Source: Pontiella sp.
GTDB taxonomy: Bacteria > Verrucomicrobiota > Kiritimatiellia > Kiritimatiellales > Pontiellaceae
Length of the DNA: 64,000 nt
Assembly (NCBI GenBank): GCA_050290185.1
Contig: JBNKHE010000004.1
Location: 192,001-256,000 of the forward strand
Reading direction: 5' to 3'
Under the pieces are notes generated by a model that had not been told where the DNA came from, searched no databases, and saw nothing but the letters and a program-made list of their open reading frames with translations. Of the stretch, positions 1 through 64,000 are shown one piece after another (position 1 is the first letter of the stretch; every line of letters starts with the position of its first letter). The position numbers and the translations under genes were made by a program.

Positions 1-564
1 GTGTCCAAGCTTCGGATTGATCAGCGCAAAGGCGGGTGCCGTTTGTTCATCAGGTTCATGGTGATCGGTTACAATCACGTCCACGCCCTGCCGCTGCGCA
101 TCGCCCACGCTATCGACGGAATTGGTACCGCAATCCACCGTCACGATCAGACGCGGATTGTGCTCTGCAATACAACGTTCAATGGCATCGGGCGAGAGAC
201 CATACCCTTCGTCAAGCCGGTCTGGCACAAAGGCATACACCCGGCCCCCCAGCGCGGAAAGCAACCGCACCAGCAGGGCCGTCGACGTCACGCCGTCGAC
301 ATCATAATCGCCGAACACCACGATGGTTTCGCCCCCATTGATCGCAGTCCAGATACGGTTCGCGGCCTTCGTCATGCAGGGCAGGGAAAAAGGATCGGTC
401 AGGTCGGCCAAACGCGGGTTCAAAAACTCCTCTGCAATGACGGGATCCTCGAATCCACGCAGTACCAGTATGCGGGCCATGGGTAGCGGCAACTCCAGCT
501 GCCGGACCAGTTTTTCAACGGCAGCGGGATCCGCGGTTGGGATTTTCCATTTCTTCAGAGCCAT
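1..564 (-). CDS. recJ: ssDNA exonuclease RecJ (5' part, runs off window)
   Basis: Manual translation MALKKWKIP...; DHH-family motifs GDYDVDG, PDRLDEGYG, TVDCG, TDHH. Not in the ORF track because it is truncated. Confidence 0.93.
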   Translation of the reverse strand, partial: MALKKWKIPTADPAAVEKLVRQLELPLPMARILVLRGFEDPVIAEEFLNPRLADLTDPFSLPCMTKAANRIWTAINGGETIVVFGDYDVDGVTSTALLVRLLSALGGRVYAFVPDRLDEGYGLSPDAIERCIAEHNPRLIVTVDCGTNSVDSVGDAQRQGVDVIVTDHHEPDEQTAPAFALINPKLGH

Positions 565-569
565 GAGGA

Positions 570-1967
570 TTAACGTCCTGCCCGAAGGAAGCGGGAAACC
601 AGGGATTTGATGAGTATCTTTAAATCTTCGTACAGCGAGCGGATATGCGCATACCACAGCGAGTCGGTTAACCGGTCGGATTCCTTGTTGTAATCCTGAT
701 AGCAGAACACGCCCGGATAGTATTCGGGAAGCTGCTTGATCAGTTCATCGTCCTCGGGATGGCGCATGGGCGGCTGACCGCAAAGAAAAAGCCGGCCGCG
801 GACAGCGCGCACAAGCAGGGGGAAGCGATCCAGCGACAACGCCTTGAATATGCTGAAAGCGGGGGATTTTCGATTTTTAAGCTTCTTGAGCATGGGCAAC
901 GATATATGGCCGGTGCGTGGATCATGGAACAACAGGTATTCGTATTTGGCAGTACCGCGGAGACGCACGAGTGGATAGAGCAGCAGGAACGGAATCGTCT
1001 GCAGCACCATGATGCCGACGGCGACAAACCATAGGATCAGGTAGCGGACAAAATCTTCCGTCCGCATGGCGGGTCGGTTGCGTGCAACGAGCCACGAATC
1101 ATCGATCTCCACCACGGTGCCGTCGTCGGGGCTGATCACCCTGTTCCCGGCAACAATTTTACCATGTATATCGAGATTGCGCCCGATATAGGTATCGGAC
1201 AACACCAGACAATCCATCAGTTCGGTGTTCGCATCGACAATCACATGACTGTCCACCACGGCATTGGGCCCGATCGTTGTCATGGGCCCGAAACGGCAGT
1301 CGTCGCCAATAAGCACCGGTGCCTGCAGATGACTGGAAGGCGGTGTGTGAACATTGTAGCCGACCGAACTACGGTCGCCCGTGGAAAAGCCGGCCGTGGT
1401 GTAGCGAGCAAACTCGCCCAGCACCATCTTCATGTTCAGATCAAAATAGGAACTTATCGACGTGATGGTCCACGGCTGAATGTGGACCTGTTCCAGCCCC
1501 CGGCCGGAACCGGTTGCGTCATTCAGGAGTCCATCAACTTCATCATGGTTCCTGCCATAGAGAAAGTGGAGGTTTTCCGGTGTTCCATACCGGCAGGCTG
1601 TCAGCGCATGGAACCCCTTGACCGCGAAGGCCTGGCGGCGACGCATGAAAAACGGATAGCCCAGATACAGAAGCCCCTCATCCAACGAACCCGAAATGGA
1701 ACGCAGAAATCCACTATCGGTTTCCCCCGAGCGCGCAAACGCGTATTCAATCTTGAGATTCCAGCGTTTGCCATCCTTCGTATAATCCTCGATGTGCTTG
1801 GCCTGCTCGCCGAGCACCACCTGCACCTCGCGGATACCCAGCTCGGAACACAACTCCAGCCAATAATCCATGAGCGGACGGTTGGCCACCGGAAGGAGCG
1901 GCCACGGAGGGCCACCAATATCCGCGGCCCATCCACAGGCCTTTGACGTGTTCAGAACGGCGATCAT
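570..1967 (-). CDS. Degenerate NTP-transferase + LbH + bacterial sugar-transferase-like fusion
   Basis: N-terminal PLLPVANRPL; hexapeptide-like middle (VLIGDDCRFGPMTTIGPNAVV); TM helix; C-terminal LDRFPLL..GRLFLCGQPP and SLYEDLKILIKS. Confidence 0.7.
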   Translation of the reverse strand: MIAVLNTSKACGWAADIGGPPWPLLPVANRPLMDYWLELCSELGIREVQVVLGEQAKHIEDYTKDGKRWNLKIEYAFARSGETDSGFLRSISGSLDEGLLYLGYPFFMRRRQAFAVKGFHALTACRYGTPENLHFLYGRNHDEVDGLLNDATGSGRGLEQVHIQPWTITSISSYFDLNMKMVLGEFARYTTAGFSTGDRSSVGYNVHTPPSSHLQAPVLIGDDCRFGPMTTIGPNAVVDSHVIVDANTELMDCLVLSDTYIGRNLDIHGKIVAGNRVISPDDGTVVEIDDSWLVARNRPAMRTEDFVRYLILWFVAVGIMVLQTIPFLLLYPLVRLRGTAKYEYLLFHDPRTGHISLPMLKKLKNRKSPAFSIFKALSLDRFPLLVRAVRGRLFLCGQPPMRHPEDDELIKQLPEYYPGVFCYQDYNKESDRLTDSLWYAHIRSLYEDLKILIKSLVSRFLRAGR

Positions 1968-1981
1968 AGCTGCAGGTTGCT

Positions 1982-2323
1982 CTACGAGGTGAAAGCCCGG
2001 AGGGCATCATCCACACTGTTGTAGATTTCAAAAACCTTATGGGCCCGGGTAATTTCAAAAACCATACGCGGCTTTTTTTGCAGACAGGCCAGTCGCATGT
2101 CGCCTCCGTTTTCCGTAATCCGCTTCAATGCGGCTATCAATGTGCCCAATCCGGCGGAATCCATGAACTCCACTGCGGCAAGATCCACCACATAATTCTT
2201 CACATCGCGTTCACGCTCCTGCCAATCCGACAACTCCTTGCGGAATGAATCGACCGTTGCGGCAGTCAATGAACTTTCAACCCGGACGACCCCGATTCCC
2301 TTAATTCTGCTGCAATTAATCAC
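1982..2323 (-). CDS. STAS-domain anti-sigma factor antagonist
   Basis: VVDLAAVEFMDSAGLG motif with the phosphorylatable Ser. Confidence 0.92.
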   Translation of the reverse strand: MINCSRIKGIGVVRVESSLTAATVDSFRKELSDWQERERDVKNYVVDLAAVEFMDSAGLGTLIAALKRITENGGDMRLACLQKKPRMVFEITRAHKVFEIYNSVDDALRAFTS

Positions 2324-2335
2324 ATCTGTCTCCCA

Positions 2336-3070
2336 TTAATACGCCCCCCGGCCAAACAGCACTGCGGGAACGGTTTTCAAAACAATCACAAAATCCTTCC
2401 AGATACTCTGGCTTTGGATGTACTGCATGTCGAGGCTCAGCTGCCCGCCGAAAGGAATATCCGACCGGCCGCTGATCTGCCAGAGACAGGTCAGGCCGGG
2501 TTTCACATGCAGGCGTTTCCGATCTGACAACGAATAGCATTTCACCTCTTCGGGCAGCGGCGGTCGCGGGCCGACGATGGAAAGATTGCCGATGAGAACA
2601 TTCAGCAGCTGCGGCAACTCATCCATACTGAAGCGGCGGAAAAAACGGCCGCACCGCAATACACGCGGATCATTCTTCATCTTGAAGGTCACCCCGTCGG
2701 TCGATTCATTCCGCTCCAACAGCCCCTGCTGCATCTGTTCAGCATCGCGGCACATGGTCCGGAATTTGAACATCTTGAATTCACGCCCGTCCAGACCGAC
2801 CCGCTTCTGGGAAAAAATCACAGGGAATCCGTCCTCGACAATGAGGCAGACAGCAATCAGGACAAACAGCGGCAACAACAGCAACAAGAGCACCGTGCTC
2901 AGCAGGAGATCGAACGTGCGCTTAACAACCAGCAATCCCCGAAGCATCGACTCCCATACGAGCAGGCGCGACCGTTGCTTCCATTTCAGAATCTGCACAT
3001 CCGCCTTGGAGATGGGAATCTCCATCTTATTGAACATTTGCCTGCGGGCGCGATAGATCGGTTCGTTCAT
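2336..3070 (-). CDS. Priming phosphoglycosyl transferase (bacterial sugar transferase)
   Basis: KRTFD, KFRTM, DPRV, SMDELPQLLNV, IVGPRP, KPGLTCLWQISGR, DMQY motifs. Confidence 0.93.
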   Translation of the reverse strand: MNEPIYRARRQMFNKMEIPISKADVQILKWKQRSRLLVWESMLRGLLVVKRTFDLLLSTVLLLLLLPLFVLIAVCLIVEDGFPVIFSQKRVGLDGREFKMFKFRTMCRDAEQMQQGLLERNESTDGVTFKMKNDPRVLRCGRFFRRFSMDELPQLLNVLIGNLSIVGPRPPLPEEVKCYSLSDRKRLHVKPGLTCLWQISGRSDIPFGGQLSLDMQYIQSQSIWKDFVIVLKTVPAVLFGRGAY

Positions 3071-4710
3071 CGCGGGCTCCCTTCATCGATAATTGTACAA
3101 AAAGTCAGGTTCTGGTTCTGGACCCGGTAGCGCTCGATCCGGTCGGTGATGGCATTCGTGATAGCCACTCCCCGTCCGCGTTCTCCCATGTAGGCATCTT
3201 CCAATTCCCGGCTGAGGGCCTCTTCCAGATCCCATTCGGCCCCCTTGTCACGCATTACCATTTGGCAGACCTTTCCATCCACCCGCAATTGCAACCAATA
3301 GGACTCATCTTCGTTCAAGCCTCCATGTTCAACGAGATTGGCTCCGAGTTCCATGATCAGCAACCGCACCATCGCCGCAGTATCATGGGAAATGCCCTGA
3401 GACATCACCGCAACCTCCGCCTGTTTGGCCACATCGGAAACCAGATAGATATTTTTTGGAACATGTTTCTCCAGAACAATTTTCACCGGATCAAGCATAT
3501 GAATCGAAATGGCCGTACAGTCGTCGGATGACAGGTCGAACCCTTCGGACTCCAGAATCTCCAACAGCCTGGCCGGCTTGTCCGGCGCACTGGGATCAGC
3601 CACCACTTCCCGGTAGACATCCGCCATGCGTTCTCCGCATTCCTGACGAGTGGTATGGTGGCGCCCTTCCAGAAGACCGTCGGTGTAAAGCAGCAGGAAG
3701 GTATTTCCATCATCTTTGAAAACCACTTCGTCATGGGCGGTATAGGGCCGTTCCGGACCGAACGGAAAGCCGATCGGCGAACCGCCCGCTTTGCTGAAAA
3801 CCGACGAATCTCCCAGTTTTCCGTTGCTGATGAATACGGGGTTGGGGTGTCCGCAGTTCATGCATCGCCATTCCAACGATTCCGGGTCATGCACCGCAAC
3901 AAACATGGTGGCAAAGTAGGCCGGATTATCGATGCGCCGCCGGATCACCATATTCAATGCGTTGCAGATTTCCGCCGGCCCCTTGTCCGCGTAGCGGTAG
4001 ATCATCTCACTGGCAGTTGCCTTCAGCAACGCGGAAATCATCGCCGGCGCAACACCGTGTCCTGACACATCGGCCACATAGATACAGTGTTTCCCGTCTG
4101 GCAGTGCGATGATATCAAAGGCATCCCCTCCCACATCCAGACAGGTATGGTAGGCAATCCGCACCTCGAACCGATGGGAAAAATGAGGGACATTCGAAAA
4201 AAGCGAACGCTGGATGGAGCCCGCAAGCTCCAAGTCCCGCGACACACGGCTGTTCCAAATCATCAGCTCGTCATTACTCTTCTTCAGCGCCAGGGCATTG
4301 CCGACCCGAAGCACCAGTTCGCGAGGATTAAAGGGCTTGCGGATATAGTCGATCGCGCCCAGCTCAAAACCAGTTTCAATGTCCTCGATCTTCGACTTGG
4401 CCGTTACCATGATCACCGGGGTGCGTTCCGTGCGCGGATCGTCGCGCAGACGGCCGCATAATTCGAAACCATCCATCTCCGGCATCATCACATCCACCAG
4501 GACAAGGTCGAGTACCTTTTTCGCAGCAAGGGCCAACGCCGCGGGGCCGCTGTCGGCATCGAATACCTCACAGCCACGGGCTTCGAGTAGTTTTCGCATA
4601 TAGAGCCGGTTCGGCAATTCGTCATCAACAACCAGCACACGTCCTCTCAGACACTGCGATAACCGGGAGGGTGACGGATCGGAACTGACGGCCTGGTTGT
4701 CCAACGGCAT
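3067..4710 (-). CDS. REC-PP2C(SpoIIE)-HATPase(RsbW-like) regulator, HsbR-like
   Basis: REC (VVDDE, DVMMP, KPF); PP2C (GGDAFD, ADVSGHG, YTDGL, DDCT); kinase (ELGANLVEHG, RDKG, GRG). Confidence 0.9.
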   Translation of the reverse strand: MPLDNQAVSSDPSPSRLSQCLRGRVLVVDDELPNRLYMRKLLEARGCEVFDADSGPAALALAAKKVLDLVLVDVMMPEMDGFELCGRLRDDPRTERTPVIMVTAKSKIEDIETGFELGAIDYIRKPFNPRELVLRVGNALALKKSNDELMIWNSRVSRDLELAGSIQRSLFSNVPHFSHRFEVRIAYHTCLDVGGDAFDIIALPDGKHCIYVADVSGHGVAPAMISALLKATASEMIYRYADKGPAEICNALNMVIRRRIDNPAYFATMFVAVHDPESLEWRCMNCGHPNPVFISNGKLGDSSVFSKAGGSPIGFPFGPERPYTAHDEVVFKDDGNTFLLLYTDGLLEGRHHTTRQECGERMADVYREVVADPSAPDKPARLLEILESEGFDLSSDDCTAISIHMLDPVKIVLEKHVPKNIYLVSDVAKQAEVAVMSQGISHDTAAMVRLLIMELGANLVEHGGLNEDESYWLQLRVDGKVCQMVMRDKGAEWDLEEALSRELEDAYMGERGRGVAITNAITDRIERYRVQNQNLTFCTIIDEGSPR

Positions 4711-4718
4711 GTATTCTC

Positions 4719-5069
4719 CTAGTCAAGCGTTGTCAGCCAGTTCGCCAAGGCATCCGTCATGCGACGGGCGTCCGGCAGTCGGTCTTCCTTGGCCGCGTTT
4801 TCAATGTTCAGGCCCAGTACGGAAATCTCGGGAAGCCCGATGGTACCCCCCATACCTTTGATCGAATGGGCCGCCATGCGAACCATTTCCGGGTCGTTGT
4901 TCTCCACGCCTTCCTGCAGTTCGCCGGTCAACCGTTTCAGCTCTTCAATAAAAATCTCGATCAGTTCATCGTCCACTTCGTCAGTGGCCACCACAAACTG
5001 GCTAAGCTGGCCTTCAAGTCCGGGAATCAGATCTTCAACCCAACCTACATTACCTGGAATATTCGCCAT
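4719..5069 (-). CDS. Hpt phosphotransfer protein
   Basis: AAHSIKGMGGTIG motif; AGGAGG RBS. Confidence 0.9.
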   Translation of the reverse strand: MANIPGNVGWVEDLIPGLEGQLSQFVVATDEVDDELIEIFIEELKRLTGELQEGVENNDPEMVRMAAHSIKGMGGTIGLPEISVLGLNIENAAKEDRLPDARRMTDALANWLTTLD

Positions 5070-5211
5070 CACTACCTCCTATAGGAACCTGCTTTGTTAC
5101 AATTTCAAATCATATCAACATTGCATGGGGAGGCAAATACGCAATAACACCTTTTGAGATAATCAATTACCAAGAAACAGGCAAGGCACCTATTCTGGAT
5201 CGGCGGACGGA

Positions 5212-6450
5212 TTAAAGCGTGAACAACGTCCGCGACATCGGCACCGTTTCCACGGCGGCCTCGATCCCGATCTCCGCCTGGCCTACCCGTTCGCCGAATG
5301 CATTGCGCAGCATGGCGAGACTGCTCTGATAGATGGTTTCATATTCCGACAGCGGGGTTTCGATATCAGTCACTAGATCGAAAGAAATACGAAACGGCGG
5401 TGCAGCCCCTTCCGCTCTCAGGTCATGCACATCCACCAATCGCGATTCGCTGGAAACATATCTCTTTAACACGTGGTTCAGCTCTTCAAAAAGCGGATGG
5501 GAACGATCCACCGGATCCGCGTGGGCCACAGCACGCCAACCCAGCTGCGTTTCCACGGCCTCTTCGGCCATTTCGGAAATCTCATGAGCGGCTACCAGGC
5601 TCATATTTGCATCCACTTCAATGTGGAATGAGACCATATGCACGTCGCCATACTGGTGTACGACAATGTCATGAGCCCCCATCACTCCCTCGACGCCTAC
5701 CACGGTTTTGTAGATCTCGCGTACGGTTTGTGGATCGGGCTTTTCACCCAGCAGCTTGTCGATGGCCTCGCGGGCGTAGGCCACCCCCGTGAAAATAATG
5801 AATATGGCAACGCCAAGAGCCATCCAGCCATCCAGCCCCCCCCATCCCATCCTTGCGCTGATCAATGCCACCACAACCATCAACGTGCAAACAATATCGA
5901 ACGTATGGTTCCACGCATCGGCCTCGAGCGTGTGCGACTTGGTCATCCTCGCCAACACCCGGGCAAAAACCGCCATCCAGCTTTTCAAAGCCACCGTAAT
6001 TCCCACGGTAATGAGAAGCCATCCCGGTGCCTCAATAGGTTTCGGATAGATCAGTCGACCAATCCCCGACTGGGCCACTTCGACGCCGACCAGGATCAAG
6101 GCGATCGACAACACCAACGTGGCAACGGCTTCAATACGCCCATGGCCGAAGGGATGTTTTTCATCACGTGGCTTCCGGGACCACTGGAACCCCAGAGCAA
6201 TCACGAGACTGCTCCCCACATCGGTAAGATTGTTCGTCGCATCGGCCAGCATCGAAACACTGCCTGAAACCAGACCCAGCCAACCCTTGGCCACGGCCAG
6301 CAACATACTCAGCACCGTGCTCGTCCATCCGGCCAGCATCCCCAGTCTGGTCCGGTTTTCGTGGCAGTCCGGAGCGGAATCCGGATCCATCACCCGGCGC
6401 AGCAACAGCTTCATTACCGGACAGGGCATCTTTGGTTTTTGAACAGTCAT
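5212..6450 (-). CDS. Cation diffusion facilitator transporter
   Basis: ADATNNLTD, HPFGHGRIE, DAWNHTFD motifs; start uncertain. Confidence 0.9.
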   Translation of the reverse strand: MTVQKPKMPCPVMKLLLRRVMDPDSAPDCHENRTRLGMLAGWTSTVLSMLLAVAKGWLGLVSGSVSMLADATNNLTDVGSSLVIALGFQWSRKPRDEKHPFGHGRIEAVATLVLSIALILVGVEVAQSGIGRLIYPKPIEAPGWLLITVGITVALKSWMAVFARVLARMTKSHTLEADAWNHTFDIVCTLMVVVALISARMGWGGLDGWMALGVAIFIIFTGVAYAREAIDKLLGEKPDPQTVREIYKTVVGVEGVMGAHDIVVHQYGDVHMVSFHIEVDANMSLVAAHEISEMAEEAVETQLGWRAVAHADPVDRSHPLFEELNHVLKRYVSSESRLVDVHDLRAEGAAPPFRISFDLVTDIETPLSEYETIYQSSLAMLRNAFGERVGQAEIGIEAAVETVPMSRTLFTL

Positions 6451-6457
6451 GATCAAT

Positions 6458-6490
6458 GAAAAGGCGTTCCTGCAAATGCGGGAACGCCTT
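6458..6490 (-). terminator. Intrinsic terminator after secDF
   Basis: Minus-strand hairpin AAGGCGTTCCCGCA-TT-TGCAGGAACGCCTT followed by TTC. Confidence 0.6.
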
Positions 6491-6519
6491 GAAAGATAAA
6501 CCTTTCGAAGCCGAAAAGT

Positions 6520-9009
6520 CTACTTAACCTTCTCCTCCTTGTGCCACAGCAACACTACCGGTGTGGCAACAAAGATGGACGAATACGTCCCAACCACAAT
6601 ACCGATCAACAACGCCAGAGCGAAGTCGTAGACTGCGCCGCCGCCCAGGACCAGCAACATAACCACGGTCAGCAAAGTCGTGACGGAGGTCAGCACGGTG
6701 CGGCTGAGGGTCTGGTTGATCGACAGATTCGCGATCTCCTTGTAGGACTTGCCTTTGACCAGCTTAAGGTCCTCTCGGATTCGGTCAAACACCACAATGG
6801 TGTCGTTGACCGAATAACCTACGATCGTAAGCAAGGCTGCAATGATCGGCATGCTCAGCTCGCGACCGAATAGGCAATAGACCCCGATGGTAATCAGCAC
6901 GTCATGCGCCAAAGCCACAATCGCACCCATCGCAAAGGCAAACTCGAACCGGATCGAGATGTAGATGATGATCCCAATCAGCGCGAAGATGATGGCGGTG
7001 ATGCCCTTCTTCTTCAGTTCGGCCCCAATCTGGGAACCCACGCTGTCGTTCTTGACGTCTTCATAGTTTCCGGGCAACTGCTTAACGGCGGTCAGAGCCG
7101 GTTCTGCTTCCGCACCGGAAGCCCCCACCTTGACTTCAAGGAACTCATTGCCGTGTATGTCGGTCTGGTAAGCAATGTTGGCCGAAGCAAATCCGGCATC
7201 GCTCAATGCGCTGCGAACCACATCGGGGCCTTGCTTATCGTCAAATGTGAAGGTGATGACCGATCCACCCGTAAAGTCGACACCGAAGTTGTCATCCCCC
7301 TTCTTGATGAACCAGGCCCACGAGCAAATAATCAGCGCCAGCGACAGGAAGGCCGCAAATTTGCGTGCTCCCAGGAAATTAAAGTTGGCATTCTGGAGGA
7401 ACGGGAGCGAATTCATCTTCACCGACTTGAGAATGCCCGCATCCGCCATGGTGTTAAAGAACAGTCGGGTAATGACCAGCACAATGAACATGCTCACAAG
7501 AATACCGGCGCACAGCGTTACCGCGAAACCGCGAATCGGACCGGAACCTTTCCAGAATAGAATAATGGCCGTCAGTAAGGTGGTCACGTTCGCATCCAAA
7601 ATGGTACTGAAGGCCTTGTTGTAACCGGCGTTGATCGCACCGGATATCGACTTGCCCACTTTCCATTCTTCGCGCATGCGCTCGAAGGTTAGTACGTTCG
7701 CGTCTACCGCCATACCCACCGTCAAAACGATACCGGCAATACCGTACAAGGTCAGGGTCGGAAGGGCAACCGCCCCCCCTTCCAACGTGCCGGAAATAAC
7801 ACCCAGGAAACCGGCGGAAACCACCATACCCACCGGCAGGAGCAGTAATACAAACACCAGCGAAAGGTCGGCGATCAAGCCGGGTATCAGGTAATAGAAA
7901 AACATGAAGGCCACCACGGCAACAGCCCCCCAGATGATGGCTTGTCGACCACTGCTGATCGAATCCCGGCCCAAAGTCGGGGCAACGGTCCGTTCTTCAA
8001 CAATCTGGACACGGCCAGGCAGCGCACCTGCACGCAGGACGTTCACAATCGTGCGGGCTTCCTTAACACTGAAACCACCGGTGATCTGTGCACTTCCCCC
8101 GTAGATCGCTTCATTGATATTCGGGGATGAATACAGCGTGTTGTCGAGAATGATGGCCAATTGCCGGCCCGTGTTGGCTTCGGTCACCTGGCCAAAACTC
8201 TTCGCACCCTCTTTGTCAAACTCGAGGCCGATGTAGGGCTGGTTGAGCTGGTCGTAGCGCACAGTAGAGTTCTTGATGGAGTCGCCTCCCAGCTGCAGAC
8301 GGCGTTCAATGTACGCCGGGCGGTAGATGGTGGAACCATCCTTGTGGCGATCCTTCTGAAGCATGAAGTCGGCATATTTATCGCCAAAACTTTTCAGCTC
8401 TTCGTAGTACTCGCGGGTAAGCTCCGCATCAGACATGGCATCCTGGTCCCGTACATAAATGGGACCCTGGCCATCTTCGCCAATCAGTCTAAATCCCTTG
8501 GGAACCTGGCCGGACTGGGTGAGTTCGCGCACCCAGTCAGCACTTTCCTGGGCAACCAGTTTAAAGCTCAGCACGCCGTCGCGCATGATCTGTTCCTTGG
8601 CTTCCGCGCGGGTCTTGGCATCCGCACCCGGCAAGCGCACAACAATGCGCTTGTCGCCTTCCGGATAGATTTCCGGCTCGGTGGTGCCCAGCACGTCAAT
8701 ACGGTTCCGGATCATCTCCACCGCACTGTCCTGCACTTCCTTGATCTTTTTCTGCAGGGCGGATTCGGGAATCTCGTCGACCGATTTAAATTCGTCATCG
8801 GCCTCGACCATCTTCTGTTTGACGTCTTCGACATCAACTTCCACGACAAAGCTCGATCCGCCCTTGAGATCGAGACCCAGTTTAACCTTGCCGCGCTTAA
8901 CCACGTGGCCCTGATCATCCTTGACATCGAACGGCGGCGTTACCAGTGCGAGAGAGGCAAGAATCAGGAAGCCGAGCAGCAACCATTTCCAAAGCTTGTT
9001 CTTATCCAT
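6520..9009 (-). CDS. secDF: Fused protein translocase SecDF
   Basis: LGLDLKGG, GMAVDANV, TILDANVTT, GVDFTGG, GYSVNDTIVVFDRIRE. Confidence 0.97.
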   Translation of the reverse strand: MDKNKLWKWLLLGFLILASLALVTPPFDVKDDQGHVVKRGKVKLGLDLKGGSSFVVEVDVEDVKQKMVEADDEFKSVDEIPESALQKKIKEVQDSAVEMIRNRIDVLGTTEPEIYPEGDKRIVVRLPGADAKTRAEAKEQIMRDGVLSFKLVAQESADWVRELTQSGQVPKGFRLIGEDGQGPIYVRDQDAMSDAELTREYYEELKSFGDKYADFMLQKDRHKDGSTIYRPAYIERRLQLGGDSIKNSTVRYDQLNQPYIGLEFDKEGAKSFGQVTEANTGRQLAIILDNTLYSSPNINEAIYGGSAQITGGFSVKEARTIVNVLRAGALPGRVQIVEERTVAPTLGRDSISSGRQAIIWGAVAVVAFMFFYYLIPGLIADLSLVFVLLLLPVGMVVSAGFLGVISGTLEGGAVALPTLTLYGIAGIVLTVGMAVDANVLTFERMREEWKVGKSISGAINAGYNKAFSTILDANVTTLLTAIILFWKGSGPIRGFAVTLCAGILVSMFIVLVITRLFFNTMADAGILKSVKMNSLPFLQNANFNFLGARKFAAFLSLALIICSWAWFIKKGDDNFGVDFTGGSVITFTFDDKQGPDVVRSALSDAGFASANIAYQTDIHGNEFLEVKVGASGAEAEPALTAVKQLPGNYEDVKNDSVGSQIGAELKKKGITAIIFALIGIIIYISIRFEFAFAMGAIVALAHDVLITIGVYCLFGRELSMPIIAALLTIVGYSVNDTIVVFDRIREDLKLVKGKSYKEIANLSINQTLSRTVLTSVTTLLTVVMLLVLGGGAVYDFALALLIGIVVGTYSSIFVATPVVLLWHKEEKVK

Positions 9010-9023
9010 TGATAGCTACCTTT

Positions 9024-9374
9024 CTAGTTGGTCGATTCAATTTCCGAGGGTGTTTCATCCCTTTCCAAAATCTGGGAAATCGCGGCACGAACCACTTCGA
9101 TCTTGGTATTTTCGGCAATGCGGACGATCAGGGTGTTTTCCTTAACCTCCGTGATCTGGCCGATGATGCCGCTGGTCAGCAGTACACGGGCGCCGCTCTT
9201 GACACTGGCAATCATTTCCTTGCGCTCTTTTTCGCGGCGCTTCTGCGGGCGGATCATCACGAAATACATAATGGCGAAAATAATCGCCATCATGCCCAGC
9301 ATCCCGAATGGCGATTGCTGCTGGCCGGCGGCGGCCGGTGCGGCCTCTGCAATGGTAAGTGGTAACAGGTACAT
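9024..9374 (-). CDS. yajC: Preprotein translocase subunit YajC
   Basis: YFVMIRPQKRR motif; tgt-yajC-secD synteny. Confidence 0.95.
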   Translation of the reverse strand: MYLLPLTIAEAAPAAAGQQQSPFGMLGMMAIIFAIMYFVMIRPQKRREKERKEMIASVKSGARVLLTSGIIGQITEVKENTLIVRIAENTKIEVVRAAISQILERDETPSEIESTN

Positions 9375-10532
9375 CTAGTTGTTCTCCTTCACGTTTAACG
9401 TATGGTCCTCACATATCATGCGATAACCGGCATGGAACGCTGCACGAAATGCATCGAACGTTCCCTCCTCTATCGACTTCCTCATATCCCTCATAAATTC
9501 AAGGTAGCAATGCAGGTTGTGCATCGTTACCAATCGCAATCCAAGGATCTCGCCCACATTGATCAGGTGGCGCACGTAGGCCCGCGTAAAATTCCGGCAC
9601 GCGTAGCAACTGCATCCTTCCTCCAATGGACGGACATCTTCCTTATATATCGCCGCCTTCACAGGGTAGCGTCCGCGCCGTGTGGACACCGTCCCATTGC
9701 GCGCCTGCCGCGTTGGAATCACACAGTCGAACATATCGACCCCGCGCGCAACCGACTCCACCATCTGGGCCATTTCTCCAACGCCCATCAGGTAGCGCGG
9801 CTTCTCCTCCGGCAGATGGTGAACCGTATCGTCCACGCCCCGCAGAATCAGCTCATCGGGCTCCCCAACACTCACACCGCCAATGGCATAGCCGTCGAAG
9901 TCCATATCGACCAGTGCCTTGGCACACTCCTCGCGCAAATCCGAAAACACACTGCCCTGCGCAATACCAAAGAACAATTGACCTTCCGCACGGGGCGCTT
10001 CCCTGCAAATAGCCGCCCAATCTAGGGTTCGGCGCACGGCTTTGCAAGCGTAATCCTTGTCGCACGGGTACGGAGGGCATTCGTCGAAAACCATGGCAAT
10101 ATCGGACCCCAGCTTTCGCTGGATCTCCATCGATTCCTTCGGGCCAATAAAATGTTTCCGTCCGTCGGAATGCGATTGGAATGATACACCGTCGTCGGTG
10201 ATCTTGTTCATGCTGCCGAGACTGAAGACCTGGTAGCCGCCGCTGTCGGTCAGGATGGCCCGATCCCAGCCCATGAATTGGTGCAGGCCGCCCATGCGCT
10301 CCACCAAATCCGGGCCCGGGCGATCGTTCAGGTGATAGGTGTTGCCCAACAGGATTTCGCAATCCATTTCGTGCATCTCACGCGGCGTCATGCATTTGAC
10401 TGTCGCCTGCGTGCCCACCGGCATGAACACCGGCGTCTCCACCGTGCCATGCGCCGTATGCAACCGCCCCCGCCGAGCCTGACTGGAGGGGTCTGTTCCC
10501 AATAATTCAAATTTACCAATATCTGTTTTCAA
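9375..10532 (-). CDS. tgt: tRNA-guanine transglycosylase
   Basis: TPVFMPVGT, LTDSGGYQVFSL, DMFDCVIPTR, CxCxxC. Confidence 0.97.
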   Translation of the reverse strand: MKTDIGKFELLGTDPSSQARRGRLHTAHGTVETPVFMPVGTQATVKCMTPREMHEMDCEILLGNTYHLNDRPGPDLVERMGGLHQFMGWDRAILTDSGGYQVFSLGSMNKITDDGVSFQSHSDGRKHFIGPKESMEIQRKLGSDIAMVFDECPPYPCDKDYACKAVRRTLDWAAICREAPRAEGQLFFGIAQGSVFSDLREECAKALVDMDFDGYAIGGVSVGEPDELILRGVDDTVHHLPEEKPRYLMGVGEMAQMVESVARGVDMFDCVIPTRQARNGTVSTRRGRYPVKAAIYKEDVRPLEEGCSCYACRNFTRAYVRHLINVGEILGLRLVTMHNLHCYLEFMRDMRKSIEEGTFDAFRAAFHAGYRMICEDHTLNVKENN

Positions 10533-10622
10533 ATCTAATCTTTCATCTTTGTTTCAAAGAGGGGGAGATGGGATGAATGGGTGACGGGGTGCGGCCTCTC
10601 CCCTCGTCCCCGCGCCAGCTGC

Positions 10623-11339
10623 TCAGCTGACGTCCTCATAAAACTTCGCAAACGAGGTCTGCATATAGGGGATCAGCCAAAGATATCCAAGACCGCATGG
10701 AATGGCCGCCAAGATCGACCATCCTATGAATCGCAGGTTCAGGCAGAAAAACTTCCACTTATTTCCCGCCATCATTTCCTTACTGCGACTGATGGCTTCC
10801 AGCGGACCGCAATCTTCGTCATCGGCAATGATGTAATAGGCCATGACATAGCGGTAGGCCGCAATAATACCGGGAACCACCAGCAACAGCGACCACAGGG
10901 CCACAAGCAGCCCGTATAGGAAATAGACCCCCAGCGACTTCCAGAACCGACGAAAACCGATAAACAGCTTTTCCAACCGGGCCTCGCCTTCCTGCGAAAT
11001 TCCCAGATAAAATGCCGCGAAACCCACGGCGAAAGCCCCTGAAACCAGAAACTGGGCGGCTACAATAACGGGATTCAGGAAAACGAGTTTCGCGAGAAAA
11101 TCCGTTTCATTCGTAGAGGTCGTCACGCCCACGAAGAACAAAACAGACATGACAAACACAAAAAAGCTCGTTGCCAGCACGACATACAGAATCCACCCTG
11201 CGATAGCCATGCCCCAGTTGCCAGACAGCACCCTCCGGGCATCGGCCATCAGCTCCCTGTTGGACGAGTCACCAACCGCACCGTCGAGACTCGGCATCGT
11301 CAGTTTGCCCCCGTCCGCCAAATCAGTCAAACCCGCCAT
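10623..11339 (-). CDS. DUF975-like membrane protein
   Basis: LWSLLLVVPGIIAAYRY, AISRSKEMMAGNKWKFF, LWLIPY; start reassigned to ATG 11339. Confidence 0.8.
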   Translation of the reverse strand: MAGLTDLADGGKLTMPSLDGAVGDSSNRELMADARRVLSGNWGMAIAGWILYVVLATSFFVFVMSVLFFVGVTTSTNETDFLAKLVFLNPVIVAAQFLVSGAFAVGFAAFYLGISQEGEARLEKLFIGFRRFWKSLGVYFLYGLLVALWSLLLVVPGIIAAYRYVMAYYIIADDEDCGPLEAISRSKEMMAGNKWKFFCLNLRFIGWSILAAIPCGLGYLWLIPYMQTSFAKFYEDVS

Positions 11340-11758
11340 AAAATCCCTCGTTAAAGAATTAGGGAGGGATATTGCCCAAATCAGTCCATCAAACCAAGCT
11401 GTAATCATGAGAGGGTTATAATTCCTCACAATTAGTTTAATAAGCGGTATAGCGATGGGGTTTTGAGATTCGAGGGCGGTTTTGATGAAGAAGAAGGGCA
11501 CTCGATTGAGTGTTATTTGGCTGGATGGAAATTTGGATTATCCATTTCCCATCACTCCGTGCGAATGGTTTCTACCGTGCCGGTCATATTTTCCAGGCTG
11601 GCGGATGCGAATGCCCGGCCAGCGCCGTTGTATGTTTTGATCTCCCCGAATAAAAAACAGCAAACTATTAATCTTTTTTCCAGACATCATCCAACAATGC
11701 ACCTATAAGAACTCAAGTTTTCCTAATCAATAGCGTTTTTTGAAAAAAGGTCTTCTCC

Positions 11759-14700
11759 ATGAGCAATTTGATTCAAGAACCGTCCCCTGATGGCCACAGT
11801 GTGCATTTTCGCGGCGACTCGGTTACGTTCACCCTCGACAACCATACGGGCCGCACGGGGAAAGCGTGGCTGCGAGCCAACATCGGACATGCAGGCGTGC
11901 GGCATGCAGAGATCATCACCCATGCCGAGCAGGGCCTTCCGCCGCTTGAACGCGACTGGCACGATTTCCCGATGACACCTGAGGGGAAAAGCCGGTTCAC
12001 CCTTTCCCTTCCCCTGCTCGAAGTAGGACGCTTTGCGGCCAAGGCCTACTTCGTTGAAGACGGCACCGACACAATTCTTTGGCCCGAAGGCGGCAACTCC
12101 GTCCTCAAGGTCGAGCCCGCCGAAACCTGTGCCGGCAATACCATGTACACCGCTTTTGTCCGCCAGTTTGGCAGGAACAAATCCGAGGGCGCTGTCGCTC
12201 CACAGGAAGAGGCCGCGGTCCGGCAGCTTGACGAGGCCGGCTATGCCGTCCTTCCCCGCTCCGGAAAGTTCCGCGACCTGATCAAGGAACTCGATTTCAT
12301 CGTCGGTACGCTGCGCTGCAAGATCGTTCAGTTGCTGCCGATCCACCCCACCCCGACCACCTACGCGCGCATGGGCCGGTTTGGAAGCCCGTTTGCCGTC
12401 ATGGATTTGCTCGATGTTGATCCCGCACTTGCCGAATTCGACCAGCACACCACCCCGCTTGACCAGTTTCAGGAACTGGTCGACGAAGTCCATAAGCGCA
12501 ACGCGAGAATCTACCTGGACATGCCGATCAACCACACCGGATGGGCTTCGCACCTGCAGGTCACCCATCCCGAATGGTTCCACCACAATGAGGATGGATC
12601 GTTCATGTCGCCCGGCGCATGGGGCACGGTATGGGAGGATCTTTCCAAACTGGATTATTCCCAAAAAGGCCTTTGGCACTACATGGCCGATGTATTCCTC
12701 TTCTGGTGCCGCAAGGGGATCGATGGTTTCCGCTGCGATGCCGGCTACAAGGTTCCGTTCGAAGCGTGGGAATACATCATTGCCAAGGTGCGCACGGAAT
12801 ATCCCGATACCATTTTCATGCTTGAAGGACTTGGTGGCTACAAGCACGTAACCGAGCATCTTCTGGCCGACTCCGGAATGAACTGGGCCTACTCCGAAAT
12901 CTTCCAGAACTATGATCAGGGACAGATTGAAGGCTACCTGCCTGAATCGATCAGGGTCTCGGAATCCAAGGGCAACCTGATCCACTTCTGTGAAACGCAT
13001 GACAACGCCCGGCTCGCCGCCACCTCCCAGGCCTTCGCCCGGTTGCGCGCCGCCTTCTGCGCCCTGTCAACGCACAACGGTGCATTCGGCTTCGCCAACG
13101 GCGTCGAGTGGTTTGCCGAAGAGCAGATCAACGTCCACAATGCCCACTCCATAAATTGGGGCGCTGAGACCAACATGATCGACTGGCTTCGCCGCCTCCA
13201 TGCCATCATGGAAACGCACCCGTCGTTCCACGCCGGCGCCAAGGTGGAAATCATTACCAACGGAAACCACAACTCGGCAGCCATCCTGCGCACCGACGCC
13301 AGTGGACAGCACCGGCTGCTGGTGCTCGCCAACCTGAACCACGAACAGGGTGGCGTCGTTAACTGGCACGGAGATTTCTCTTCCTATACGACCAATCTTC
13401 TTTCCGCGGATAATGCCGTCCAGCATGAAAACGGAACCTGCCCGCTGAAAGCCGGCGAGGTGATATGCCTGACCAACGACCGTAAATGGGCGGAGCAGGT
13501 CTCGGATGTTTTGAACTCAACGTACCGTGGTACGGCTATAAGCGAAGAACAATGTCTGCGAGCCAAGGCAATGGATATCTTCGCGCACTTTGATGCCCTG
13601 GACCGGTTCGATCTGGACCGGCTGATGGAAAATCCCAAACAGCTGTGCGAAGAGCTGGCGGGTGATGCGCCGGTGGTTACAACATGGCAGTGGCCCCGCG
13701 ACGCACACCGCACGGTCATGCTGCCGCCCGCTCACTTTCTCCTCGTTCAGGCCCATGACGATTTCATTGCCGAACTGAAAGACGCGACCGGAAAAACGCT
13801 GGCTCACGAAAAATCGCTCCTCCGGAAAAACGGCAGTTTCTTTGTGCTCTTCCAGCCCCTTGACACCCCGGACAGCCACCAAAGCCTAACGCTGAAACTG
13901 ACCGTCTATGAGTCGGATGAAATCAAACATAAAGAAGCTCCGGTCATGCAGTTGTGCGGTTCCGCTCATGCCAAAGTGATCACCACCTGCCGCGCGGGCG
14001 AGGTTCATGATCGCAACCGCTATGCCGCATGCACCAACCACCACGGTGCACTGGCCCAGGTGCGCATTGGCTGGGCCGAGCTGCGTAGCAAGTATGACGG
14101 CCTGCTCTCCGCCAATCTGCATCCGGATGTTCCGGTAGACCGCCACACCATGTTTACCCGCTGCCGTGCGTGGATTGTCCGGAAGGGGTATTCCTACGAG
14201 CTTTCACTGCCTTGTCAGAAGCGTTTCACCGTGGCCGACGACGGAACCGTGATCTGGAATTTCGCCGTGCCGGTTGGAGAAGGATTGCTCATCCCCCTGA
14301 AGGTTGCATTTCAGATGCATCCCGATACCAATGCCGTGCGCCTGGTTTTTATCCGGGAAGAAGCAGGCAACGATCCTGAACACCTCCGGAACGATGAGCC
14401 GGTTTCGCTCATCCTCCGCCCCGACATCGAGGACCGGTGCAACCATGAAGTCACCAAGGCGTTCGCCGGGCCGGAAGCCCACTGGCCGCAGGCGGTGAAG
14501 GCAGCCGGCAGCAGCTTCACCTTCGCACCGGCCAGCGACCGGAAACTGAAAATAAGCGTCAAAAACGGAACGTTCCATTCCGAGCCGGAGTGGTATTACA
14601 TGATCGAACATCCGGTCGATCAGGAACGGGGCATCGATGGATCTTCAGACCTCTTCAGCCCGGGCTATTTCAAAGTCGATCTTGCCGGAGACAGCCGCAC

Positions 14701-15964
14701 GGATCTCGTGGCCTCCATCAACGACAAACCCACCTTTGCGAAGCTCTCCCTGAAGACCTGTTCCCCCTCCCTTTCCATTGAAGAAGCCATGCGGATGGCG
14801 ATGAGCCCCTTCATCGTCAAGCGCGATGCATTCCAGACCGTTATCGCAGGCTACCCGTGGTTCCTGGACTGGGGACGCGATACACTGATCTGCCTGCGCG
14901 GCATCATTGCCGGCGGCCTGCTGGACGAAGCGAAGAACATTCTACTCCAGTTCGCCAAGTTCGAAAAGAGCGGAACCATTCCCAACATGATCCGTGGCAA
15001 CGACGACAACAACCGCGAAACATCCGACGCCCCCCTCTGGTTTTTCGTGGCGTGCAACGAACTGATGCGGGCTCAGGGCAATAAAAACCTGCTCAAAGAA
15101 AAATGCGGCGAACGCACGCTCAAACAGGTGCTGGTCTCTTTGGCCAACGGACTGATCAACGGAACCGAAAACGGGATCACCTTCGATCAGGATTCCGGAT
15201 TGATCTTCAGTCCTTCGCATTTTACCTGGATGGATACCAACTATCCAGCCGGAACGCCGCGGCAGGGCTATCCTATCGAAATCCAGGCGTTGTGGCATTA
15301 CGCCCTCAACATGCTGGCCCAAATCGACAAAACCGGCGATTGGAGTACCCTCGCCCAACAGGCTCAACGGTCGATCAGCGAACTGTTTGTCATCCATGCC
15401 GACGACTTTACCTACCTGGCCGACTGTCTTGCGGCAGATGCGGGAACCTGCGCCCGGAATGCCGAGGTTGACGATGCCCTGCGCTCGAACCAGCTGCTTG
15501 CCGTTACGCTGGGCGCGCTGAAGGATCCCGCCCTCTGCAAAAACATCGTCGAAGCCTGCGAACAGCTGCTGATTCCCGGGGGGTTGCGCAGTTTGGCCGA
15601 TCGGCCGGTGAGCCATCCGGCGGCGGTCTATCACGATGGCCAGTTGCTCAACGATCCCAATAATCCCTACTGGGGACACTATAACGGCGACGAAGACACC
15701 CGCCGGAAACCCGCCTACCACAATGGAACGGCGTGGACATGGCCCTTTCCCTCTTATGCCGAAGCGCTTGTGATGGTTTACGGAGAAGCCGCTCACGATT
15801 CCGCGCGGGCGATTCTAGGCAGTTCCTCGGCAGTCATCAACCACGGTTGCCTGCGACAAGTTCCGGAAGTCATCGACGGCAACACGCCGCACATCCAGCG
15901 CGGGTGCGGTGCCCAGGCCTGGGGTGTCACGGAACTTTACCGCGTCATGCACCAGCTAAACTAA
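11759..15964 (+). CDS. Bifunctional glycogen debranching enzyme (GH13 + amylo-alpha-1,6-glucosidase)
   Basis: INHTG, DGFRCDAG, ETHDN; C-terminal AGYPWFLDWGRDT, TWMD, YHNG, QAW. Confidence 0.88.
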   Translation: MSNLIQEPSPDGHSVHFRGDSVTFTLDNHTGRTGKAWLRANIGHAGVRHAEIITHAEQGLPPLERDWHDFPMTPEGKSRFTLSLPLLEVGRFAAKAYFVEDGTDTILWPEGGNSVLKVEPAETCAGNTMYTAFVRQFGRNKSEGAVAPQEEAAVRQLDEAGYAVLPRSGKFRDLIKELDFIVGTLRCKIVQLLPIHPTPTTYARMGRFGSPFAVMDLLDVDPALAEFDQHTTPLDQFQELVDEVHKRNARIYLDMPINHTGWASHLQVTHPEWFHHNEDGSFMSPGAWGTVWEDLSKLDYSQKGLWHYMADVFLFWCRKGIDGFRCDAGYKVPFEAWEYIIAKVRTEYPDTIFMLEGLGGYKHVTEHLLADSGMNWAYSEIFQNYDQGQIEGYLPESIRVSESKGNLIHFCETHDNARLAATSQAFARLRAAFCALSTHNGAFGFANGVEWFAEEQINVHNAHSINWGAETNMIDWLRRLHAIMETHPSFHAGAKVEIITNGNHNSAAILRTDASGQHRLLVLANLNHEQGGVVNWHGDFSSYTTNLLSADNAVQHENGTCPLKAGEVICLTNDRKWAEQVSDVLNSTYRGTAISEEQCLRAKAMDIFAHFDALDRFDLDRLMENPKQLCEELAGDAPVVTTWQWPRDAHRTVMLPPAHFLLVQAHDDFIAELKDATGKTLAHEKSLLRKNGSFFVLFQPLDTPDSHQSLTLKLTVYESDEIKHKEAPVMQLCGSAHAKVITTCRAGEVHDRNRYAACTNHHGALAQVRIGWAELRSKYDGLLSANLHPDVPVDRHTMFTRCRAWIVRKGYSYELSLPCQKRFTVADDGTVIWNFAVPVGEGLLIPLKVAFQMHPDTNAVRLVFIREEAGNDPEHLRNDEPVSLILRPDIEDRCNHEVTKAFAGPEAHWPQAVKAAGSSFTFAPASDRKLKISVKNGTFHSEPEWYYMIEHPVDQERGIDGSSDLFSPGYFKVDLAGDSRTDLVASINDKPTFAKLSLKTCSPSLSIEEAMRMAMSPFIVKRDAFQTVIAGYPWFLDWGRDTLICLRGIIAGGLLDEAKNILLQFAKFEKSGTIPNMIRGNDDNNRETSDAPLWFFVACNELMRAQGNKNLLKEKCGERTLKQVLVSLANGLINGTENGITFDQDSGLIFSPSHFTWMDTNYPAGTPRQGYPIEIQALWHYALNMLAQIDKTGDWSTLAQQAQRSISELFVIHADDFTYLADCLAADAGTCARNAEVDDALRSNQLLAVTLGALKDPALCKNIVEACEQLLIPGGLRSLADRPVSHPAAVYHDGQLLNDPNNPYWGHYNGDEDTRRKPAYHNGTAWTWPFPSYAEALVMVYGEAAHDSARAILGSSSAVINHGCLRQVPEVIDGNTPHIQRGCGAQAWGVTELYRVMHQLN

Positions 15965-16026
15965 GTAAAAGCTTGAAAACCGCTTGGGCGGCTGATTTCA
16001 TGACGGAAGGAAAAAGAGGATATTCT

Positions 16027-17580
16027 ATGGCGACAAAAAGCAAAAAAAAGCAGAAGAAGCCTCGCATCCTAATCGTCACCCCCGAAATCACCTACCTGCC
16101 GACCGGCATGGGCAACATGACCAACAAACTATCCGCCAAAGCCGGAGGGTTGGCGGATGTTTCAGCGTCTTTGGTTTCAGCGCTCTACGAACTGGGAGCG
16201 GATGTACACGTGGCCCTGCCCCACTACCGGAAAATGTTCCATGTCGACATCGGCGGATTCATCGACAACGAACTGCTGATCTACAAAAGCAAGCTGCCCG
16301 GCGACCGCATCCATCTGGCCGAGGACCGCATCTTCTACTATCAGGACCGCGTCTACAGCAACTCGGAAGACACCGACCTGAAGATCGCGCTCGCTTTCCA
16401 GCGCGAGGTGATCAACAACATTATTCCCACGGTCAAACCCGACCTGATCCACTGCAACGACTGGATGACCGGACTGATCCCCGGCGAAGCGCGTATGCTT
16501 GGCATCCCGAGCCTGTTCACCTTCCACAACATCCACACCGTCAAAACCACGCTTGCACATATTGAAGACCGGGGTATCGACGCGGCAGAATTCTGGAGCA
16601 ATCTCTTCTACAGCTGGCCACCGAACAACTATTTCGATGCACGGGAAAACAACCCCGTCGACTTCCTCTGCAGCGGGATTTTCAGCTCGCACTTCATCAA
16701 TACGGTCAGTCCCACCTTTATGAAGGAGATCGTGGATGACGCGCACAACTTTGTGCCCAAAAACATGCAATGGGAAATAGCGAGCAAGTACCATGCGGGC
16801 TGTGCGTCCGGCATACTGAATTCGCCGGATGCCTCCAGCGACCCCGAAACAGATGAATATCTCATTGCGCGCTATGGCGTAGTCGACCACTACGAAGCCA
16901 AGCGCAAGAACAAGGTTTACATGCAGGAACGGCTGGGGCTTGAAATCAACCCCGACGCACCCATGCTCTTCTGGCCCTCCCGTCTCGATCCGGTCCAGAA
17001 GGGGTGCCAACTCGTTGCGGAAATCCTTCACAAGGTGATCGAAAAATACCGCAGCCGGGGATTGCAGGTGGTCTTTGTAGCGAACGGAGCCTATCAGCAG
17101 GTCTTCCATGACATCGCCTACACCTACAACCTGTACGATCGCGTTGCGGTTTGCAACTTCGAGGAAGGGCTCTCGCATATCGGTTTTGCGGCATCGGATT
17201 TCCTGCTTATGCCCTCGCTCTTCGAACCGTGCGGCCTGCCCCAGATGACCAGTGTCATCTACGGATGCCTTCCGATCGTGCGCGACACGGGCGGATTGCA
17301 CGACTCGGTCAGCCACCTGGATGTCCCGAATAATTCGGGCAACGGCTTCCTTTTTGAAACCTACGATGCCGGCGGCCTCGAATGGGCCATCGACCAGGCC
17401 ATGGAATTCTACAACCTTGATGTCCACACCCGTGGAACGCAACTCGGACGCGTGATGGCCGAAAGCAAGGAGCGCTTCAACCACAAGGTGACGGCGCAGG
17501 CCTACATCGATATCTATGAGCAAATGCTGCAACGCCCGCTCGTCGATGAAGTGTTCGATAAATCCACGAAGGAATCCTAA
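16027..17580 (+). CDS. glgA: Glycogen synthase (GT5)
   Basis: KAGGLADV, IHCNDW, FHN, PSLFEPCGL, TGGLHD; start set at MATKSK. Confidence 0.92.
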   Translation: MATKSKKKQKKPRILIVTPEITYLPTGMGNMTNKLSAKAGGLADVSASLVSALYELGADVHVALPHYRKMFHVDIGGFIDNELLIYKSKLPGDRIHLAEDRIFYYQDRVYSNSEDTDLKIALAFQREVINNIIPTVKPDLIHCNDWMTGLIPGEARMLGIPSLFTFHNIHTVKTTLAHIEDRGIDAAEFWSNLFYSWPPNNYFDARENNPVDFLCSGIFSSHFINTVSPTFMKEIVDDAHNFVPKNMQWEIASKYHAGCASGILNSPDASSDPETDEYLIARYGVVDHYEAKRKNKVYMQERLGLEINPDAPMLFWPSRLDPVQKGCQLVAEILHKVIEKYRSRGLQVVFVANGAYQQVFHDIAYTYNLYDRVAVCNFEEGLSHIGFAASDFLLMPSLFEPCGLPQMTSVIYGCLPIVRDTGGLHDSVSHLDVPNNSGNGFLFETYDAGGLEWAIDQAMEFYNLDVHTRGTQLGRVMAESKERFNHKVTAQAYIDIYEQMLQRPLVDEVFDKSTKES

Positions 17581-19589
17581 TGAGAGACCCCAACCTCGCC
17601 AAACTTGCCGATGATCCATGGCTGGATCCCTATCGCGATCAAATCAAACATCGTGCCGACCACATCCGCTACATGGAAGACCGCCTGACGGGCGGGAAAA
17701 TCAGCCTGGATGAGTTTGCCAACGCGCACGAGTATTTCGGAATGCACTTCCGTGACGGGAACTGGATTTTTCGCGAATGGGCGCCAAACGCTACGGCTAT
17801 CTATCTGGTGGGCGATTTTTCAAACTGGGAACAGCTCGATAAATTCGCCCTGCACTACGGAGATGAACCAGGGGTTTGGGAAATCGAACTGCCTGCAAAG
17901 GCCCTGAAACACGGCGACCTTTACAAACTGAAAATGTATTGGCCCGGCGGCGAGGGCGAACGCATCCCCGCCTATACACGGCGCGCGGTACAGGATCCCG
18001 AATCGCATGTGTTCTGCGCACAGATCTGGAATCCGGAAAAGGCATACGAGTGGAAGTTCCCGAATCCGGCACAACCCATCGAGGCACCGCTGGTTTACGA
18101 ATCCCATATCGGCATGGCCCAGGAGGAAGCCAAGGTCGGCTCCTATCTGGAATACAAGGAAACCATTCTGCCGCGCATTGTGGAAATGGGTTACAACACC
18201 GTGCAGTTCATGGGTATCATGGAGCATCCCTACTACGGTTCGTTCGGCTACCATGTATCCAATTTTTTCGCGGCTTCATCGCGTTTCGGCACTCCTGAGG
18301 AGCTGAAGGAACTGATCGATGCCTGCCACGAAGCCGGCCTCGCGGTCATTATGGATCTGATCCACTCACACGCGGTCAAGAACGAGCAGGAAGGCCTCTC
18401 CCGGTTCGATGGCACCATGTACCAGTATTTCCATGACGGCGACCGCGGCGACCACGACGCATGGGATTCCCGTTGCTTTGATTACGGCAAGACGGAAGTC
18501 CTGCACTTCCTGCTCTCCAACGCGCGTTATTGGCTCGATGAATACAAGTTCGACGGCTACCGCTTCGACGGCGTCACCAGCATGCTCTATCACCACCGGG
18601 GGCTGGGAACGGGATTCGGCAGCTATGACAGCTATTTCGACGGATCGGTGGATGTGGATGCCCTCGCCTATCTGGCCCTGTCGAACAAACTGATTCATAC
18701 GGTCCGGCCGGATGCCATTACCATCGCTGAAGATGTTTCCGGCATGCCCGGTCTGAGTTCCGATCAGAAGGAAGGCGGCTGCGGGTTCGACTACCGGCTG
18801 GCCATGGGTGCGCCCGATTGCTGGTTCAAACTATCCAACGATGTTCCGGACGAAGAATGGAACATGCACTGGCTCTACCACGAGCTGACCAGCCACCGTC
18901 CCGACGAACAGGTCATCAGCTATGTTGAATCGCATGACCAGGCGCTGGTGGGCGGAAAAACCTTCATTTTTGAATTAATCGACAAGGAAATGTACTTCAA
19001 CATGCATGTCGAAGCGCAGAACCTGCAGGTAGATCGCGGCATTGCGTTGCACAAAATGGCGCGTCTGGCCACGCTGGGCGCGGCAGCTCACGGATATCTT
19101 AATTTCATGGGAAATGAGTTCGGGCATCCGGAATGGATCGACTTTCCGCGCGAGGGCAACAACTGGTCCTATCATTATGCCCACCGCCAATGGAGCCTGC
19201 GGGACGATCCGGGACTTAAATTCCACTTCCTCGCCGATTTTGACCGGGCCATGGTTAACCTGATCCGTGAAAAGAACGTTATTGGACACATCCCGGTGAC
19301 CTTCCGTCTGATTCACGACGGCGATAAAATGATGGCATTTGAACGCGATGGATTGCTCTTCGCACTCAACTTCAATCCCAGCCAATCGTTTACAGACTAT
19401 GCCATTGACGTTACTCCAGGAACCTACCGCCTTGCCCTGAATACCGACGACCCCGCATTTGGTGGATTTGATCTGGTTGACCCGGATCAGACTTACCAGA
19501 GCTTTGAGTTCAATGACGGAGCCAATACCCGCCATCAAATCATGGTCTACATTCCGGCGCGAACGGGATTTGTGCTCGAACGGGTTTAG
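17580..19589 (+). CDS. glgB: 1,4-alpha-glucan branching enzyme
   Basis: FREWAPNA, YESHIG, FDGYRFDGVTSMLY, AEDVSG, ESHDQ, NFMGNEFGHPEW. Confidence 0.95.
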   Translation: MRDPNLAKLADDPWLDPYRDQIKHRADHIRYMEDRLTGGKISLDEFANAHEYFGMHFRDGNWIFREWAPNATAIYLVGDFSNWEQLDKFALHYGDEPGVWEIELPAKALKHGDLYKLKMYWPGGEGERIPAYTRRAVQDPESHVFCAQIWNPEKAYEWKFPNPAQPIEAPLVYESHIGMAQEEAKVGSYLEYKETILPRIVEMGYNTVQFMGIMEHPYYGSFGYHVSNFFAASSRFGTPEELKELIDACHEAGLAVIMDLIHSHAVKNEQEGLSRFDGTMYQYFHDGDRGDHDAWDSRCFDYGKTEVLHFLLSNARYWLDEYKFDGYRFDGVTSMLYHHRGLGTGFGSYDSYFDGSVDVDALAYLALSNKLIHTVRPDAITIAEDVSGMPGLSSDQKEGGCGFDYRLAMGAPDCWFKLSNDVPDEEWNMHWLYHELTSHRPDEQVISYVESHDQALVGGKTFIFELIDKEMYFNMHVEAQNLQVDRGIALHKMARLATLGAAAHGYLNFMGNEFGHPEWIDFPREGNNWSYHYAHRQWSLRDDPGLKFHFLADFDRAMVNLIREKNVIGHIPVTFRLIHDGDKMMAFERDGLLFALNFNPSQSFTDYAIDVTPGTYRLALNTDDPAFGGFDLVDPDQTYQSFEFNDGANTRHQIMVYIPARTGFVLERV

Positions 19590-19725
19590 ACGGATCGCGG
19601 ACCGGGAAAAACGGAGAGCAAAGGAACTTCTGCAGGGCAGCGTTCCGCAGCGTCGCATTTCATGGAATCATGTGACTTGCGCAACCTTGGATTCATCCGA
19701 TAACGCGATTAAAAACCCCCATAAA

Positions 19726-19741
19726 GGGCACGGTTTATGCT
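19726..19741 (+). promoter_or_regulatory. Candidate sigma54 promoter
   Basis: GGGCACGGTTTATGCT: GG-N10-GC with a GGCACG core, about 40 bp upstream of ATG 19783. Confidence 0.6.
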
Positions 19742-19782
19742 ACCTGAGATTGCAACGATGAAATTGTAATCAAGGATAGGCA

Positions 19783-21444
19783 ATGGATACCGCAAACACG
19801 CAGCAAAATCAGCCCTTCAATGCTATCGAAGATCCCGTTCTCGTCCGTGCGCTCAATGAGCTCGGACGCTCTATCAATTTGGTGACCACCTATGGCAAAA
19901 GCCATCCAGCCGCAAAAAAGTCAATTTCGGGAACCGTAGAGGCCATGGAGGAGCTCTTTTCCGACCGGGAAAAGATAAGCATCGGCGCATTCAATGGCGT
20001 CATGACCATCGATGAAAAAACGGTCAATGCTGTCGGCACCCTTCAGAAATCGCTCGAACGTCGTTTGGTTCGTCTCCGTATCACAGGGCTTAAAATCACT
20101 CGCGGTACTTCACAGGAGGAACTGGTCCAATTAACGGAACTGCTCGCCGCGACGGATGCCGATAAGTTTGAACAAAACCTCAGCAGCAGCGGAATGTCCC
20201 ATATTTTATCAGAACATACGCAATACGAAGCGGTCCGCGACGGCCAAACCGTTGCCAATGAAAGCGACCTGGCCGGGATGGGCGGAGACGGAGTCCTTGT
20301 TCTGGAAGACGAGGCCGATGACACCACTGATGCCAACGACGGGGCGTCAGCCAGCATTCATGTTGAACAAATCGTGGCATTCCTCAAAGGCGACATTGAT
20401 GCAGAAACCGGAGATGTCGGGGACGAGTTGCAACAACTGGCCTCCGACCCGAATAAACTGGGCCGGATGATCATGGAAAGCGTGGCGATTCGCCAGTCCA
20501 TGTCGGAACTGGCCGGCGAATCGCTGAACGATGTCATTCTCGGGTGTCTGCGCCGCACCTATGACGGACTCCACAAACAACCAGCCTTCCAGTCCACGAA
20601 AGGCAAAGCCGATCTGAAAAAAGCCCTTCTTCTTCTGGAAGAAAGCATTCTGGAGAAAATGCGAGGATTGACAGGCGATGACAATCCCGAACTGGATCGG
20701 CAAATTGTCCAGGCCATCCGCGAAATGGATGAAAACCTGAGCTTTGAAATGGCTGCAGCCCAGTACATGGAACAACGCGAAGCGATTGAACAAAGCAAGG
20801 AACAGCTCCAGCACTTTATTCAGGTCCAGGGATCCGATACCGCGGAAAACCTGTTGCATGGATTGGGGTTCCCGGGCAGCGATTGGCGCAAGATTGTCGT
20901 CGACAGCGGAAAAGCGGCCCGAAAAGCGGAAGGATCGCTGTCCGAGGGACTCAGTACTTTAACCACCGTATTCGAAAAACTCGAACAGTTGATGAAGTCG
21001 GAAACGGCCAGCGGAACGCAAGTCAAGGATCTGCTCGGCCAAGCCAACGACAACCTCGGCGACACCCTGGATAACACCAAGGAAAAGCTGGCCGCCCTCT
21101 CATCCACCATTGGCGGGCAGGCTCACACGATGTCGCGGCCGGAACTACTGGCCTCGCTGGCTGAAGTCGCGCAGGAGCTGATGCAACCTCTCACGGCAAT
21201 AAACGCTTCTTTGGAAATGATGCTGCACGGCTATGTGGGCGGAATTTCCGAAGAACAGGAGGATTTGCTGACGCTGGCGTCCAACAGCGGAGAACACCTC
21301 AAGTTTCTGATGGATATGCTGATCGATATCGTCGGATGCCCTGTGAACAAAGGGATCGATGACCGGTTTCATACCACCAGCGAACAGGTCCAGCTGATGA
21401 AGGACGCGGAAGGCCAGGAACACCTTCCGCTGCACTATCAATAA
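19783..21444 (+). CDS. Hypothetical helical protein with C-terminal degenerate HisKA-like helix
   Basis: EVAQELMQPLTAINASLEMM...LMDMLID; no HATPase domain. Confidence 0.6.
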   Translation: MDTANTQQNQPFNAIEDPVLVRALNELGRSINLVTTYGKSHPAAKKSISGTVEAMEELFSDREKISIGAFNGVMTIDEKTVNAVGTLQKSLERRLVRLRITGLKITRGTSQEELVQLTELLAATDADKFEQNLSSSGMSHILSEHTQYEAVRDGQTVANESDLAGMGGDGVLVLEDEADDTTDANDGASASIHVEQIVAFLKGDIDAETGDVGDELQQLASDPNKLGRMIMESVAIRQSMSELAGESLNDVILGCLRRTYDGLHKQPAFQSTKGKADLKKALLLLEESILEKMRGLTGDDNPELDRQIVQAIREMDENLSFEMAAAQYMEQREAIEQSKEQLQHFIQVQGSDTAENLLHGLGFPGSDWRKIVVDSGKAARKAEGSLSEGLSTLTTVFEKLEQLMKSETASGTQVKDLLGQANDNLGDTLDNTKEKLAALSSTIGGQAHTMSRPELLASLAEVAQELMQPLTAINASLEMMLHGYVGGISEEQEDLLTLASNSGEHLKFLMDMLIDIVGCPVNKGIDDRFHTTSEQVQLMKDAEGQEHLPLHYQ

Positions 21445-21450
21445 ACCGGG

Positions 21451-21957
21451 TTATGTAATTTCATTCCCGCGGCTCATGACCACCTTGCCGGTACGGACCA
21501 GCTCGATAACCTTGAATTTGGCAATCATCTCCTCAAGAGCATCGATCTTGTCCGGATTCCCGACCACCTGAAGAATCATCGAATCGGGAGTCAGGTCCAC
21601 GGTCTTGCAGCCATAATGCTCAGCAATCTGGAGCGCCTCGGACCGACCTTCGCTATCGACCTCAATCTTGACCAGCCCCATCTCCTTAATGACCGATTCA
21701 TCGAAGGTATGGTCGATGCAGTGCAAGACATCGATCAGCTTCAACAGTTGCTTGATGATCTGGTCCAGCCCTTCGGGATCACCGCTGCAACTGATGGTCA
21801 TCCTTGAAAAATTCCCGTCGACCGCGGGCGAAACCACAAGCGATTCAATATTGAAACCGCGCCGCGAAAATACCTGTGCAATACGCGCAAGGACACCCGG
21901 CTTATTCGCAACATATACGCTCAACGTGTGCATGGATTTATTTGTATTCAACATCAT
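21451..21957 (-). CDS. ilvN: Acetolactate synthase small subunit
   Basis: NKPGVLARIAQVFSRRGFNIESL, ELVRTG. Confidence 0.95.
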   Translation of the reverse strand: MMLNTNKSMHTLSVYVANKPGVLARIAQVFSRRGFNIESLVVSPAVDGNFSRMTISCSGDPEGLDQIIKQLLKLIDVLHCIDHTFDESVIKEMGLVKIEVDSEGRSEALQIAEHYGCKTVDLTPDSMILQVVGNPDKIDALEEMIAKFKVIELVRTGKVVMSRGNEIT

Positions 21958-22009
21958 TAGACTCCGTTATGGATATTGCCATTACATCTGGAACTCAGTC
22001 TGGCACGGC

Positions 22010-23731
22010 CTAGGTTGATCCAGTCGGCTTGTCCAGCTTCCGGTTCGGCGGTTCAATGAGCATGTCCTCGATCGCCGCACCCGCCGGGATCATCGGGAAT
22101 ACATTGTCGGTCTTCTCAACTTCGCAGTTGATCAGACACGGCCCCTCGTTGTAGTCCAGCGCCGTCTGCAAAACACGTTTGACGTCCCCCGGGCGGCGCA
22201 GGTTGAAACCCTTGATCCCAAACGACTCGGCCAGCTTCACAAAATCCGGATTTCCTTCCAGATCCACCCCGCTCTTGCGGTCTTCATAGAACAGTTCCTG
22301 CCATTGCCGGACCATGCCGAGGTAATGATTATTGAGAACCACGATCTTGATCGGAAGCTTGTACAGCGCCACCGTGGCCAGCTCGAAGAAGGTCATCTGG
22401 AAGCCGCCGTCGCCGACGAAGCAGATGTGGAGATCCTTGGGGCGACCGAATGCCGCGCCGATGCAAGCCGGCAGGCCGAAGCCCATGGTACCCGCCCCGC
22501 CCGAGCTGAGCCAGTTGTAGCGGCTGTCGTTCTTGTAGAACTGCGCCGCCCACATCTGATGCTGACCCACATCGGTGGCCACACAGGCCTTCCCTTCGGA
22601 AAGCTTGTAGAACTCGTCGATAATGTGCTGCATCTTCAGGCTGCCCTGGCGCTTGAACTTGAGCGGATACTTGGTTTTGTAGCCGTCCAGATGCTTGCGC
22701 CATTCCTTGGTTTCGAGAATCGGAACATGCTTGATCAGTTCTTCGAGCGCAATGCGGGCGTCAGCCACGCAGGCAATCTGCGGTTGGATCATCTTCCCTA
22801 TTTCAGCAGCATCGATGTCGATGTGGATAATGGTAGCATCCTTGCAGAACTGGTCCGGCTTCCCGAGAATACGGTCATCGAACCGTGATCCAATGTTCAG
22901 CAGCAGGTCGCACTCGCAGATCGCCTTGTTTGCATAGGCTGTGCCGTGCATGCCCAGCATACCCAGCGCAAGATCATGCGTTTCGGGGAAAACCCCTTTG
23001 CCGAGCAACGTCGTGGTAACCGGAATCCGCGCCTTTTCCGCAAACGCCTTCAGCACATCATCGGCCCCCGAGATCATGGCACCGTGACCGGCCAGAATCA
23101 GCGGACGTTGCGATTTCGCCAATGCTTCGGCAATCTCGAGAACGACATCCTTGTCGACCGATGTATTCAGCGTGTACCCGGGCAGATCCATCTCTGCATG
23201 CAAATCGGCGGTACATGGACCGGCGCTGATATCCTTGGGAATATCGATTAAAACGGGTCCCGGGCGGCCGGTCGTGGAAATATGGAAAGCCTCGCGAACA
23301 ACTCGGGGAATGTCGTTGCTGGACTTAATCAGATACGAATGCTTAATGATCGGCATGGTGATGCCGAAGATATCCGCCTCCTGAAAAGCGTCCTTGCCGA
23401 GCATCCAGGAAACCGATTGCCCGGTCAGGACAATCATAGGAACCGAATCCATGTGAGCCGTCATAATGCCGGTAATCGTGTTCGTTGCTCCCGGTCCGCT
23501 GGTCACCAGCACAACCGCGGGCTTACCCGTCGCACGCGCATAACCGTCGGCCATATGGGCCGCCCCCTGCTCATGCCGGGTTAGAATAAATTTTATTTTC
23601 GTATCCGTGGTGATAAGCGCATCGAAAATAGGAATCGCTGCTCCACCAGAATAACCGAAGATGTATTCAACACCCTCGTTTTCCAGACACTTGATGATCG
23701 CCTGCCCGCCTTCCAGCACTGTATTGGCCAT
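22010..23731 (-). CDS. ilvB: Acetolactate synthase large subunit
   Basis: RHEQGAAHMADGYAR, TSGPGATN, DVGQHQMW, GDGGFQM. Confidence 0.96.
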   Translation of the reverse strand: MANTVLEGGQAIIKCLENEGVEYIFGYSGGAAIPIFDALITTDTKIKFILTRHEQGAAHMADGYARATGKPAVVLVTSGPGATNTITGIMTAHMDSVPMIVLTGQSVSWMLGKDAFQEADIFGITMPIIKHSYLIKSSNDIPRVVREAFHISTTGRPGPVLIDIPKDISAGPCTADLHAEMDLPGYTLNTSVDKDVVLEIAEALAKSQRPLILAGHGAMISGADDVLKAFAEKARIPVTTTLLGKGVFPETHDLALGMLGMHGTAYANKAICECDLLLNIGSRFDDRILGKPDQFCKDATIIHIDIDAAEIGKMIQPQIACVADARIALEELIKHVPILETKEWRKHLDGYKTKYPLKFKRQGSLKMQHIIDEFYKLSEGKACVATDVGQHQMWAAQFYKNDSRYNWLSSGGAGTMGFGLPACIGAAFGRPKDLHICFVGDGGFQMTFFELATVALYKLPIKIVVLNNHYLGMVRQWQELFYEDRKSGVDLEGNPDFVKLAESFGIKGFNLRRPGDVKRVLQTALDYNEGPCLINCEVEKTDNVFPMIPAGAAIEDMLIEPPNRKLDKPTGST

Positions 23732-23755
23732 AATTTACCTCCAAATATTAGGAGC

Positions 23756-23784
23756 AACCTATATTTACCCGCTATAACTGTCAA
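23756..23784 (-). promoter_or_regulatory. Candidate sigma70 promoter of ilvBN
   Basis: Minus-strand TTGACA-N17-TAGGTT. Confidence 0.55.
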
Positions 23785-23940
23785 ATATTAACCAGATAAA
23801 AACAAACGACCGATTTTTAGCTCGTCACATTGTCAGTTTTTACAGCAAAGACAGCCAATCAATCGATTACACGGAGTAATGCGCAAATCAAGAGGCGATT
23901 CACACCAAACAAAAACCGCCCTCACGGATAAAATACAAGA

Positions 23941-25110
23941 TCAATCCACCCGAAGGCTATTATTTGACGATATTGGAGTGGGATACTTCCAAACAACCCA
24001 ATACGTAGACGCAACAAAGCTCAACATAACCACAGTTTGTATCAAATATGATGCATCGACCGAAATATTACCCGATTTTTCAGCGGTATAGGCTACAAGC
24101 AGAGAAAACTCACTGGCCTGAGCGAGTCGAATCCCCAATTCCCTGGAAATCCCCGCTTCCTCCCGGATGGACTTAAAAGCCATGCGAAACAGCAGCGGCT
24201 TGGCTAAAATGATGGCGGCGGTCAAAACTACTCCAGGCAGAAACAGATTCTTGGTAACGAATAGGTCGAACCGGGCACCGATGGAAAAGAAAAACAGGAT
24301 AAGAAAGAATTCACGAATGGGCTTCAGGCTTTCGGCAATAATGAGCGCGACCGGGAACGCCGCCATGGCGACTCCGGCGATAAAGGCCCCCATTTCATAG
24401 GACAGGCCAATCAGATGCGCAACCTCTGCCGAGAACAGGCACCACCCCAATGACACGAGGAAGAAATATTCCTTGATCACATCGAATCGCCGAAAGAGCG
24501 GTATGATGACGAATTTGACCACAGCAAAGGAAACCAGGCCAAGGCCCGCCAGCTTCAACATAACCAGCACGGCACCCAGCAGACCGCTTTGCCCACCCTT
24601 CCCTCCCCCAAGAAACAGGATCAGCAGGATGGCCAGAATATCCTGGAACAATAATACACTGATCATCATTTCGCCGGTATGCTTTTGGTGCAAGGTGGTG
24701 GTGGGTGTCAGCTTAAGGCTGACGATCGTACTGGAAAACATCATCGCAGCCCCGACCACCACGCTATCCATCCACCCAAATCCGAAGCCGATGGTGACAG
24801 CAAATCCAAGAACCATGAAGGCCGCACTGGTGCCCATGGTGACCACGGAGGTCTTCCGGAACAGCTGCAGTAACTTTTCAGGATGCAGGTTCAGTCCCAG
24901 CAGAAACAGGAGCAGGATAATCCCGACATGGGAAAGGTGTTCGATATGTTCCGCCGATCCCAGCACCTTCAGCCCCAGCGGACCAATGAGGGCCCCCCAT
25001 GCAATATAGGCGAGAATGATCGGTTGCCGCAGATAGAGAAACAGCGTCCCCAGCAAGGCCGCACCGGAGAAAATGACCGCCAGCTCAAGAACTATGTTAT
25101 CCAACCTCAA
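23941..25110 (-). CDS. CPA2 cation:proton antiporter (no TrkA domain)
   Basis: RQPIILAYI, FSSTIVS, LFQD, GAFIAG, AQASEFS. Confidence 0.88.
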   Translation of the reverse strand: MRLDNIVLELAVIFSGAALLGTLFLYLRQPIILAYIAWGALIGPLGLKVLGSAEHIEHLSHVGIILLLFLLGLNLHPEKLLQLFRKTSVVTMGTSAAFMVLGFAVTIGFGFGWMDSVVVGAAMMFSSTIVSLKLTPTTTLHQKHTGEMMISVLLFQDILAILLILFLGGGKGGQSGLLGAVLVMLKLAGLGLVSFAVVKFVIIPLFRRFDVIKEYFFLVSLGWCLFSAEVAHLIGLSYEMGAFIAGVAMAAFPVALIIAESLKPIREFFLILFFFSIGARFDLFVTKNLFLPGVVLTAAIILAKPLLFRMAFKSIREEAGISRELGIRLAQASEFSLLVAYTAEKSGNISVDASYLIQTVVMLSFVASTYWVVWKYPTPISSNNSLRVD

Positions 25111-26140
25111 TGATGTTCTCCCGCTTATGCTTTACCAGTTGCCCGCAGGCCGCCGCGATATCCGATCCGAGAGAATAGCGCAACGTGGTATCGAAGCCCG
25201 CAGCTTTCAAATGGTCGGCAAACCGCACCCGTTCCGATTGCGGGGTTCCCCGCAGGTTGCTTCCTGCATATTCATTAAACGGAATAATATTAATGTGCAC
25301 GGGGATGCCGCTTAGATAGGTTTCCAGCGCAAGCAGATCTTCTTCGCTGTCATTGACGCCGGCCAGCATCAGGTATTCGATCATGACCTTTCCATTACGG
25401 GATGCGTTAAGCAGCGTTTCCCGCATTTCATCCAGCGGATATTTTCTGGCCTGGGGCATCAGGCGCTGCCGGACCTCTTGCCGCGCGCTGTGCAGGCTGA
25501 GCGCCAGCTGAACATCCGGAAACCGCTCGGTAAAGTGGTCCATGGCATCAGGAATGCCCACCGTGGAAACGGTGATGCGGGAACCGGACAGGTTGAAAAA
25601 CGGTGCGGCCTTCAGGAATTCCACCGATTCAAATACGTGTTCCAGGTTCAGCAGCGGTTCTCCCATGCCCATGAACACCACATTTCGGATCGAACGCCCC
25701 TCCACCTTAACCATGCGGTTGGCCTGGGTAACCTGATCCAGAATCTCCGCCGTGGTCAGGTTGCGCGTAAACCCCATCTTCCCGGTAGCACAAAAACTGC
25801 AGTAGCAAGCGCACCCCACCTGCGAGGAGATGCAGATCGACGTCCGCCCCGTCCTGGGCCGCAGTACAACACTTTCAATCAGGTTGCCATCCCCTGTCTG
25901 AAAGATCAGCTTGCTGGCTCCGTCCGTGGCCGAATCATGGCGCTCCAGCAGCGTGAGCGTTTCAAACTGAATATGGTCGCGGAACACATCTCGGGCTTCA
26001 AGGGGAAGAACGGCCAACGCCTCGTCCCAGCCCTGTGCATTCTTGAACAACGCATTCCGGAAAAGCCTCATGCCATGCGGTTGCACCGCGTTGCGGCTTC
26101 GCAGCAGCTCAAGTTCATCTATGTCGTAGATCGTGGGCAT
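25097..26140 (-). CDS. rlmN: Radical SAM RNA methyltransferase RlmN
   Basis: CISSQVGCACYCSFCATG, FMGMGEP, AACGQL. Confidence 0.92.
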   Translation of the reverse strand: MPTIYDIDELELLRSRNAVQPHGMRLFRNALFKNAQGWDEALAVLPLEARDVFRDHIQFETLTLLERHDSATDGASKLIFQTGDGNLIESVVLRPRTGRTSICISSQVGCACYCSFCATGKMGFTRNLTTAEILDQVTQANRMVKVEGRSIRNVVFMGMGEPLLNLEHVFESVEFLKAAPFFNLSGSRITVSTVGIPDAMDHFTERFPDVQLALSLHSARQEVRQRLMPQARKYPLDEMRETLLNASRNGKVMIEYLMLAGVNDSEEDLLALETYLSGIPVHINIIPFNEYAGSNLRGTPQSERVRFADHLKAAGFDTTLRYSLGSDIAAACGQLVKHKRENIIEVG

Positions 26141-26158
26141 GTCTGCTCCCTATATAAG

Positions 26159-26187
26159 GAAAAAGGCCGGCTTGGCCGACCTTTTTT
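26159..26187 (-). terminator. Intrinsic terminator
   Basis: Minus strand AAAAAAGGTCGGCCAAGCCGGCCTTTTT. Confidence 0.55.
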
Positions 26188-26205
26188 CGACAGAAAGCAC
26201 ACGGC

Positions 26206-27051
26206 TTACTTGAAATTCTTCCGAGTCGCCTTGATCAGCGCCTTCCACAGCGCGTCTTCGGAATCGGCTGCCAGCAACGCTTCACTGGCTTCTTTCTCGC
26301 GGAAGGTCCGCGAAAGGCCCGAGATCAGCTTCAGGTAGAAGGCGCTGGTCGCTGTCGGAATCACCACAAAGAAGAAGATCCGTGTCAGGGTACGCCCCGG
26401 ACCTCCGAATTTAATGCCCTTCTTGTGAATACCGACCACCATGGAAAGACCGCCGCCTTCGACGCCGCGCACATGAGGAAATGCCAAACCGTTATCCACG
26501 GCGGTACTGATAATCGCCTCGCGCTGCAAGGCCATATCGAGCAACTGCGCGCCATCTTCGACAAACCCCTCATCCGCCATGCGTGTGCACATCTCGCCAA
26601 GCACTTCCTCGGGCGTGCTTCCCTTGAGGGAAACCATCATCAGCTCCGGCGATGTAAAACGGGATATACCCACCTTGCGGGCTTCACCAATAGAACGGCT
26701 GACGCGCTCACGTGCCACCAGTTGCTCCGGATAATAGAGATAACGGGCGCAGTTCGGACAACGGTGCATACCATCCGCCTTGTGCACGCTGTTAACCAGA
26801 CTCTTGGTCAGGGCCATTCCACAGCCGGCGCACTGTCCACTCGACACCGGCACAATGGCTTCCGGGTGCTTTTGCAGCAGACGGTTAAAATGCGATTTTA
26901 CCTGTTGCGGAATATCCGCACCGAGAGCGGCAATTGATTTTTCCAGTACTTCAAGCCGCGCAGTAGGCATGGATGCACGTTTTTGAAGGTTAGCAACAAT
27001 CAGCTCCTGAAGCTGTATCAATTGGTTTATTAGACTATGGGTTGTTGTCAT
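26206..27051 (-). CDS. C4 zinc-ribbon + PTS EIIA (Ntr/Fru-type) fusion
   Basis: CAGC...CPNC; LQREAIIST..LAFPHVR. Confidence 0.85.
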   Translation of the reverse strand: MTTTHSLINQLIQLQELIVANLQKRASMPTARLEVLEKSIAALGADIPQQVKSHFNRLLQKHPEAIVPVSSGQCAGCGMALTKSLVNSVHKADGMHRCPNCARYLYYPEQLVARERVSRSIGEARKVGISRFTSPELMMVSLKGSTPEEVLGEMCTRMADEGFVEDGAQLLDMALQREAIISTAVDNGLAFPHVRGVEGGGLSMVVGIHKKGIKFGGPGRTLTRIFFFVVIPTATSAFYLKLISGLSRTFREKEASEALLAADSEDALWKALIKATRKNFK

Positions 27052-27177
27052 TTAAATCCTCGGTTCAGTTGGAATTTCGATAGCAAAAGATACTAGAATT
27101 TATCCCAATGGGAAGCCTAACACTTACATTTTCCTACGCATTTGAGACCTTGCCCAAAGGAACGTTCAATCTTCCCT

Positions 27178-28560
27178 CTAAAGCTCGCCAACGGCTGAAA
27201 TCAGGTCCCGCAAGACCGCCTTCGCATCGCCAAACAGCATGAGCGTGTTGTCGTTGATGAACAACTGGTTCGGGATCCCGGCAAATCCGGGACTCAGGCT
27301 GCGCTTGACGACAATCACGGTGCGGGACTTGTCGACCTCCAGAATCGGCATCCCGTAGATCGGACTTCCGGTATCGTCGCGTGCCGCCGGATTCGTTACA
27401 TCGTTGGCGCCGAGCACAATGGTTACATCGGTCTGCGAAAACTCGGGATTGATATGCTCCATTTCGACGAGCTTTTCATACGGCACCTTGGCTTCGGCCA
27501 GCAATACGTTCATATGACCGGGCATACGGCCTGCCACCGGATGAATGGCATATTTAACGTCAACGCCGCGAGCCTCCAGCAAGGTCGCAAAGTCCTGCGT
27601 CGCGTATTGCGCCTGCGCCACAGCCAAACCATAGCCGGGCGCAATGACCACCTTCTGCGCATCTTCGAGCAGCATGGCCACTTCTTCCGCGCCGCAACTC
27701 TTCACCTTGCCCTCGTAGAACTCCTTGCCGGGAATCGAAGCCATCTGTTCATCGCTCACCATCGCCCCGCCAAACAGCACGGCACCCAGCGACCGGTTCA
27801 TCGCCTTGCACATGATCTGGCTAAGAATAATGCCCGATGCCCCAACCAGTGATCCGCTGATGATCAATCCGTTGTTCATCAGGACAAATCCCGTGGCCGC
27901 CGCCGCAAGGCCGGAATAGGAATTGAGCAACGCAATGACCACCGGCATATCCGCACCGCCGATGGCAAGTACCAGCAGAACCCCAAGCGCAAGCGCAGCG
28001 ACAACAAGCGCCACCAATAGAATGCCCCAACCCTGCCAGATAAACAGCGCCGCCAAAGTCAGTACACCCAACCCCAGCGCCACCCGAAGCAAACTTTGGT
28101 GCGGCAGTTTCATCGCCTTATCGGCAAACCCCTGTAATTTGGCCCAGGCCACGATGCTTCCCGTCAGCGTGACCGACCCAATCAGCGCGCTGAGCGACAG
28201 CGCCACCATCCATGCCGGCGTTTTGACCGCATCCGGCGAGATAATGAACTGGGAAAGCGCCACCAACAGGGAGGCCCCCCCGCCGAAACCGTTCAACAGG
28301 CCTACCATTTCCGGCATGGCCGTCATCTTGACCGTTCGTGCGATATAGGCCCCTATTCCGCCGCCCACCACCATGCCGGCGATGACCCAGCCAAAGCTCA
28401 AGACCTGCTTGTCGACCAGCGTCGCCACAATGGCAATCAGCATGCCCACAGCGCCGATCATGTTTCCCCGGACTGCGGTTTTGGGCGAACCCAGCCCCTT
28501 CAGACCCATAATAAAAAGGACGGCGGCAACGAGATAGGCAAGATTGATGAGATAGGGCAT
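27178..28560 (-). CDS. pntB: NAD(P) transhydrogenase beta
   Basis: GGADMPVVIALLNSYSG, HPVAGRMPGHMNVLLAEA, GANDVTNP. Confidence 0.97.
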   Translation of the reverse strand: MPYLINLAYLVAAVLFIMGLKGLGSPKTAVRGNMIGAVGMLIAIVATLVDKQVLSFGWVIAGMVVGGGIGAYIARTVKMTAMPEMVGLLNGFGGGASLLVALSQFIISPDAVKTPAWMVALSLSALIGSVTLTGSIVAWAKLQGFADKAMKLPHQSLLRVALGLGVLTLAALFIWQGWGILLVALVVAALALGVLLVLAIGGADMPVVIALLNSYSGLAAAATGFVLMNNGLIISGSLVGASGIILSQIMCKAMNRSLGAVLFGGAMVSDEQMASIPGKEFYEGKVKSCGAEEVAMLLEDAQKVVIAPGYGLAVAQAQYATQDFATLLEARGVDVKYAIHPVAGRMPGHMNVLLAEAKVPYEKLVEMEHINPEFSQTDVTIVLGANDVTNPAARDDTGSPIYGMPILEVDKSRTVIVVKRSLSPGFAGIPNQLFINDNTLMLFGDAKAVLRDLISAVGEL

Positions 28561-28563
28561 GGG

Positions 28564-28854
28564 TTAATCCTTCTTCTTCTTGAACATATGCAGCATACGG
28601 TCGGTAACCATGAAGCCGCCGACAATATTGATCATCGCAAGCACGACCGCGAGAAAACCAAGCAGTGCCGAAAAGAAATTGCCCGTATCCCCAGCTCCGG
28701 CACACAGAATCGCACCGATGATAGTGATGCCGGAAATGGCATTCGATCCACTCATCAACGGCGTATGCAACGTAGGCGGAACTTTCGTGATCACCTCGTA
28801 GCCAATGAAGACCGCGAGAACAAAAATGGTTAATGCTTCTATCAATGCATCCAT
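28564..28854 (-). CDS. pntA: NAD(P) transhydrogenase alpha part 2 (membrane)
   Basis: LHTPLMSGSNAISG, GGFMVTDRML. Confidence 0.95.
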   Translation of the reverse strand: MDALIEALTIFVLAVFIGYEVITKVPPTLHTPLMSGSNAISGITIIGAILCAGAGDTGNFFSALLGFLAVVLAMINIVGGFMVTDRMLHMFKKKKD

Positions 28855-28856
28855 AA

Positions 28857-29999
28857 CTATACTCCTTCTTGTTCCATCAGCGGTTTGATCATTTCATGGA
28901 CGACATGGCCTTCATGCACCAGCAGCGCGCCTTTCACAATATCATCCTCGAGATCGATCCTGAATTCGCCCTCCTTCACCATATTGAGCAGGAAGGTGGA
29001 AATATTTTTCGAGAACAGCTGAGAGGCATGCACGGCCGATCGCGAGGGATAGTCGATGTAGCCGACAATCTTTATGCCATGCTTTTCGACCACTTCGCCG
29101 GAAACCGCCCCTTCGGTGTTGCCGCCTCGTTCTGCGGCGAGATCAATGATCACCGACCCAGGCCGCATGGCCTGCAGCATGTCGTCGGTAATCAGTACGG
29201 GCGACTTCTTGCCGGGGATCGCCGCGGTCGTAATCACCACATCGACCGCCGCCACCTTGGCCTTCATCTGCTCCTGCTGTTTTTTGTAGAACTCGTCCGA
29301 CTGCGCCTTGGCGTAACCGCCCTTGTCCTCAGCACTCTCTGTATCGAGGTCGAACTCGACAAACTTGGCCCCGACGCTCTCCACTTGTTCCTTCACCACC
29401 GGGCGCGTGTCGTAGGCGTCAACAACCGCACCTAGCCGCTTGGCCGTGGCGATGGCCATCAGTCCGGCCACGCCCGCACCGATTACGAACACCTTGGCCG
29501 GCGTAATCGTACCGGCGGAAGTCATCAGCATCGGGAAATATTTCGGTAGCAGGTCGGCCGCTTCGATAACGGCGCGGTAACCCGCAATCGCCGCCATGGA
29601 GCTCAGTACGTCCATGCTCTGTGCGCGGGTAATACGCGGCACAAACTCCAGCCCGAAACCGCTGATCTTTTTACCGGCCAGCTGTTCCATCAGATCGAGT
29701 TTGAAAAAGGCATCCATCAGGCAGATCAAGGTGCATCCCTCCCGCATCTTCCCCACCTCGGACGCCTCCGGCGGACGAACCTTGAAAATGATATCGGCCG
29801 ACGCATAGAGCGCATCGGCATCCGGCGCGATTTTGGCCCCCGCCTCAACGTAGGCTTCGTCGGGAATATAGGCTCCGGCCCCCGCCCCGCTTTCCACCAG
29901 CACCTCCAGCCCCGCCTTGGTCAGAATAGCAATGGAATGGGGAATCAGCGCAACCCGGTTTTCACCCGGCAGGATCTCTTTCGCAACAGCAACTAGCAT
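28857..29999 (-). CDS. pntA: NAD(P) transhydrogenase alpha part 1
   Basis: RITRAQSMDVLSS, GAGVAGL, DLAAERGGN; GAGGTG RBS before ATG 29999. Confidence 0.95.
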   Translation of the reverse strand: MLVAVAKEILPGENRVALIPHSIAILTKAGLEVLVESGAGAGAYIPDEAYVEAGAKIAPDADALYASADIIFKVRPPEASEVGKMREGCTLICLMDAFFKLDLMEQLAGKKISGFGLEFVPRITRAQSMDVLSSMAAIAGYRAVIEAADLLPKYFPMLMTSAGTITPAKVFVIGAGVAGLMAIATAKRLGAVVDAYDTRPVVKEQVESVGAKFVEFDLDTESAEDKGGYAKAQSDEFYKKQQEQMKAKVAAVDVVITTAAIPGKKSPVLITDDMLQAMRPGSVIIDLAAERGGNTEGAVSGEVVEKHGIKIVGYIDYPSRSAVHASQLFSKNISTFLLNMVKEGEFRIDLEDDIVKGALLVHEGHVVHEMIKPLMEQEGV

Positions 30000-30041
30000 C
30001 GGCGGCACCTCGCATTGGATTATATCAGTAAAGCTGATTGA

Positions 30042-30070
30042 AGATTACTTCATTGAAAAATATCCGTCAA
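30042..30070 (-). promoter_or_regulatory. Candidate sigma70 promoter of the pnt genes
   Basis: Minus-strand TTGACG-N17-TAATCT. Confidence 0.5.
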
Positions 30071-30249
30071 GGAATTGGGATGTCGGGCGCCAATGTGCAC
30101 GTTGACCCGCATGAAATGACTCCATCGCATCCGGACGAAGGACAGCGGACTGGGTTCAATGATGCATGAAAAATGACACAGGGTGAAACGATAAGTTGTG
30201 GAAACAGGAAAAAGCACACATCACCGCATAGCGGCAGCTCTACCACTAC

Positions 30250-31683
30250 CTATGCGCCCTGCTCCGCCAGCATTTTGTTGATGGCGGCGGCGGCCTTCCG
30301 GCCTTCGCCCATGGCGAGGATGACGGTGGCGGCGCCGAGGACGATGTCGCCGCCGGCATAGATGCGGTCGAGGGAGGACTTGCCGGCTTCGTCGACGACA
30401 ATGTTGCCCCATCGATTGGTTTCCAGGCCCGGCGTGGTTTGCCGGATCAGCGGATTGGAGTCGTTGCCGATGGCGACGATGACGGTATCGAGGTCGATTT
30501 CGAATTCGCTGCCTTCAATGGCTATAGGACGGCGGCGGCCGGAGTCATCGGGTTCGCCCAGCTCGTAGCGCAGGCATTCGATCCCGCTGACCCAACCGCG
30601 TTCATCGGAGAGGATGCGCTTGGGGTTTTGCAACATATGGAAAATGACACCCTCTTCCCTGGCGTGATGGACCTCCTCGACACGCGCAGGCATTTCGACT
30701 TCGGTGCGGCGATAGATCAGGTGGACTTCCCTGGCTCCGAGACGCACGGCGGTACGCGCGGCATCCATCGCCACATTGCCGCCACCGAGCACGGCGACCT
30801 TTTCGGACTCAAAAATGGGCGTGAAGGAGCGCTCCTTGTCGTAGGCCTTCATCAAGTTGGAACGGGTCAGGTATTCGTTGGCGGAATAGACGCCGACAAG
30901 ATTTTCGCCCTCAATATTCATAAAGCGCGGCAGGCCGGCTCCGGTTCCAATGAAGAGTGCATCGAAGCCGTCTTGTTCGAGCAGGTCGATAATTTTGCGG
31001 GTACGGCCGATCACGAAGTTGGTTTCCAGCGTGCAGCCCATCGCGGTCAGGGCATCGATTTCCTGCTGCACGATCTTCTTCGGCAGACGGAATTCGGGAA
31101 TGCCGTAGACCATCACGCCACCGGGTTTGTGAAAGGCTTCGAACAGCACGACTTCGTGCCCCTCTCTTCGGATGTCGGCGGCTACGGTGAGTCCGGCGGG
31201 ACCGGTGCCGATGATCCCCACTTTCTTTCCGGTCTCCGGCTTAACGTCCGGCACTTCGACCAGCCCGTTTTCGCGCTCCCAGTCGGCCACAAAGCGTTCG
31301 AGCCGGCCGATGCTGACCGCCTTGTCGACCGACTTGAGCGCCTTGCCCACGGTACAGGGGGCCTGGCACTGGGATTCCTGCGGGCATACGCGGCCGCAAA
31401 CGGCGGGTAGCAGACTGCTTCCCTTAATAATATCCACGGCCTGCTTGTTGTCGCCCTTGGCAATGGCCTGGATAAAGCCGGGAATGTCAATGCTCACGGG
31501 ACAGCCGGAAATGCACGGCGCATTTTTGCACTGCAGACAGCGTTCGGCTTCCAGAATCGCCTGTTCGTGCGAGTAGCCCAGTGCCACCTCTTCCATATTG
31601 CCGCGGCGCACCTGCGGATCCTGCTGCGGCATTTCCTGCACCGGAATCGCCAGCCGTTCCTTAGGGGTCAGTTCACGGTTCAT
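30250..31683 (-). CDS. nfnB: NfnB/SudA-type (GltD-like) flavoprotein subunit
   Basis: RCLQCKNAPCISGCP, CGRVCPQE, GTGPAG, GGGNVAMD; paired with a PyrK-like gene; no gltB in window. Confidence 0.85.
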   Translation of the reverse strand: MNRELTPKERLAIPVQEMPQQDPQVRRGNMEEVALGYSHEQAILEAERCLQCKNAPCISGCPVSIDIPGFIQAIAKGDNKQAVDIIKGSSLLPAVCGRVCPQESQCQAPCTVGKALKSVDKAVSIGRLERFVADWERENGLVEVPDVKPETGKKVGIIGTGPAGLTVAADIRREGHEVVLFEAFHKPGGVMVYGIPEFRLPKKIVQQEIDALTAMGCTLETNFVIGRTRKIIDLLEQDGFDALFIGTGAGLPRFMNIEGENLVGVYSANEYLTRSNLMKAYDKERSFTPIFESEKVAVLGGGNVAMDAARTAVRLGAREVHLIYRRTEVEMPARVEEVHHAREEGVIFHMLQNPKRILSDERGWVSGIECLRYELGEPDDSGRRRPIAIEGSEFEIDLDTVIVAIGNDSNPLIRQTTPGLETNRWGNIVVDEAGKSSLDRIYAGGDIVLGAATVILAMGEGRKAAAAINKMLAEQGA

Positions 31684-32510
31684 TTCATGTTCTCCAGCCT
31701 GCAGACGTGGTCGCGCTCCTGCTTCTTGTAGGAAGCCAGACGGCTGATCATGTTATCGAAGTCGACGAGGTGTCCGTCGAATTCGGGCCCGTCGACGCAC
31801 ACAAATTTGGTTTCATCGCCGACCGTTACGCGGCAACCGCCGCACATGCCGGTACCGTCGACCATGATGGTGTTCAACGAGACTACGGTGTGCACACCGA
31901 ACGGCCGCGTAGCCTCGGCGCAGAATTTCATCATCACGGGCGGACCGATGGCCACGGCCAGACCCGGCTTCGTTTCGCGCTGGCAGCATTCGACGAGCGG
32001 CGCGGTGACCAGCGCCTTGCGACCGTACGATCCATCGTCGGTGCAGATGATGAGTTCGTCGGCAATGGCGTCCATCTCCTCTTCAAAAATCAACAACTCC
32101 TTGTTGCGGGCGCCGAGAATAATGGTGACGTGGTTGCCGGCGGCCTTGAGCGCTTCGGCGATCGGAAGCAATGGTGCGGTACCGATACCGCCGCCAACGC
32201 ATACCACCGATCCCACATTCTCGATGCGGGTCGGCGTTCCAAGCGGTCCCACAAGGGCCTCGATATGATCGTCGACTTCGAGCTGGGCCAGTAACCGGGT
32301 AGTCCTGCCGACCGTCTGGAAAACGATGGTAATCGAGCCTTCTTCAACATCCGCGTTGGCGATCGTAAGCGGAATTCGCTCCCCGTAGTGAACGTCGACC
32401 TGAAGAATGATAAACTGCCCCGGCTGTCGTTCCCGGGCGATTAAGGGTGCCTCCAACCGCATGAGCACCACGGTTTCCGAAAGCTGTTCCTTATAGAGAA
32501 TCCTGTTCAT
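31680..32510 (-). CDS. nfnA: NfnA/SudB-type ferredoxin-NADP reductase subunit
   Basis: PGQFII, ERIPLT, GGGIG, MVDGTGMCGGCRV, CVDGPEF. Confidence 0.88.
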   Translation of the reverse strand: MNRILYKEQLSETVVLMRLEAPLIARERQPGQFIILQVDVHYGERIPLTIANADVEEGSITIVFQTVGRTTRLLAQLEVDDHIEALVGPLGTPTRIENVGSVVCVGGGIGTAPLLPIAEALKAAGNHVTIILGARNKELLIFEEEMDAIADELIICTDDGSYGRKALVTAPLVECCQRETKPGLAVAIGPPVMMKFCAEATRPFGVHTVVSLNTIMVDGTGMCGGCRVTVGDETKFVCVDGPEFDGHLVDFDNMISRLASYKKQERDHVCRLENMK

Positions 32511-32779
32511 ACCCACCCCAATCCTGACCGGTAGCAACTACACTTAAGCAACCTAATACGGCCGAAGGATAATATGCAATAATAGAGCCCGTTTTTATCA
32601 GCATTCAGGTCGAAGAATTATCTGTTCAGCTTGCCGGTAACGCCTAAGGCATTCAGCGCCAGTTTGGGTTCGAATACTTCAACTGCAGACTTTCACAAGT
32701 AGAACCTCTATTGGCATTGAAGTGGAGTGTGGATTCAGGATCACCATCAGCATGAAAACACTTCACGAAGACCCCGATC

Positions 32780-32809
32780 AAAAAAAGACGGGATGAAAAC
32801 ATTCCGCCT
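32780..32809 (-). terminator. Intrinsic terminator after GH115
   Basis: Minus strand AGGCGGAATG-TTTT-CATCCCGTCT followed by a T tract. Confidence 0.7.
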
Positions 32810-32827
32810 GGGTTTGTTGATACCTGC

Positions 32828-35773
32828 CTATTTCCCGACGGCAGCTTCCAGCGGGCCGAAATAACTTTCGGAAAGCGGATTGCTGTACACAATCAATTTT
32901 TGCAGGACAACACCCGGGTCCACCATCGCTATCTTCAGCGTATGCCGGCCGGGTTTCTTGATTTCATGCGAGGATCGCAACGTACGGACATTGTCGCGCA
33001 CCGCATCCGCCCAGCTGTTGTAGTCTTCCGGAATTTTCGGAAAAGCGTCAAGCACCTGCGGCGTTTGCCCATCGAAAGAAACGGCGAGCCGCAGCCCGCG
33101 TCCCGGAACAAAGTTGAGCGTCGGTCCAATGATCACATCAACGCCCACCGTACCGGTTTCGGCAATGTAGACCGGATATTCCAGGCAAGGCGCTCGATTC
33201 GGAGGAAGAATGCTTTCTGCGGTGGTCGGGAAGATTTCCATGCTGGCGGAGTAGCGGCCATAGTCTGGAATCTTCTCCCAGCGAATGCCATTCACAGGCT
33301 TGTTTTCGGTCGCCTCCGACGGAGCGATTGCAATGGGGCCCACCAAACCACCGAAACATCCTTGCGCGTTGGCGGCTTGCTCTTCGGTCGCACGATGCGC
33401 CACAACCTTTACCGCTACGGATGAGTGGCTGTTGGTAATGGTGACCTCACCGGACGCTTCCCCCACCGGAGCTTTCTCCCAATCGATACCCACCCAGAGC
33501 CGTTGGTCGGTAACATCGGAAGACTTGTCCGCCTTCACCAGAATCCAGGGGTCACTGACCTTGAGTTTGAAGTCGGCAGGCTGGCTCCCCCGCGGAAATA
33601 CGACAATATAGGAATGCTGCCGGTTTATGGAATCGAATGGAGGCAGCGAAGCTTTCCCGCTACCGCCGGGCCAGGCTTCGGACGAACCGTCGATGGCAAC
33701 GCCGAAGTCCGTAGTGTTGCCGATCTCCAGTTCCATCACTTCGGGCATAATGTTTTCCTGGGGATCTTTCCAGCTGGTGTAGCCGATGCGGGTCTGGCTC
33801 ATCATGTGGTTCCACTTCCCATCGGCCAGTTCCGTATTGTAGTAGTCGCTCAGTTGCTGATCCTGCTGGAACAATGTTCGTACCTTTTCGGCCTCGGCAT
33901 TCGCGCTGGCCCGCCCCTGCCGGGCGTAGAGATGGTTGCGGCCGGCGGCAATATACATATCGACCACGGTCGCCACGGCCTTGACCGGATAGAGCACCAG
34001 TTCGAAGTAGGCATCCTGCTGATCCGCGGGCAAAGCTTCGTTGACCTTTTCAGCCCGAACAACCAAGTCGTTCCAAGCGGTCGACACCCGTTCAGCCTCG
34101 CGATGGTTGACCAGACTGAAGGTATCGGGCTCCAGCAGCTCCGGCTTGCGCCAACCAGCTTGCTTTCCGTATTTTGAAACAATGTCTGCGATCTCCTCCG
34201 CCTGCTCCGGCCCAAATTCACGCGCCGCCCAACGATGGGTAAAATCGCCGATCTTCTCTTTCGGCATCGCTTCCGGATTCCAGGCCATGCGCAGAAAGAA
34301 TTCGATGGGTAGCTCCATGGGCTTAAGGTCGCCTACGTTGACAATCCAGATGCGGTTGGCGTCGTATTCGTAGGCCAGATTCATCTGTTCCCAGATCTTG
34401 GGGAGAGGATTCGTGTTGAGCCACTTGTAGCTCCGCGGACCGCCGACATAGTCAAAGTGATAGTACACCCCCGCCCCGCCGCTCCGCTTGCGCTCCGCCG
34501 GCGTTGGCAAGCGGCGGATGTTTCCCCAGTTATCGTCGCACCACAACAGCGTCACGTCGTCCGGAACGCGCATACCATGCTCATAGTAGTCCATGACTTC
34601 CTTGTAGAGCGCCCACAGTTGGGGCACCTTGGTGACGTCCGGATTCATGTATTCCTTCAAAATCCCGCGTTGATCGGTCACGATTCTTTCCAGCAGCTTG
34701 ACGTTGTCGTCCATGTTGCCGTCCTTGATCATTGCTTCGTCGCCGTCGCCGCGCATGCCGATGGTCACGATGCTTTCGTAGCCCTTGTTGCGCTTGATGC
34801 CGTCTACCCAGAACTCCGTGAGGCCCTTCTCGTTAGTGTAATAGTTCCACTCGCCGTTCCCCATCTCGCTCCGATGGTTGTGCCACTCCTGCTGGGCGCG
34901 GATCATTGGTTCGTGGTGCGAGGTGCCCATGACGATACCGTATTCATCGGCCAGCACGGGATTCATCGGATCGTCCTCATTGAAGGCCTTACCCCACATG
35001 GCCGGCCAGAGATAGTTGCCGCGCATGCGCAACAGGAGCTCGAACATGTGCGTGTACATCTTCGAATTGATCCCGCCGAACTTTTCTCGTGCCCAAGGTC
35101 CAAAGGCCGGCTCTTCGTCGTTGATGAAGATACCGCGATATTTCACCTTTGGCTCACCGGAGGCGTAGCGGCCGGGAAGGACGTAGGCTTCGTTGCGCTT
35201 CTTTGGCGGCACGTCTGCCCACCAGTACCACGGCGAAACGCCCAGCTGTTCGGACAGTTCATAGATACCATAGATCGTACCGCGCTTGTCGCTACCCGCA
35301 ATCACCAGCGCCTGTTCCACGCCTGGTGTCGGATTGTTGATGGTTGATATGACAAAGCTTTCCCACTTTCCTATCAGGTCGGAGGCATCAAGCTTGCCGG
35401 TAGAGACCAGCGCATCAATCAGGAAACTATGGCCCAATGTTCCGATAATGATGGGTTTCGCGCAGGCGGTCTTGTTCGTGGCGATGGCCGGCTTTCGTTC
35501 CGTCACGCGTTCAATGTCCGCTTGAAGATCCCCAATCGCGCGGATCACACCCGTATAGTCTCCGGCATCGTGCCACAACTCGGTGGTCTTACCGTTGGCC
35601 ACCACCGGAAATGCAATCGCCGGCTTCGCCGACTCCACAACGATGTTTTCCGGCAGACCCAGTCCGGCCCGGGCCGGCTCTGTTCCCGACACCATTACAG
35701 CCATCGCCGTCACCAGAACACCGAAATACCGTTGCACACTCAATTTAAGGGCTGTTTTAAGGTTCATCTCCAT
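32828..35773 (-). CDS. GH115 xylan alpha-glucuronidase
   Basis: GVSPWYWWAD, YRGIFINDE, NYLWPAMW, GTSHHEP, GMRGDGD, DDNWG, NVGDLKP; signal peptide. Confidence 0.93.
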   Translation of the reverse strand: MEMNLKTALKLSVQRYFGVLVTAMAVMVSGTEPARAGLGLPENIVVESAKPAIAFPVVANGKTTELWHDAGDYTGVIRAIGDLQADIERVTERKPAIATNKTACAKPIIIGTLGHSFLIDALVSTGKLDASDLIGKWESFVISTINNPTPGVEQALVIAGSDKRGTIYGIYELSEQLGVSPWYWWADVPPKKRNEAYVLPGRYASGEPKVKYRGIFINDEEPAFGPWAREKFGGINSKMYTHMFELLLRMRGNYLWPAMWGKAFNEDDPMNPVLADEYGIVMGTSHHEPMIRAQQEWHNHRSEMGNGEWNYYTNEKGLTEFWVDGIKRNKGYESIVTIGMRGDGDEAMIKDGNMDDNVKLLERIVTDQRGILKEYMNPDVTKVPQLWALYKEVMDYYEHGMRVPDDVTLLWCDDNWGNIRRLPTPAERKRSGGAGVYYHFDYVGGPRSYKWLNTNPLPKIWEQMNLAYEYDANRIWIVNVGDLKPMELPIEFFLRMAWNPEAMPKEKIGDFTHRWAAREFGPEQAEEIADIVSKYGKQAGWRKPELLEPDTFSLVNHREAERVSTAWNDLVVRAEKVNEALPADQQDAYFELVLYPVKAVATVVDMYIAAGRNHLYARQGRASANAEAEKVRTLFQQDQQLSDYYNTELADGKWNHMMSQTRIGYTSWKDPQENIMPEVMELEIGNTTDFGVAIDGSSEAWPGGSGKASLPPFDSINRQHSYIVVFPRGSQPADFKLKVSDPWILVKADKSSDVTDQRLWVGIDWEKAPVGEASGEVTITNSHSSVAVKVVAHRATEEQAANAQGCFGGLVGPIAIAPSEATENKPVNGIRWEKIPDYGRYSASMEIFPTTAESILPPNRAPCLEYPVYIAETGTVGVDVIIGPTLNFVPGRGLRLAVSFDGQTPQVLDAFPKIPEDYNSWADAVRDNVRTLRSSHEIKKPGRHTLKIAMVDPGVVLQKLIVYSNPLSESYFGPLEAAVGK

Positions 35774-35890
35774 CCTTCTTTATAGCTCGTTGAAAAAAGC
35801 GGGCCGTCTCGGGTCTCCCATACTCAACAGCGCTAATCCCAGTCGGATAGCCTATCATACAGCACGCGTCAGCATCATCAATCCCATCGA

Positions 35891-35921
35891 ATGAAATCAA
35901 AATACCCGTTTATGAAACCTG
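35891..35921. promoter_or_regulatory. Candidate XylR operator upstream of GH115
   Basis: ATGAAATCAAAATACCCGTTTATGAAACCTG, 25/31 identical to 41499-41529. Confidence 0.6.
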
Positions 35922-36312
35922 TCTGGATACGTCGGAGTGCCTGCGATCTCAGCGCCTCGGTCGACAACCCGCAGATAGGACATGAAACTAACTGGGTAGC
36001 ATCCCTACGATCCCCATTCCGCGCTGATGCCATTTCATATTTTCAAACCGACCTTGGAGTTCATTTTTACAACGGATGAACTTGCATTCAGGACAACGCG
36101 GCCTAATGTAGCCCGCAAATGAGAAACGTAATGCACAACCTGAAGCAGGAATGCGCGATTGGAAATCCAGTCGTGATTACCTTTGCTTGGCTGCGCAGCA
36201 AAGCAGCTTAAGTGCTCGGCGTTTCTCGGTACCCCCTTTTTGTCTCCTCTTTATTTCGTGGTTTGACGGCTTAGTAGGTTCAGCAGAAACGCTGGCCTGC
36301 GGAGAACCGACC

Positions 36313-37278
36313 ATGAAATATTCCATCATCAACAACCTGACGCCCGTCAAAGGACAGCCTTTGAAGGAGCAGGCTTCTACGCGTTCAAAAGGCATACTGC
36401 TGATGCTCGGAGCCGTTGCGGCTTTTACCGGAAGTGTTCTGACACTCCGGTCCGCCGGGATCATGGGCAGCATCTGGATGGCTACGTGCATGCGCTACGG
36501 CATCGGGCTGGCCATGGTGACGTTCATCTACTTGCCCTCGGGCCATTTCAAACCGTTGCAGCTGATCCGCAACCCCGACTTAATCATGCGGGGTGTACTC
36601 GGTTGCATGGGGGTGTATCTCTTTTATTCCACCATTCCAAAACTCGGCGCAGGGGTATCCACCTTCATCAGCACAACCTATATTGTGCTGGCCCCGCTCA
36701 TCGCCTGCATCTATCTGAAAGAACAGCTGTCCCTGAAACAGGCTGGACTCATGATGCTGGCCATGACCGGCATGTTTATCATGACCGGGCTGACCGGTGC
36801 CTCCGCGCCGCCCGTGTTCTATGTTGTCATCGGGCTGATCGGGGCCGTGCTGGCGGCCATAGTCGTGGTCTATATCCGGAAACTGACGCGGACCGAACAT
36901 AGTTCAACCATCTATGCCGCGCAGTGCTTCTTCGGATTATTGATCGGCTGTGGACCGGCGCTGCTTCAGCAGAATGGAGATCACAGTGGATCGATCAACG
37001 TTTCAGCGATGCTGCTCAGTGGAGTAATGGCTTCAATCGGTCAACTTCTGATGACGTTCGGGTATAAATACCTGCCCGTAACCGAAGGAGGGCTGATTGC
37101 ACTCTGCGCACCGGTCTCCATCATGGCCGGCGGAATCATCTTTTTCGGTGAACCCTGCTCCGGCTCGCAGGTGGCCGGTGCCGGGCTGATTCTTTCGGCC
37201 AGCATGCTGATGACCCGTTCAAAGCCGGGCTCGCCCGGCGGGCAACCATCCGGATTTATTCAGGAGTCATCCGGGTAG
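36313..37278 (+). CDS. EamA/DMT family transporter
   Basis: About 10 TM segments; RGVLG, LKEQL, IFFGE; GGAG RBS before ATG 36313. Confidence 0.85.
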   Translation: MKYSIINNLTPVKGQPLKEQASTRSKGILLMLGAVAAFTGSVLTLRSAGIMGSIWMATCMRYGIGLAMVTFIYLPSGHFKPLQLIRNPDLIMRGVLGCMGVYLFYSTIPKLGAGVSTFISTTYIVLAPLIACIYLKEQLSLKQAGLMMLAMTGMFIMTGLTGASAPPVFYVVIGLIGAVLAAIVVVYIRKLTRTEHSSTIYAAQCFFGLLIGCGPALLQQNGDHSGSINVSAMLLSGVMASIGQLLMTFGYKYLPVTEGGLIALCAPVSIMAGGIIFFGEPCSGSQVAGAGLILSASMLMTRSKPGSPGGQPSGFIQESSG

Positions 37279-37285
37279 CATTCCC

Positions 37286-37317
37286 TGTCCCCAGCCGCCT
37301 AAGGCGGCATGGGGACA
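37286..37317. terminator. GC-rich hairpin between convergent genes
   Basis: TGTCCCCAGCCGCC-TAA-GGCGGCATGGGGACA; no clear T tract. Confidence 0.45.
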
Positions 37318-37492
37318 CATCCCGTGTCCGCCGAACCAGATGCTTTCGCCAACGTGGAGGACATGCTCGGGGGCATATGATCGCGCATGCGTTCGATCAG
37401 CATATCGCGTGAAACCGGAAAGAAGGAAGGGGGCGCGTAATGGGTTTGATCCTATATACGAATGCCGGTTAGTTTGATCTGTGGTATCACGT

Positions 37493-38662
37493 CTATTTCA
37501 CCAAGGCCTCGTAGGCCGGCTTAGGTTGATAGTTGCGATCGAAGAGCAACGGGTAATCCGTGCGCCCCCGGACCGGGAAGCCGTTTTTCCACGAATCACC
37601 GTCGCAGATCCCCCAAAAGGTCACGCGCTCCACATCGCTCTTATGGGATTCGAAAATGTCGAAGATGGCCCGATAGCGTTGTGCCTGCTTTTCCGCCACG
37701 TCATCCGGAAGACCGTCACGATAGGGATTGAGTTCGTCCTGCAGTTCAAAGCGCTGGTTGATGTCCGCCCCCGTGTAACCGAAGGCCAATGGGAGAACAC
37801 TCAAATCGAGTTCGGTGATATCCACCTTGACCTTGGCTGATGCCAGTTTTTCGATGGATTCCTCGATACTCTCCAGACTGGGATCCTCGACATGCCAATG
37901 CCCTTGCATGCCCACGGAATCGATGCGAACCCCCTTTTTCTTCAAGGGGCGAACAATGTTCTTGATCACAAAATCCCGCTTGATCGGGTCGGTCATGCTG
38001 TAGTCGTTGTATATGAGAATGGCACTGGGGTCGGCTTCGTGTGCAAACCGGAAGGCCATTTCGATGTAGTCCTCGCCAATAATTTTCAACCACGGGGAGT
38101 CGCGAAAAAAGGCTTCGTGAACATAGTTCGTCGAGCCGTCCGGTTTCAACGGGTTATCCTCATCGACCACCTGCCTGACATCCACGGCTTCGTTGACGAC
38201 ATCCCAGTATTTTACGTCTCCCTTGTACCGCCTGACCACGGTTTTGATATGTTTGTGCAAGGTTTTGATGAGTTCGTCGCGGGAAACGGGTTTCCCGTTT
38301 TCATCTTCGAAAAACCATTTGGGGGTCTGCGAGTGCCAGACGAGAACGTGGCCAACCACGTCCAGATCCAGCTTCATGGCCAGCTTCACAAACTGATCCG
38401 AGCGCTCGAAGTTAAACTTTCCCGGAGCGGGCCGCAGGGAAGCCGGCTTCATGAGATTCTCGGAGGTGACGCAGTTGAATTCGCGTTTCAGGAGTCTCAA
38501 CGCATTTTCATTCTGTTCATAGGGCTGGAACAGGTAGCGTTCCCCGAGCGCGGCACCGATCTGGAAATCGTCTCTATAAACCTTCTTGAGCGGCTTGCTG
38601 TCGGCCACACATGCTGCGGTGACCAACAGCATCGTCAATCCTCCAACTAAAACAGCTCTCAT
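37493..38662 (-). CDS. GH10 endo-1,4-beta-xylanase
   Basis: ENLMKP, GHVLVWHSQTP, WDVVNE, YNDY, GMQGH, ITELD; GGAGG RBS before ATG 38662. Confidence 0.94.
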   Translation of the reverse strand: MRAVLVGGLTMLLVTAACVADSKPLKKVYRDDFQIGAALGERYLFQPYEQNENALRLLKREFNCVTSENLMKPASLRPAPGKFNFERSDQFVKLAMKLDLDVVGHVLVWHSQTPKWFFEDENGKPVSRDELIKTLHKHIKTVVRRYKGDVKYWDVVNEAVDVRQVVDEDNPLKPDGSTNYVHEAFFRDSPWLKIIGEDYIEMAFRFAHEADPSAILIYNDYSMTDPIKRDFVIKNIVRPLKKKGVRIDSVGMQGHWHVEDPSLESIEESIEKLASAKVKVDITELDLSVLPLAFGYTGADINQRFELQDELNPYRDGLPDDVAEKQAQRYRAIFDIFESHKSDVERVTFWGICDGDSWKNGFPVRGRTDYPLLFDRNYQPKPAYEALVK

Positions 38663-38678
38663 CGAGATTCCTCCCTTA

Positions 38679-40184
38679 TCAGGCTTCGGCTGATTTTTCA
38701 TGTCTGGCCCGCCGGCGTTTGGCGAGTTCATCGCCAATCTGGTAATTCAGTTCCTTGGAAATCGGATAGAACAGCAGAATGGCAATCGCGACAACGATAA
38801 AGGCGGCCGGAGCCATGGACGAGGCCACCCGTACGCCCGTCATGGCGCGTTCGGTCAATACCACACCTTCGGCCCCGTCGTAGCCATACATGCCTAGAAT
38901 CGAGCCCTGAATATAGCCTCCGATCCCTAGGCCGAATTTGAGAGCAAAGACCACGCCCGCGAAAGTGAATCCGGTAGCGCGGCGGCCAGTCTTCCATTCG
39001 GAAAAGTCGGCGGTGTCCGCAATCATGGACCACAACAACGGAACGGTGGGTCCGTAGGCCAAGCCCCAAAGCGCGCTTTGCCACATCATGGCGCGGACGC
39101 TCGTGGAAGGAATATAGAACAGCCAAACGGTCACGACCGTGGTTACCGCAAGCGATCCCACGAAAACCATCCGCTTGCCGAACAGCTTCGACAGGGGCTT
39201 GGAACATAATACCCCTAGAAACATGGTAAAGGTTCCCAGCATGCCGAAAATGCCGTAGGCAACGCCGGGCACGTTGGAATGATCGGGTTTGAGCAAATAG
39301 CCGAAGATATCCAGAAACCTCGCAAAACCGGTCGGGGCCACCCCGTCGACCCGCTGCAGCCCCATGCCGCCGATCAGGTCAGCCAACGATTGCTGGTCGG
39401 CAATGTGTTCCATGAACAGAGGCATCGACCCGCCACGAACCACCAGCATGATGAAGATCATGAGCGTGGCACAGAAAAGGATGACCCACGGACGGTTCTT
39501 GAAGGTATCAAGCATATCCTGCTTGGCGGAAGACTGCTGGTCCGGGTCCGGCGTTACGCGTTCCCGCACCGAGAAGAAGCAGATCACGAAAAAGAAAATA
39601 GTCACGACCGCAAAAATGCCCATCGTTATCGACCATCCCTTGGCATCATTTCCGTTTCCGAATTTATCCACCAGCGGCAACGTCAATCCCTGGACGATGA
39701 ACGAAACGATCATCACAGTAACAAACCGGAATGTGGATAGGCTGGTGCGTTCGTCCACGTCACCGGTCATCACCCCGTTCAATGCGCAGTACGGTACATT
39801 ATTTACCGTGTAGACCGCCATCAGCAGGAAATACATGAGGTAGGCATAGATCATCTGGCCGGTGGGCGACCATCCCGGACTGGTGAAGGTCAGCCAGAAA
39901 ATGGCAGCAAAGGGCAGAGCCGACCAGATCAGCCAGGGACGAAAGCGGCCCCACCTGGTCTTGGTTCGGTCGGCAATGAATCCCATGGCGGGATCGGTAA
40001 AGGCATCAAAGAAACGTCCGATCAGGAACAGGAGTCCCGCCGCCTTGGGACTGAGCCCCAGTATCGTCGTAAAGAACATGAACTGGTACGCCATCAGCAC
40101 CTGGAAAACCAGATTGGCGGCGCCGTCGCCCAGGCTGTACCCGACTTTTTCGCGAAACGACAATTTTTGATGAAAATGATCCAT
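38679..40184 (-). CDS. GPH-family (xyloside) MFS symporter
   Basis: DAFTDPAMG, WGRFRPW, NVPYCAL, WSMIADTAD.SEWKTGRR. Confidence 0.9.
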   Translation of the reverse strand: MDHFHQKLSFREKVGYSLGDGAANLVFQVLMAYQFMFFTTILGLSPKAAGLLFLIGRFFDAFTDPAMGFIADRTKTRWGRFRPWLIWSALPFAAIFWLTFTSPGWSPTGQMIYAYLMYFLLMAVYTVNNVPYCALNGVMTGDVDERTSLSTFRFVTVMIVSFIVQGLTLPLVDKFGNGNDAKGWSITMGIFAVVTIFFFVICFFSVRERVTPDPDQQSSAKQDMLDTFKNRPWVILFCATLMIFIMLVVRGGSMPLFMEHIADQQSLADLIGGMGLQRVDGVAPTGFARFLDIFGYLLKPDHSNVPGVAYGIFGMLGTFTMFLGVLCSKPLSKLFGKRMVFVGSLAVTTVVTVWLFYIPSTSVRAMMWQSALWGLAYGPTVPLLWSMIADTADFSEWKTGRRATGFTFAGVVFALKFGLGIGGYIQGSILGMYGYDGAEGVVLTERAMTGVRVASSMAPAAFIVVAIAILLFYPISKELNYQIGDELAKRRRARHEKSAEA

Positions 40185-40280
40185 ATTTACCCTTTATGCC
40201 TTCGCGACATCCTTTCAGATGCCATTGTGTTCCTCTGCCCGTCCCGCGGGTTCTCTTCCGCGCGTGCAGCCGGAAGGATT

Positions 40281-41312
40281 TTAGATTGTGGTTTTTTCCG
40301 CATGCGCCGGGCCCGTTGCGCCATGCGTCTTCAGGGGCTCTTTTCTGCCCCCGCCGTCCATGGTGCGGATCGTTCCGTCTTCATTGTATTCCAGCTCGCA
40401 AACCTTCAAACTGCGCAGCCAGGTCTTTCCCTCTGAAGGAACGCAGTCGTGATGGAACAGATACCACTTCCCGTTAAACTCTGCGATCGAATGGTGCGTA
40501 GTCCAACCCACCACCGGAGTCAGAATAACACCCGTGTAGGTGAAAGGCCCATAGGGATTGTCCCCCACGGCATAGCACAGCTTTTGCGAATTCCCGGTTG
40601 AATACGAGAAGTAATATTTTCCCTGGTAGGTATGCATCCATGCAGCTTCGAAAAAACGGCGTTCATGATCCCCGGCTTTCAACACCTCGCCGTGGTCATC
40701 GAGGATGACAACCTCCCGCGGCTCTTCGCCGAATTCGAGCATATCGTCGCGCAGGATCGCCACCCGTGCGGACAATGCCGGCTCATGGTCTTCAGGCTCC
40801 TTCCCGCAATCGATGGCCTTGTTGTCCCGGTAGCATTGCAACTGCCCGCCCCACAACCCCCCGAAGTACATATAATGCGAGCCGTCATTATCACGGAATA
40901 CGCAGGGATCGATCGAGTAGCTGCCGTTGATCGGAGCCTCCTGCGCAACAAAAGGACCTTCGGGCTTATCGCTGATGGCTACGCCGATACGGAAAACCCC
41001 TTCCGGATCCTTGGCGGGAAAATAAAGATAGTATTTCCCATCCTTGCAGGCGCAGTCGCAGTCCCACATTTGACGATCCGCCCAGGGCACGTCCTCCACA
41101 TCCAGGGCAACGCCGTGATCCGTCACCTCGCCCGCGAGGTCTTTCATCGAGAAAACGTGGTAATCGCGCATGGCGAAATGATCCCCGTTGTCGTTTTCGG
41201 GGATGCCCGCGTCGATGTCGTGCGACGGATAGATATACAGTTTTCCGTTGAAGATATGCACAGAGGGATCAGCCGTGTACATATGCGTTACGAGATATCG
41301 TTCCTTTTTCAT
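40281..41312 (-). CDS. GH43 beta-xylosidase/arabinofuranosidase
   Basis: YTADPS, YIYPSHD, SIDP, GGLWGGQL, FFEA, WTTHHSI. Confidence 0.92.
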   Translation of the reverse strand: MKKERYLVTHMYTADPSVHIFNGKLYIYPSHDIDAGIPENDNGDHFAMRDYHVFSMKDLAGEVTDHGVALDVEDVPWADRQMWDCDCACKDGKYYLYFPAKDPEGVFRIGVAISDKPEGPFVAQEAPINGSYSIDPCVFRDNDGSHYMYFGGLWGGQLQCYRDNKAIDCGKEPEDHEPALSARVAILRDDMLEFGEEPREVVILDDHGEVLKAGDHERRFFEAAWMHTYQGKYYFSYSTGNSQKLCYAVGDNPYGPFTYTGVILTPVVGWTTHHSIAEFNGKWYLFHHDCVPSEGKTWLRSLKVCELEYNEDGTIRTMDGGGRKEPLKTHGATGPAHAEKTTI

Positions 41313-41498
41313 TATTTGATCCGCTGTTTTTCACTATTCATGGTTAGTTAATATCACCCGGCATCGAAATTCTTCACCCGCGAATCTATCGCATTCAATC
41401 CATTTTAAACCCCATGCAGAATGCGGGTCAGATATTTTCATAGTACACTCCAAGGTGATGACTATCCCACATCCCGGAAATCATCACAATCGGGTCTC

Positions 41499-41529
41499 AT
41501 GAATTCAAAATCCCGCATTATGAAACATG
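41499..41529. promoter_or_regulatory. Candidate XylR operator upstream of the GH43 operon
   Basis: ATGAATTCAAAATCCCGCATTATGAAACATG; ATGAAW direct repeat at 21 bp period. Confidence 0.6.
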
Positions 41530-41551
41530 CAAAACCGTATGCCCTACCCTC

Positions 41552-41580
41552 TTGACAAGCTGGGCTTTCGCGCCTATAGC
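41552..41580 (+). promoter_or_regulatory. Candidate sigma70 promoter of xylR
   Basis: TTGACA-N17-TATAGC. Confidence 0.45.
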
Positions 41581-41602
41581 TGAACAAAATAGTAATAATT
41601 TC

Positions 41603-42745
41603 ATGATCAAACGTAAACACATTATGCTGTTGCTCGAATGGTACGATTACCGTATCCATCGCGGAGTGGCCCAGATTGCCCGGGAATGTGGATGGCAGTT
41701 GAACTGCCCGAAAGATCCCGTAACCAATGAAGGCTATCTGAAAGACTGGAAAGGCGATGGATGCATTGCGTTGCTGCAGTGCCGCGAAACGCTTGAGTAT
41801 TTCAGAACCCACCAAATCCCGCTGGTTGATCTGGGCCTCGGGGAACATGGGCTGCCCATTCCCCGGATCGTCACCGACAATCGTGAAATCGGCAGGATGG
41901 CGGCCGAGCATTTCCGCGATCACGGCTATCGCGAGGTATTCGCACTGGGCCCCGGCAATATCCCGATGTACAAGGAACGCTTCGACGCCTTGAAGGAATT
42001 CATGGAGGAAGACGGGGGAAGCGCAACCGCGTTGCAAACCGCGGAAACCATGCAACCGGACGTGATGCGGGAACTCACCCGGATTGCAAGGCAACGTGCG
42101 CATCGGCTGGAAGAACTCTCGATAGGCTTTTTTGCCTATCAGGACAACATGGCCGCCGAAATGATTTCCATGTGCCTACAGAACGAGTTGCGCGTTCCTG
42201 AGAACATTGCGGTGCTTGGCGTGGACAACGACGACCTGATAAACTCCGGACTCACCGTAAGCCTCAGCAGTATTGACAGTGATCAGGAAGGACTCGGCCG
42301 GCAGGCCGCCCAGCTATTACGCGAGATGCTGGATAACCCTTCATACCAGCCGAACGATACGATTATCCGACATCCGCCAAAAGATGTGGTGGTACGAAAA
42401 AGCACAGACTGCTACGCCGTGCGAAACCCCCTGGTATCAGAAGCGCTTCATTGGATTCAAAACAACTTTCACACAGGCATTCAGGCGGTGGACGTCGCCG
42501 ACGCCATGGGCGTTACGCAGCAAGGATTGCAGAAAGCGTTTTCTGCAAACTACTCCCGTTCCCCCGGGCAGGAGATCCGGTATCAGCGCATACAGACGGT
42601 CGCACACCTGCTGAACAGCACCAATGCCCGGCTTGAGGATATTGCAGAAAACTGCGGCTTCACCTCCGTGGATACGCTTATCAGCAACTTCCGAAGGGAG
42701 TTCAGTACAACGCCGGGAAAATACCGGAAGCAAAAACGAAAATAG
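41603..42745 (+). CDS. xylR: XylR-type regulator (LacI-like sensor + AraC HTH)
   Basis: WKGDGCI, DNREIGRMAAEHF, VPENIAVLGVDND, IAENCGF..FRREFSTTPGKYR. Confidence 0.85.
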   Translation: MIKRKHIMLLLEWYDYRIHRGVAQIARECGWQLNCPKDPVTNEGYLKDWKGDGCIALLQCRETLEYFRTHQIPLVDLGLGEHGLPIPRIVTDNREIGRMAAEHFRDHGYREVFALGPGNIPMYKERFDALKEFMEEDGGSATALQTAETMQPDVMRELTRIARQRAHRLEELSIGFFAYQDNMAAEMISMCLQNELRVPENIAVLGVDNDDLINSGLTVSLSSIDSDQEGLGRQAAQLLREMLDNPSYQPNDTIIRHPPKDVVVRKSTDCYAVRNPLVSEALHWIQNNFHTGIQAVDVADAMGVTQQGLQKAFSANYSRSPGQEIRYQRIQTVAHLLNSTNARLEDIAENCGFTSVDTLISNFRREFSTTPGKYRKQKRK

Positions 42746-42864
42746 GATCCCGCTGACCGCCCCGACCTTGCCCGGCATCCGAACCATAAAACATGTCAAC
42801 CAAGCTCTAAACGGTGCCCATCGACTACGCAATACACCAGACGCCAACGGGCAATACCATCGGC

Positions 42865-43620
42865 TTAAGATTCATGACGCCAGGCATTTAGCTCGCCAAC
42901 AATGCCAAGGCCCTTGAGCGTCAGCTTGGGGTCGATTACGGCCTCAACGTCCCAGTCTTTGAAAATCCATCCGGCATAGCCACCGGTACAGCACACCGGG
43001 AGCATCGGTGCATCAAGGTCGTCTTTCAGGGCCGCCAGAATTTCTCGCACCATGCCGCGATAGCCCAACCGTGCGCCGATCTGCATCGCCTGTGCCGTAT
43101 TGCGCCCGACAACCGCTTTGGTTCTGGATGGCTCAACATGCGGGAGCAAAGCAGTCTTTTCTGCCAGGTAATCGAACATGAGCGGCAGGCCGGGACAGAT
43201 AATTCCGCCGATATAGCCGCGCGATGCGTGAACGATGTCAAACGTCAGCGCCGTTCCAAAATCACACACCACGGAAGGGGTTCCAAAAAGCTGCGCAGCG
43301 GCCGCGGCATTGGCCAGACGGTCGGCACCGATCCGATCGGGATTGGGATAATCGACGGGAACACCTAGTTCCATTTCATGCGAGACAAACAGCGGCGCCG
43401 GCAGGCCGGCACTCTTCAGCACCTTTTTCCAGCGTGTATTTACAGAAGGAACAACGGAAGCAATGACCACAGCATCAACAGACTTGATCGTGATAAGCGA
43501 AACGACTTCCTCCGTCGCCTTGAAACGCGATTTGCAGCGCCCTATTCCACTCACCTTACCATTGCGATAGTAACCTACCGAGGTGCTGGTATTGCCGATA
43601 TCTATGACCAGCGTCGTCAT
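42865..43620 (-). CDS. coaX: Type III pantothenate kinase
   Basis: IDIGNT, IGADRL, DFGTALTFD, GGIICPG, TGG. Confidence 0.94.
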   Translation of the reverse strand: MTTLVIDIGNTSTSVGYYRNGKVSGIGRCKSRFKATEEVVSLITIKSVDAVVIASVVPSVNTRWKKVLKSAGLPAPLFVSHEMELGVPVDYPNPDRIGADRLANAAAAAQLFGTPSVVCDFGTALTFDIVHASRGYIGGIICPGLPLMFDYLAEKTALLPHVEPSRTKAVVGRNTAQAMQIGARLGYRGMVREILAALKDDLDAPMLPVCCTGGYAGWIFKDWDVEAVIDPKLTLKGLGIVGELNAWRHES

Positions 43621-44483
43621 ACAAAATCGAGGGCGAGATCGATGGACGGTGCGGAATGGGTCAGGGCTCCGACGGAAAGTGCATCAACACCGGTATGAGC
43701 AATGGCATGGATGGTCGTCAGATTGATTCCGCCTGATGCCTCGGTCTTGCAGATGCCTTTGCAGAGGGCCACGCACTCGCGCAGCACGGGGGGCGGCATG
43801 TTGTCGAGCAGCACCCAGTCCGGCTTTGTTTCAAGGGCCTCTCTGAGCTGCTCGATGGTGTCGACCTCGACCTCGATCTTCAGGTCGGGATATCTTGCAC
43901 GGGCAGCGGCAACCGCCTCGCCCACACCAATCCCGTGGGTACGTTCCCAGGACGCCAGGTGGTTGTCTTTAATCAACACGGCATCGAACAGACCGTAGCG
44001 ATGATTTACCCCGCCGCCGCAACGGACGGCATACTTTTCGAAGGGACGGAGCAACGGCGTGGTCTTGCGGGTGCAGAGAATATCGACATCGGGATTGTCG
44101 GCGGCCTTGACGTACTCCGCCGTAATGGTGGCCACGCCGCACATACGCTGGATAAAGTTGAGCGCGGTCCGTTCCGCCGTCAGGATGCTCTTGGCCGAAC
44201 CGCGGATGATCAACACATTGGTGCCGGCTTCCACTTGGGTTCCATCGGATACCTGTTCTTCGATTTCAAGATCGGGATTGGTTTGCAGGAAGACTTCCCT
44301 AGCCACCGCAATACCGGCGATCACGCATTTTTCGCGCGCAACGAGATGCGCTTCGGCAAGCGCCTCCGGCGAAACGAGCGATTCGGAGGTAACATCCACC
44401 CCGATGTCACCCAGGTCTTCCTGAAGCGCAAGCCGGATCGATGCGCGGACTTCTTTTCGTTCAAATATATTCGGTAGATACAC
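43617..44483 (-). CDS. nadC: Quinolinate phosphoribosyltransferase
   Basis: ERTALNF, TRKTTP, NHRYGL, IKDNH, LLDNM, EASGG. Confidence 0.96.
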   Translation of the reverse strand: MYLPNIFERKEVRASIRLALQEDLGDIGVDVTSESLVSPEALAEAHLVAREKCVIAGIAVAREVFLQTNPDLEIEEQVSDGTQVEAGTNVLIIRGSAKSILTAERTALNFIQRMCGVATITAEYVKAADNPDVDILCTRKTTPLLRPFEKYAVRCGGGVNHRYGLFDAVLIKDNHLASWERTHGIGVGEAVAAARARYPDLKIEVEVDTIEQLREALETKPDWVLLDNMPPPVLRECVALCKGICKTEASGGINLTTIHAIAHTGVDALSVGALTHSAPSIDLALDFV

Positions 44484-44485
44484 CT

Positions 44486-45547
44486 CTATTCCCCCTGATT
44501 TCCTTGCATTTCCTTCATAAAACTTTTCCCCGACCCCATCAGAATGCTTATAGGCTTAAGCGCTTCGATGTTTTCGCAGAAAATTTTGATCGCGGCGGCG
44601 ATCGGAACCGACAGCAGCGCACCGACAATGCCCCACATCCAACCGAAAAAGACCAGCGAGAGCAGAATGACGACGGGGCTGAGGTTCAAATGGTCGCCCA
44701 TGATTTTCGGCTCAATGACATTCCCCATCGTCATCTGGATCAGCAGCAGGAGAATCGCCGTGAAAACCGGCATCCAAACGGAGGGATAGAACTGGACGAC
44801 GGCCAACAGAATCGGCGGAATCGATGCGATGATTGAACCGATGCTGGGAATGAAGTTGAGAAAGAAAGCCAGCGCTCCCCAGGTGAGCGCAAACTCGACC
44901 CCGAGGAGGCTCAGACTCAGCCAGACCAAAACCCCGGTCGTGCCGCTGATCGCCACCTTGACGATCAGATATTGACCGATCTGTTTGGAGATGGAAGCCG
45001 TCATGGTGGAGAAGGTTTCCGCCCGGTCCGGCGGGAAGGCCCGTTCAACCTTGTACTTAAAGTAGGGTTTCCCCAGCAGCATAAAGACCAGGAAAATCAG
45101 GACCAGAAGCAGCTTTCCCAGAAAGTTCCCCATGTATATGGCGACCGACGCGGAAAGGCTGGCGAGCTTAGGCCCCAGTTTTTCCGCCCAGTTGAATCCG
45201 GCAAGATAGTCTTCGGGCAGATCCAGATTCGCGACGGCATCGTGATAGATGGTGTTCAGCTGGGTCACGTACTTGGGCGATTGGGCCAGCACATCGCTCA
45301 CCCGGCCGCTCAGGAAGATGCCGAAGAAATAGCAGACAAACAGCACCAGCACGAGCACCGCGAAAACCGCCAGTCCCAGCGGTACTTTTTTATGCACCAG
45401 ATAGTTCACCACCGGCCCGCAGATATATGAAAGCAGCCAGGCGATCATCAGCGGGATGACTACATTGTAGGCCACCTTAAACGCCGCCGCCACCGCGAAC
45501 AGCACCAGCATACTCAGCAGGCCCACCATTAAATTTGATCTCTTCAT
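44486..45547 (-). CDS. AI-2E family transporter
   Basis: LNFIPSIG, GNVIEPKIMG..LNLSP, GALLSVP. Confidence 0.88.
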   Translation of the reverse strand: MKRSNLMVGLLSMLVLFAVAAAFKVAYNVVIPLMIAWLLSYICGPVVNYLVHKKVPLGLAVFAVLVLVLFVCYFFGIFLSGRVSDVLAQSPKYVTQLNTIYHDAVANLDLPEDYLAGFNWAEKLGPKLASLSASVAIYMGNFLGKLLLVLIFLVFMLLGKPYFKYKVERAFPPDRAETFSTMTASISKQIGQYLIVKVAISGTTGVLVWLSLSLLGVEFALTWGALAFFLNFIPSIGSIIASIPPILLAVVQFYPSVWMPVFTAILLLLIQMTMGNVIEPKIMGDHLNLSPVVILLSLVFFGWMWGIVGALLSVPIAAAIKIFCENIEALKPISILMGSGKSFMKEMQGNQGE

Positions 45548-45724
45548 CCAAATTCCCCTTAAAAACGCGTGTATTGATAAACCACCTCGGTGATTATTGA
45601 AACCCTAATCGTCACGTCCTTGACACTATTGACGGGCGTATCCGGTGGCACATCGGGCAGAAAGAGTTTGCGGGCAATGCGCCGGAACGTTAGTTTTTCC
45701 GCCACGACTATCATGGAGATCTAT

Positions 45725-48700
45725 ATGAAGTTTTTGAAGCGAACCGCCCTGTTATTCCTCGTCCTGCTGTTATCCGCTTCCCCGCTCACCGCCAAGGAAT
45801 TCCTGTCCATCGAAAAGATCGTCGGGCAGGCCGCTCTGGCCACTCCCGAAAAATATCCCGATTCGGACGACGCCCTGATCGACGATTTCATCCAGGTGGA
45901 ATACCAGACCGACGGAACCTCCGAAATGTGGGACGATACGGCGATCAAGATCCTGACAGAAAAAGGGAAGCGCGACAACCGGGTTCAAACGCTCTCCTTC
46001 AACACGTCGTACGGCACGAACTATTTCACTAGGGTCGAGATCATCAAGCCTGACGGCACAGTGGTTCCGGTCGATCTGAAAGCCAACACCAAGGTGATGG
46101 CCAACCCCGGACAGATGAGCGCAAATATCTACAACCCCAACTCGAAATTACTGCAGCTTTCCGTGCCCGGTCTGGAAGTGGGCGACACGTTGCACTACAT
46201 CGCATGCGACCTCCAAAGCAAAACCGTCGTGCCGGACACATGGAGCGACTATCAGACCTTCGAGGGCAACACACCGATCGAGCATCTGACCTATCAGGTG
46301 ATTGCCCCCACCAAACGGCCGTTGCAAAAGATTGCGCTGAAGGCCGAAATTCCCGACACGGTCTCCTTCGACAAGACCGTCAGCGATTCCGGCGATCAAA
46401 TCGTCTACACATGGACGGTACACGACGTCCCGCGCATGTTTGCGGAGCCCAACATGCCCAAACCCTACACGGTTGTTCAACGGCTGCTGGTCAGCACGGT
46501 TGATTCGTGGGAGGAGCTTTCCACCTGGTATTGGGATCTGTGCAAGCCGCGACTCGAGGCCACCACCCCCGAAATGGAGGCCATGGCCCACGAACTGACG
46601 GCCGGCTGCACCAACACGATGGACAAGATCAAGGCCATCTTCAACTTCGTCTCTCAGGATATCCGCTACATGGGCATCACGCCCGAAGAAGAGGCCCCGG
46701 GTTACGAACCCCACGACGTTAACATCACCTTCGAAAACCGCTACGGGGTATGTCGCGACAAGGCCGCGCTGCTGGCTGCCATGCTTCGCTGCGTCGATAT
46801 CGAGTCCTTTCCGGTCATCATCATGGCCGGCCCCAAGAAGGACGAGGAAGTTCCGCAGCCGTTCTTCAACCATGCCGTAACGGCCGCGCTGGGCGACGAC
46901 GGTGAATATATCCTGATGGACTCCACCGACGAGAACACCAAGGATATCTTCCCCTCCTACCTGCAGAACATGAGCTATCTCGTTGCCCGCCCCGAAGGCG
47001 AAACCCTACGAACCTCGCCCGTCATCCCCGCCGAAGAAAATCTGCTCCGGATCTCCACCACCGGATCCCTCGATACATCAGGCACATTGAAAGCCAAAAG
47101 CACCCTGCGCTTCGAAGGAATCAACGACACGGTTTACCGGGGCTATTTTTCTCAAATCAAACCGGAGGAACGCCACCGTTTCTTTGAAGGCCACCTGAAG
47201 AAATCCATGCCGTCCGCCGTACTGGACTCGCTGGAGATCCTGCCCCGGGAGCTGCGCGACACCACCCAGCCATTGACGATCACGCTGACCTACTCCGCCG
47301 ACAATCTCCTGATCAAGGGCCCCGCCAACAAGATGTTCAAACCGCCGCGCCTTGGCGGATCGCTGGGTTACGCCAATTTCCTGCTGGGCCAGACCGGACT
47401 CGAAAAAAGAAAGTACCCGCTCTATACGCGCATGACCGCAGGCATCCGGGAAACCTTGAAACTTGAGCTTCCCGACGATCTTGGATCAGTGAACATTCCC
47501 GACTATCAGGCGATCGACACCAAACCGCTTACGTGGAACGTGCAGGTCGCGCAGACCGGCAACTTGCTTTCCGCCACCAATACCTTCCTGCTCAACACCG
47601 TGGAGTTCAGCCCGGAGGAATATCTGGAGCTCAAGCAAAACCTGAAGGACATCGAATACAACCTGCGGAAGAGCCTGATCATCGATACGGTTCCAACCAC
47701 CCTTTCGGGCGATGCCGATGTACGCGTTCTCGATCAGCAGACCGAAATCATATTGGAGAGCCCCGACCGCTGGACAGAAACCCAGCACTCGAAAATAAAA
47801 GTGCTCACCTATGCGGGAACGAAAGATTCCTCGGAAATCAAGATTCCCTACAATCCGGCATGGCAGGAGATCACACTGGCTTCCGCCACGGTAACCCTGC
47901 CTGATGGAACCGTGAAGAAAATCGTCGAGGATGAAATCAACCTGATGGATTCGTCCTGGGTGGCCACCGCCCCCCGCTACCCCGCCGAACGCATCCTGGT
48001 CGCCAGTCTGCCGGGCGTCGAGGTCGACAGCGTGCTTGAATATGAAATCGTATCCAAGGTCGATGGCAAGCCGTTCTTCTCGGCCGTGCAGACCTTCAAC
48101 GGCCACGACCCCATCGACCGCAAATCCGTTTCTCTGACCGTACCCGGGTCGATGGATATCGAAATCCGGAACAATGGTGTAGCGGAAAGCAAAACCGTCA
48201 GCGACGGCACCATGACCTACACGTGGACGGCGACCAACCAACCGGCCGTGAACAAAGAGGAAGCGCTGCCGGCATGGTGGACGTTCAACCCGGCAGTCTT
48301 CATCTCAACCGGCACATGGAAGGAATACAGCGAGCAGATTCTCGACCTTCTAATGGCCGCCACCCAGCATCAATCGAATGCAGAAAACCTCGCCCGGAAG
48401 TTGACGGCCGGCATGGACAGCAAAAGAGACCAGGTCGTCGCCCTGCGAAACTGGGTGGCGGAAAACCTGCGCACTGCGGGCCCCAACCTCACCAGCCTGC
48501 CGCTGTCGTCCATCACACCGGCGGATCAAACCTTGGCCGACCGCTACGGCAACAACACGGACTGCATGGTCGTGCTCTATACCCTGCTCAAAGCTAGCCA
48601 CTTCAAGCCTGAGTTCGTTCTTTCCGGCAACATCCCCCTCGTTCGCGAAGCCGCCAAGCCGTTGATCGACATCCCGTCGCGCACGGCGTTCAGCACCGTC

Positions 48701-49519
48701 CTGATCAAGGTTGATGTGGAAGGTGAAACGGTCTACCTCAACGGCTCTTCGCAGTACGCGGAACTCGGGACTTCCGCATACGACCACCGGGCCATGCTGA
48801 ACCTTGGAAACGGAAACGTGGAACAGATTCGTGTCGCCCCGGGCAAGGACGACCAGACCCATGTCATCTATGAAATGAACATTGCCGCCAACGGCGAGAT
48901 TGGACTGACCGAAACCGCCTCCGTACAAGGCACGCGTTTCGAAGCGTTCCAGCAAACCTATGCAGAGATGACGCCGGAAAACCGCCGTCGCCATTATCTT
49001 GAATTAGTGTCGTCGATTTCCCAATCCGCCAAGGCCGCCTCGGACCTGGTCACCGACTACAGCATCTATCCCGGCAAAATGGAATATTCGGTCTATGCTC
49101 CGCGCTACGGGGTGCGGGACGGCGATTATCTCTACTTCACCCTCCCCGACGACCTGCTTGGCGGATTGCTGAAATACCGGTCCAACGAACGTACCTTGCC
49201 ATTGTCCTGGGAAAACTATGTCGACCGCGTGGCCGAGTTCATCATCATCCTGCCCGACGGCTACGAGCCGGCCATTATGCCGCGCAATTTTTCATGGCAG
49301 GCCCCCGAAGGGGCGGGCATGGTGGATGTCAGCGTGGAATACGACCCGCTCGCAAACGCTATTCGAATGGTCCAGATTGCCGACATCCAGCCGGCTTTGA
49401 TCCCGGCGGACAAGTTCCCTGCGATTATTGCGGCCGGCCGAAGGCTCGCCCACCCCGACATGCACACGATCCTGCTGAAAAAAACCGCCACGAAGAAAAA
49501 ACACAAGAAGCGGCATTGA
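45725..49519 (+). CDS. Secreted tandem DUF3857/transglutaminase-like protein
   Basis: Signal peptide; two repeated halves (PGLEVGD / PGVEVDS); YGVCRDKA, FNHA, MDST in the first half. Confidence 0.85.
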   Translation: MKFLKRTALLFLVLLLSASPLTAKEFLSIEKIVGQAALATPEKYPDSDDALIDDFIQVEYQTDGTSEMWDDTAIKILTEKGKRDNRVQTLSFNTSYGTNYFTRVEIIKPDGTVVPVDLKANTKVMANPGQMSANIYNPNSKLLQLSVPGLEVGDTLHYIACDLQSKTVVPDTWSDYQTFEGNTPIEHLTYQVIAPTKRPLQKIALKAEIPDTVSFDKTVSDSGDQIVYTWTVHDVPRMFAEPNMPKPYTVVQRLLVSTVDSWEELSTWYWDLCKPRLEATTPEMEAMAHELTAGCTNTMDKIKAIFNFVSQDIRYMGITPEEEAPGYEPHDVNITFENRYGVCRDKAALLAAMLRCVDIESFPVIIMAGPKKDEEVPQPFFNHAVTAALGDDGEYILMDSTDENTKDIFPSYLQNMSYLVARPEGETLRTSPVIPAEENLLRISTTGSLDTSGTLKAKSTLRFEGINDTVYRGYFSQIKPEERHRFFEGHLKKSMPSAVLDSLEILPRELRDTTQPLTITLTYSADNLLIKGPANKMFKPPRLGGSLGYANFLLGQTGLEKRKYPLYTRMTAGIRETLKLELPDDLGSVNIPDYQAIDTKPLTWNVQVAQTGNLLSATNTFLLNTVEFSPEEYLELKQNLKDIEYNLRKSLIIDTVPTTLSGDADVRVLDQQTEIILESPDRWTETQHSKIKVLTYAGTKDSSEIKIPYNPAWQEITLASATVTLPDGTVKKIVEDEINLMDSSWVATAPRYPAERILVASLPGVEVDSVLEYEIVSKVDGKPFFSAVQTFNGHDPIDRKSVSLTVPGSMDIEIRNNGVAESKTVSDGTMTYTWTATNQPAVNKEEALPAWWTFNPAVFISTGTWKEYSEQILDLLMAATQHQSNAENLARKLTAGMDSKRDQVVALRNWVAENLRTAGPNLTSLPLSSITPADQTLADRYGNNTDCMVVLYTLLKASHFKPEFVLSGNIPLVREAAKPLIDIPSRTAFSTVLIKVDVEGETVYLNGSSQYAELGTSAYDHRAMLNLGNGNVEQIRVAPGKDDQTHVIYEMNIAANGEIGLTETASVQGTRFEAFQQTYAEMTPENRRRHYLELVSSISQSAKAASDLVTDYSIYPGKMEYSVYAPRYGVRDGDYLYFTLPDDLLGGLLKYRSNERTLPLSWENYVDRVAEFIIILPDGYEPAIMPRNFSWQAPEGAGMVDVSVEYDPLANAIRMVQIADIQPALIPADKFPAIIAAGRRLAHPDMHTILLKKTATKKKHKKRH

Positions 49520-49542
49520 TGCACTTCGGTCAAGGGATCCAC

Positions 49543-50226
49543 ATGAAACTCCACTATCTACAGCATGTCCCCTTTGAAGGGCTCGGCTACATCGAAGAGT
49601 GGGCACAGGCCCGGAACGTTCAAATCAGTTGCACCCGGCTGTTTGCCAACGAATCGTTGCCGGACACCGAAGACTTCGACTGGCTCGTCGTTATGGGCGG
49701 TCCGATGGGCATTTTCGACTATGCCGAACACCCTTGGCTTACGGCTGAAAAAAAATGCATTGAACGGGCCATCCACGCAGACAAAACGGTGGTCGGAATC
49801 TGCCTGGGGGCCCAGCTGATGGCTGATGTGCTCGGAGCAATAGTTTACCCCGGCCCGGAAAAGGAAATCGGATGGTTCCCGATCCTGCGGTCGGAAGACG
49901 CGCCGGAGCTGATCCCATCCCCTCTGACCGTCTTCCACTGGCACGGCGATACGTTTGACATTCCGGAGGGCGCAGTCGGACTGGCCACCAGTGAAGCAGG
50001 AATCAACCAGGGGTTCGTCTACAACCACAAAGCGGTTGCTCTGCAATTTCATATGGAAACCACGCCCGCCAGCATGAACGCCTTGATTCAAAACTGCGGT
50101 CACGAACTGGTCAATGCGCCCTATATTCAATCCGCCGGAGAAATGCGCAGCGGGCTTTCGAATATTCCATCCGTCAATGCCGCCATGGCAACCCTGCTCA
50201 ACAACCTGTTGCAAGTCCCCTGCTGA
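49543..50226 (+). CDS. Class I glutamine amidotransferase-like protein
   Basis: QHVPFEG, MGGPM, GICLGAQL, WHGDTF, QFHME. Confidence 0.9.
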   Translation: MKLHYLQHVPFEGLGYIEEWAQARNVQISCTRLFANESLPDTEDFDWLVVMGGPMGIFDYAEHPWLTAEKKCIERAIHADKTVVGICLGAQLMADVLGAIVYPGPEKEIGWFPILRSEDAPELIPSPLTVFHWHGDTFDIPEGAVGLATSEAGINQGFVYNHKAVALQFHMETTPASMNALIQNCGHELVNAPYIQSAGEMRSGLSNIPSVNAAMATLLNNLLQVPC

Positions 50227-50244
50227 TTCCATACGCTTCAACAC

Positions 50245-51177
50245 ATGTTAATCATCAACAGCATTGCCCCGATTTTCCTGCTGATCGCGCTCGGCAAGAT
50301 TCTGCAGAAAACAGCCTTCCTCCCGGACAGTTTCTTCAAGGGCCTGAACCGCTTTGTCTTCTGGTTTGCCCTGCCCGCCCTGCTAATCAGCAGCATTAGC
50401 GAAGCGAAGCTGGAGCTGACCGCCATCTCCCGGATTGTATTGCTACTGGCATGCGGCACCCTGCTGTCCATGTTGCTGGCATGGCTGCTCTCACGTCGGC
50501 TTTCGCTGCCAGCCCCGAAAACCGGCTCCTTCATCCAGGGTTCATTCAGGGGCAACGGCGCCTTCATCGCACTGCCCGTTATCACCTATTCCCTCGGCAC
50601 CATCGACCCGCAGGCCAAAACCCTCGCCACCGTCGTGCTCGCACCGGTCGTTGTCCTGTTCAATATGCTCGGAGTTCTCGTACTCACGCATTACAGCAGA
50701 AACAGAAAAAGTGCCGGCATATCGATCATTGCCGTGCTGACCGAACTGCTCAAGAATCCACTCATCATCGCCTGCGCGTCAGGCCTTGCTCTAAATCTGT
50801 TTCACCTGCATCTGCCGCAATTCCTGATCCGCCCCCTCGATGCGCTTGGGCACACGGCCCTTCCACTGGTACTCATGAGCATCGGGGCCTCCCTCGAATT
50901 TGAACGGTTGCGCGGCGCGGCATCACCCACACTGATCGCCTCGCTCATCAAAACCATGGCCGCACCGGCCTTCGGCTTCTTGCTGGCTGGGTGGTTCGGA
51001 CTCAGTCCGACGGAAAAACTGATCGCCATCTTCTATCTCGCGGCCCCCGCCGCCGGCATGTCGTACGTCATGGCCGAAGTGATGGGTAACGATGGCCCAT
51101 TGGCCGGTCGAATCGTCGCCTTCAGCACGTTGCTCTCCGCCGGCACCATCCCTATCATCATGGCCATTGGCTTATAG
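50245..51177 (+). CDS. AEC family transporter
   Basis: FALPAL, RGNG, KNPLII; multi-TM. Confidence 0.88.
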   Translation: MLIINSIAPIFLLIALGKILQKTAFLPDSFFKGLNRFVFWFALPALLISSISEAKLELTAISRIVLLLACGTLLSMLLAWLLSRRLSLPAPKTGSFIQGSFRGNGAFIALPVITYSLGTIDPQAKTLATVVLAPVVVLFNMLGVLVLTHYSRNRKSAGISIIAVLTELLKNPLIIACASGLALNLFHLHLPQFLIRPLDALGHTALPLVLMSIGASLEFERLRGAASPTLIASLIKTMAAPAFGFLLAGWFGLSPTEKLIAIFYLAAPAAGMSYVMAEVMGNDGPLAGRIVAFSTLLSAGTIPIIMAIGL

Positions 51178-51208
51178 CCCACCGACCTCCACACCAACCC
51201 GATACATC

Positions 51209-51237
51209 TTTACAAGTCCCCAAAAGCATCCTATTTT
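51209..51237 (+). promoter_or_regulatory. Candidate cassette promoter (Pc-like)
   Basis: TTTACA-N17-TATTTT directly upstream of the array. Confidence 0.55.
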
Positions 51238-51239
51238 CT

Positions 51240-51267
51240 GCCTAACACGGTAATTCGTGCGTTAGGT
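51240..51267 (+). other. attI-like / relic recombination site
   Basis: GCCTAACACGGTAATTCGTGCGTTAGGT with a GTTRRRY core at 51261, at the composition boundary. Confidence 0.45.
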
Positions 51268-51317
51268 GGACTTTCTCTACCTAATTAACTGTTTATTTCA
51301 AAAAAAAGGATAAATCT

Positions 51318-53318
51318 ATGTCCAATAACACAAAGAATATAAAAATTAGCATTAAATACTGTTTAGCAATTACAATTCTAATGGTCTGCAGCTCAGCCAA
51401 CGCGTACCAACAAATCTTTGTAGATAGAGATGGATCAGATACAAATAGTGGCTTGAGTGCTGACTCTCCGCTTCGAACATTCACTCAAGCAGTAACTAAT
51501 GCTAATTATGCGGTGTCAAATGATCACCCTGATGGTGTCGAAATTATTTTAGGACCAGGAAAATTTGATGAGACCACTCATAGTAAAACCAACACTTCGT
51601 GCGTAATCTGGAGACTAGCCAATAATGTTTCTGTCACGGGAGCAGGTTCTGGCAAGGGCACAAATTCAACACAAATTATAAATAACATCGTTCCAGATGG
51701 TTATTATTATTACATACTCCTATTGGAACCCGGAAATAATTCTAGAATTCAAGATCTCTCTATTATCAGCCATCCTCAAGAAATGATCAAAGGCGGAGTT
51801 ATCTGCATAGGATCATTTAGAGGCTGGCTATCTCAATTTCCCACATTATCTGAGGACCGTGTTTGTTTGCTTAAAAACATCTACATGGAATCGAATGATG
51901 CCGGAATTGGTATTGCTGGATATTATCCAGATCCCTACAGCTTAACATTCAATTGTTTTGATATGGATATCAATGTCGGAACTGATGGCGTTATTACCAC
52001 ATACCGTGATAACACCCGTATAAACTTGTTTAATTCGAGTGTGAAGGTGACAAGTTGGACTAACTCCATTCACGACCCACGAACTATTGGCTTAACAGCT
52101 ATTAATTCAAGTGCTGAAATATTTGCTTATAATACTTCTATTTGGGCAATTGATGATGCCCCCGACAATGGAGCAACGTATGCCGACAGTTACTGTGTCG
52201 CGGCCTTTGATGAAGGAGTAGTTCGCACTCATAACTGCAATTTCTATAAAAGCTCAGCAACCAATGCTGTTCAGAATTCTTCTCACCTTCATACTGATCA
52301 CACAATTAGCGCCGAGTATTATACAAATGGTATAATTGAACATTCCCTTAGTCGTTTCTTTATAGGAGATACAAATTTTAATATCGTTGCTTCTAATATT
52401 CATCCTGTAGTGCGAGGCTCTAATGATTATGAAGTAGTTAATCTTTACATTGACAAAGCAGCTGCCGGAAATATGACTGGAGTCGACTGGAATAATGCAT
52501 ATACAGATATTTATGATGCATTATCAAAGGTTGAGACTGGAGATTATACCCATGGAGCAAATTTGATCTTTGCGGGTGGTGATACACATACAGTTACCAA
52601 TGTGCTTAATCTTCCTTACGGAGTGTCCCTGATCGGTACTAACCCAACAAATTTAACAACAATATCGAATACCACTCCTACGTCCTGGACCTATCAGTTT
52701 TTGACACAATCCTCCAACTTCACAGTTCTTGCAAATCTAGATCTTCAAACTACAGGGTTGGGAAATCTTCTTATCGGAGGAGCAAACACCAATCAAGCTG
52801 CTACTGTAATTGATAATTGCCTAATGAGCTCTGACGACACAACAATTGGCTACATTGATGGTTATAAGCATGGCTCTATACTCTCCATTTTTAATTCGGG
52901 CATAATCAGTTCACTGAATGGCATCGCAACTTATGCTGAGCATTTAAATATTGTTTCACAGAACACTTACATTGCCGCAGAGGGTAACCATCCGAGTTAT
53001 CCAGGATATTCGTGCGGAGTTTATGCATCACATGCCCGAATTCACTTTTATGGCACGTCCTCAAGCAATTCAACTATTGCAACCGCAAATACTCAAAAAA
53101 ACACTCTCTATCCTTACAATGGGCCAGTCTTCTCGGATAATGCTCGGATCTATCTTGAGAACTACCACTTAGATACTTCTGAAATGAAGGATATTACTAA
53201 CTATACGATGAGAGCCGTTGGATTAACGGGTCATATACTTTATCGCAATTTAGACTTCTCACCCTCGATTACAACAAATGCATCATCGAGTATAACGGAA
53301 TTGGTTGATTTCGACTAA
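51318..53318 (+). CDS. Cassette ORF: secreted protein with two putative beta-helix modules
   Basis: Signal peptide; IFVDRDGSDTNSG..PLRTFTQAV and YIDKAAAG..GVDWNNAYTDIYDAL caps; Asn/Ser/Thr rich. Confidence 0.6.
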   Translation: MSNNTKNIKISIKYCLAITILMVCSSANAYQQIFVDRDGSDTNSGLSADSPLRTFTQAVTNANYAVSNDHPDGVEIILGPGKFDETTHSKTNTSCVIWRLANNVSVTGAGSGKGTNSTQIINNIVPDGYYYYILLLEPGNNSRIQDLSIISHPQEMIKGGVICIGSFRGWLSQFPTLSEDRVCLLKNIYMESNDAGIGIAGYYPDPYSLTFNCFDMDINVGTDGVITTYRDNTRINLFNSSVKVTSWTNSIHDPRTIGLTAINSSAEIFAYNTSIWAIDDAPDNGATYADSYCVAAFDEGVVRTHNCNFYKSSATNAVQNSSHLHTDHTISAEYYTNGIIEHSLSRFFIGDTNFNIVASNIHPVVRGSNDYEVVNLYIDKAAAGNMTGVDWNNAYTDIYDALSKVETGDYTHGANLIFAGGDTHTVTNVLNLPYGVSLIGTNPTNLTTISNTTPTSWTYQFLTQSSNFTVLANLDLQTTGLGNLLIGGANTNQAATVIDNCLMSSDDTTIGYIDGYKHGSILSIFNSGIISSLNGIATYAEHLNIVSQNTYIAAEGNHPSYPGYSCGVYASHARIHFYGTSSSNSTIATANTQKNTLYPYNGPVFSDNARIYLENYHLDTSEMKDITNYTMRAVGLTGHILYRNLDFSPSITTNASSSITELVDFD

Positions 53319-53360
53319 AAGCCGCAATCACACATCCAAAAAAATAGGAATAAATAGCAA

Positions 53361-53448
53361 GTCGAACCAGCTCATAGACCCTACTTGGACGACGCCCATC
53401 GATTCGGTCAAAGCCTGATTCCCAAGCGGATCATGAGTAACGTTGTGC
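53361..53448 (+). repeat. attC, family B
   Basis: GTCGAAC CAGCTCATAGACC..CTTGG..CCAAG..GATCATGAG TAAC GTTGTGC. Confidence 0.85.
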
Positions 53449-53554
53449 ACAGATAATTTATCGGAGATAAATAACGAGTGAAAAGAGAGGTTCAAACCGC
53501 ACAATCTATAGTGTCAAACGTTTATGCCCGCTCAGGTCACACGTAACGTTGGAA
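53445..53554 (+). repeat. Orphan 3' portion of a long family-A attC
   Basis: CAGATAATTTATCGGAGATAAATAACGAG...CAGGTCACACGTAACGTTGGAA without a 5' arm. Confidence 0.85.
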
Positions 53555-53570
53555 ATTAAAAGGAGAACAG

Positions 53571-54200
53571 ATGAAAAAATTATTGATAGGACTATCGGCT
53601 ATAGCGGCATCCACAGCTCTTGCATCCACAGTTGTACCCACAGAGCCTAAGGCCCAAGGAAAGAAACTGGCGGTACAGATAGTTAAAGTTGATTCAACCA
53701 AACATTACGACATGACATCTCCCGAATATCCCGACATTCTTCTAGCCCCAGATAAATTGCTAAGTGATGAATCCAATACGATAACACAATATCCAGTGTT
53801 ATATGGAGAACCTGGAACATCAGTTACAAATGATCAAACTGAAGCGATTAGCTATGTTGATGGCTATTCCATTGTTGAGGGAAAGGTAGTTCCTGAAGAA
53901 CACGTCCATAAGATTGGATTATTTATTTCTGCGGATATCTCCGAACTTAAAGGCAACGCAGTCAAACTAAACCTTAACATTCAAAATGAGCAGTTTTTTG
54001 GATATGACGAACAAACTGTGGACGGTAATCAGAAAGTGAAACTAGCCTTCTTCAACAGCCAAAGCCACAATACACCGATAACGTTGGCAATAGGAAACTG
54101 GCTAGTGCTCGGTGGCATATTGAATGAGACAACCAGTTCAAGTGCTATCTCACACACTTCTGTCTATCTGGTTCGCGTCATAGACCCATTGCAGGAATAA
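53571..54200 (+). CDS. Cassette ORF: secreted protein, possibly resembling a secretin C-terminal domain
   Basis: Signal peptide; KIGLFISAD, NTPITLAIGNWLVLGGIL, YLVRVID. Confidence 0.5.
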   Translation: MKKLLIGLSAIAASTALASTVVPTEPKAQGKKLAVQIVKVDSTKHYDMTSPEYPDILLAPDKLLSDESNTITQYPVLYGEPGTSVTNDQTEAISYVDGYSIVEGKVVPEEHVHKIGLFISADISELKGNAVKLNLNIQNEQFFGYDEQTVDGNQKVKLAFFNSQSHNTPITLAIGNWLVLGGILNETTSSSAISHTSVYLVRVIDPLQE

Positions 54201-54205
54201 AATAT

Positions 54206-54354
54206 TTCCAGCCAGCGCGTGGGGACCCTACGCGGCCGAAAGCGAAGCGACAGATAATTTATGAAAGAAATAACGAGAGAAACGAGTGGTTCAAAACGCA
54301 GAATTTTCATGCCTAACGCATAAGTCCCGCGCAGGTCACACGTAACCGTTCGGC
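54206..54354 (+). repeat. attC, long family A (R'' AAC>AGC)
   Basis: TTCCAGC CAGCGCGTGGGGACC...GGTCACACGTAACC GTTCGGC. Confidence 0.88.
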
Positions 54355-54365
54355 ATAAGGAAACA

Positions 54366-54713
54366 ATGAAAATACTATCCATCGTAACAATAAGTTCTCT
54401 TTTTCTTTTTGGATGCAATCCATCCTCTCAAAACAGCAAATGCATAAAGAAGATAGAGGTTAGCTCTGTCACTATTGTTGATCCAACCATTCCTACGGGC
54501 GTATCTGGGTCAACCAATACAAAAGGAGGACTATCCGAGGAAAGAGAATCTCCATACAAAACCTATTATAAAACTGACTTCAGTCACATTTACATCGAGT
54601 CAGATGAGGAATGGTTAAGAATAACCCGAGTATTCAAAAAATCCGGAGTAAAAGAAACAACGGTCGATTATTATAAGCCAGATTCGGTGATAAAATTTAC
54701 GACTAAAGATTAA
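54366..54713 (+). CDS. Cassette ORF: hypothetical lipoprotein
   Basis: Lipobox LFGC; AAGGA RBS. Confidence 0.7.
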   Translation: MKILSIVTISSLFLFGCNPSSQNSKCIKKIEVSSVTIVDPTIPTGVSGSTNTKGGLSEERESPYKTYYKTDFSHIYIESDEEWLRITRVFKKSGVKETTVDYYKPDSVIKFTTKD

Positions 54714-54722
54714 ACATAATGA

Positions 54723-54812
54723 GCCGAACCAGCGCGTGGACCTTACGCGGTAAAACGCACAGTTTTCATGCCCAACGCATAAGTCCCGCGCAGGTCACAC
54801 GTAACGTTCTTG
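54723..54812 (+). repeat. attC, short family A
   Basis: GCCGAAC CAGCGCGTGGACCTTACGCGGTAAAACGCAC...GGTCACACGTAAC GTTCTTG. Confidence 0.92.
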
Positions 54813-54829
54813 CGGACGCTGCGCTTGCC

Positions 54830-54924
54830 GCAGAACCAGGCCGCTGCACCAACATTCCGGCTGGCCGTCCGCAGGCTCCGCCTGCTACCGTCCACCCGGA
54901 AAGTTGGTGAGCGCCGCATTAGAA
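54830..54924 (+). repeat. attC of the ORF-less cassette (unrelated family; R' GTT>ATT)
   Basis: GCAGAAC CAGGC CGCTGCACCAACATTCCGG...CCGGAAAGTTGGTGAGCG CCGC ATTAGAA. Confidence 0.85.
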
Positions 54925-54935
54925 ACGGAGATAAT

Positions 54936-55439
54936 ATGACGGAAGAAACAAAACAGAAGTTTATAGATCATCCTGCACCCAGCATCGGCTTGTTTACGCT
55001 TCTCGTTGTAATTATCTGCTTTCTGATTACCGTAATCCCAATGGCAATATCGGACATGCCCAAAGAAGAGCTTGGTTCACCTTCCGCAATCGGAATTTAT
55101 GCTGTCCTTGGCTTTGCGATTGCCATCCTGTGTTTCTACCTGTGGCCACTCTACACCACATATTACATCGTTGATGATAATGGCATAACGATAAAATATG
55201 GTCCATGGACACGTGTATCCCAATGGAATGAATTCAAAATGGTATATTGGCAAAAGGGGATGTTTGTCTCAAAGATCGGGGTGCCTTCTATCACCCCATG
55301 TGTACGCCTCTCAAATGGTCTTGTCCTTCCAAGGAAACACAAGACATGGGGACTATACATTACCCCAAATGATCCGGAAGCATTCATCCGTAAGATCGAG
55401 TTGTTTGCTCCAGAATTAACCAAAGAGATGATAAAATAG
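54936..55439 (+). CDS. Cassette ORF: membrane protein with bacterial PH-like domain
   Basis: Two TM segments then TTYYIVDDNGITIKYGPW...YITPNDPEAF; GGAG RBS. Confidence 0.7.
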   Translation: MTEETKQKFIDHPAPSIGLFTLLVVIICFLITVIPMAISDMPKEELGSPSAIGIYAVLGFAIAILCFYLWPLYTTYYIVDDNGITIKYGPWTRVSQWNEFKMVYWQKGMFVSKIGVPSITPCVRLSNGLVLPRKHKTWGLYITPNDPEAFIRKIELFAPELTKEMIK

Positions 55440-55442
55440 GAT

Positions 55443-55590
55443 TTCTAACCAGCGCGTGGACCTTACGGGACCGCATGCGCATCGCAGATAATTTATCGGA
55501 GATAAATAACGAGTGAAACGAGAGGTTCAAACCGCACAGTTTTCATGCCTGACGTTGGTAGTCCCGCGCAGGTCACACATAACGTTGGAT
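55443..55590 (+). repeat. attC, long family A
   Basis: TTCTAAC...GGTCACACATAAC GTTGGAT. Confidence 0.92.
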
Positions 55591-55612
55591 GCAGAAAACA
55601 AGGAGAGTAAAG

Positions 55613-56041
55613 ATGGAAGACAAAGTTTCAGAAGAGCAAGAATTTCATGCAGGGCAAGCATCAACTCCGGCTGTAGAGGTTGCGCCCACACCCGAATCGT
55701 CGCCGATTGCTGGATTTACTAATGAGCAAAGAACGCTTGCGCTCTGCGCATATCTGATCCCGTTAGTAACCAGTTCAAACTTCATTGCTCCCCTCATTAT
55801 CTGGCTGTTAAAAAAAGGTGAAGACTCATACGTCGAAAATCATGCCAAGGAATCGCTCAACTTTCAGATTACGTTTGTGATCTTTGTCTTCGTTGCATGG
55901 CTGAGCATCTTTTTATTAATAGGTGCACTTTTGTTCCCTGCAGTCATAATCACTTATATAGTTTTTGGCATCATTGCCTGCGTCAAAGCGTACAAGGGTG
56001 AAGAATACAGAATCCCACTCTGCATCCGCTTCATCAAATAG
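55613..56041 (+). CDS. Cassette ORF: DUF4870-like membrane protein
   Basis: PLIIWLLKK, HAKESLNFQIT, KAYKGEEYRIPL. Confidence 0.85.
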   Translation: MEDKVSEEQEFHAGQASTPAVEVAPTPESSPIAGFTNEQRTLALCAYLIPLVTSSNFIAPLIIWLLKKGEDSYVENHAKESLNFQITFVIFVFVAWLSIFLLIGALLFPAVIITYIVFGIIACVKAYKGEEYRIPLCIRFIK

Positions 56042-56083
56042 TCAAAAAATACCATAAGAAGACCTCTTCAGATAAATAAGGAC

Positions 56084-56229
56084 ATCCAACCAGCGCGTGG
56101 ACCTTACGCGGCCGCACGCGCAGCGCAGATAATTTATCGGAGATAAATAATGAGTGAAACGAGAGGCTCAAAACGCACAATCTATCGTGCCAAACGTTTA
56201 TTTCGCGCAGGTCACACGTAGCGTTGGCT
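56084..56229 (+). repeat. attC, long family A
   Basis: ATCCAAC...GGTCACACGTAGC GTTGGCT. Confidence 0.92.
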
Positions 56230-56256
56230 TTCATAAAATCCTAAAAGGAGCAAGCA

Positions 56257-56511
56257 ATGGAAATTGAACAAATTATTATCACATTAGTTATAGGTGGTGT
56301 TGCGGGCTGGCTAGCTGGAATTCTCTTCAAGGGAGGGGGATTCGGCCTCGTTGGAAATATAATTGTAGGGTTGCTTGGAGCCGTGTTAGGAGGATGGTTA
56401 TTTAGAGTTCTTAATATTTCAGTTGGTGGTGAATGGGTAGGCCCAATTGTTACATCGACGATAGGAGCAATCGTTCTCCTCTTTGCGATAAGCTTCGTGA
56501 AAAGGAAATAG
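56257..56511 (+). CDS. Cassette ORF: GlsB/YeaQ/YmgE (transglycosylase-associated) protein
   Basis: IGGVAGWLAG..GLVGNIIVGLLGAVLGG..IGAIVLL. Confidence 0.88.
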   Translation: MEIEQIIITLVIGGVAGWLAGILFKGGGFGLVGNIIVGLLGAVLGGWLFRVLNISVGGEWVGPIVTSTIGAIVLLFAISFVKRK

Positions 56512-56599
56512 CCAACCAGCGCCTGAACCTTACGCGGTAAAACGCACAATTTTCATGCCTAACGCATATGTCCCGCGCAGGTTACACGTAACGTTCGGT
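56510..56599 (+). repeat. attC, short family A
   Basis: AGCCAAC...GGTTACACGTAAC GTTCGGT. Confidence 0.88.
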
Positions 56600-56609
56600 A
56601 AAAACATAA

Positions 56610-56936
56610 ATGAAGCAACCCATATCAACCTCTGAAACTCGACCCAAACGGAATCGACTGTTGTTTATGTCCACACTAGTTGCTCTTACTGGATTTTTTG
56701 GAATTCCTCTCACGTTCCAAATAATCGCCAAGGCAGACTTCTTCAGTATTCTTTTCTTTCTGCCATGCATTCCTCTGATGTTCAACCTAATCGGACTAGG
56801 CTTAGTTGCTTGCGATAAACTCAAGACAAAGGGACTCATTATTTACCTAATTCCATGCTTCATTCTATCATTTTTCGTAATAGCAGGCACAGCCGGCATG
56901 CTCCACTTCTTTATTGTGTATGAATCAATGCCCTAG
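56610..56936 (+). CDS. Cassette ORF: hypothetical membrane protein
   Basis: Three hydrophobic segments; fills the cassette. Confidence 0.65.
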   Translation: MKQPISTSETRPKRNRLLFMSTLVALTGFFGIPLTFQIIAKADFFSILFFLPCIPLMFNLIGLGLVACDKLKTKGLIIYLIPCFILSFFVIAGTAGMLHFFIVYESMP

Positions 56937-56969
56937 AAAGATGAACAAAACATCTCCAATAATAATGAA

Positions 56970-57064
56970 ACCGAACCAGGGCATGGACCCGACAGAGTCC
57001 GGCAGTTAATTTAACGGCAAAGAACCACTCCCCCCATTTTTGCGGGTCACGCCTAACATTAGAC
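56970..57064 (+). repeat. attC (R' GTT>ATT)
   Basis: ACCGAAC CAGGGCATGGACCCG...CGGGTCACGCC TAAC ATTAGAC. Confidence 0.85.
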
Positions 57065-57072
57065 AAAAATAG

Positions 57073-57630
57073 ATGATTAATCTCCGTCCATTCCAATCCT
57101 CAGACATTTCCTGTTTTAATGAGTTCTCAGGGGATGATTGGACGGTTTTTAATTGGTTGGATGAGATCGGGCGGCCGATTATAAAGGAAAAGTTTTTGAA
57201 AGATCTAGAGAACCCTGAGTTGCATTCTTACATCGCGGTTGAATCGAACCAGCAAGAAGTCGTCGGGCATCTTCAAATAAAAGAAATGGAACCAGGAGTT
57301 GGTCGCTTTCACAGGTTTGTAGTAAGCAAAAAAGAGAAAAGAAGAAAAGGAATTGGAAGAGATATATTGTCCCAAGCGCTTAAAATCGCGTTCGAAGAAT
57401 TTGAGTTCGACCTGATGACTCTGGGAGTTTTTGATATTAATACTCCAGCAATCAGTTTCTGCGAATCTATGGGCTTTCAACCACACTCCTCAAAGTTGAT
57501 TGATTATCGCTTTAACGATAATCTCACCCACCCTTTGAATATGACGCTCCCGAAAGAAAATTGGGAGTCTAACAAGGCATGTGAGAGGAATGCCGAGATC
57601 GCTCCCGCTCCTCGCCATCTCTCCACTTGA
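57073..57630 (+). CDS. Cassette ORF: GNAT acetyltransferase (reads through its attC)
   Basis: RRKGIGR, LGVFDINTPAISFCESMGF. Confidence 0.85.
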   Translation: MINLRPFQSSDISCFNEFSGDDWTVFNWLDEIGRPIIKEKFLKDLENPELHSYIAVESNQQEVVGHLQIKEMEPGVGRFHRFVVSKKEKRRKGIGRDILSQALKIAFEEFEFDLMTLGVFDINTPAISFCESMGFQPHSSKLIDYRFNDNLTHPLNMTLPKENWESNKACERNAEIAPAPRHLST

Positions 57631-57638
57631 CGTTGGGC
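57567..57638 (+). repeat. attC (short, degenerate, unrelated family)
   Basis: GTCTAAC AAGGCATGTGAGAG...CTCTCCACTTGAC GTTGGGC. Confidence 0.75.
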
Positions 57639-57649
57639 AAAGAAAAAAT

Positions 57650-58255
57650 ATGTACATACCTGATAGATTTAAGATGAATGACAGGGAGGTAGTTAATACC
57701 TTCATTCGTAAGCATAATTTCGGACTGCTTGTCACAACCGACGGAAAAACCATCGATGAGACCTTAACACCCTTCCTAATTTCAGAAACCGAAGAGTGTC
57801 TGTACGGCCATATTGCACGGGCAAACCCGCAATGGACGAAATGGGATGACTCAACAATAGCCAAAGTGATGTTCACCGGCCCTCATTCTTATATTTCCCC
57901 AAAGTTTTATGAGTCTGAATTGAACGTACCGACGTGGAATTATACGGCGGTTTCAATCAGCGGAGAAATTAAGACCCAAAATAACAGGCCTGAAATTATT
58001 GAATTTCTAGATGCCTTGGTTACCCAACATGAAGCACCGGAAGCTCCATGGAATCTAGATAAAGATGATGAACGCTATATGAAGCTACTCGACGGGATCG
58101 TTGTCTTCAGACTCCAAATTAAGGATGTCGAAGCATCGTATAAATTAAACCAAAATAAGAAAGTAGAGGATCAGTTGAGTGTTATAGCGGCTCTGGAAAG
58201 TTCAGATAATCCAATTGATAACGAAGTTGCTAAAATGATGAAGCAGAACATATAA
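57650..58255 (+). CDS. Cassette ORF: PaiB-like FMN-binding regulator
   Basis: MYIP, GHIARANPQW, GPHSYISP, VPTWNY, KLNQNK. Confidence 0.9.
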   Translation: MYIPDRFKMNDREVVNTFIRKHNFGLLVTTDGKTIDETLTPFLISETEECLYGHIARANPQWTKWDDSTIAKVMFTGPHSYISPKFYESELNVPTWNYTAVSISGEIKTQNNRPEIIEFLDALVTQHEAPEAPWNLDKDDERYMKLLDGIVVFRLQIKDVEASYKLNQNKKVEDQLSVIAALESSDNPIDNEVAKMMKQNI

Positions 58256-58257
58256 TA

Positions 58258-58406
58258 GCTCAACCAGCGCGTGGAGCTTACGCAGCCGCACGCGTAGCGC
58301 AGATAATTTATCGGAGATAAATAACGAGTGAAACGAGCGGTTCAAAACGCACAATTTTCATGCCCACAACACAGAAGCCCCGCGCAGGTCACACGTAACG
58401 TTTCAG
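58258..58406 (+). repeat. attC, long family A
   Basis: GCTCAAC...GGTCACACGTAAC GTTTCAG. Confidence 0.92.
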
Positions 58407-58416
58407 GAGAGAAAAT

Positions 58417-58758
58417 ATGAACAAAATATGCATCTATGCTTCTTTGTTAATTCTACTGTTGAGCGGATGCACAACACCCGAAATACAAATAGAGAAAGCT
58501 TCAGCTTTATCCCAAGAAAAAATCGAAATTATGAGAGAGCAAGTTCAGGAAGATTTACAGCAATATCAAATGCAGCAGATCAGAGCTGGTCTGCCACCCC
58601 TCCCCATTCCTCTGACCGAAGAAAACATTGCTCGCATTCAATCTGAACTAAAAGCACATACAGAAAAACCAGAGGTTTATGTTGAGGCAAAAACAACCCC
58701 TGAACTACAAAAAATGATACACGACTCCATCGTTCGTGGAATGCAGCAAGCAGATTAA
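58417..58758 (+). CDS. Cassette ORF: hypothetical lipoprotein
   Basis: Lipobox LSGC; AGGAG RBS. Confidence 0.7.
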   Translation: MNKICIYASLLILLLSGCTTPEIQIEKASALSQEKIEIMREQVQEDLQQYQMQQIRAGLPPLPIPLTEENIARIQSELKAHTEKPEVYVEAKTTPELQKMIHDSIVRGMQQAD

Positions 58759-58764
58759 AAATTT

Positions 58765-58855
58765 TGCCAACCAGCGCGTGGACCTTACGAGGTAAAACGC
58801 ACAATCTGTCGTGCCAAACGTTTATGTCCCGCGCAGGTCACACGTAACGTTCTGA
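58765..58855 (+). repeat. attC, short family A
   Basis: TGCCAAC...GGTCACACGTAAC GTTCTGA. Confidence 0.9.
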
Positions 58856-59054
58856 CATATATTATTGATTTTTTTACAGCATGTGTATTTGCCTGATAAT
58901 AACAGTTTTTCTTAGAAATAAACATAGTTTCGATTCGGGTTTTGCAGATACCAACTCAATAGCTTAGCGAGCACAATATTTGCATCATAGACAGGCCAGC
59001 AAATATGTTTCCATTTAGGAAAATGCAGGTAAAACATTAGTATTAGGAGGTTTT

Positions 59055-59756
59055 GTGAAGAAATGTAAGTTCGTGGCGTTGTTGGCCTTCATGGCATTTG
59101 TGGGAATATCATCGGCTGATTTAGTAAGTATCACTGTCAGGGGGAAAGCTGACACAACTAAAATGGGATATTTATCTGGTCATAGTTACAGCTTTACTTG
59201 GGTTCTCAATGATACATATACCGGCAGTCCTTGGGATGAATATTCTGCTTCTAAAAATCAATGGTATGTTCAAGAATCCATTTACCCGGCACTGTGGGAC
59301 TCAGTTCACGGAAGCGGGTTATCTGGAACGTACGTCCGTCCCTCACCATGGAATGAGGACTACTTGTCTATAAATTCTCAACTTGATACGGATCAAGTAA
59401 ACTTAACCGCCGAAGCACCCGTTACCGACATCGGTCTTACCGTGAACGGCGTCAAAGTGGCATGGGTTGCGGCTATAAATCTTCGGTTTAGTGAATTTTC
59501 ATTTCCGGAGACATTCTCTAACCCTGCAAATTATATGACAGGATATTTAGGGACATATACACCGAGTGATGGATTTATGCGCGTCGGAGACATAAATGGT
59601 AACAACATCTACTTTACTGCGACCAGTGTAGAAGTAGTTCCGGAGCCGTCGAGCGCGTTGCTGCTGGTGGTCGGTTCTGGCGGCATCCTGCTCTATCGCC
59701 GCACGAGGGAACGTCATCAAACCGAGATTCCCTCCCGCCGACATTTCTTCCAGTAG
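59055..59756 (+). CDS. Cassette ORF: PEP-CTERM protein
   Basis: Signal peptide; VPEPSSALLLVVGSGGILLYRR; AGGAGG RBS. Confidence 0.88.
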   Translation: MKKCKFVALLAFMAFVGISSADLVSITVRGKADTTKMGYLSGHSYSFTWVLNDTYTGSPWDEYSASKNQWYVQESIYPALWDSVHGSGLSGTYVRPSPWNEDYLSINSQLDTDQVNLTAEAPVTDIGLTVNGVKVAWVAAINLRFSEFSFPETFSNPANYMTGYLGTYTPSDGFMRVGDINGNNIYFTATSVEVVPEPSSALLLVVGSGGILLYRRTRERHQTEIPSRRHFFQ

Positions 59757-59845
59757 TTCATGGAGGGCTGATCTTGTATTGTCCTTAGGTCGTAATAGAG
59801 CCGTGGGGGTTATTATACATTGTCATGACGAGCAGGGATAACGTT

Positions 59846-59856
59846 TCAGAACCAGC
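59846..59856 (+). repeat. Truncated attC (R'' and spacer only)
   Basis: TCAGAACCAGC, complementary to GTTCTGA at 58849; similarity then stops. Confidence 0.6.
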
Positions 59857-60040
59857 CAAACCATAAAGATGTCCTCTATCTCCCCCACTCCCTTCAATTC
59901 ACACCTAGTAAAATCTACTAAATAATCACCAATGGTGTATTTGATGACTCACAAAGAAATTGACTAAACTAATTGTATTTTATGGGGAGTAATGACTCAA
60001 ACTTGCTCGACCAAAGACGTTAGTCTGAAAAAACAAATGA

Positions 60041-60188
60041 ATCGAACCCGTGCGTGGACCTTACACGGCCTCACGCGCAGCGCAGATAATTGATCGGAGA
60101 TAAATAACGAGTGAAACGAGAGGCTCAAAACGCACAATCTATCGTACCAAACGCTTATTTCCCGCGCAGGTTAAACGTAACGTCCGAC
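60041..60188 (+). repeat. attC, long family A (degenerate, R' GTC)
   Basis: ATCGAAC CCGTGCGTGGACC...GGTTAAACGTAAC GTCCGAC. Confidence 0.85.
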
Positions 60189-60255
60189 GAAAGAAAAATT
60201 TAAGAAACCTGCCTAATGCAGAGATTTGAAAACATTAAAATTATAAGGAGATAGA

Positions 60256-60471
60256 ATGAAAAAAATCGGCGGTACAATATTCTTTTTTGGAGCGGGATCC
60301 ATAGTTCTATATTTTGTGCATATGGAATTTATCATCTTATCTTGGATTGACATGTGGGGCCCTTTAGTCGGTTGGATAATTCGAGGAGTGTTACTTGTGG
60401 TTGGTGGTGTTCTTTGGCTCATTGGAAGGCCTGATACGGAACAAAAACGACAGTCTGAATTTGCAGAATAA
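60256..60471 (+). CDS. Cassette ORF: small membrane protein
   Basis: AGGAG RBS; two TM segments, WIDMWG. Confidence 0.75.
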   Translation: MKKIGGTIFFFGAGSIVLYFVHMEFIILSWIDMWGPLVGWIIRGVLLVVGGVLWLIGRPDTEQKRQSEFAE

Positions 60472-60476
60472 TTTAT

Positions 60477-60624
60477 ATCGAACCAGCGCGTGGACCTTGC
60501 GCGGTCGCACGCGCTGCGCAGATAATTTATCTGCGATAAATAACGAATGAAATGAGAGGTTCAAACCGTACAATCTATCGTGCCAAATGCTTATTTCCCA
60601 CGCGGGTCACGCCAAACGTTAGGC
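60477..60624 (+). repeat. attC, long family A
   Basis: ATCGAAC...CGGGTCACGCCAAAC GTTAGGC. Confidence 0.92.
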
Positions 60625-60645
60625 ACCTATAAAAAAGGAACAAAA

Positions 60646-60917
60646 ATGAAAAACAGATCAAACGAATATCAGTCGCCCAAACTAGTAAAATCATTGTGAT
60701 TTTATACGTAGTATTCAGCCTGCTGTATTCTCTAATCGGTATTCCAATGATTATCTTTGGTGGTTCTGAAATGAAGATAATGGGCTTCATGTATCTCTTC
60801 ATGCCAATTCTCGCAGGCATCTTTGGGTTTATCGGTTGCTGGGTTTACAACCTGGTTGCAGGGAAATTCGGTGGTGTTGAATTTGAAGTAAAAGACATTG
60901 GAGAAACAATGGCCTAA
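60646..60917 (+). pseudogene. Cassette ORF frameshifted at 5' A-run (DUF3566-like membrane protein)
   Basis: AGGA RBS then ATG AAAAA CAG; one extra A restores MKKQIKRISVAQTSKIIVILY...YNLVAGKFGGVEFE. Confidence 0.7.
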
Positions 60918-60999
60918 CCAGGTCATTGACCCTACTTGGACAACGCCCGTTTTTGAAGGCAAAGTCTGAGTTCCAAGAAGGTCACACGTAACGTTCGAC
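60912..60999 (+). repeat. attC, family B/A chimera
   Basis: GCCTAAC CAGGTCATTGACCCTACTTGG...CCAAGAAGGTCACACGTAAC GTTCGAC. Confidence 0.85.
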
Positions 61000-61014
61000 T
61001 GAGAGGAACATTAT

Positions 61015-61758
61015 ATGATCAAACCAAAAACATTCGTATCTTCAGTAATCCTAACCATGGTTGCGTTAATCTCTCAACATGCTGACGGACAGGTATTGTT
61101 TGGCAGCACCAACGATGGTTCCGGCTCTGGAACTCATTCAGCAGGGCATTTAACCGGACATATAATCTACGTTTCTGAAGAAGCCATCCTCACCCATATC
61201 GGCATCATTTTTGATCAGCCTGGAGGAACGTGCAGAGCAGGAATATACGCAGACTCGGAAGACCAGCCCGGGAAATTACTTGGCGAGATTCCTGCGCTTC
61301 GCATACGTGATCGCGGAGCTACGGAACTTCCCATTGCCGAACCACTGGTTTTATCCCCTGGTAACTACTGGGTTATGATTGCATGTAACCGAGATACGAA
61401 GATTTCAAAGTCACAATCAGCTTCAACCAAGGTTTGTTATCGTCCCTTTGTCTTTGACGAAACCATGCCGGATCCCATAGGTATAACAACTAATTATATG
61501 ACGACCTCAACCGAAGACGTTTATCTCAAGTGCAACTATATTAAAGAAGACGTCTGCCCTTTCTCCTCGGCACCAGCAGGAGAGATTTACTTCCCAACAA
61601 TCAAAGGGAAAGTATATCAGGTTCAGTTTACAGAAGATATAGAATCACCCAACTGGCAACCTTTTGCACCTCCCTTTACGGCAACCGGAGCAAACACCAA
61701 TATATTTTTCTCAACACGCAATACACCAAAACGGCGGTACCGGGTTATTGTAAAATAG
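61015..61758 (+). CDS. Cassette ORF: secreted hypothetical protein
   Basis: Signal peptide; C-terminal YQVQFTEDIESPNWQ...RYRVIVK. Confidence 0.75.
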   Translation: MIKPKTFVSSVILTMVALISQHADGQVLFGSTNDGSGSGTHSAGHLTGHIIYVSEEAILTHIGIIFDQPGGTCRAGIYADSEDQPGKLLGEIPALRIRDRGATELPIAEPLVLSPGNYWVMIACNRDTKISKSQSASTKVCYRPFVFDETMPDPIGITTNYMTTSTEDVYLKCNYIKEDVCPFSSAPAGEIYFPTIKGKVYQVQFTEDIESPNWQPFAPPFTATGANTNIFFSTRNTPKRRYRVIVK

Positions 61759-61763
61759 AATTA

Positions 61764-61899
61764 GTCGAACCAGCGTGTGGACCTTACGCGAGCGCAGATA
61801 ATTTATCAGAGAAAAAACGAGTGAAGCGAGAGGCTCAAAACGCACTCTCCGTCGTGCCTGACGTTGATGGTCCCGCGCAGGTCACACCAGACGTTCGCT
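61764..61899 (+). repeat. attC, long family A (internal deletion)
   Basis: GTCGAAC...GGTCACACCAGAC GTTCGCT. Confidence 0.9.
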
Positions 61900-61911
61900 A
61901 ACAGGAATATT

Positions 61912-62574
61912 ATGATACAAAAATTAATCAAGAACACTCTGATCCCAACGCTGACCTTAATCGGATTAGCAGGATGCCAAGTTTACCATCATGCCGAAAT
62001 TTCTGGGAACGTAATTCACGACCCACAGCTAGGTTGGAATGGTTATACTGTGAATATTCCAGACGGTTACTACATTATACCAAAAAAGGTCGCAGCCGCA
62101 TCAGCTGGCCCCCTTGAGCATCCGGTTAACTGGTTGGTGAAGGAACGCGATATTTACACGCTCTCTCTAGCACTCAATTTTGATGAGCGCTTTCTATTTA
62201 AGAGCGATGATGAGCAATCATACATTTTATTTGCTTCTGAGCGGCTCGATTTTATCAAGAGCCTCAATCAATTCTCAACCGTAATAAAAAAGAGAGTAAT
62301 GTATAATATAAGGGACTACCAAAAGGTCCGGTTAAATGACAGCGATGCATTGTTCGAGCAAATGACCATCAACGGCATGATGGCCTGCCGCGTAAGCGGA
62401 CGGCTACGGCCCTATTTCAAAAAGAATTATCCCACGATTTTTTATGAAGGTTATTTTTTCCTAGGCCACTTAAACGAAACTTTTTGGGTTGAGGGGATTT
62501 CATCGGCAAAAGGTCGAACTGAGCTGCAACGCGGAGTAAAAGAGATGGCGGAAAGCCTGATGAATCCATTATAA
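61912..62574 (+). CDS. Cassette ORF: hypothetical lipoprotein
   Basis: Lipobox LAGC; AGGA RBS before ATG 61912. Confidence 0.72.
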   Translation: MIQKLIKNTLIPTLTLIGLAGCQVYHHAEISGNVIHDPQLGWNGYTVNIPDGYYIIPKKVAAASAGPLEHPVNWLVKERDIYTLSLALNFDERFLFKSDDEQSYILFASERLDFIKSLNQFSTVIKKRVMYNIRDYQKVRLNDSDALFEQMTINGMMACRVSGRLRPYFKKNYPTIFYEGYFFLGHLNETFWVEGISSAKGRTELQRGVKEMAESLMNPL

Positions 62575-62583
62575 TTCAAGATA

Positions 62584-62732
62584 AGCGAATCAGCGCGTGG
62601 ACCTTACGCGGGGCATACGCGCAGCGCAGATAATTTATCGGAGATAAATAACGAGTGAAACGAGAGGTTAAAAACGCATGATTTTCATGCCAGACGTTTA
62701 TGAGCAGCGTCGGGTCACACGTAGCGTTGGGA
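62584..62732 (+). repeat. attC, long family A (R'' AAC>AAT)
   Basis: AGCGAAT CAGCGCGTGGACC...GGTCACACGTAGC GTTGGGA. Confidence 0.9.
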
Positions 62733-62742
62733 GAATGTAAAC

Positions 62743-63537
62743 ATGAAAGTATATCATATTGATGCATTCACCGACGACCTGTTTAAGGGGAATCCTGCTG
62801 GAGTTATCATTCTGAACAATGACGACATCAGCGATGCTCTCAAACAGAGCATCGCAAGAGAATTGAAGCACTCAGAGACTGCGTTTGTCCTCATAAAAGA
62901 AGGACATGTAAATTTAAGGTGGTTTACACCGGAGCGGGAAGTTGACCTTTGTGGTCATGCAACCATTGCGTCAGCTCATATCTTATGGGAGTCTGGAGTA
63001 TTTGATTCTCAGGAGAAAGTGGACTTCCAAACTAGATCAGGCACTCTTCGAGCTATTCACAATAGAGGGAAAATTGAATTGGATTTCCCTCAGCTGTTTG
63101 TAGATGAATGTGAGCAAAACATAATCCTAAACGAAGCTTTTAGGATAGAGCCAGTTTATACGGGAAAGAACTCCAAAAGATACCTGCTCCAAATAGAGAG
63201 TCCTGATGAGCTTAGAAAATTACAGCCTGATTTTGAGTTGCTGAAGAAAGCAGATCTTGGAGCATTCATGATAACCTGCAGATCAGATCGACCGGGTTAT
63301 GATTTTCTTTCGCGATTCTTTGCCCCATGTGTTGGAATTCATGAAGACCCGGTTACCGGATCTGCACATTGTTACCTTGCTCCATACTGGGGTAGGATTC
63401 TCAATAAAAAAACCATGGTTGGTTTTCAGGAATCAAGCCGTACAGGAATCGTTGAATGTGAGCTCCAGGAAAAACATAGATTAAAAATATCAGGACAAGC
63501 TAAAACTGTATTTGAAGCTGAAATGAATATCACCTAA
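62743..63537 (+). CDS. Cassette ORF: PhzF family isomerase
   Basis: IDAFT..FKGNPA, SETAF, EVDLCGHAT, EDPVTGSAHC. Confidence 0.92.
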   Translation: MKVYHIDAFTDDLFKGNPAGVIILNNDDISDALKQSIARELKHSETAFVLIKEGHVNLRWFTPEREVDLCGHATIASAHILWESGVFDSQEKVDFQTRSGTLRAIHNRGKIELDFPQLFVDECEQNIILNEAFRIEPVYTGKNSKRYLLQIESPDELRKLQPDFELLKKADLGAFMITCRSDRPGYDFLSRFFAPCVGIHEDPVTGSAHCYLAPYWGRILNKKTMVGFQESSRTGIVECELQEKHRLKISGQAKTVFEAEMNIT

Positions 63538-63595
63538 CCAGAGCATTCACCCTATCGTTTTCTCCGCGCGCTCAGGGTGATGCTTAACGTTGGCC
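63532..63595 (+). repeat. attC, 64 bp unrelated family
   Basis: ACCTAAC CAGAGCATTCACCCT...AGGGTGATGCT TAAC GTTGGCC. Confidence 0.9.
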
Positions 63596-63606
63596 AGAAA
63601 TAACAA

Positions 63607-64000
63607 ATGAACATTACGAAACTAACAGAAGCTGATCTCCCAGCCCTTGCATCTCTCTACACGCAATTCTGGGGCGAAGAGTCATCAGTGGATAAAATGC
63701 AGTCCACATTTGCTAAACTCCAAGATAATCCTGACTACACCTTCTTAGCAGCACGTCTTGATGATCAAATTGTTGGCTCTGTAATGGGTGTAGTTTGTCA
63801 TGAGCTATACGGGGACTGTAAACCATTCATGGTCGTTGAAGATATGATAATTGATAAGACTGTACGACGGCAAGGTATCGGTTCCCTTTTAATGAATTCA
63901 ATTGAGGAAAAAGCGAAAGAGAGAGAGTGCTGTCATCTTATATTAGTGACCGATACAGACCGATATGATGCACGTCAGTTCTATGAGTCATTGGGATTTG
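63607..64000 (+). CDS. Cassette ORF: GNAT acetyltransferase (partial)
   Basis: Manual translation MNITKLTEADL...VEDMII..RRQGIG..ARQFYESLGF. Confidence 0.85.
   Translation, partial: MNITKLTEADLPALASLYTQFWGEESSVDKMQSTFAKLQDNPDYTFLAARLDDQIVGSVMGVVCHELYGDCKPFMVVEDMIIDKTVRRQGIGSLLMNSIEEKAKERECCHLILVTDTDRYDARQFYESLGF

What the first reader, a model, noticed from the sequence alone, without database searches (positions are those of the whole stretch)
53445..62732. Optional ~58 bp module of GNA-triloop hairpins inside the dominant attC family, on the top strand
Seen: family-A attCs are 90-91 bp (54723, 56510, 58765) or 146-149 bp (54206, 55443, 56084, 58258, 60041, 60477, 62584; 136 bp at 61764). 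They differ by one block between TTACGCGG and AAAACGCAC: CCGCACGCGCAGCGCAGATAATTTATCGGAGATAAATAACGAGTGAAACGAGAGGTTC. The block folds into CGC-GCA-GCG, ATTTATC-GGA-GATAAAT and CGAGT-GAA-ACGAG (tandem G.A pairs) inside a closing stem. Covariation: first loop GCA/GTA/GAA; GT-GAA-AC becomes AT-GAA-AT at 60477; closing stem AGCCG/CGGTT at 58258 versus GGCCT/AGGCT at 60041. Known: d(GNA) triloop mini-hairpins are unusually stable in ssDNA. Classical attCs often carry them on the recombining bottom strand, as the TCC top-strand loop at 54830 does. Inference: a selected ssDNA structure of opposite polarity, possibly a strand-selection or recombination tuner, a protein or priming signal, or a tiny attC-targeting element.
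Basis: partly seen in the sequence, partly recalled or inferred. Interest (0 to 1): 0.8.

Follow-up and report, generated by a model that had tools for sequence, protein, structure and literature searches.

The report
Tiny base-replacing hairpin insertion element
The extra block in these integron recombination sites is not an integron part but a roughly 55-letter, gene-less mobile DNA element of one group of aquatic bacteria, which also lands in genes and other repeats and leaves an odd scar (one target letter lost, a nearby G often turned to C) that no transposition mechanism I found explains.

Summary
The reading as a selected attC tuner is not supported. The block belongs to a family of 47-60 nt three-hairpin elements (CCGAA-GCGNAGC-AGATA-hairpin-A-hairpin-GGTTC|A) found in 8 of 9 other genomes of the order, in none of 141 other genomes of the phylum, and mostly outside attC: in REP-like repeats, IS110, group II intron and nuclease genes, and inside each other. 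Stems covary (13 of 17 pairs); triloops and tandem G.A pairs point to single-stranded DNA. Filled/empty pairs show insertion without duplication, replacing one base (S-N-A becomes S-element-A); a G after that A is usually C in the filled copy (G in 2 of 123 flank clusters). attC has one top-strand hot spot and two bottom-strand sites; filled attCs are more decayed and fold no more strand-selectively. Most likely a non-autonomous ssDNA element moved in trans, probably by an HUH nuclease (not identified). No description found in ten literature searches. The scan noted analogous nested GNA mini-elements in giant viruses and other bacteria, not this family.

The parts
53445..53493 (+). 5'-truncated element in a half attC (right arm to about 53554) directly after the R' of the attC at 53365-53444
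54206..54354 (+). filled family-A attC (R'' damaged)
54236..54292 (+). element, second subfamily (CCGAAAGCGAAGCGAC left end)
54723..54812 (+). empty (short) attC; target GG-T-AAAA
55443..55590 (+). filled attC
55471..55528 (+). element, main subfamily, first hairpin damaged
56084..56229 (+). filled attC of the DUF4870 cassette; the homologous cassette in G071 carries a different nested composite at the same position
56112..56169 (+). element, main subfamily
56510..56599 (+). empty attC of the Transgly_assoc cassette; the 91% identical cassette in G071 (L270/L089) has it filled on both strands
58258..58406 (+). filled attC
58286..58343 (+). best-scoring element copy: left end CC 58286, hairpin 1 GC-GTA-GC 58292-58298, linker AGATA, hairpin 2 58306-58322 (GGA loop), hairpin 3 58324-58338 (tandem G.A, GAA loop), right end GGTTC 58339-58343, followed by the host A
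   Evidence: (E 3.8e-16)
58765..58855 (+). empty attC
60041..60188 (+). filled attC (R' GTC) of an ORF-less cassette whose paralogs at G000 C15:2001 and C1:2713 have empty attCs
60069..60126 (+). element, main subfamily
60477..60624 (+). filled attC
60505..60562 (+). element with compensatory A-T pair in hairpin 3 but decayed loops in hairpins 1 and 2
61764..61899 (+). filled attC, 136 bp
61791..61836 (+). element remnant; left end lost between two ACGCG repeats (slippage deletion, inferred)
62584..62732 (+). filled attC (R'' ATC)
62612..62670 (+). element with both ends mutated

Best explanation
The block is a copy of a tiny, gene-less, order-restricted insertion element that folds as single-stranded DNA into three triloop hairpins between fixed ends (CC/CT...GGTTC). 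Shown: it inserts without target duplication at S-N-A sites (S mostly C or G), the base N is lost, and a G following the A is usually C afterwards; it nests in itself and in other repeats, and hits both strands of attC. Inferred: it is moved in trans as ssDNA by a host or selfish HUH (Y1-type) nuclease that cuts at the C|A right end and joins it to the target A, the left junction being made after loss of one base (about 0.45 for HUH; enzyme not found). The run of nine copies in this integrase-less array comes from an attC hot spot at the foot of the variable terminal structure, where it spares the integrase boxes, plus copying of a filled founder attC during cassette formation or attC-attC conversion (inferred); it is a tolerated passenger in old cassettes, not a tuner.
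For: Outside attC: 25 of 26 relative loci (by eye), 57 of 58 distinct pattern hits (by eye), 5 of 20 hits at E<1e-3 in this genome. Order-restricted: 8 of 9 same-order genomes, 0 of 141 others. Filled/empty pairs: near-identical IS110 copies in G044 (L174 filled; L179-L181 empty, G-A-A-T); nuclease-like gene L153 against 10 usable homologous loci plus G000 C11; tandem-repeat hosts; attC T (84 of 92 short sites TAAA); cassette pairs. G to C in five contexts; G after the end in 2 of 123 flank clusters against 554 of 1909 in the genome background. Structure: 87.8% paired, 13 of 17 pairs with two-sided changes, 0 of 500 shuffles, slid controls 30-46% (fitted alignment), 95% on an unfitted MAFFT subset; tandem GA/AG in 24 of 41 distinct third hairpins alternating with Watson-Crick pairs; GNA loops 122 and reverse TNC loops 3 of 246 distinct hairpins. 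TnpA-REP enzymes cut ssDNA at C|T and C|A next to hairpins (PMC8266576, passages); Y1 genes are present in all six genomes searched. Filled attCs are decayed: box mismatches zero in 2 of 13 against 78 of 92; cores intact 9 of 13 against 91 of 92; 9 of 12 full family-A sites with the short or top-filled form in this array are filled against 4 of 93 elsewhere.
Against: No Y1 or integrase gene is flanked by the element (38 loci, best E 0.11; 30 of 41 Y1 hits examined), no longer autonomous version turned up among fetched loci, and 12 clusters of copies share no neighbouring gene. Known HUH insertions are conservative; none explains the lost base or the G to C change. One filled site keeps its G (L384). 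No strict replication-strand polarity. Movement was not observed directly. The short-attC catalogue was anchored on a conserved end, which inflates the decay contrast; two long sites score 13 mismatches through indels.
Confidence: 0.8

Rival explanations
1. The block is a selected attC sub-structure that misfolds or marks the top strand and so tunes strand choice or recombination rate.
For: Same position in at least four genomes (G000, G011, G071, G072); VTS sequence is known to affect strand selectivity (PMC5027507, passages).
Against: Family mostly outside attC; also on the bottom strand; rare (13 against 92) and in decayed sites; bottom/top fold ratio with the block higher in 1, equal in 2, lower in 3 of 6 sites when a GNA bonus is added; bottom-strand fold probability not different (medians 0.027, n=9, and 0.092, n=90; p=0.37).
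Confidence: 0.05
2. The long form is the ancestral VTS and the short attCs arose by deletion.
For: Long forms sit in old, distal or integrase-less arrays.
Against: Same ends and same one-base scar in unrelated hosts; at least four different element variants occupy the one attC position; deletion would not restore the T.
Confidence: 0.03
3. The element is mobile but is copied through RNA by a group II intron or other reverse transcriptase (target-primed), which could give small target deletions and junction changes.
For: Insertions in genes are mostly sense (19 of 24 by naive ORF calls; upstream gene same strand 39 against 22); group II introns are common hosts.
Against: Loops are triloops, not RNA tetraloops; r(GCGAAAGC) melts at 39 C against 76.5 C for DNA (PMC13037366, section 2.3); no poly(A) or other 3' tail; both ends are exact.
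Confidence: 0.15
4. No dedicated enzyme: the element spreads by ssDNA annealing, template switching or gene conversion at forks, its exonuclease-resistant mini-hairpins letting fragments survive; the G to C change would be a C.C mismatch escaping repair when a circular or tandem donor brings a C after GGTTCA.
For: Recurrent filling of homologous sites in distant genomes; internal hairpins are exchanged between copies with the same flanks; mini-hairpins resist nucleases and bind SSB poorly (PMC13037366, passages).
Against: Flanks share no homology beyond S-N-A; ends are too exact for an enzyme-free process; C.C escape is recalled knowledge and untested here.
Confidence: 0.15
5. It is inserted by a recombinase with a one-base core (IS110/IS1111 type, or the integron integrase acting on a hairpin substrate).
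For: No target duplication; IS110 copies and two IntI genes are present in the order; the right end contains GTT.
Against: The junction is not at G|TT; targets share no 14-nt guide-like sequence (flank composition); conservative recombination would keep base N.
Confidence: 0.08

Closest known systems
REP/REPIN/BIME elements and their RAYT (TnpA-REP) nucleases (PMC3116915, PMC8266576, PMC3333891, PMC3733652; passages read)
   Same: Small gene-less hairpin DNA, intergenic and intragenic, clustered and nested, lineage-limited, ssDNA-type structure; a C|A end matches a known TnpA-REP cleavage dinucleotide.
   Different: No GTAG/CGTC tag, not a palindrome or inverted doublet but three different hairpins with polar ends; tens, not hundreds, of copies; not found around Y1 genes; one-base replacement and G to C scar not seen in the passages read.
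IS200/IS605 family and their non-autonomous derivatives (PATEs; recalled, guide mechanism from PMC8266576 passages)
   Same: ssDNA, strand-polar, subterminal hairpins, no target duplication; right end TTCA resembles the TCAA/TTCAA right ends (recalled).
   Different: No conserved tetra/pentanucleotide left of the insertion; insertion is not conservative; no parent IS found.
attC variable terminal structure (PMC5027507, PMC5371416; passages)
   Same: Position between the L boxes; branched structure; accounts for attC length variation.
   Different: Described range 57-141 bp is exceeded (146-249 bp); the sequence is an independent mobile element, which offers a concrete origin for long branched VTSs.
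attC-targeting elements: IS1111-attC and group IIC-attC introns (search listing only; otherwise recalled)
   Same: Selfish DNA lodged in attC.
   Different: Those encode their own enzyme and are attC-specific; this is 55 nt, gene-less and promiscuous.
d(GNA) mini-hairpins at phage G4/ssiA priming sites and N4 promoters (PMC13037366; passages and section 2.3)
   Same: GCGNAGC and CCGAAGG motifs as protein-read ssDNA signals.
   Different: No evidence here for priming or promoter function; here they are parts of an insertion element.

Membership tests
integron attC (host site) | R''-5 nt-L''...L'-6 nt-R' geometry with AAC/GTT core and extrahelical bases on L'' | tested here: met
   first extrahelical base is C on the bottom strand instead of the usual G (recalled norm)
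integron attC (host site) | bottom strand folds better; cognate IntI in the genome | tested here: met
   short sites bottom -18.6/-12.9/-16.6 against top -17.4/-10.7/-13.8 kcal/mol; two TIGR02249 hits over cut-off, one divergent from an array on C5; none next to this array, so it is a CALIN
selected attC VTS module | confined to attC and to one strand | tested here: not met
REP (GTAG/CGTC) - RAYT system | terminal GTAG or CGTC tetranucleotide at the foot of one palindrome | tested here: not met
   alignments A1-A3
REP (GTAG/CGTC) - RAYT system | copies flank the RAYT gene (REPtron) | tested here: not met
   34 Y1 loci, no hit below E 0.11; 11 Y1 hits not fetched
REP (GTAG/CGTC) - RAYT system | cleavage by TnpA-REP in vitro | not testable with these tools
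   needs biochemistry
IS200/IS605 derivative | conserved 4-5 nt target left of the element (recalled) | tested here: not met
   only position -1 is constrained (G27 C26 A5 of 58)
IS200/IS605 derivative | no target duplication; subterminal hairpins | tested here: met
IS200/IS605 derivative | conservative insertion, no base lost (recalled) | tested here: not met
   one base lost in IS110, nuclease-gene, attC and tandem-repeat pairs
IS91/ISCR derivative | GTTC or CTTG target tetranucleotide beside the element (recalled) | tested here: not met
   element ends in GTTC but left flanks do not; PF04986 search of G000 uninformative, control rang nowhere
MITE | terminal inverted repeats and target-site duplication | tested here: not met
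Rfam RNA family | match to a curated model | tested here: not met
   0 matches at E<=5 in window 50000-64000

The most novel reading that the evidence does not exclude
A new class of minimal ssDNA mobile element with its own chemistry: a 55-nt three-hairpin DNA that is inserted by substitution (one target base removed, a downstream G rewritten as C) through an enzyme or pathway unlike known IS200/605, REP-RAYT, IS91 or IS110 reactions, and that, with sister families ending in GGCA|A, builds the long branched attC terminal structures and nested intergenic repeats of these bacteria.
Probability: 0.25. Interest if true: 0.85.

Novelty: new variant of a known kind. Interest (0 to 1): 0.64.

Why it matters
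How REP-like hairpin repeats insert into new sites is still open, largely because clean filled/empty pairs are scarce. This family supplies many, with exact ends and a diagnostic scar, in a cultured genus, so a candidate enzyme can be tested against a sharp prediction. It also gives a concrete origin for long branched attC terminal structures (insertion and nesting of a parasite, then copying with the attC) and a natural marker for tracing how attC sequences are copied when cassettes are made.

Tried and rejected
Rfam: nothing. Viral contigs: 0 matches for the element pattern and for the sister family. Nearest-neighbour folding of single copies: not better than shuffles; parameters lack the GNA bonus. 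First pfold run with a strict L-box constraint was too dependent on which C is bulged; redone with six pairs; one removal was mis-cut and redone. A Fisher test used a rough table and is not used; one search has the recount. Lagging-strand-template polarity: rejected as a strict rule (window copies lie on the C-rich strand, other G000 copies on either; hits alternate along G076 contigs). Partner gene search around Y1/IntI genes and clusters of copies: negative. PF04986: uninformative. Sequencing runs: no RNA holder listed; no listed joint skips exactly the element, 72 joints not shown. My attC regex missed one known attC context (L089), so its zero counts are approximate. Rows dropped before counts: one search dropped 5 of 70 loci as chance (no stems, non-PVC titles), 6 without a readable left end and duplicates; one search dropped 5 of 72; one misaligned locus. 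The T-loop-like GGTTCA end was considered as tRNA-related and dropped because the element stops there and has no tRNA arms. Earlier-finding look-ups by sequence and relatives were blank.
Full report
Setting. The window is G000:C4:192001-256000. From 53.3 kb on it holds an array of short one-gene cassettes (GNAT, DUF4870, Transgly_assoc, FMN-binding, PhzF) separated by attC sites; the array ends near C4:258.6 kb. The genome has two integron integrases over the TIGR02249 cut-off, on other contigs, one divergent from an array, so this array is a CALIN. An anchor search gave 151 right ends genome-wide, a few of them false or partial. Titled records with the element are PVC bacteria in 63 of 70 loci, many named Kiritimatiellales, Pontiella or Tichowtungia; I infer that order for the window.

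Observation. Lengths and positions are exact and contigs of four runs of one study match several copies without differences. Genome-wide the block is rare: 13 top-strand filled attCs against 92 short ones, 9 of 12 in this array against 4 of 93 elsewhere. Three of the four others lie in the distal part of the C1 array. Filled sites are more decayed (no box mismatch in 2 of 13 against 78 of 92; cores intact 9 of 13 against 91 of 92), with the caveat that the short set was found through a conserved anchor.

It is not an attC part. A 68-base query hit 16 of 61 genomes; by eye 25 of the 26 non-self loci were outside attC. A pattern scan of 185,579 genomes gave 70 loci, 58 distinct full elements after dropping 5 chance rows, 6 without a left end and duplicates; one is in an attC. 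The metagenome scan gave 82 loci, 67 of 72 distinct rows structured, none matching my attC regex. A covariance model (R1) finds 20 hits at E<1e-3 in G000 (14 attC top strand, 1 attC bottom strand, 5 elsewhere), 40, 23, 8, 1 and 1 in five near-complete relatives (only 150 candidates scored per genome), and, in a phylum sample, 8 of 9 same-order genomes and 0 of 141 others (stricter filters). Hosts are REP-like palindromes, tandem repeats, IS110, IS91-like, IS66-like and group II intron genes (names from translated motifs, recalled, not from a family search), a nuclease-like gene, a kinase, and other copies of the element, nested in the same orientation. In attCs it uses a top-strand hot spot in at least four genomes, with at least four different element variants, and two bottom-strand sites (C1:9269, C4:257528; also G071, G072).

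Structure. Consensus: CC/CT-GAA, GC-GNA-GC, linker (C)AGATA, hairpin 2 (ATTT...AAAT, 6-7 bp), A, hairpin 3 (2-6 bp), GGTTC. On 82 distinct model-fitted sequences 87.8% of cells pair, 13 of 17 pairs change on both sides, no shuffle reaches this and slid controls give 30-46%; an unfitted 19-sequence alignment gives 95%. Relatedness is not corrected for. The middle of hairpin 3 is tandem GA/AG in 24 of 41 distinct forms and Watson-Crick in most others (28 against 13 in the metagenome set), so the G.A pairs are structural and exist on one strand only. Loops of 246 distinct hairpins: 122 GNA, 44 ANA, 20 ANC, 3 TNC, 27 other triloops, 30 not three bases. GNA mini-hairpins are far more stable in DNA than RNA (PMC13037366, section 2.3); that section found only GNA of 64 triloops to form the 2-bp mini-hairpin, so reading ANA and ANC as sheared DNA triloops is recalled, not from a call. 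The closing stem is two pairs with almost no compensation.

Junctions. In G044, IS110 copies 91-99% alike read G-A-A-T when empty (L179-L181) and G-element-A-T when filled (L174). A nuclease-like gene reads G-A-A-A in 10 usable homologous loci and in G000, G-element-A-A in L153. attC loses its T (84 of 92 short sites TAAA); tandem-repeat hosts lose one A; long reading frames are restored by putting back one base. So one base is replaced and nothing is duplicated. The base left of the element is G or C in 53 of 58. When the empty site has G after the A, the filled copy shows C: REP loop (9 of 12 rows empty with AGC, filled ACC), a second site in that REP, an intron ORF end (7 of 9 empties AAG), a maturase lysine codon (3 empties) and, inferred from the partner arm, the bottom-strand attC at C4:257528. 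G follows the end in 2 of 123 flank clusters against 29% in the genome. One counter-example keeps its G (L384). This scar is unexplained.

Filled and empty cassettes. The ORF-less cassette ending at 60041 has two 87-88% identical paralogs in G000 with empty attCs; the cassette with the empty 56510 site is filled, on both strands, in G071; the DUF4870 cassette carries different elements at the same spot in G000 and G071. Seven window copies share one variant on two different attC right arms, which suggests a filled founder copied or converted among attCs on top of recurrent insertion; I could not separate the two.

Effect on attC. Bottom-strand fold probability does not differ significantly. 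Removing the block in silico from six sites, with or without a 2-3 kcal/mol GNA bonus, raises, keeps or lowers the bottom/top ratio without a common direction; with the bonus the filled form is less selective in three, equal in two, more in one. Long VTSs lower recombination from double-stranded DNA (PMC5027507, passage), so filled sites may simply be slower and accumulate in old arrays (inference).

Mechanism. ssDNA-specific folding, polar exact ends, no duplication and a C|A right end fit an HUH nuclease acting in trans; TnpA-REP enzymes cut at C|T and C|A and can add units by primed copying (PMC8266576, PMC3333891; passages). Y1 genes occur in all six genomes searched but none of 34 loci is flanked by the element, no autonomous form appeared, and clusters share no neighbour. 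There is no strict replication polarity and a moderate sense bias (19 of 24 in ORFs). I put HUH at about 0.45, RT-driven and enzyme-free copying at 0.15 each, recombinases at 0.08.

Known or new. It works like a REP/REPIN or IS200/605 derivative but fails their defining tests. Ten full-text searches listed nothing on this family, on Kiritimatiellales attC or repeats, or on a one-base-replacing bacterial element; the library lacks most subscription papers and I opened no supplements (those of PMC3733652 list many repeat families and could bear on novelty). Papers seen as passages: PMC5027507, PMC5371416, PMC3733652, PMC3116915, PMC8266576, PMC8352920, PMC3333891; PMC13037366 passages and section 2.3; others as search listings only. 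Earlier notes of this scan describe nested GNA mini-elements in giant viruses and another bacterial family, unchecked and seen after my reading was formed. Verdict: real, reinterpreted; a new variant of small hairpin mobile DNA with an unusual insertion scar.

Noticed in passing
window 54806-54929: ORF-less mini-cassette (GTTCTTGCGG...CCGCAGAAC hairpin) followed by a decayed attC of another family with a TCC top-strand loop at 54877-54879; the same start follows four attCs in G000.
   Followed up: partly
window 53445-53554: Half attC (element remnant plus right arm) directly after a complete attC, forming a gene-less cassette.
   Followed up: partly
window 59845-60188: ORF-less, promoter-like cassette with paralogs at G000 C15:2001 and C1:2713.
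   Followed up: partly
family-A attCs; G000 C5:3602, C3:254837: First extrahelical base is C on the bottom strand and only 5 bp from the second; both integrases lie in 460-463 aa open frames, longer than the 315-position model.
   Followed up: no
G000 arrays on C1, C3, C4, C5, C7: All place the attC bottom strand on the G-rich strand, i.e. the lagging-strand template if G-rich is leading, the minority orientation for large sedentary arrays in PMC5371416, yet the genome has about 150 attCs.
   Followed up: partly
G000 C4:256042-256274, C1:9745-9941, C11:23245; L127, L210, L303: Sister three-hairpin elements ending in GGCA|A nest with this family; one motif matched 3 of 151 class genomes, one outside the order.
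   Followed up: partly
G000 C1:11150-11210, C4:258560; L013, L045, L283: A second REP-like hairpin family (CCTTCGC..AAGCT..GG) is inserted in attCs just after GCAC, a further hot spot.
   Followed up: no
L067, L085, L095, L056, L093, L081: 55-base copies give a net in-frame +54 in coding tandem repeats or a kinase gene; read-through without stops was not checked.
   Followed up: partly
G000 C10:123019, C58: RAYT-like Y1 genes flanked by AAAGGGGTCAG/CTGACCCCTTT inverted repeats (TIRtron-like), unrelated in sequence to the element.
   Followed up: partly
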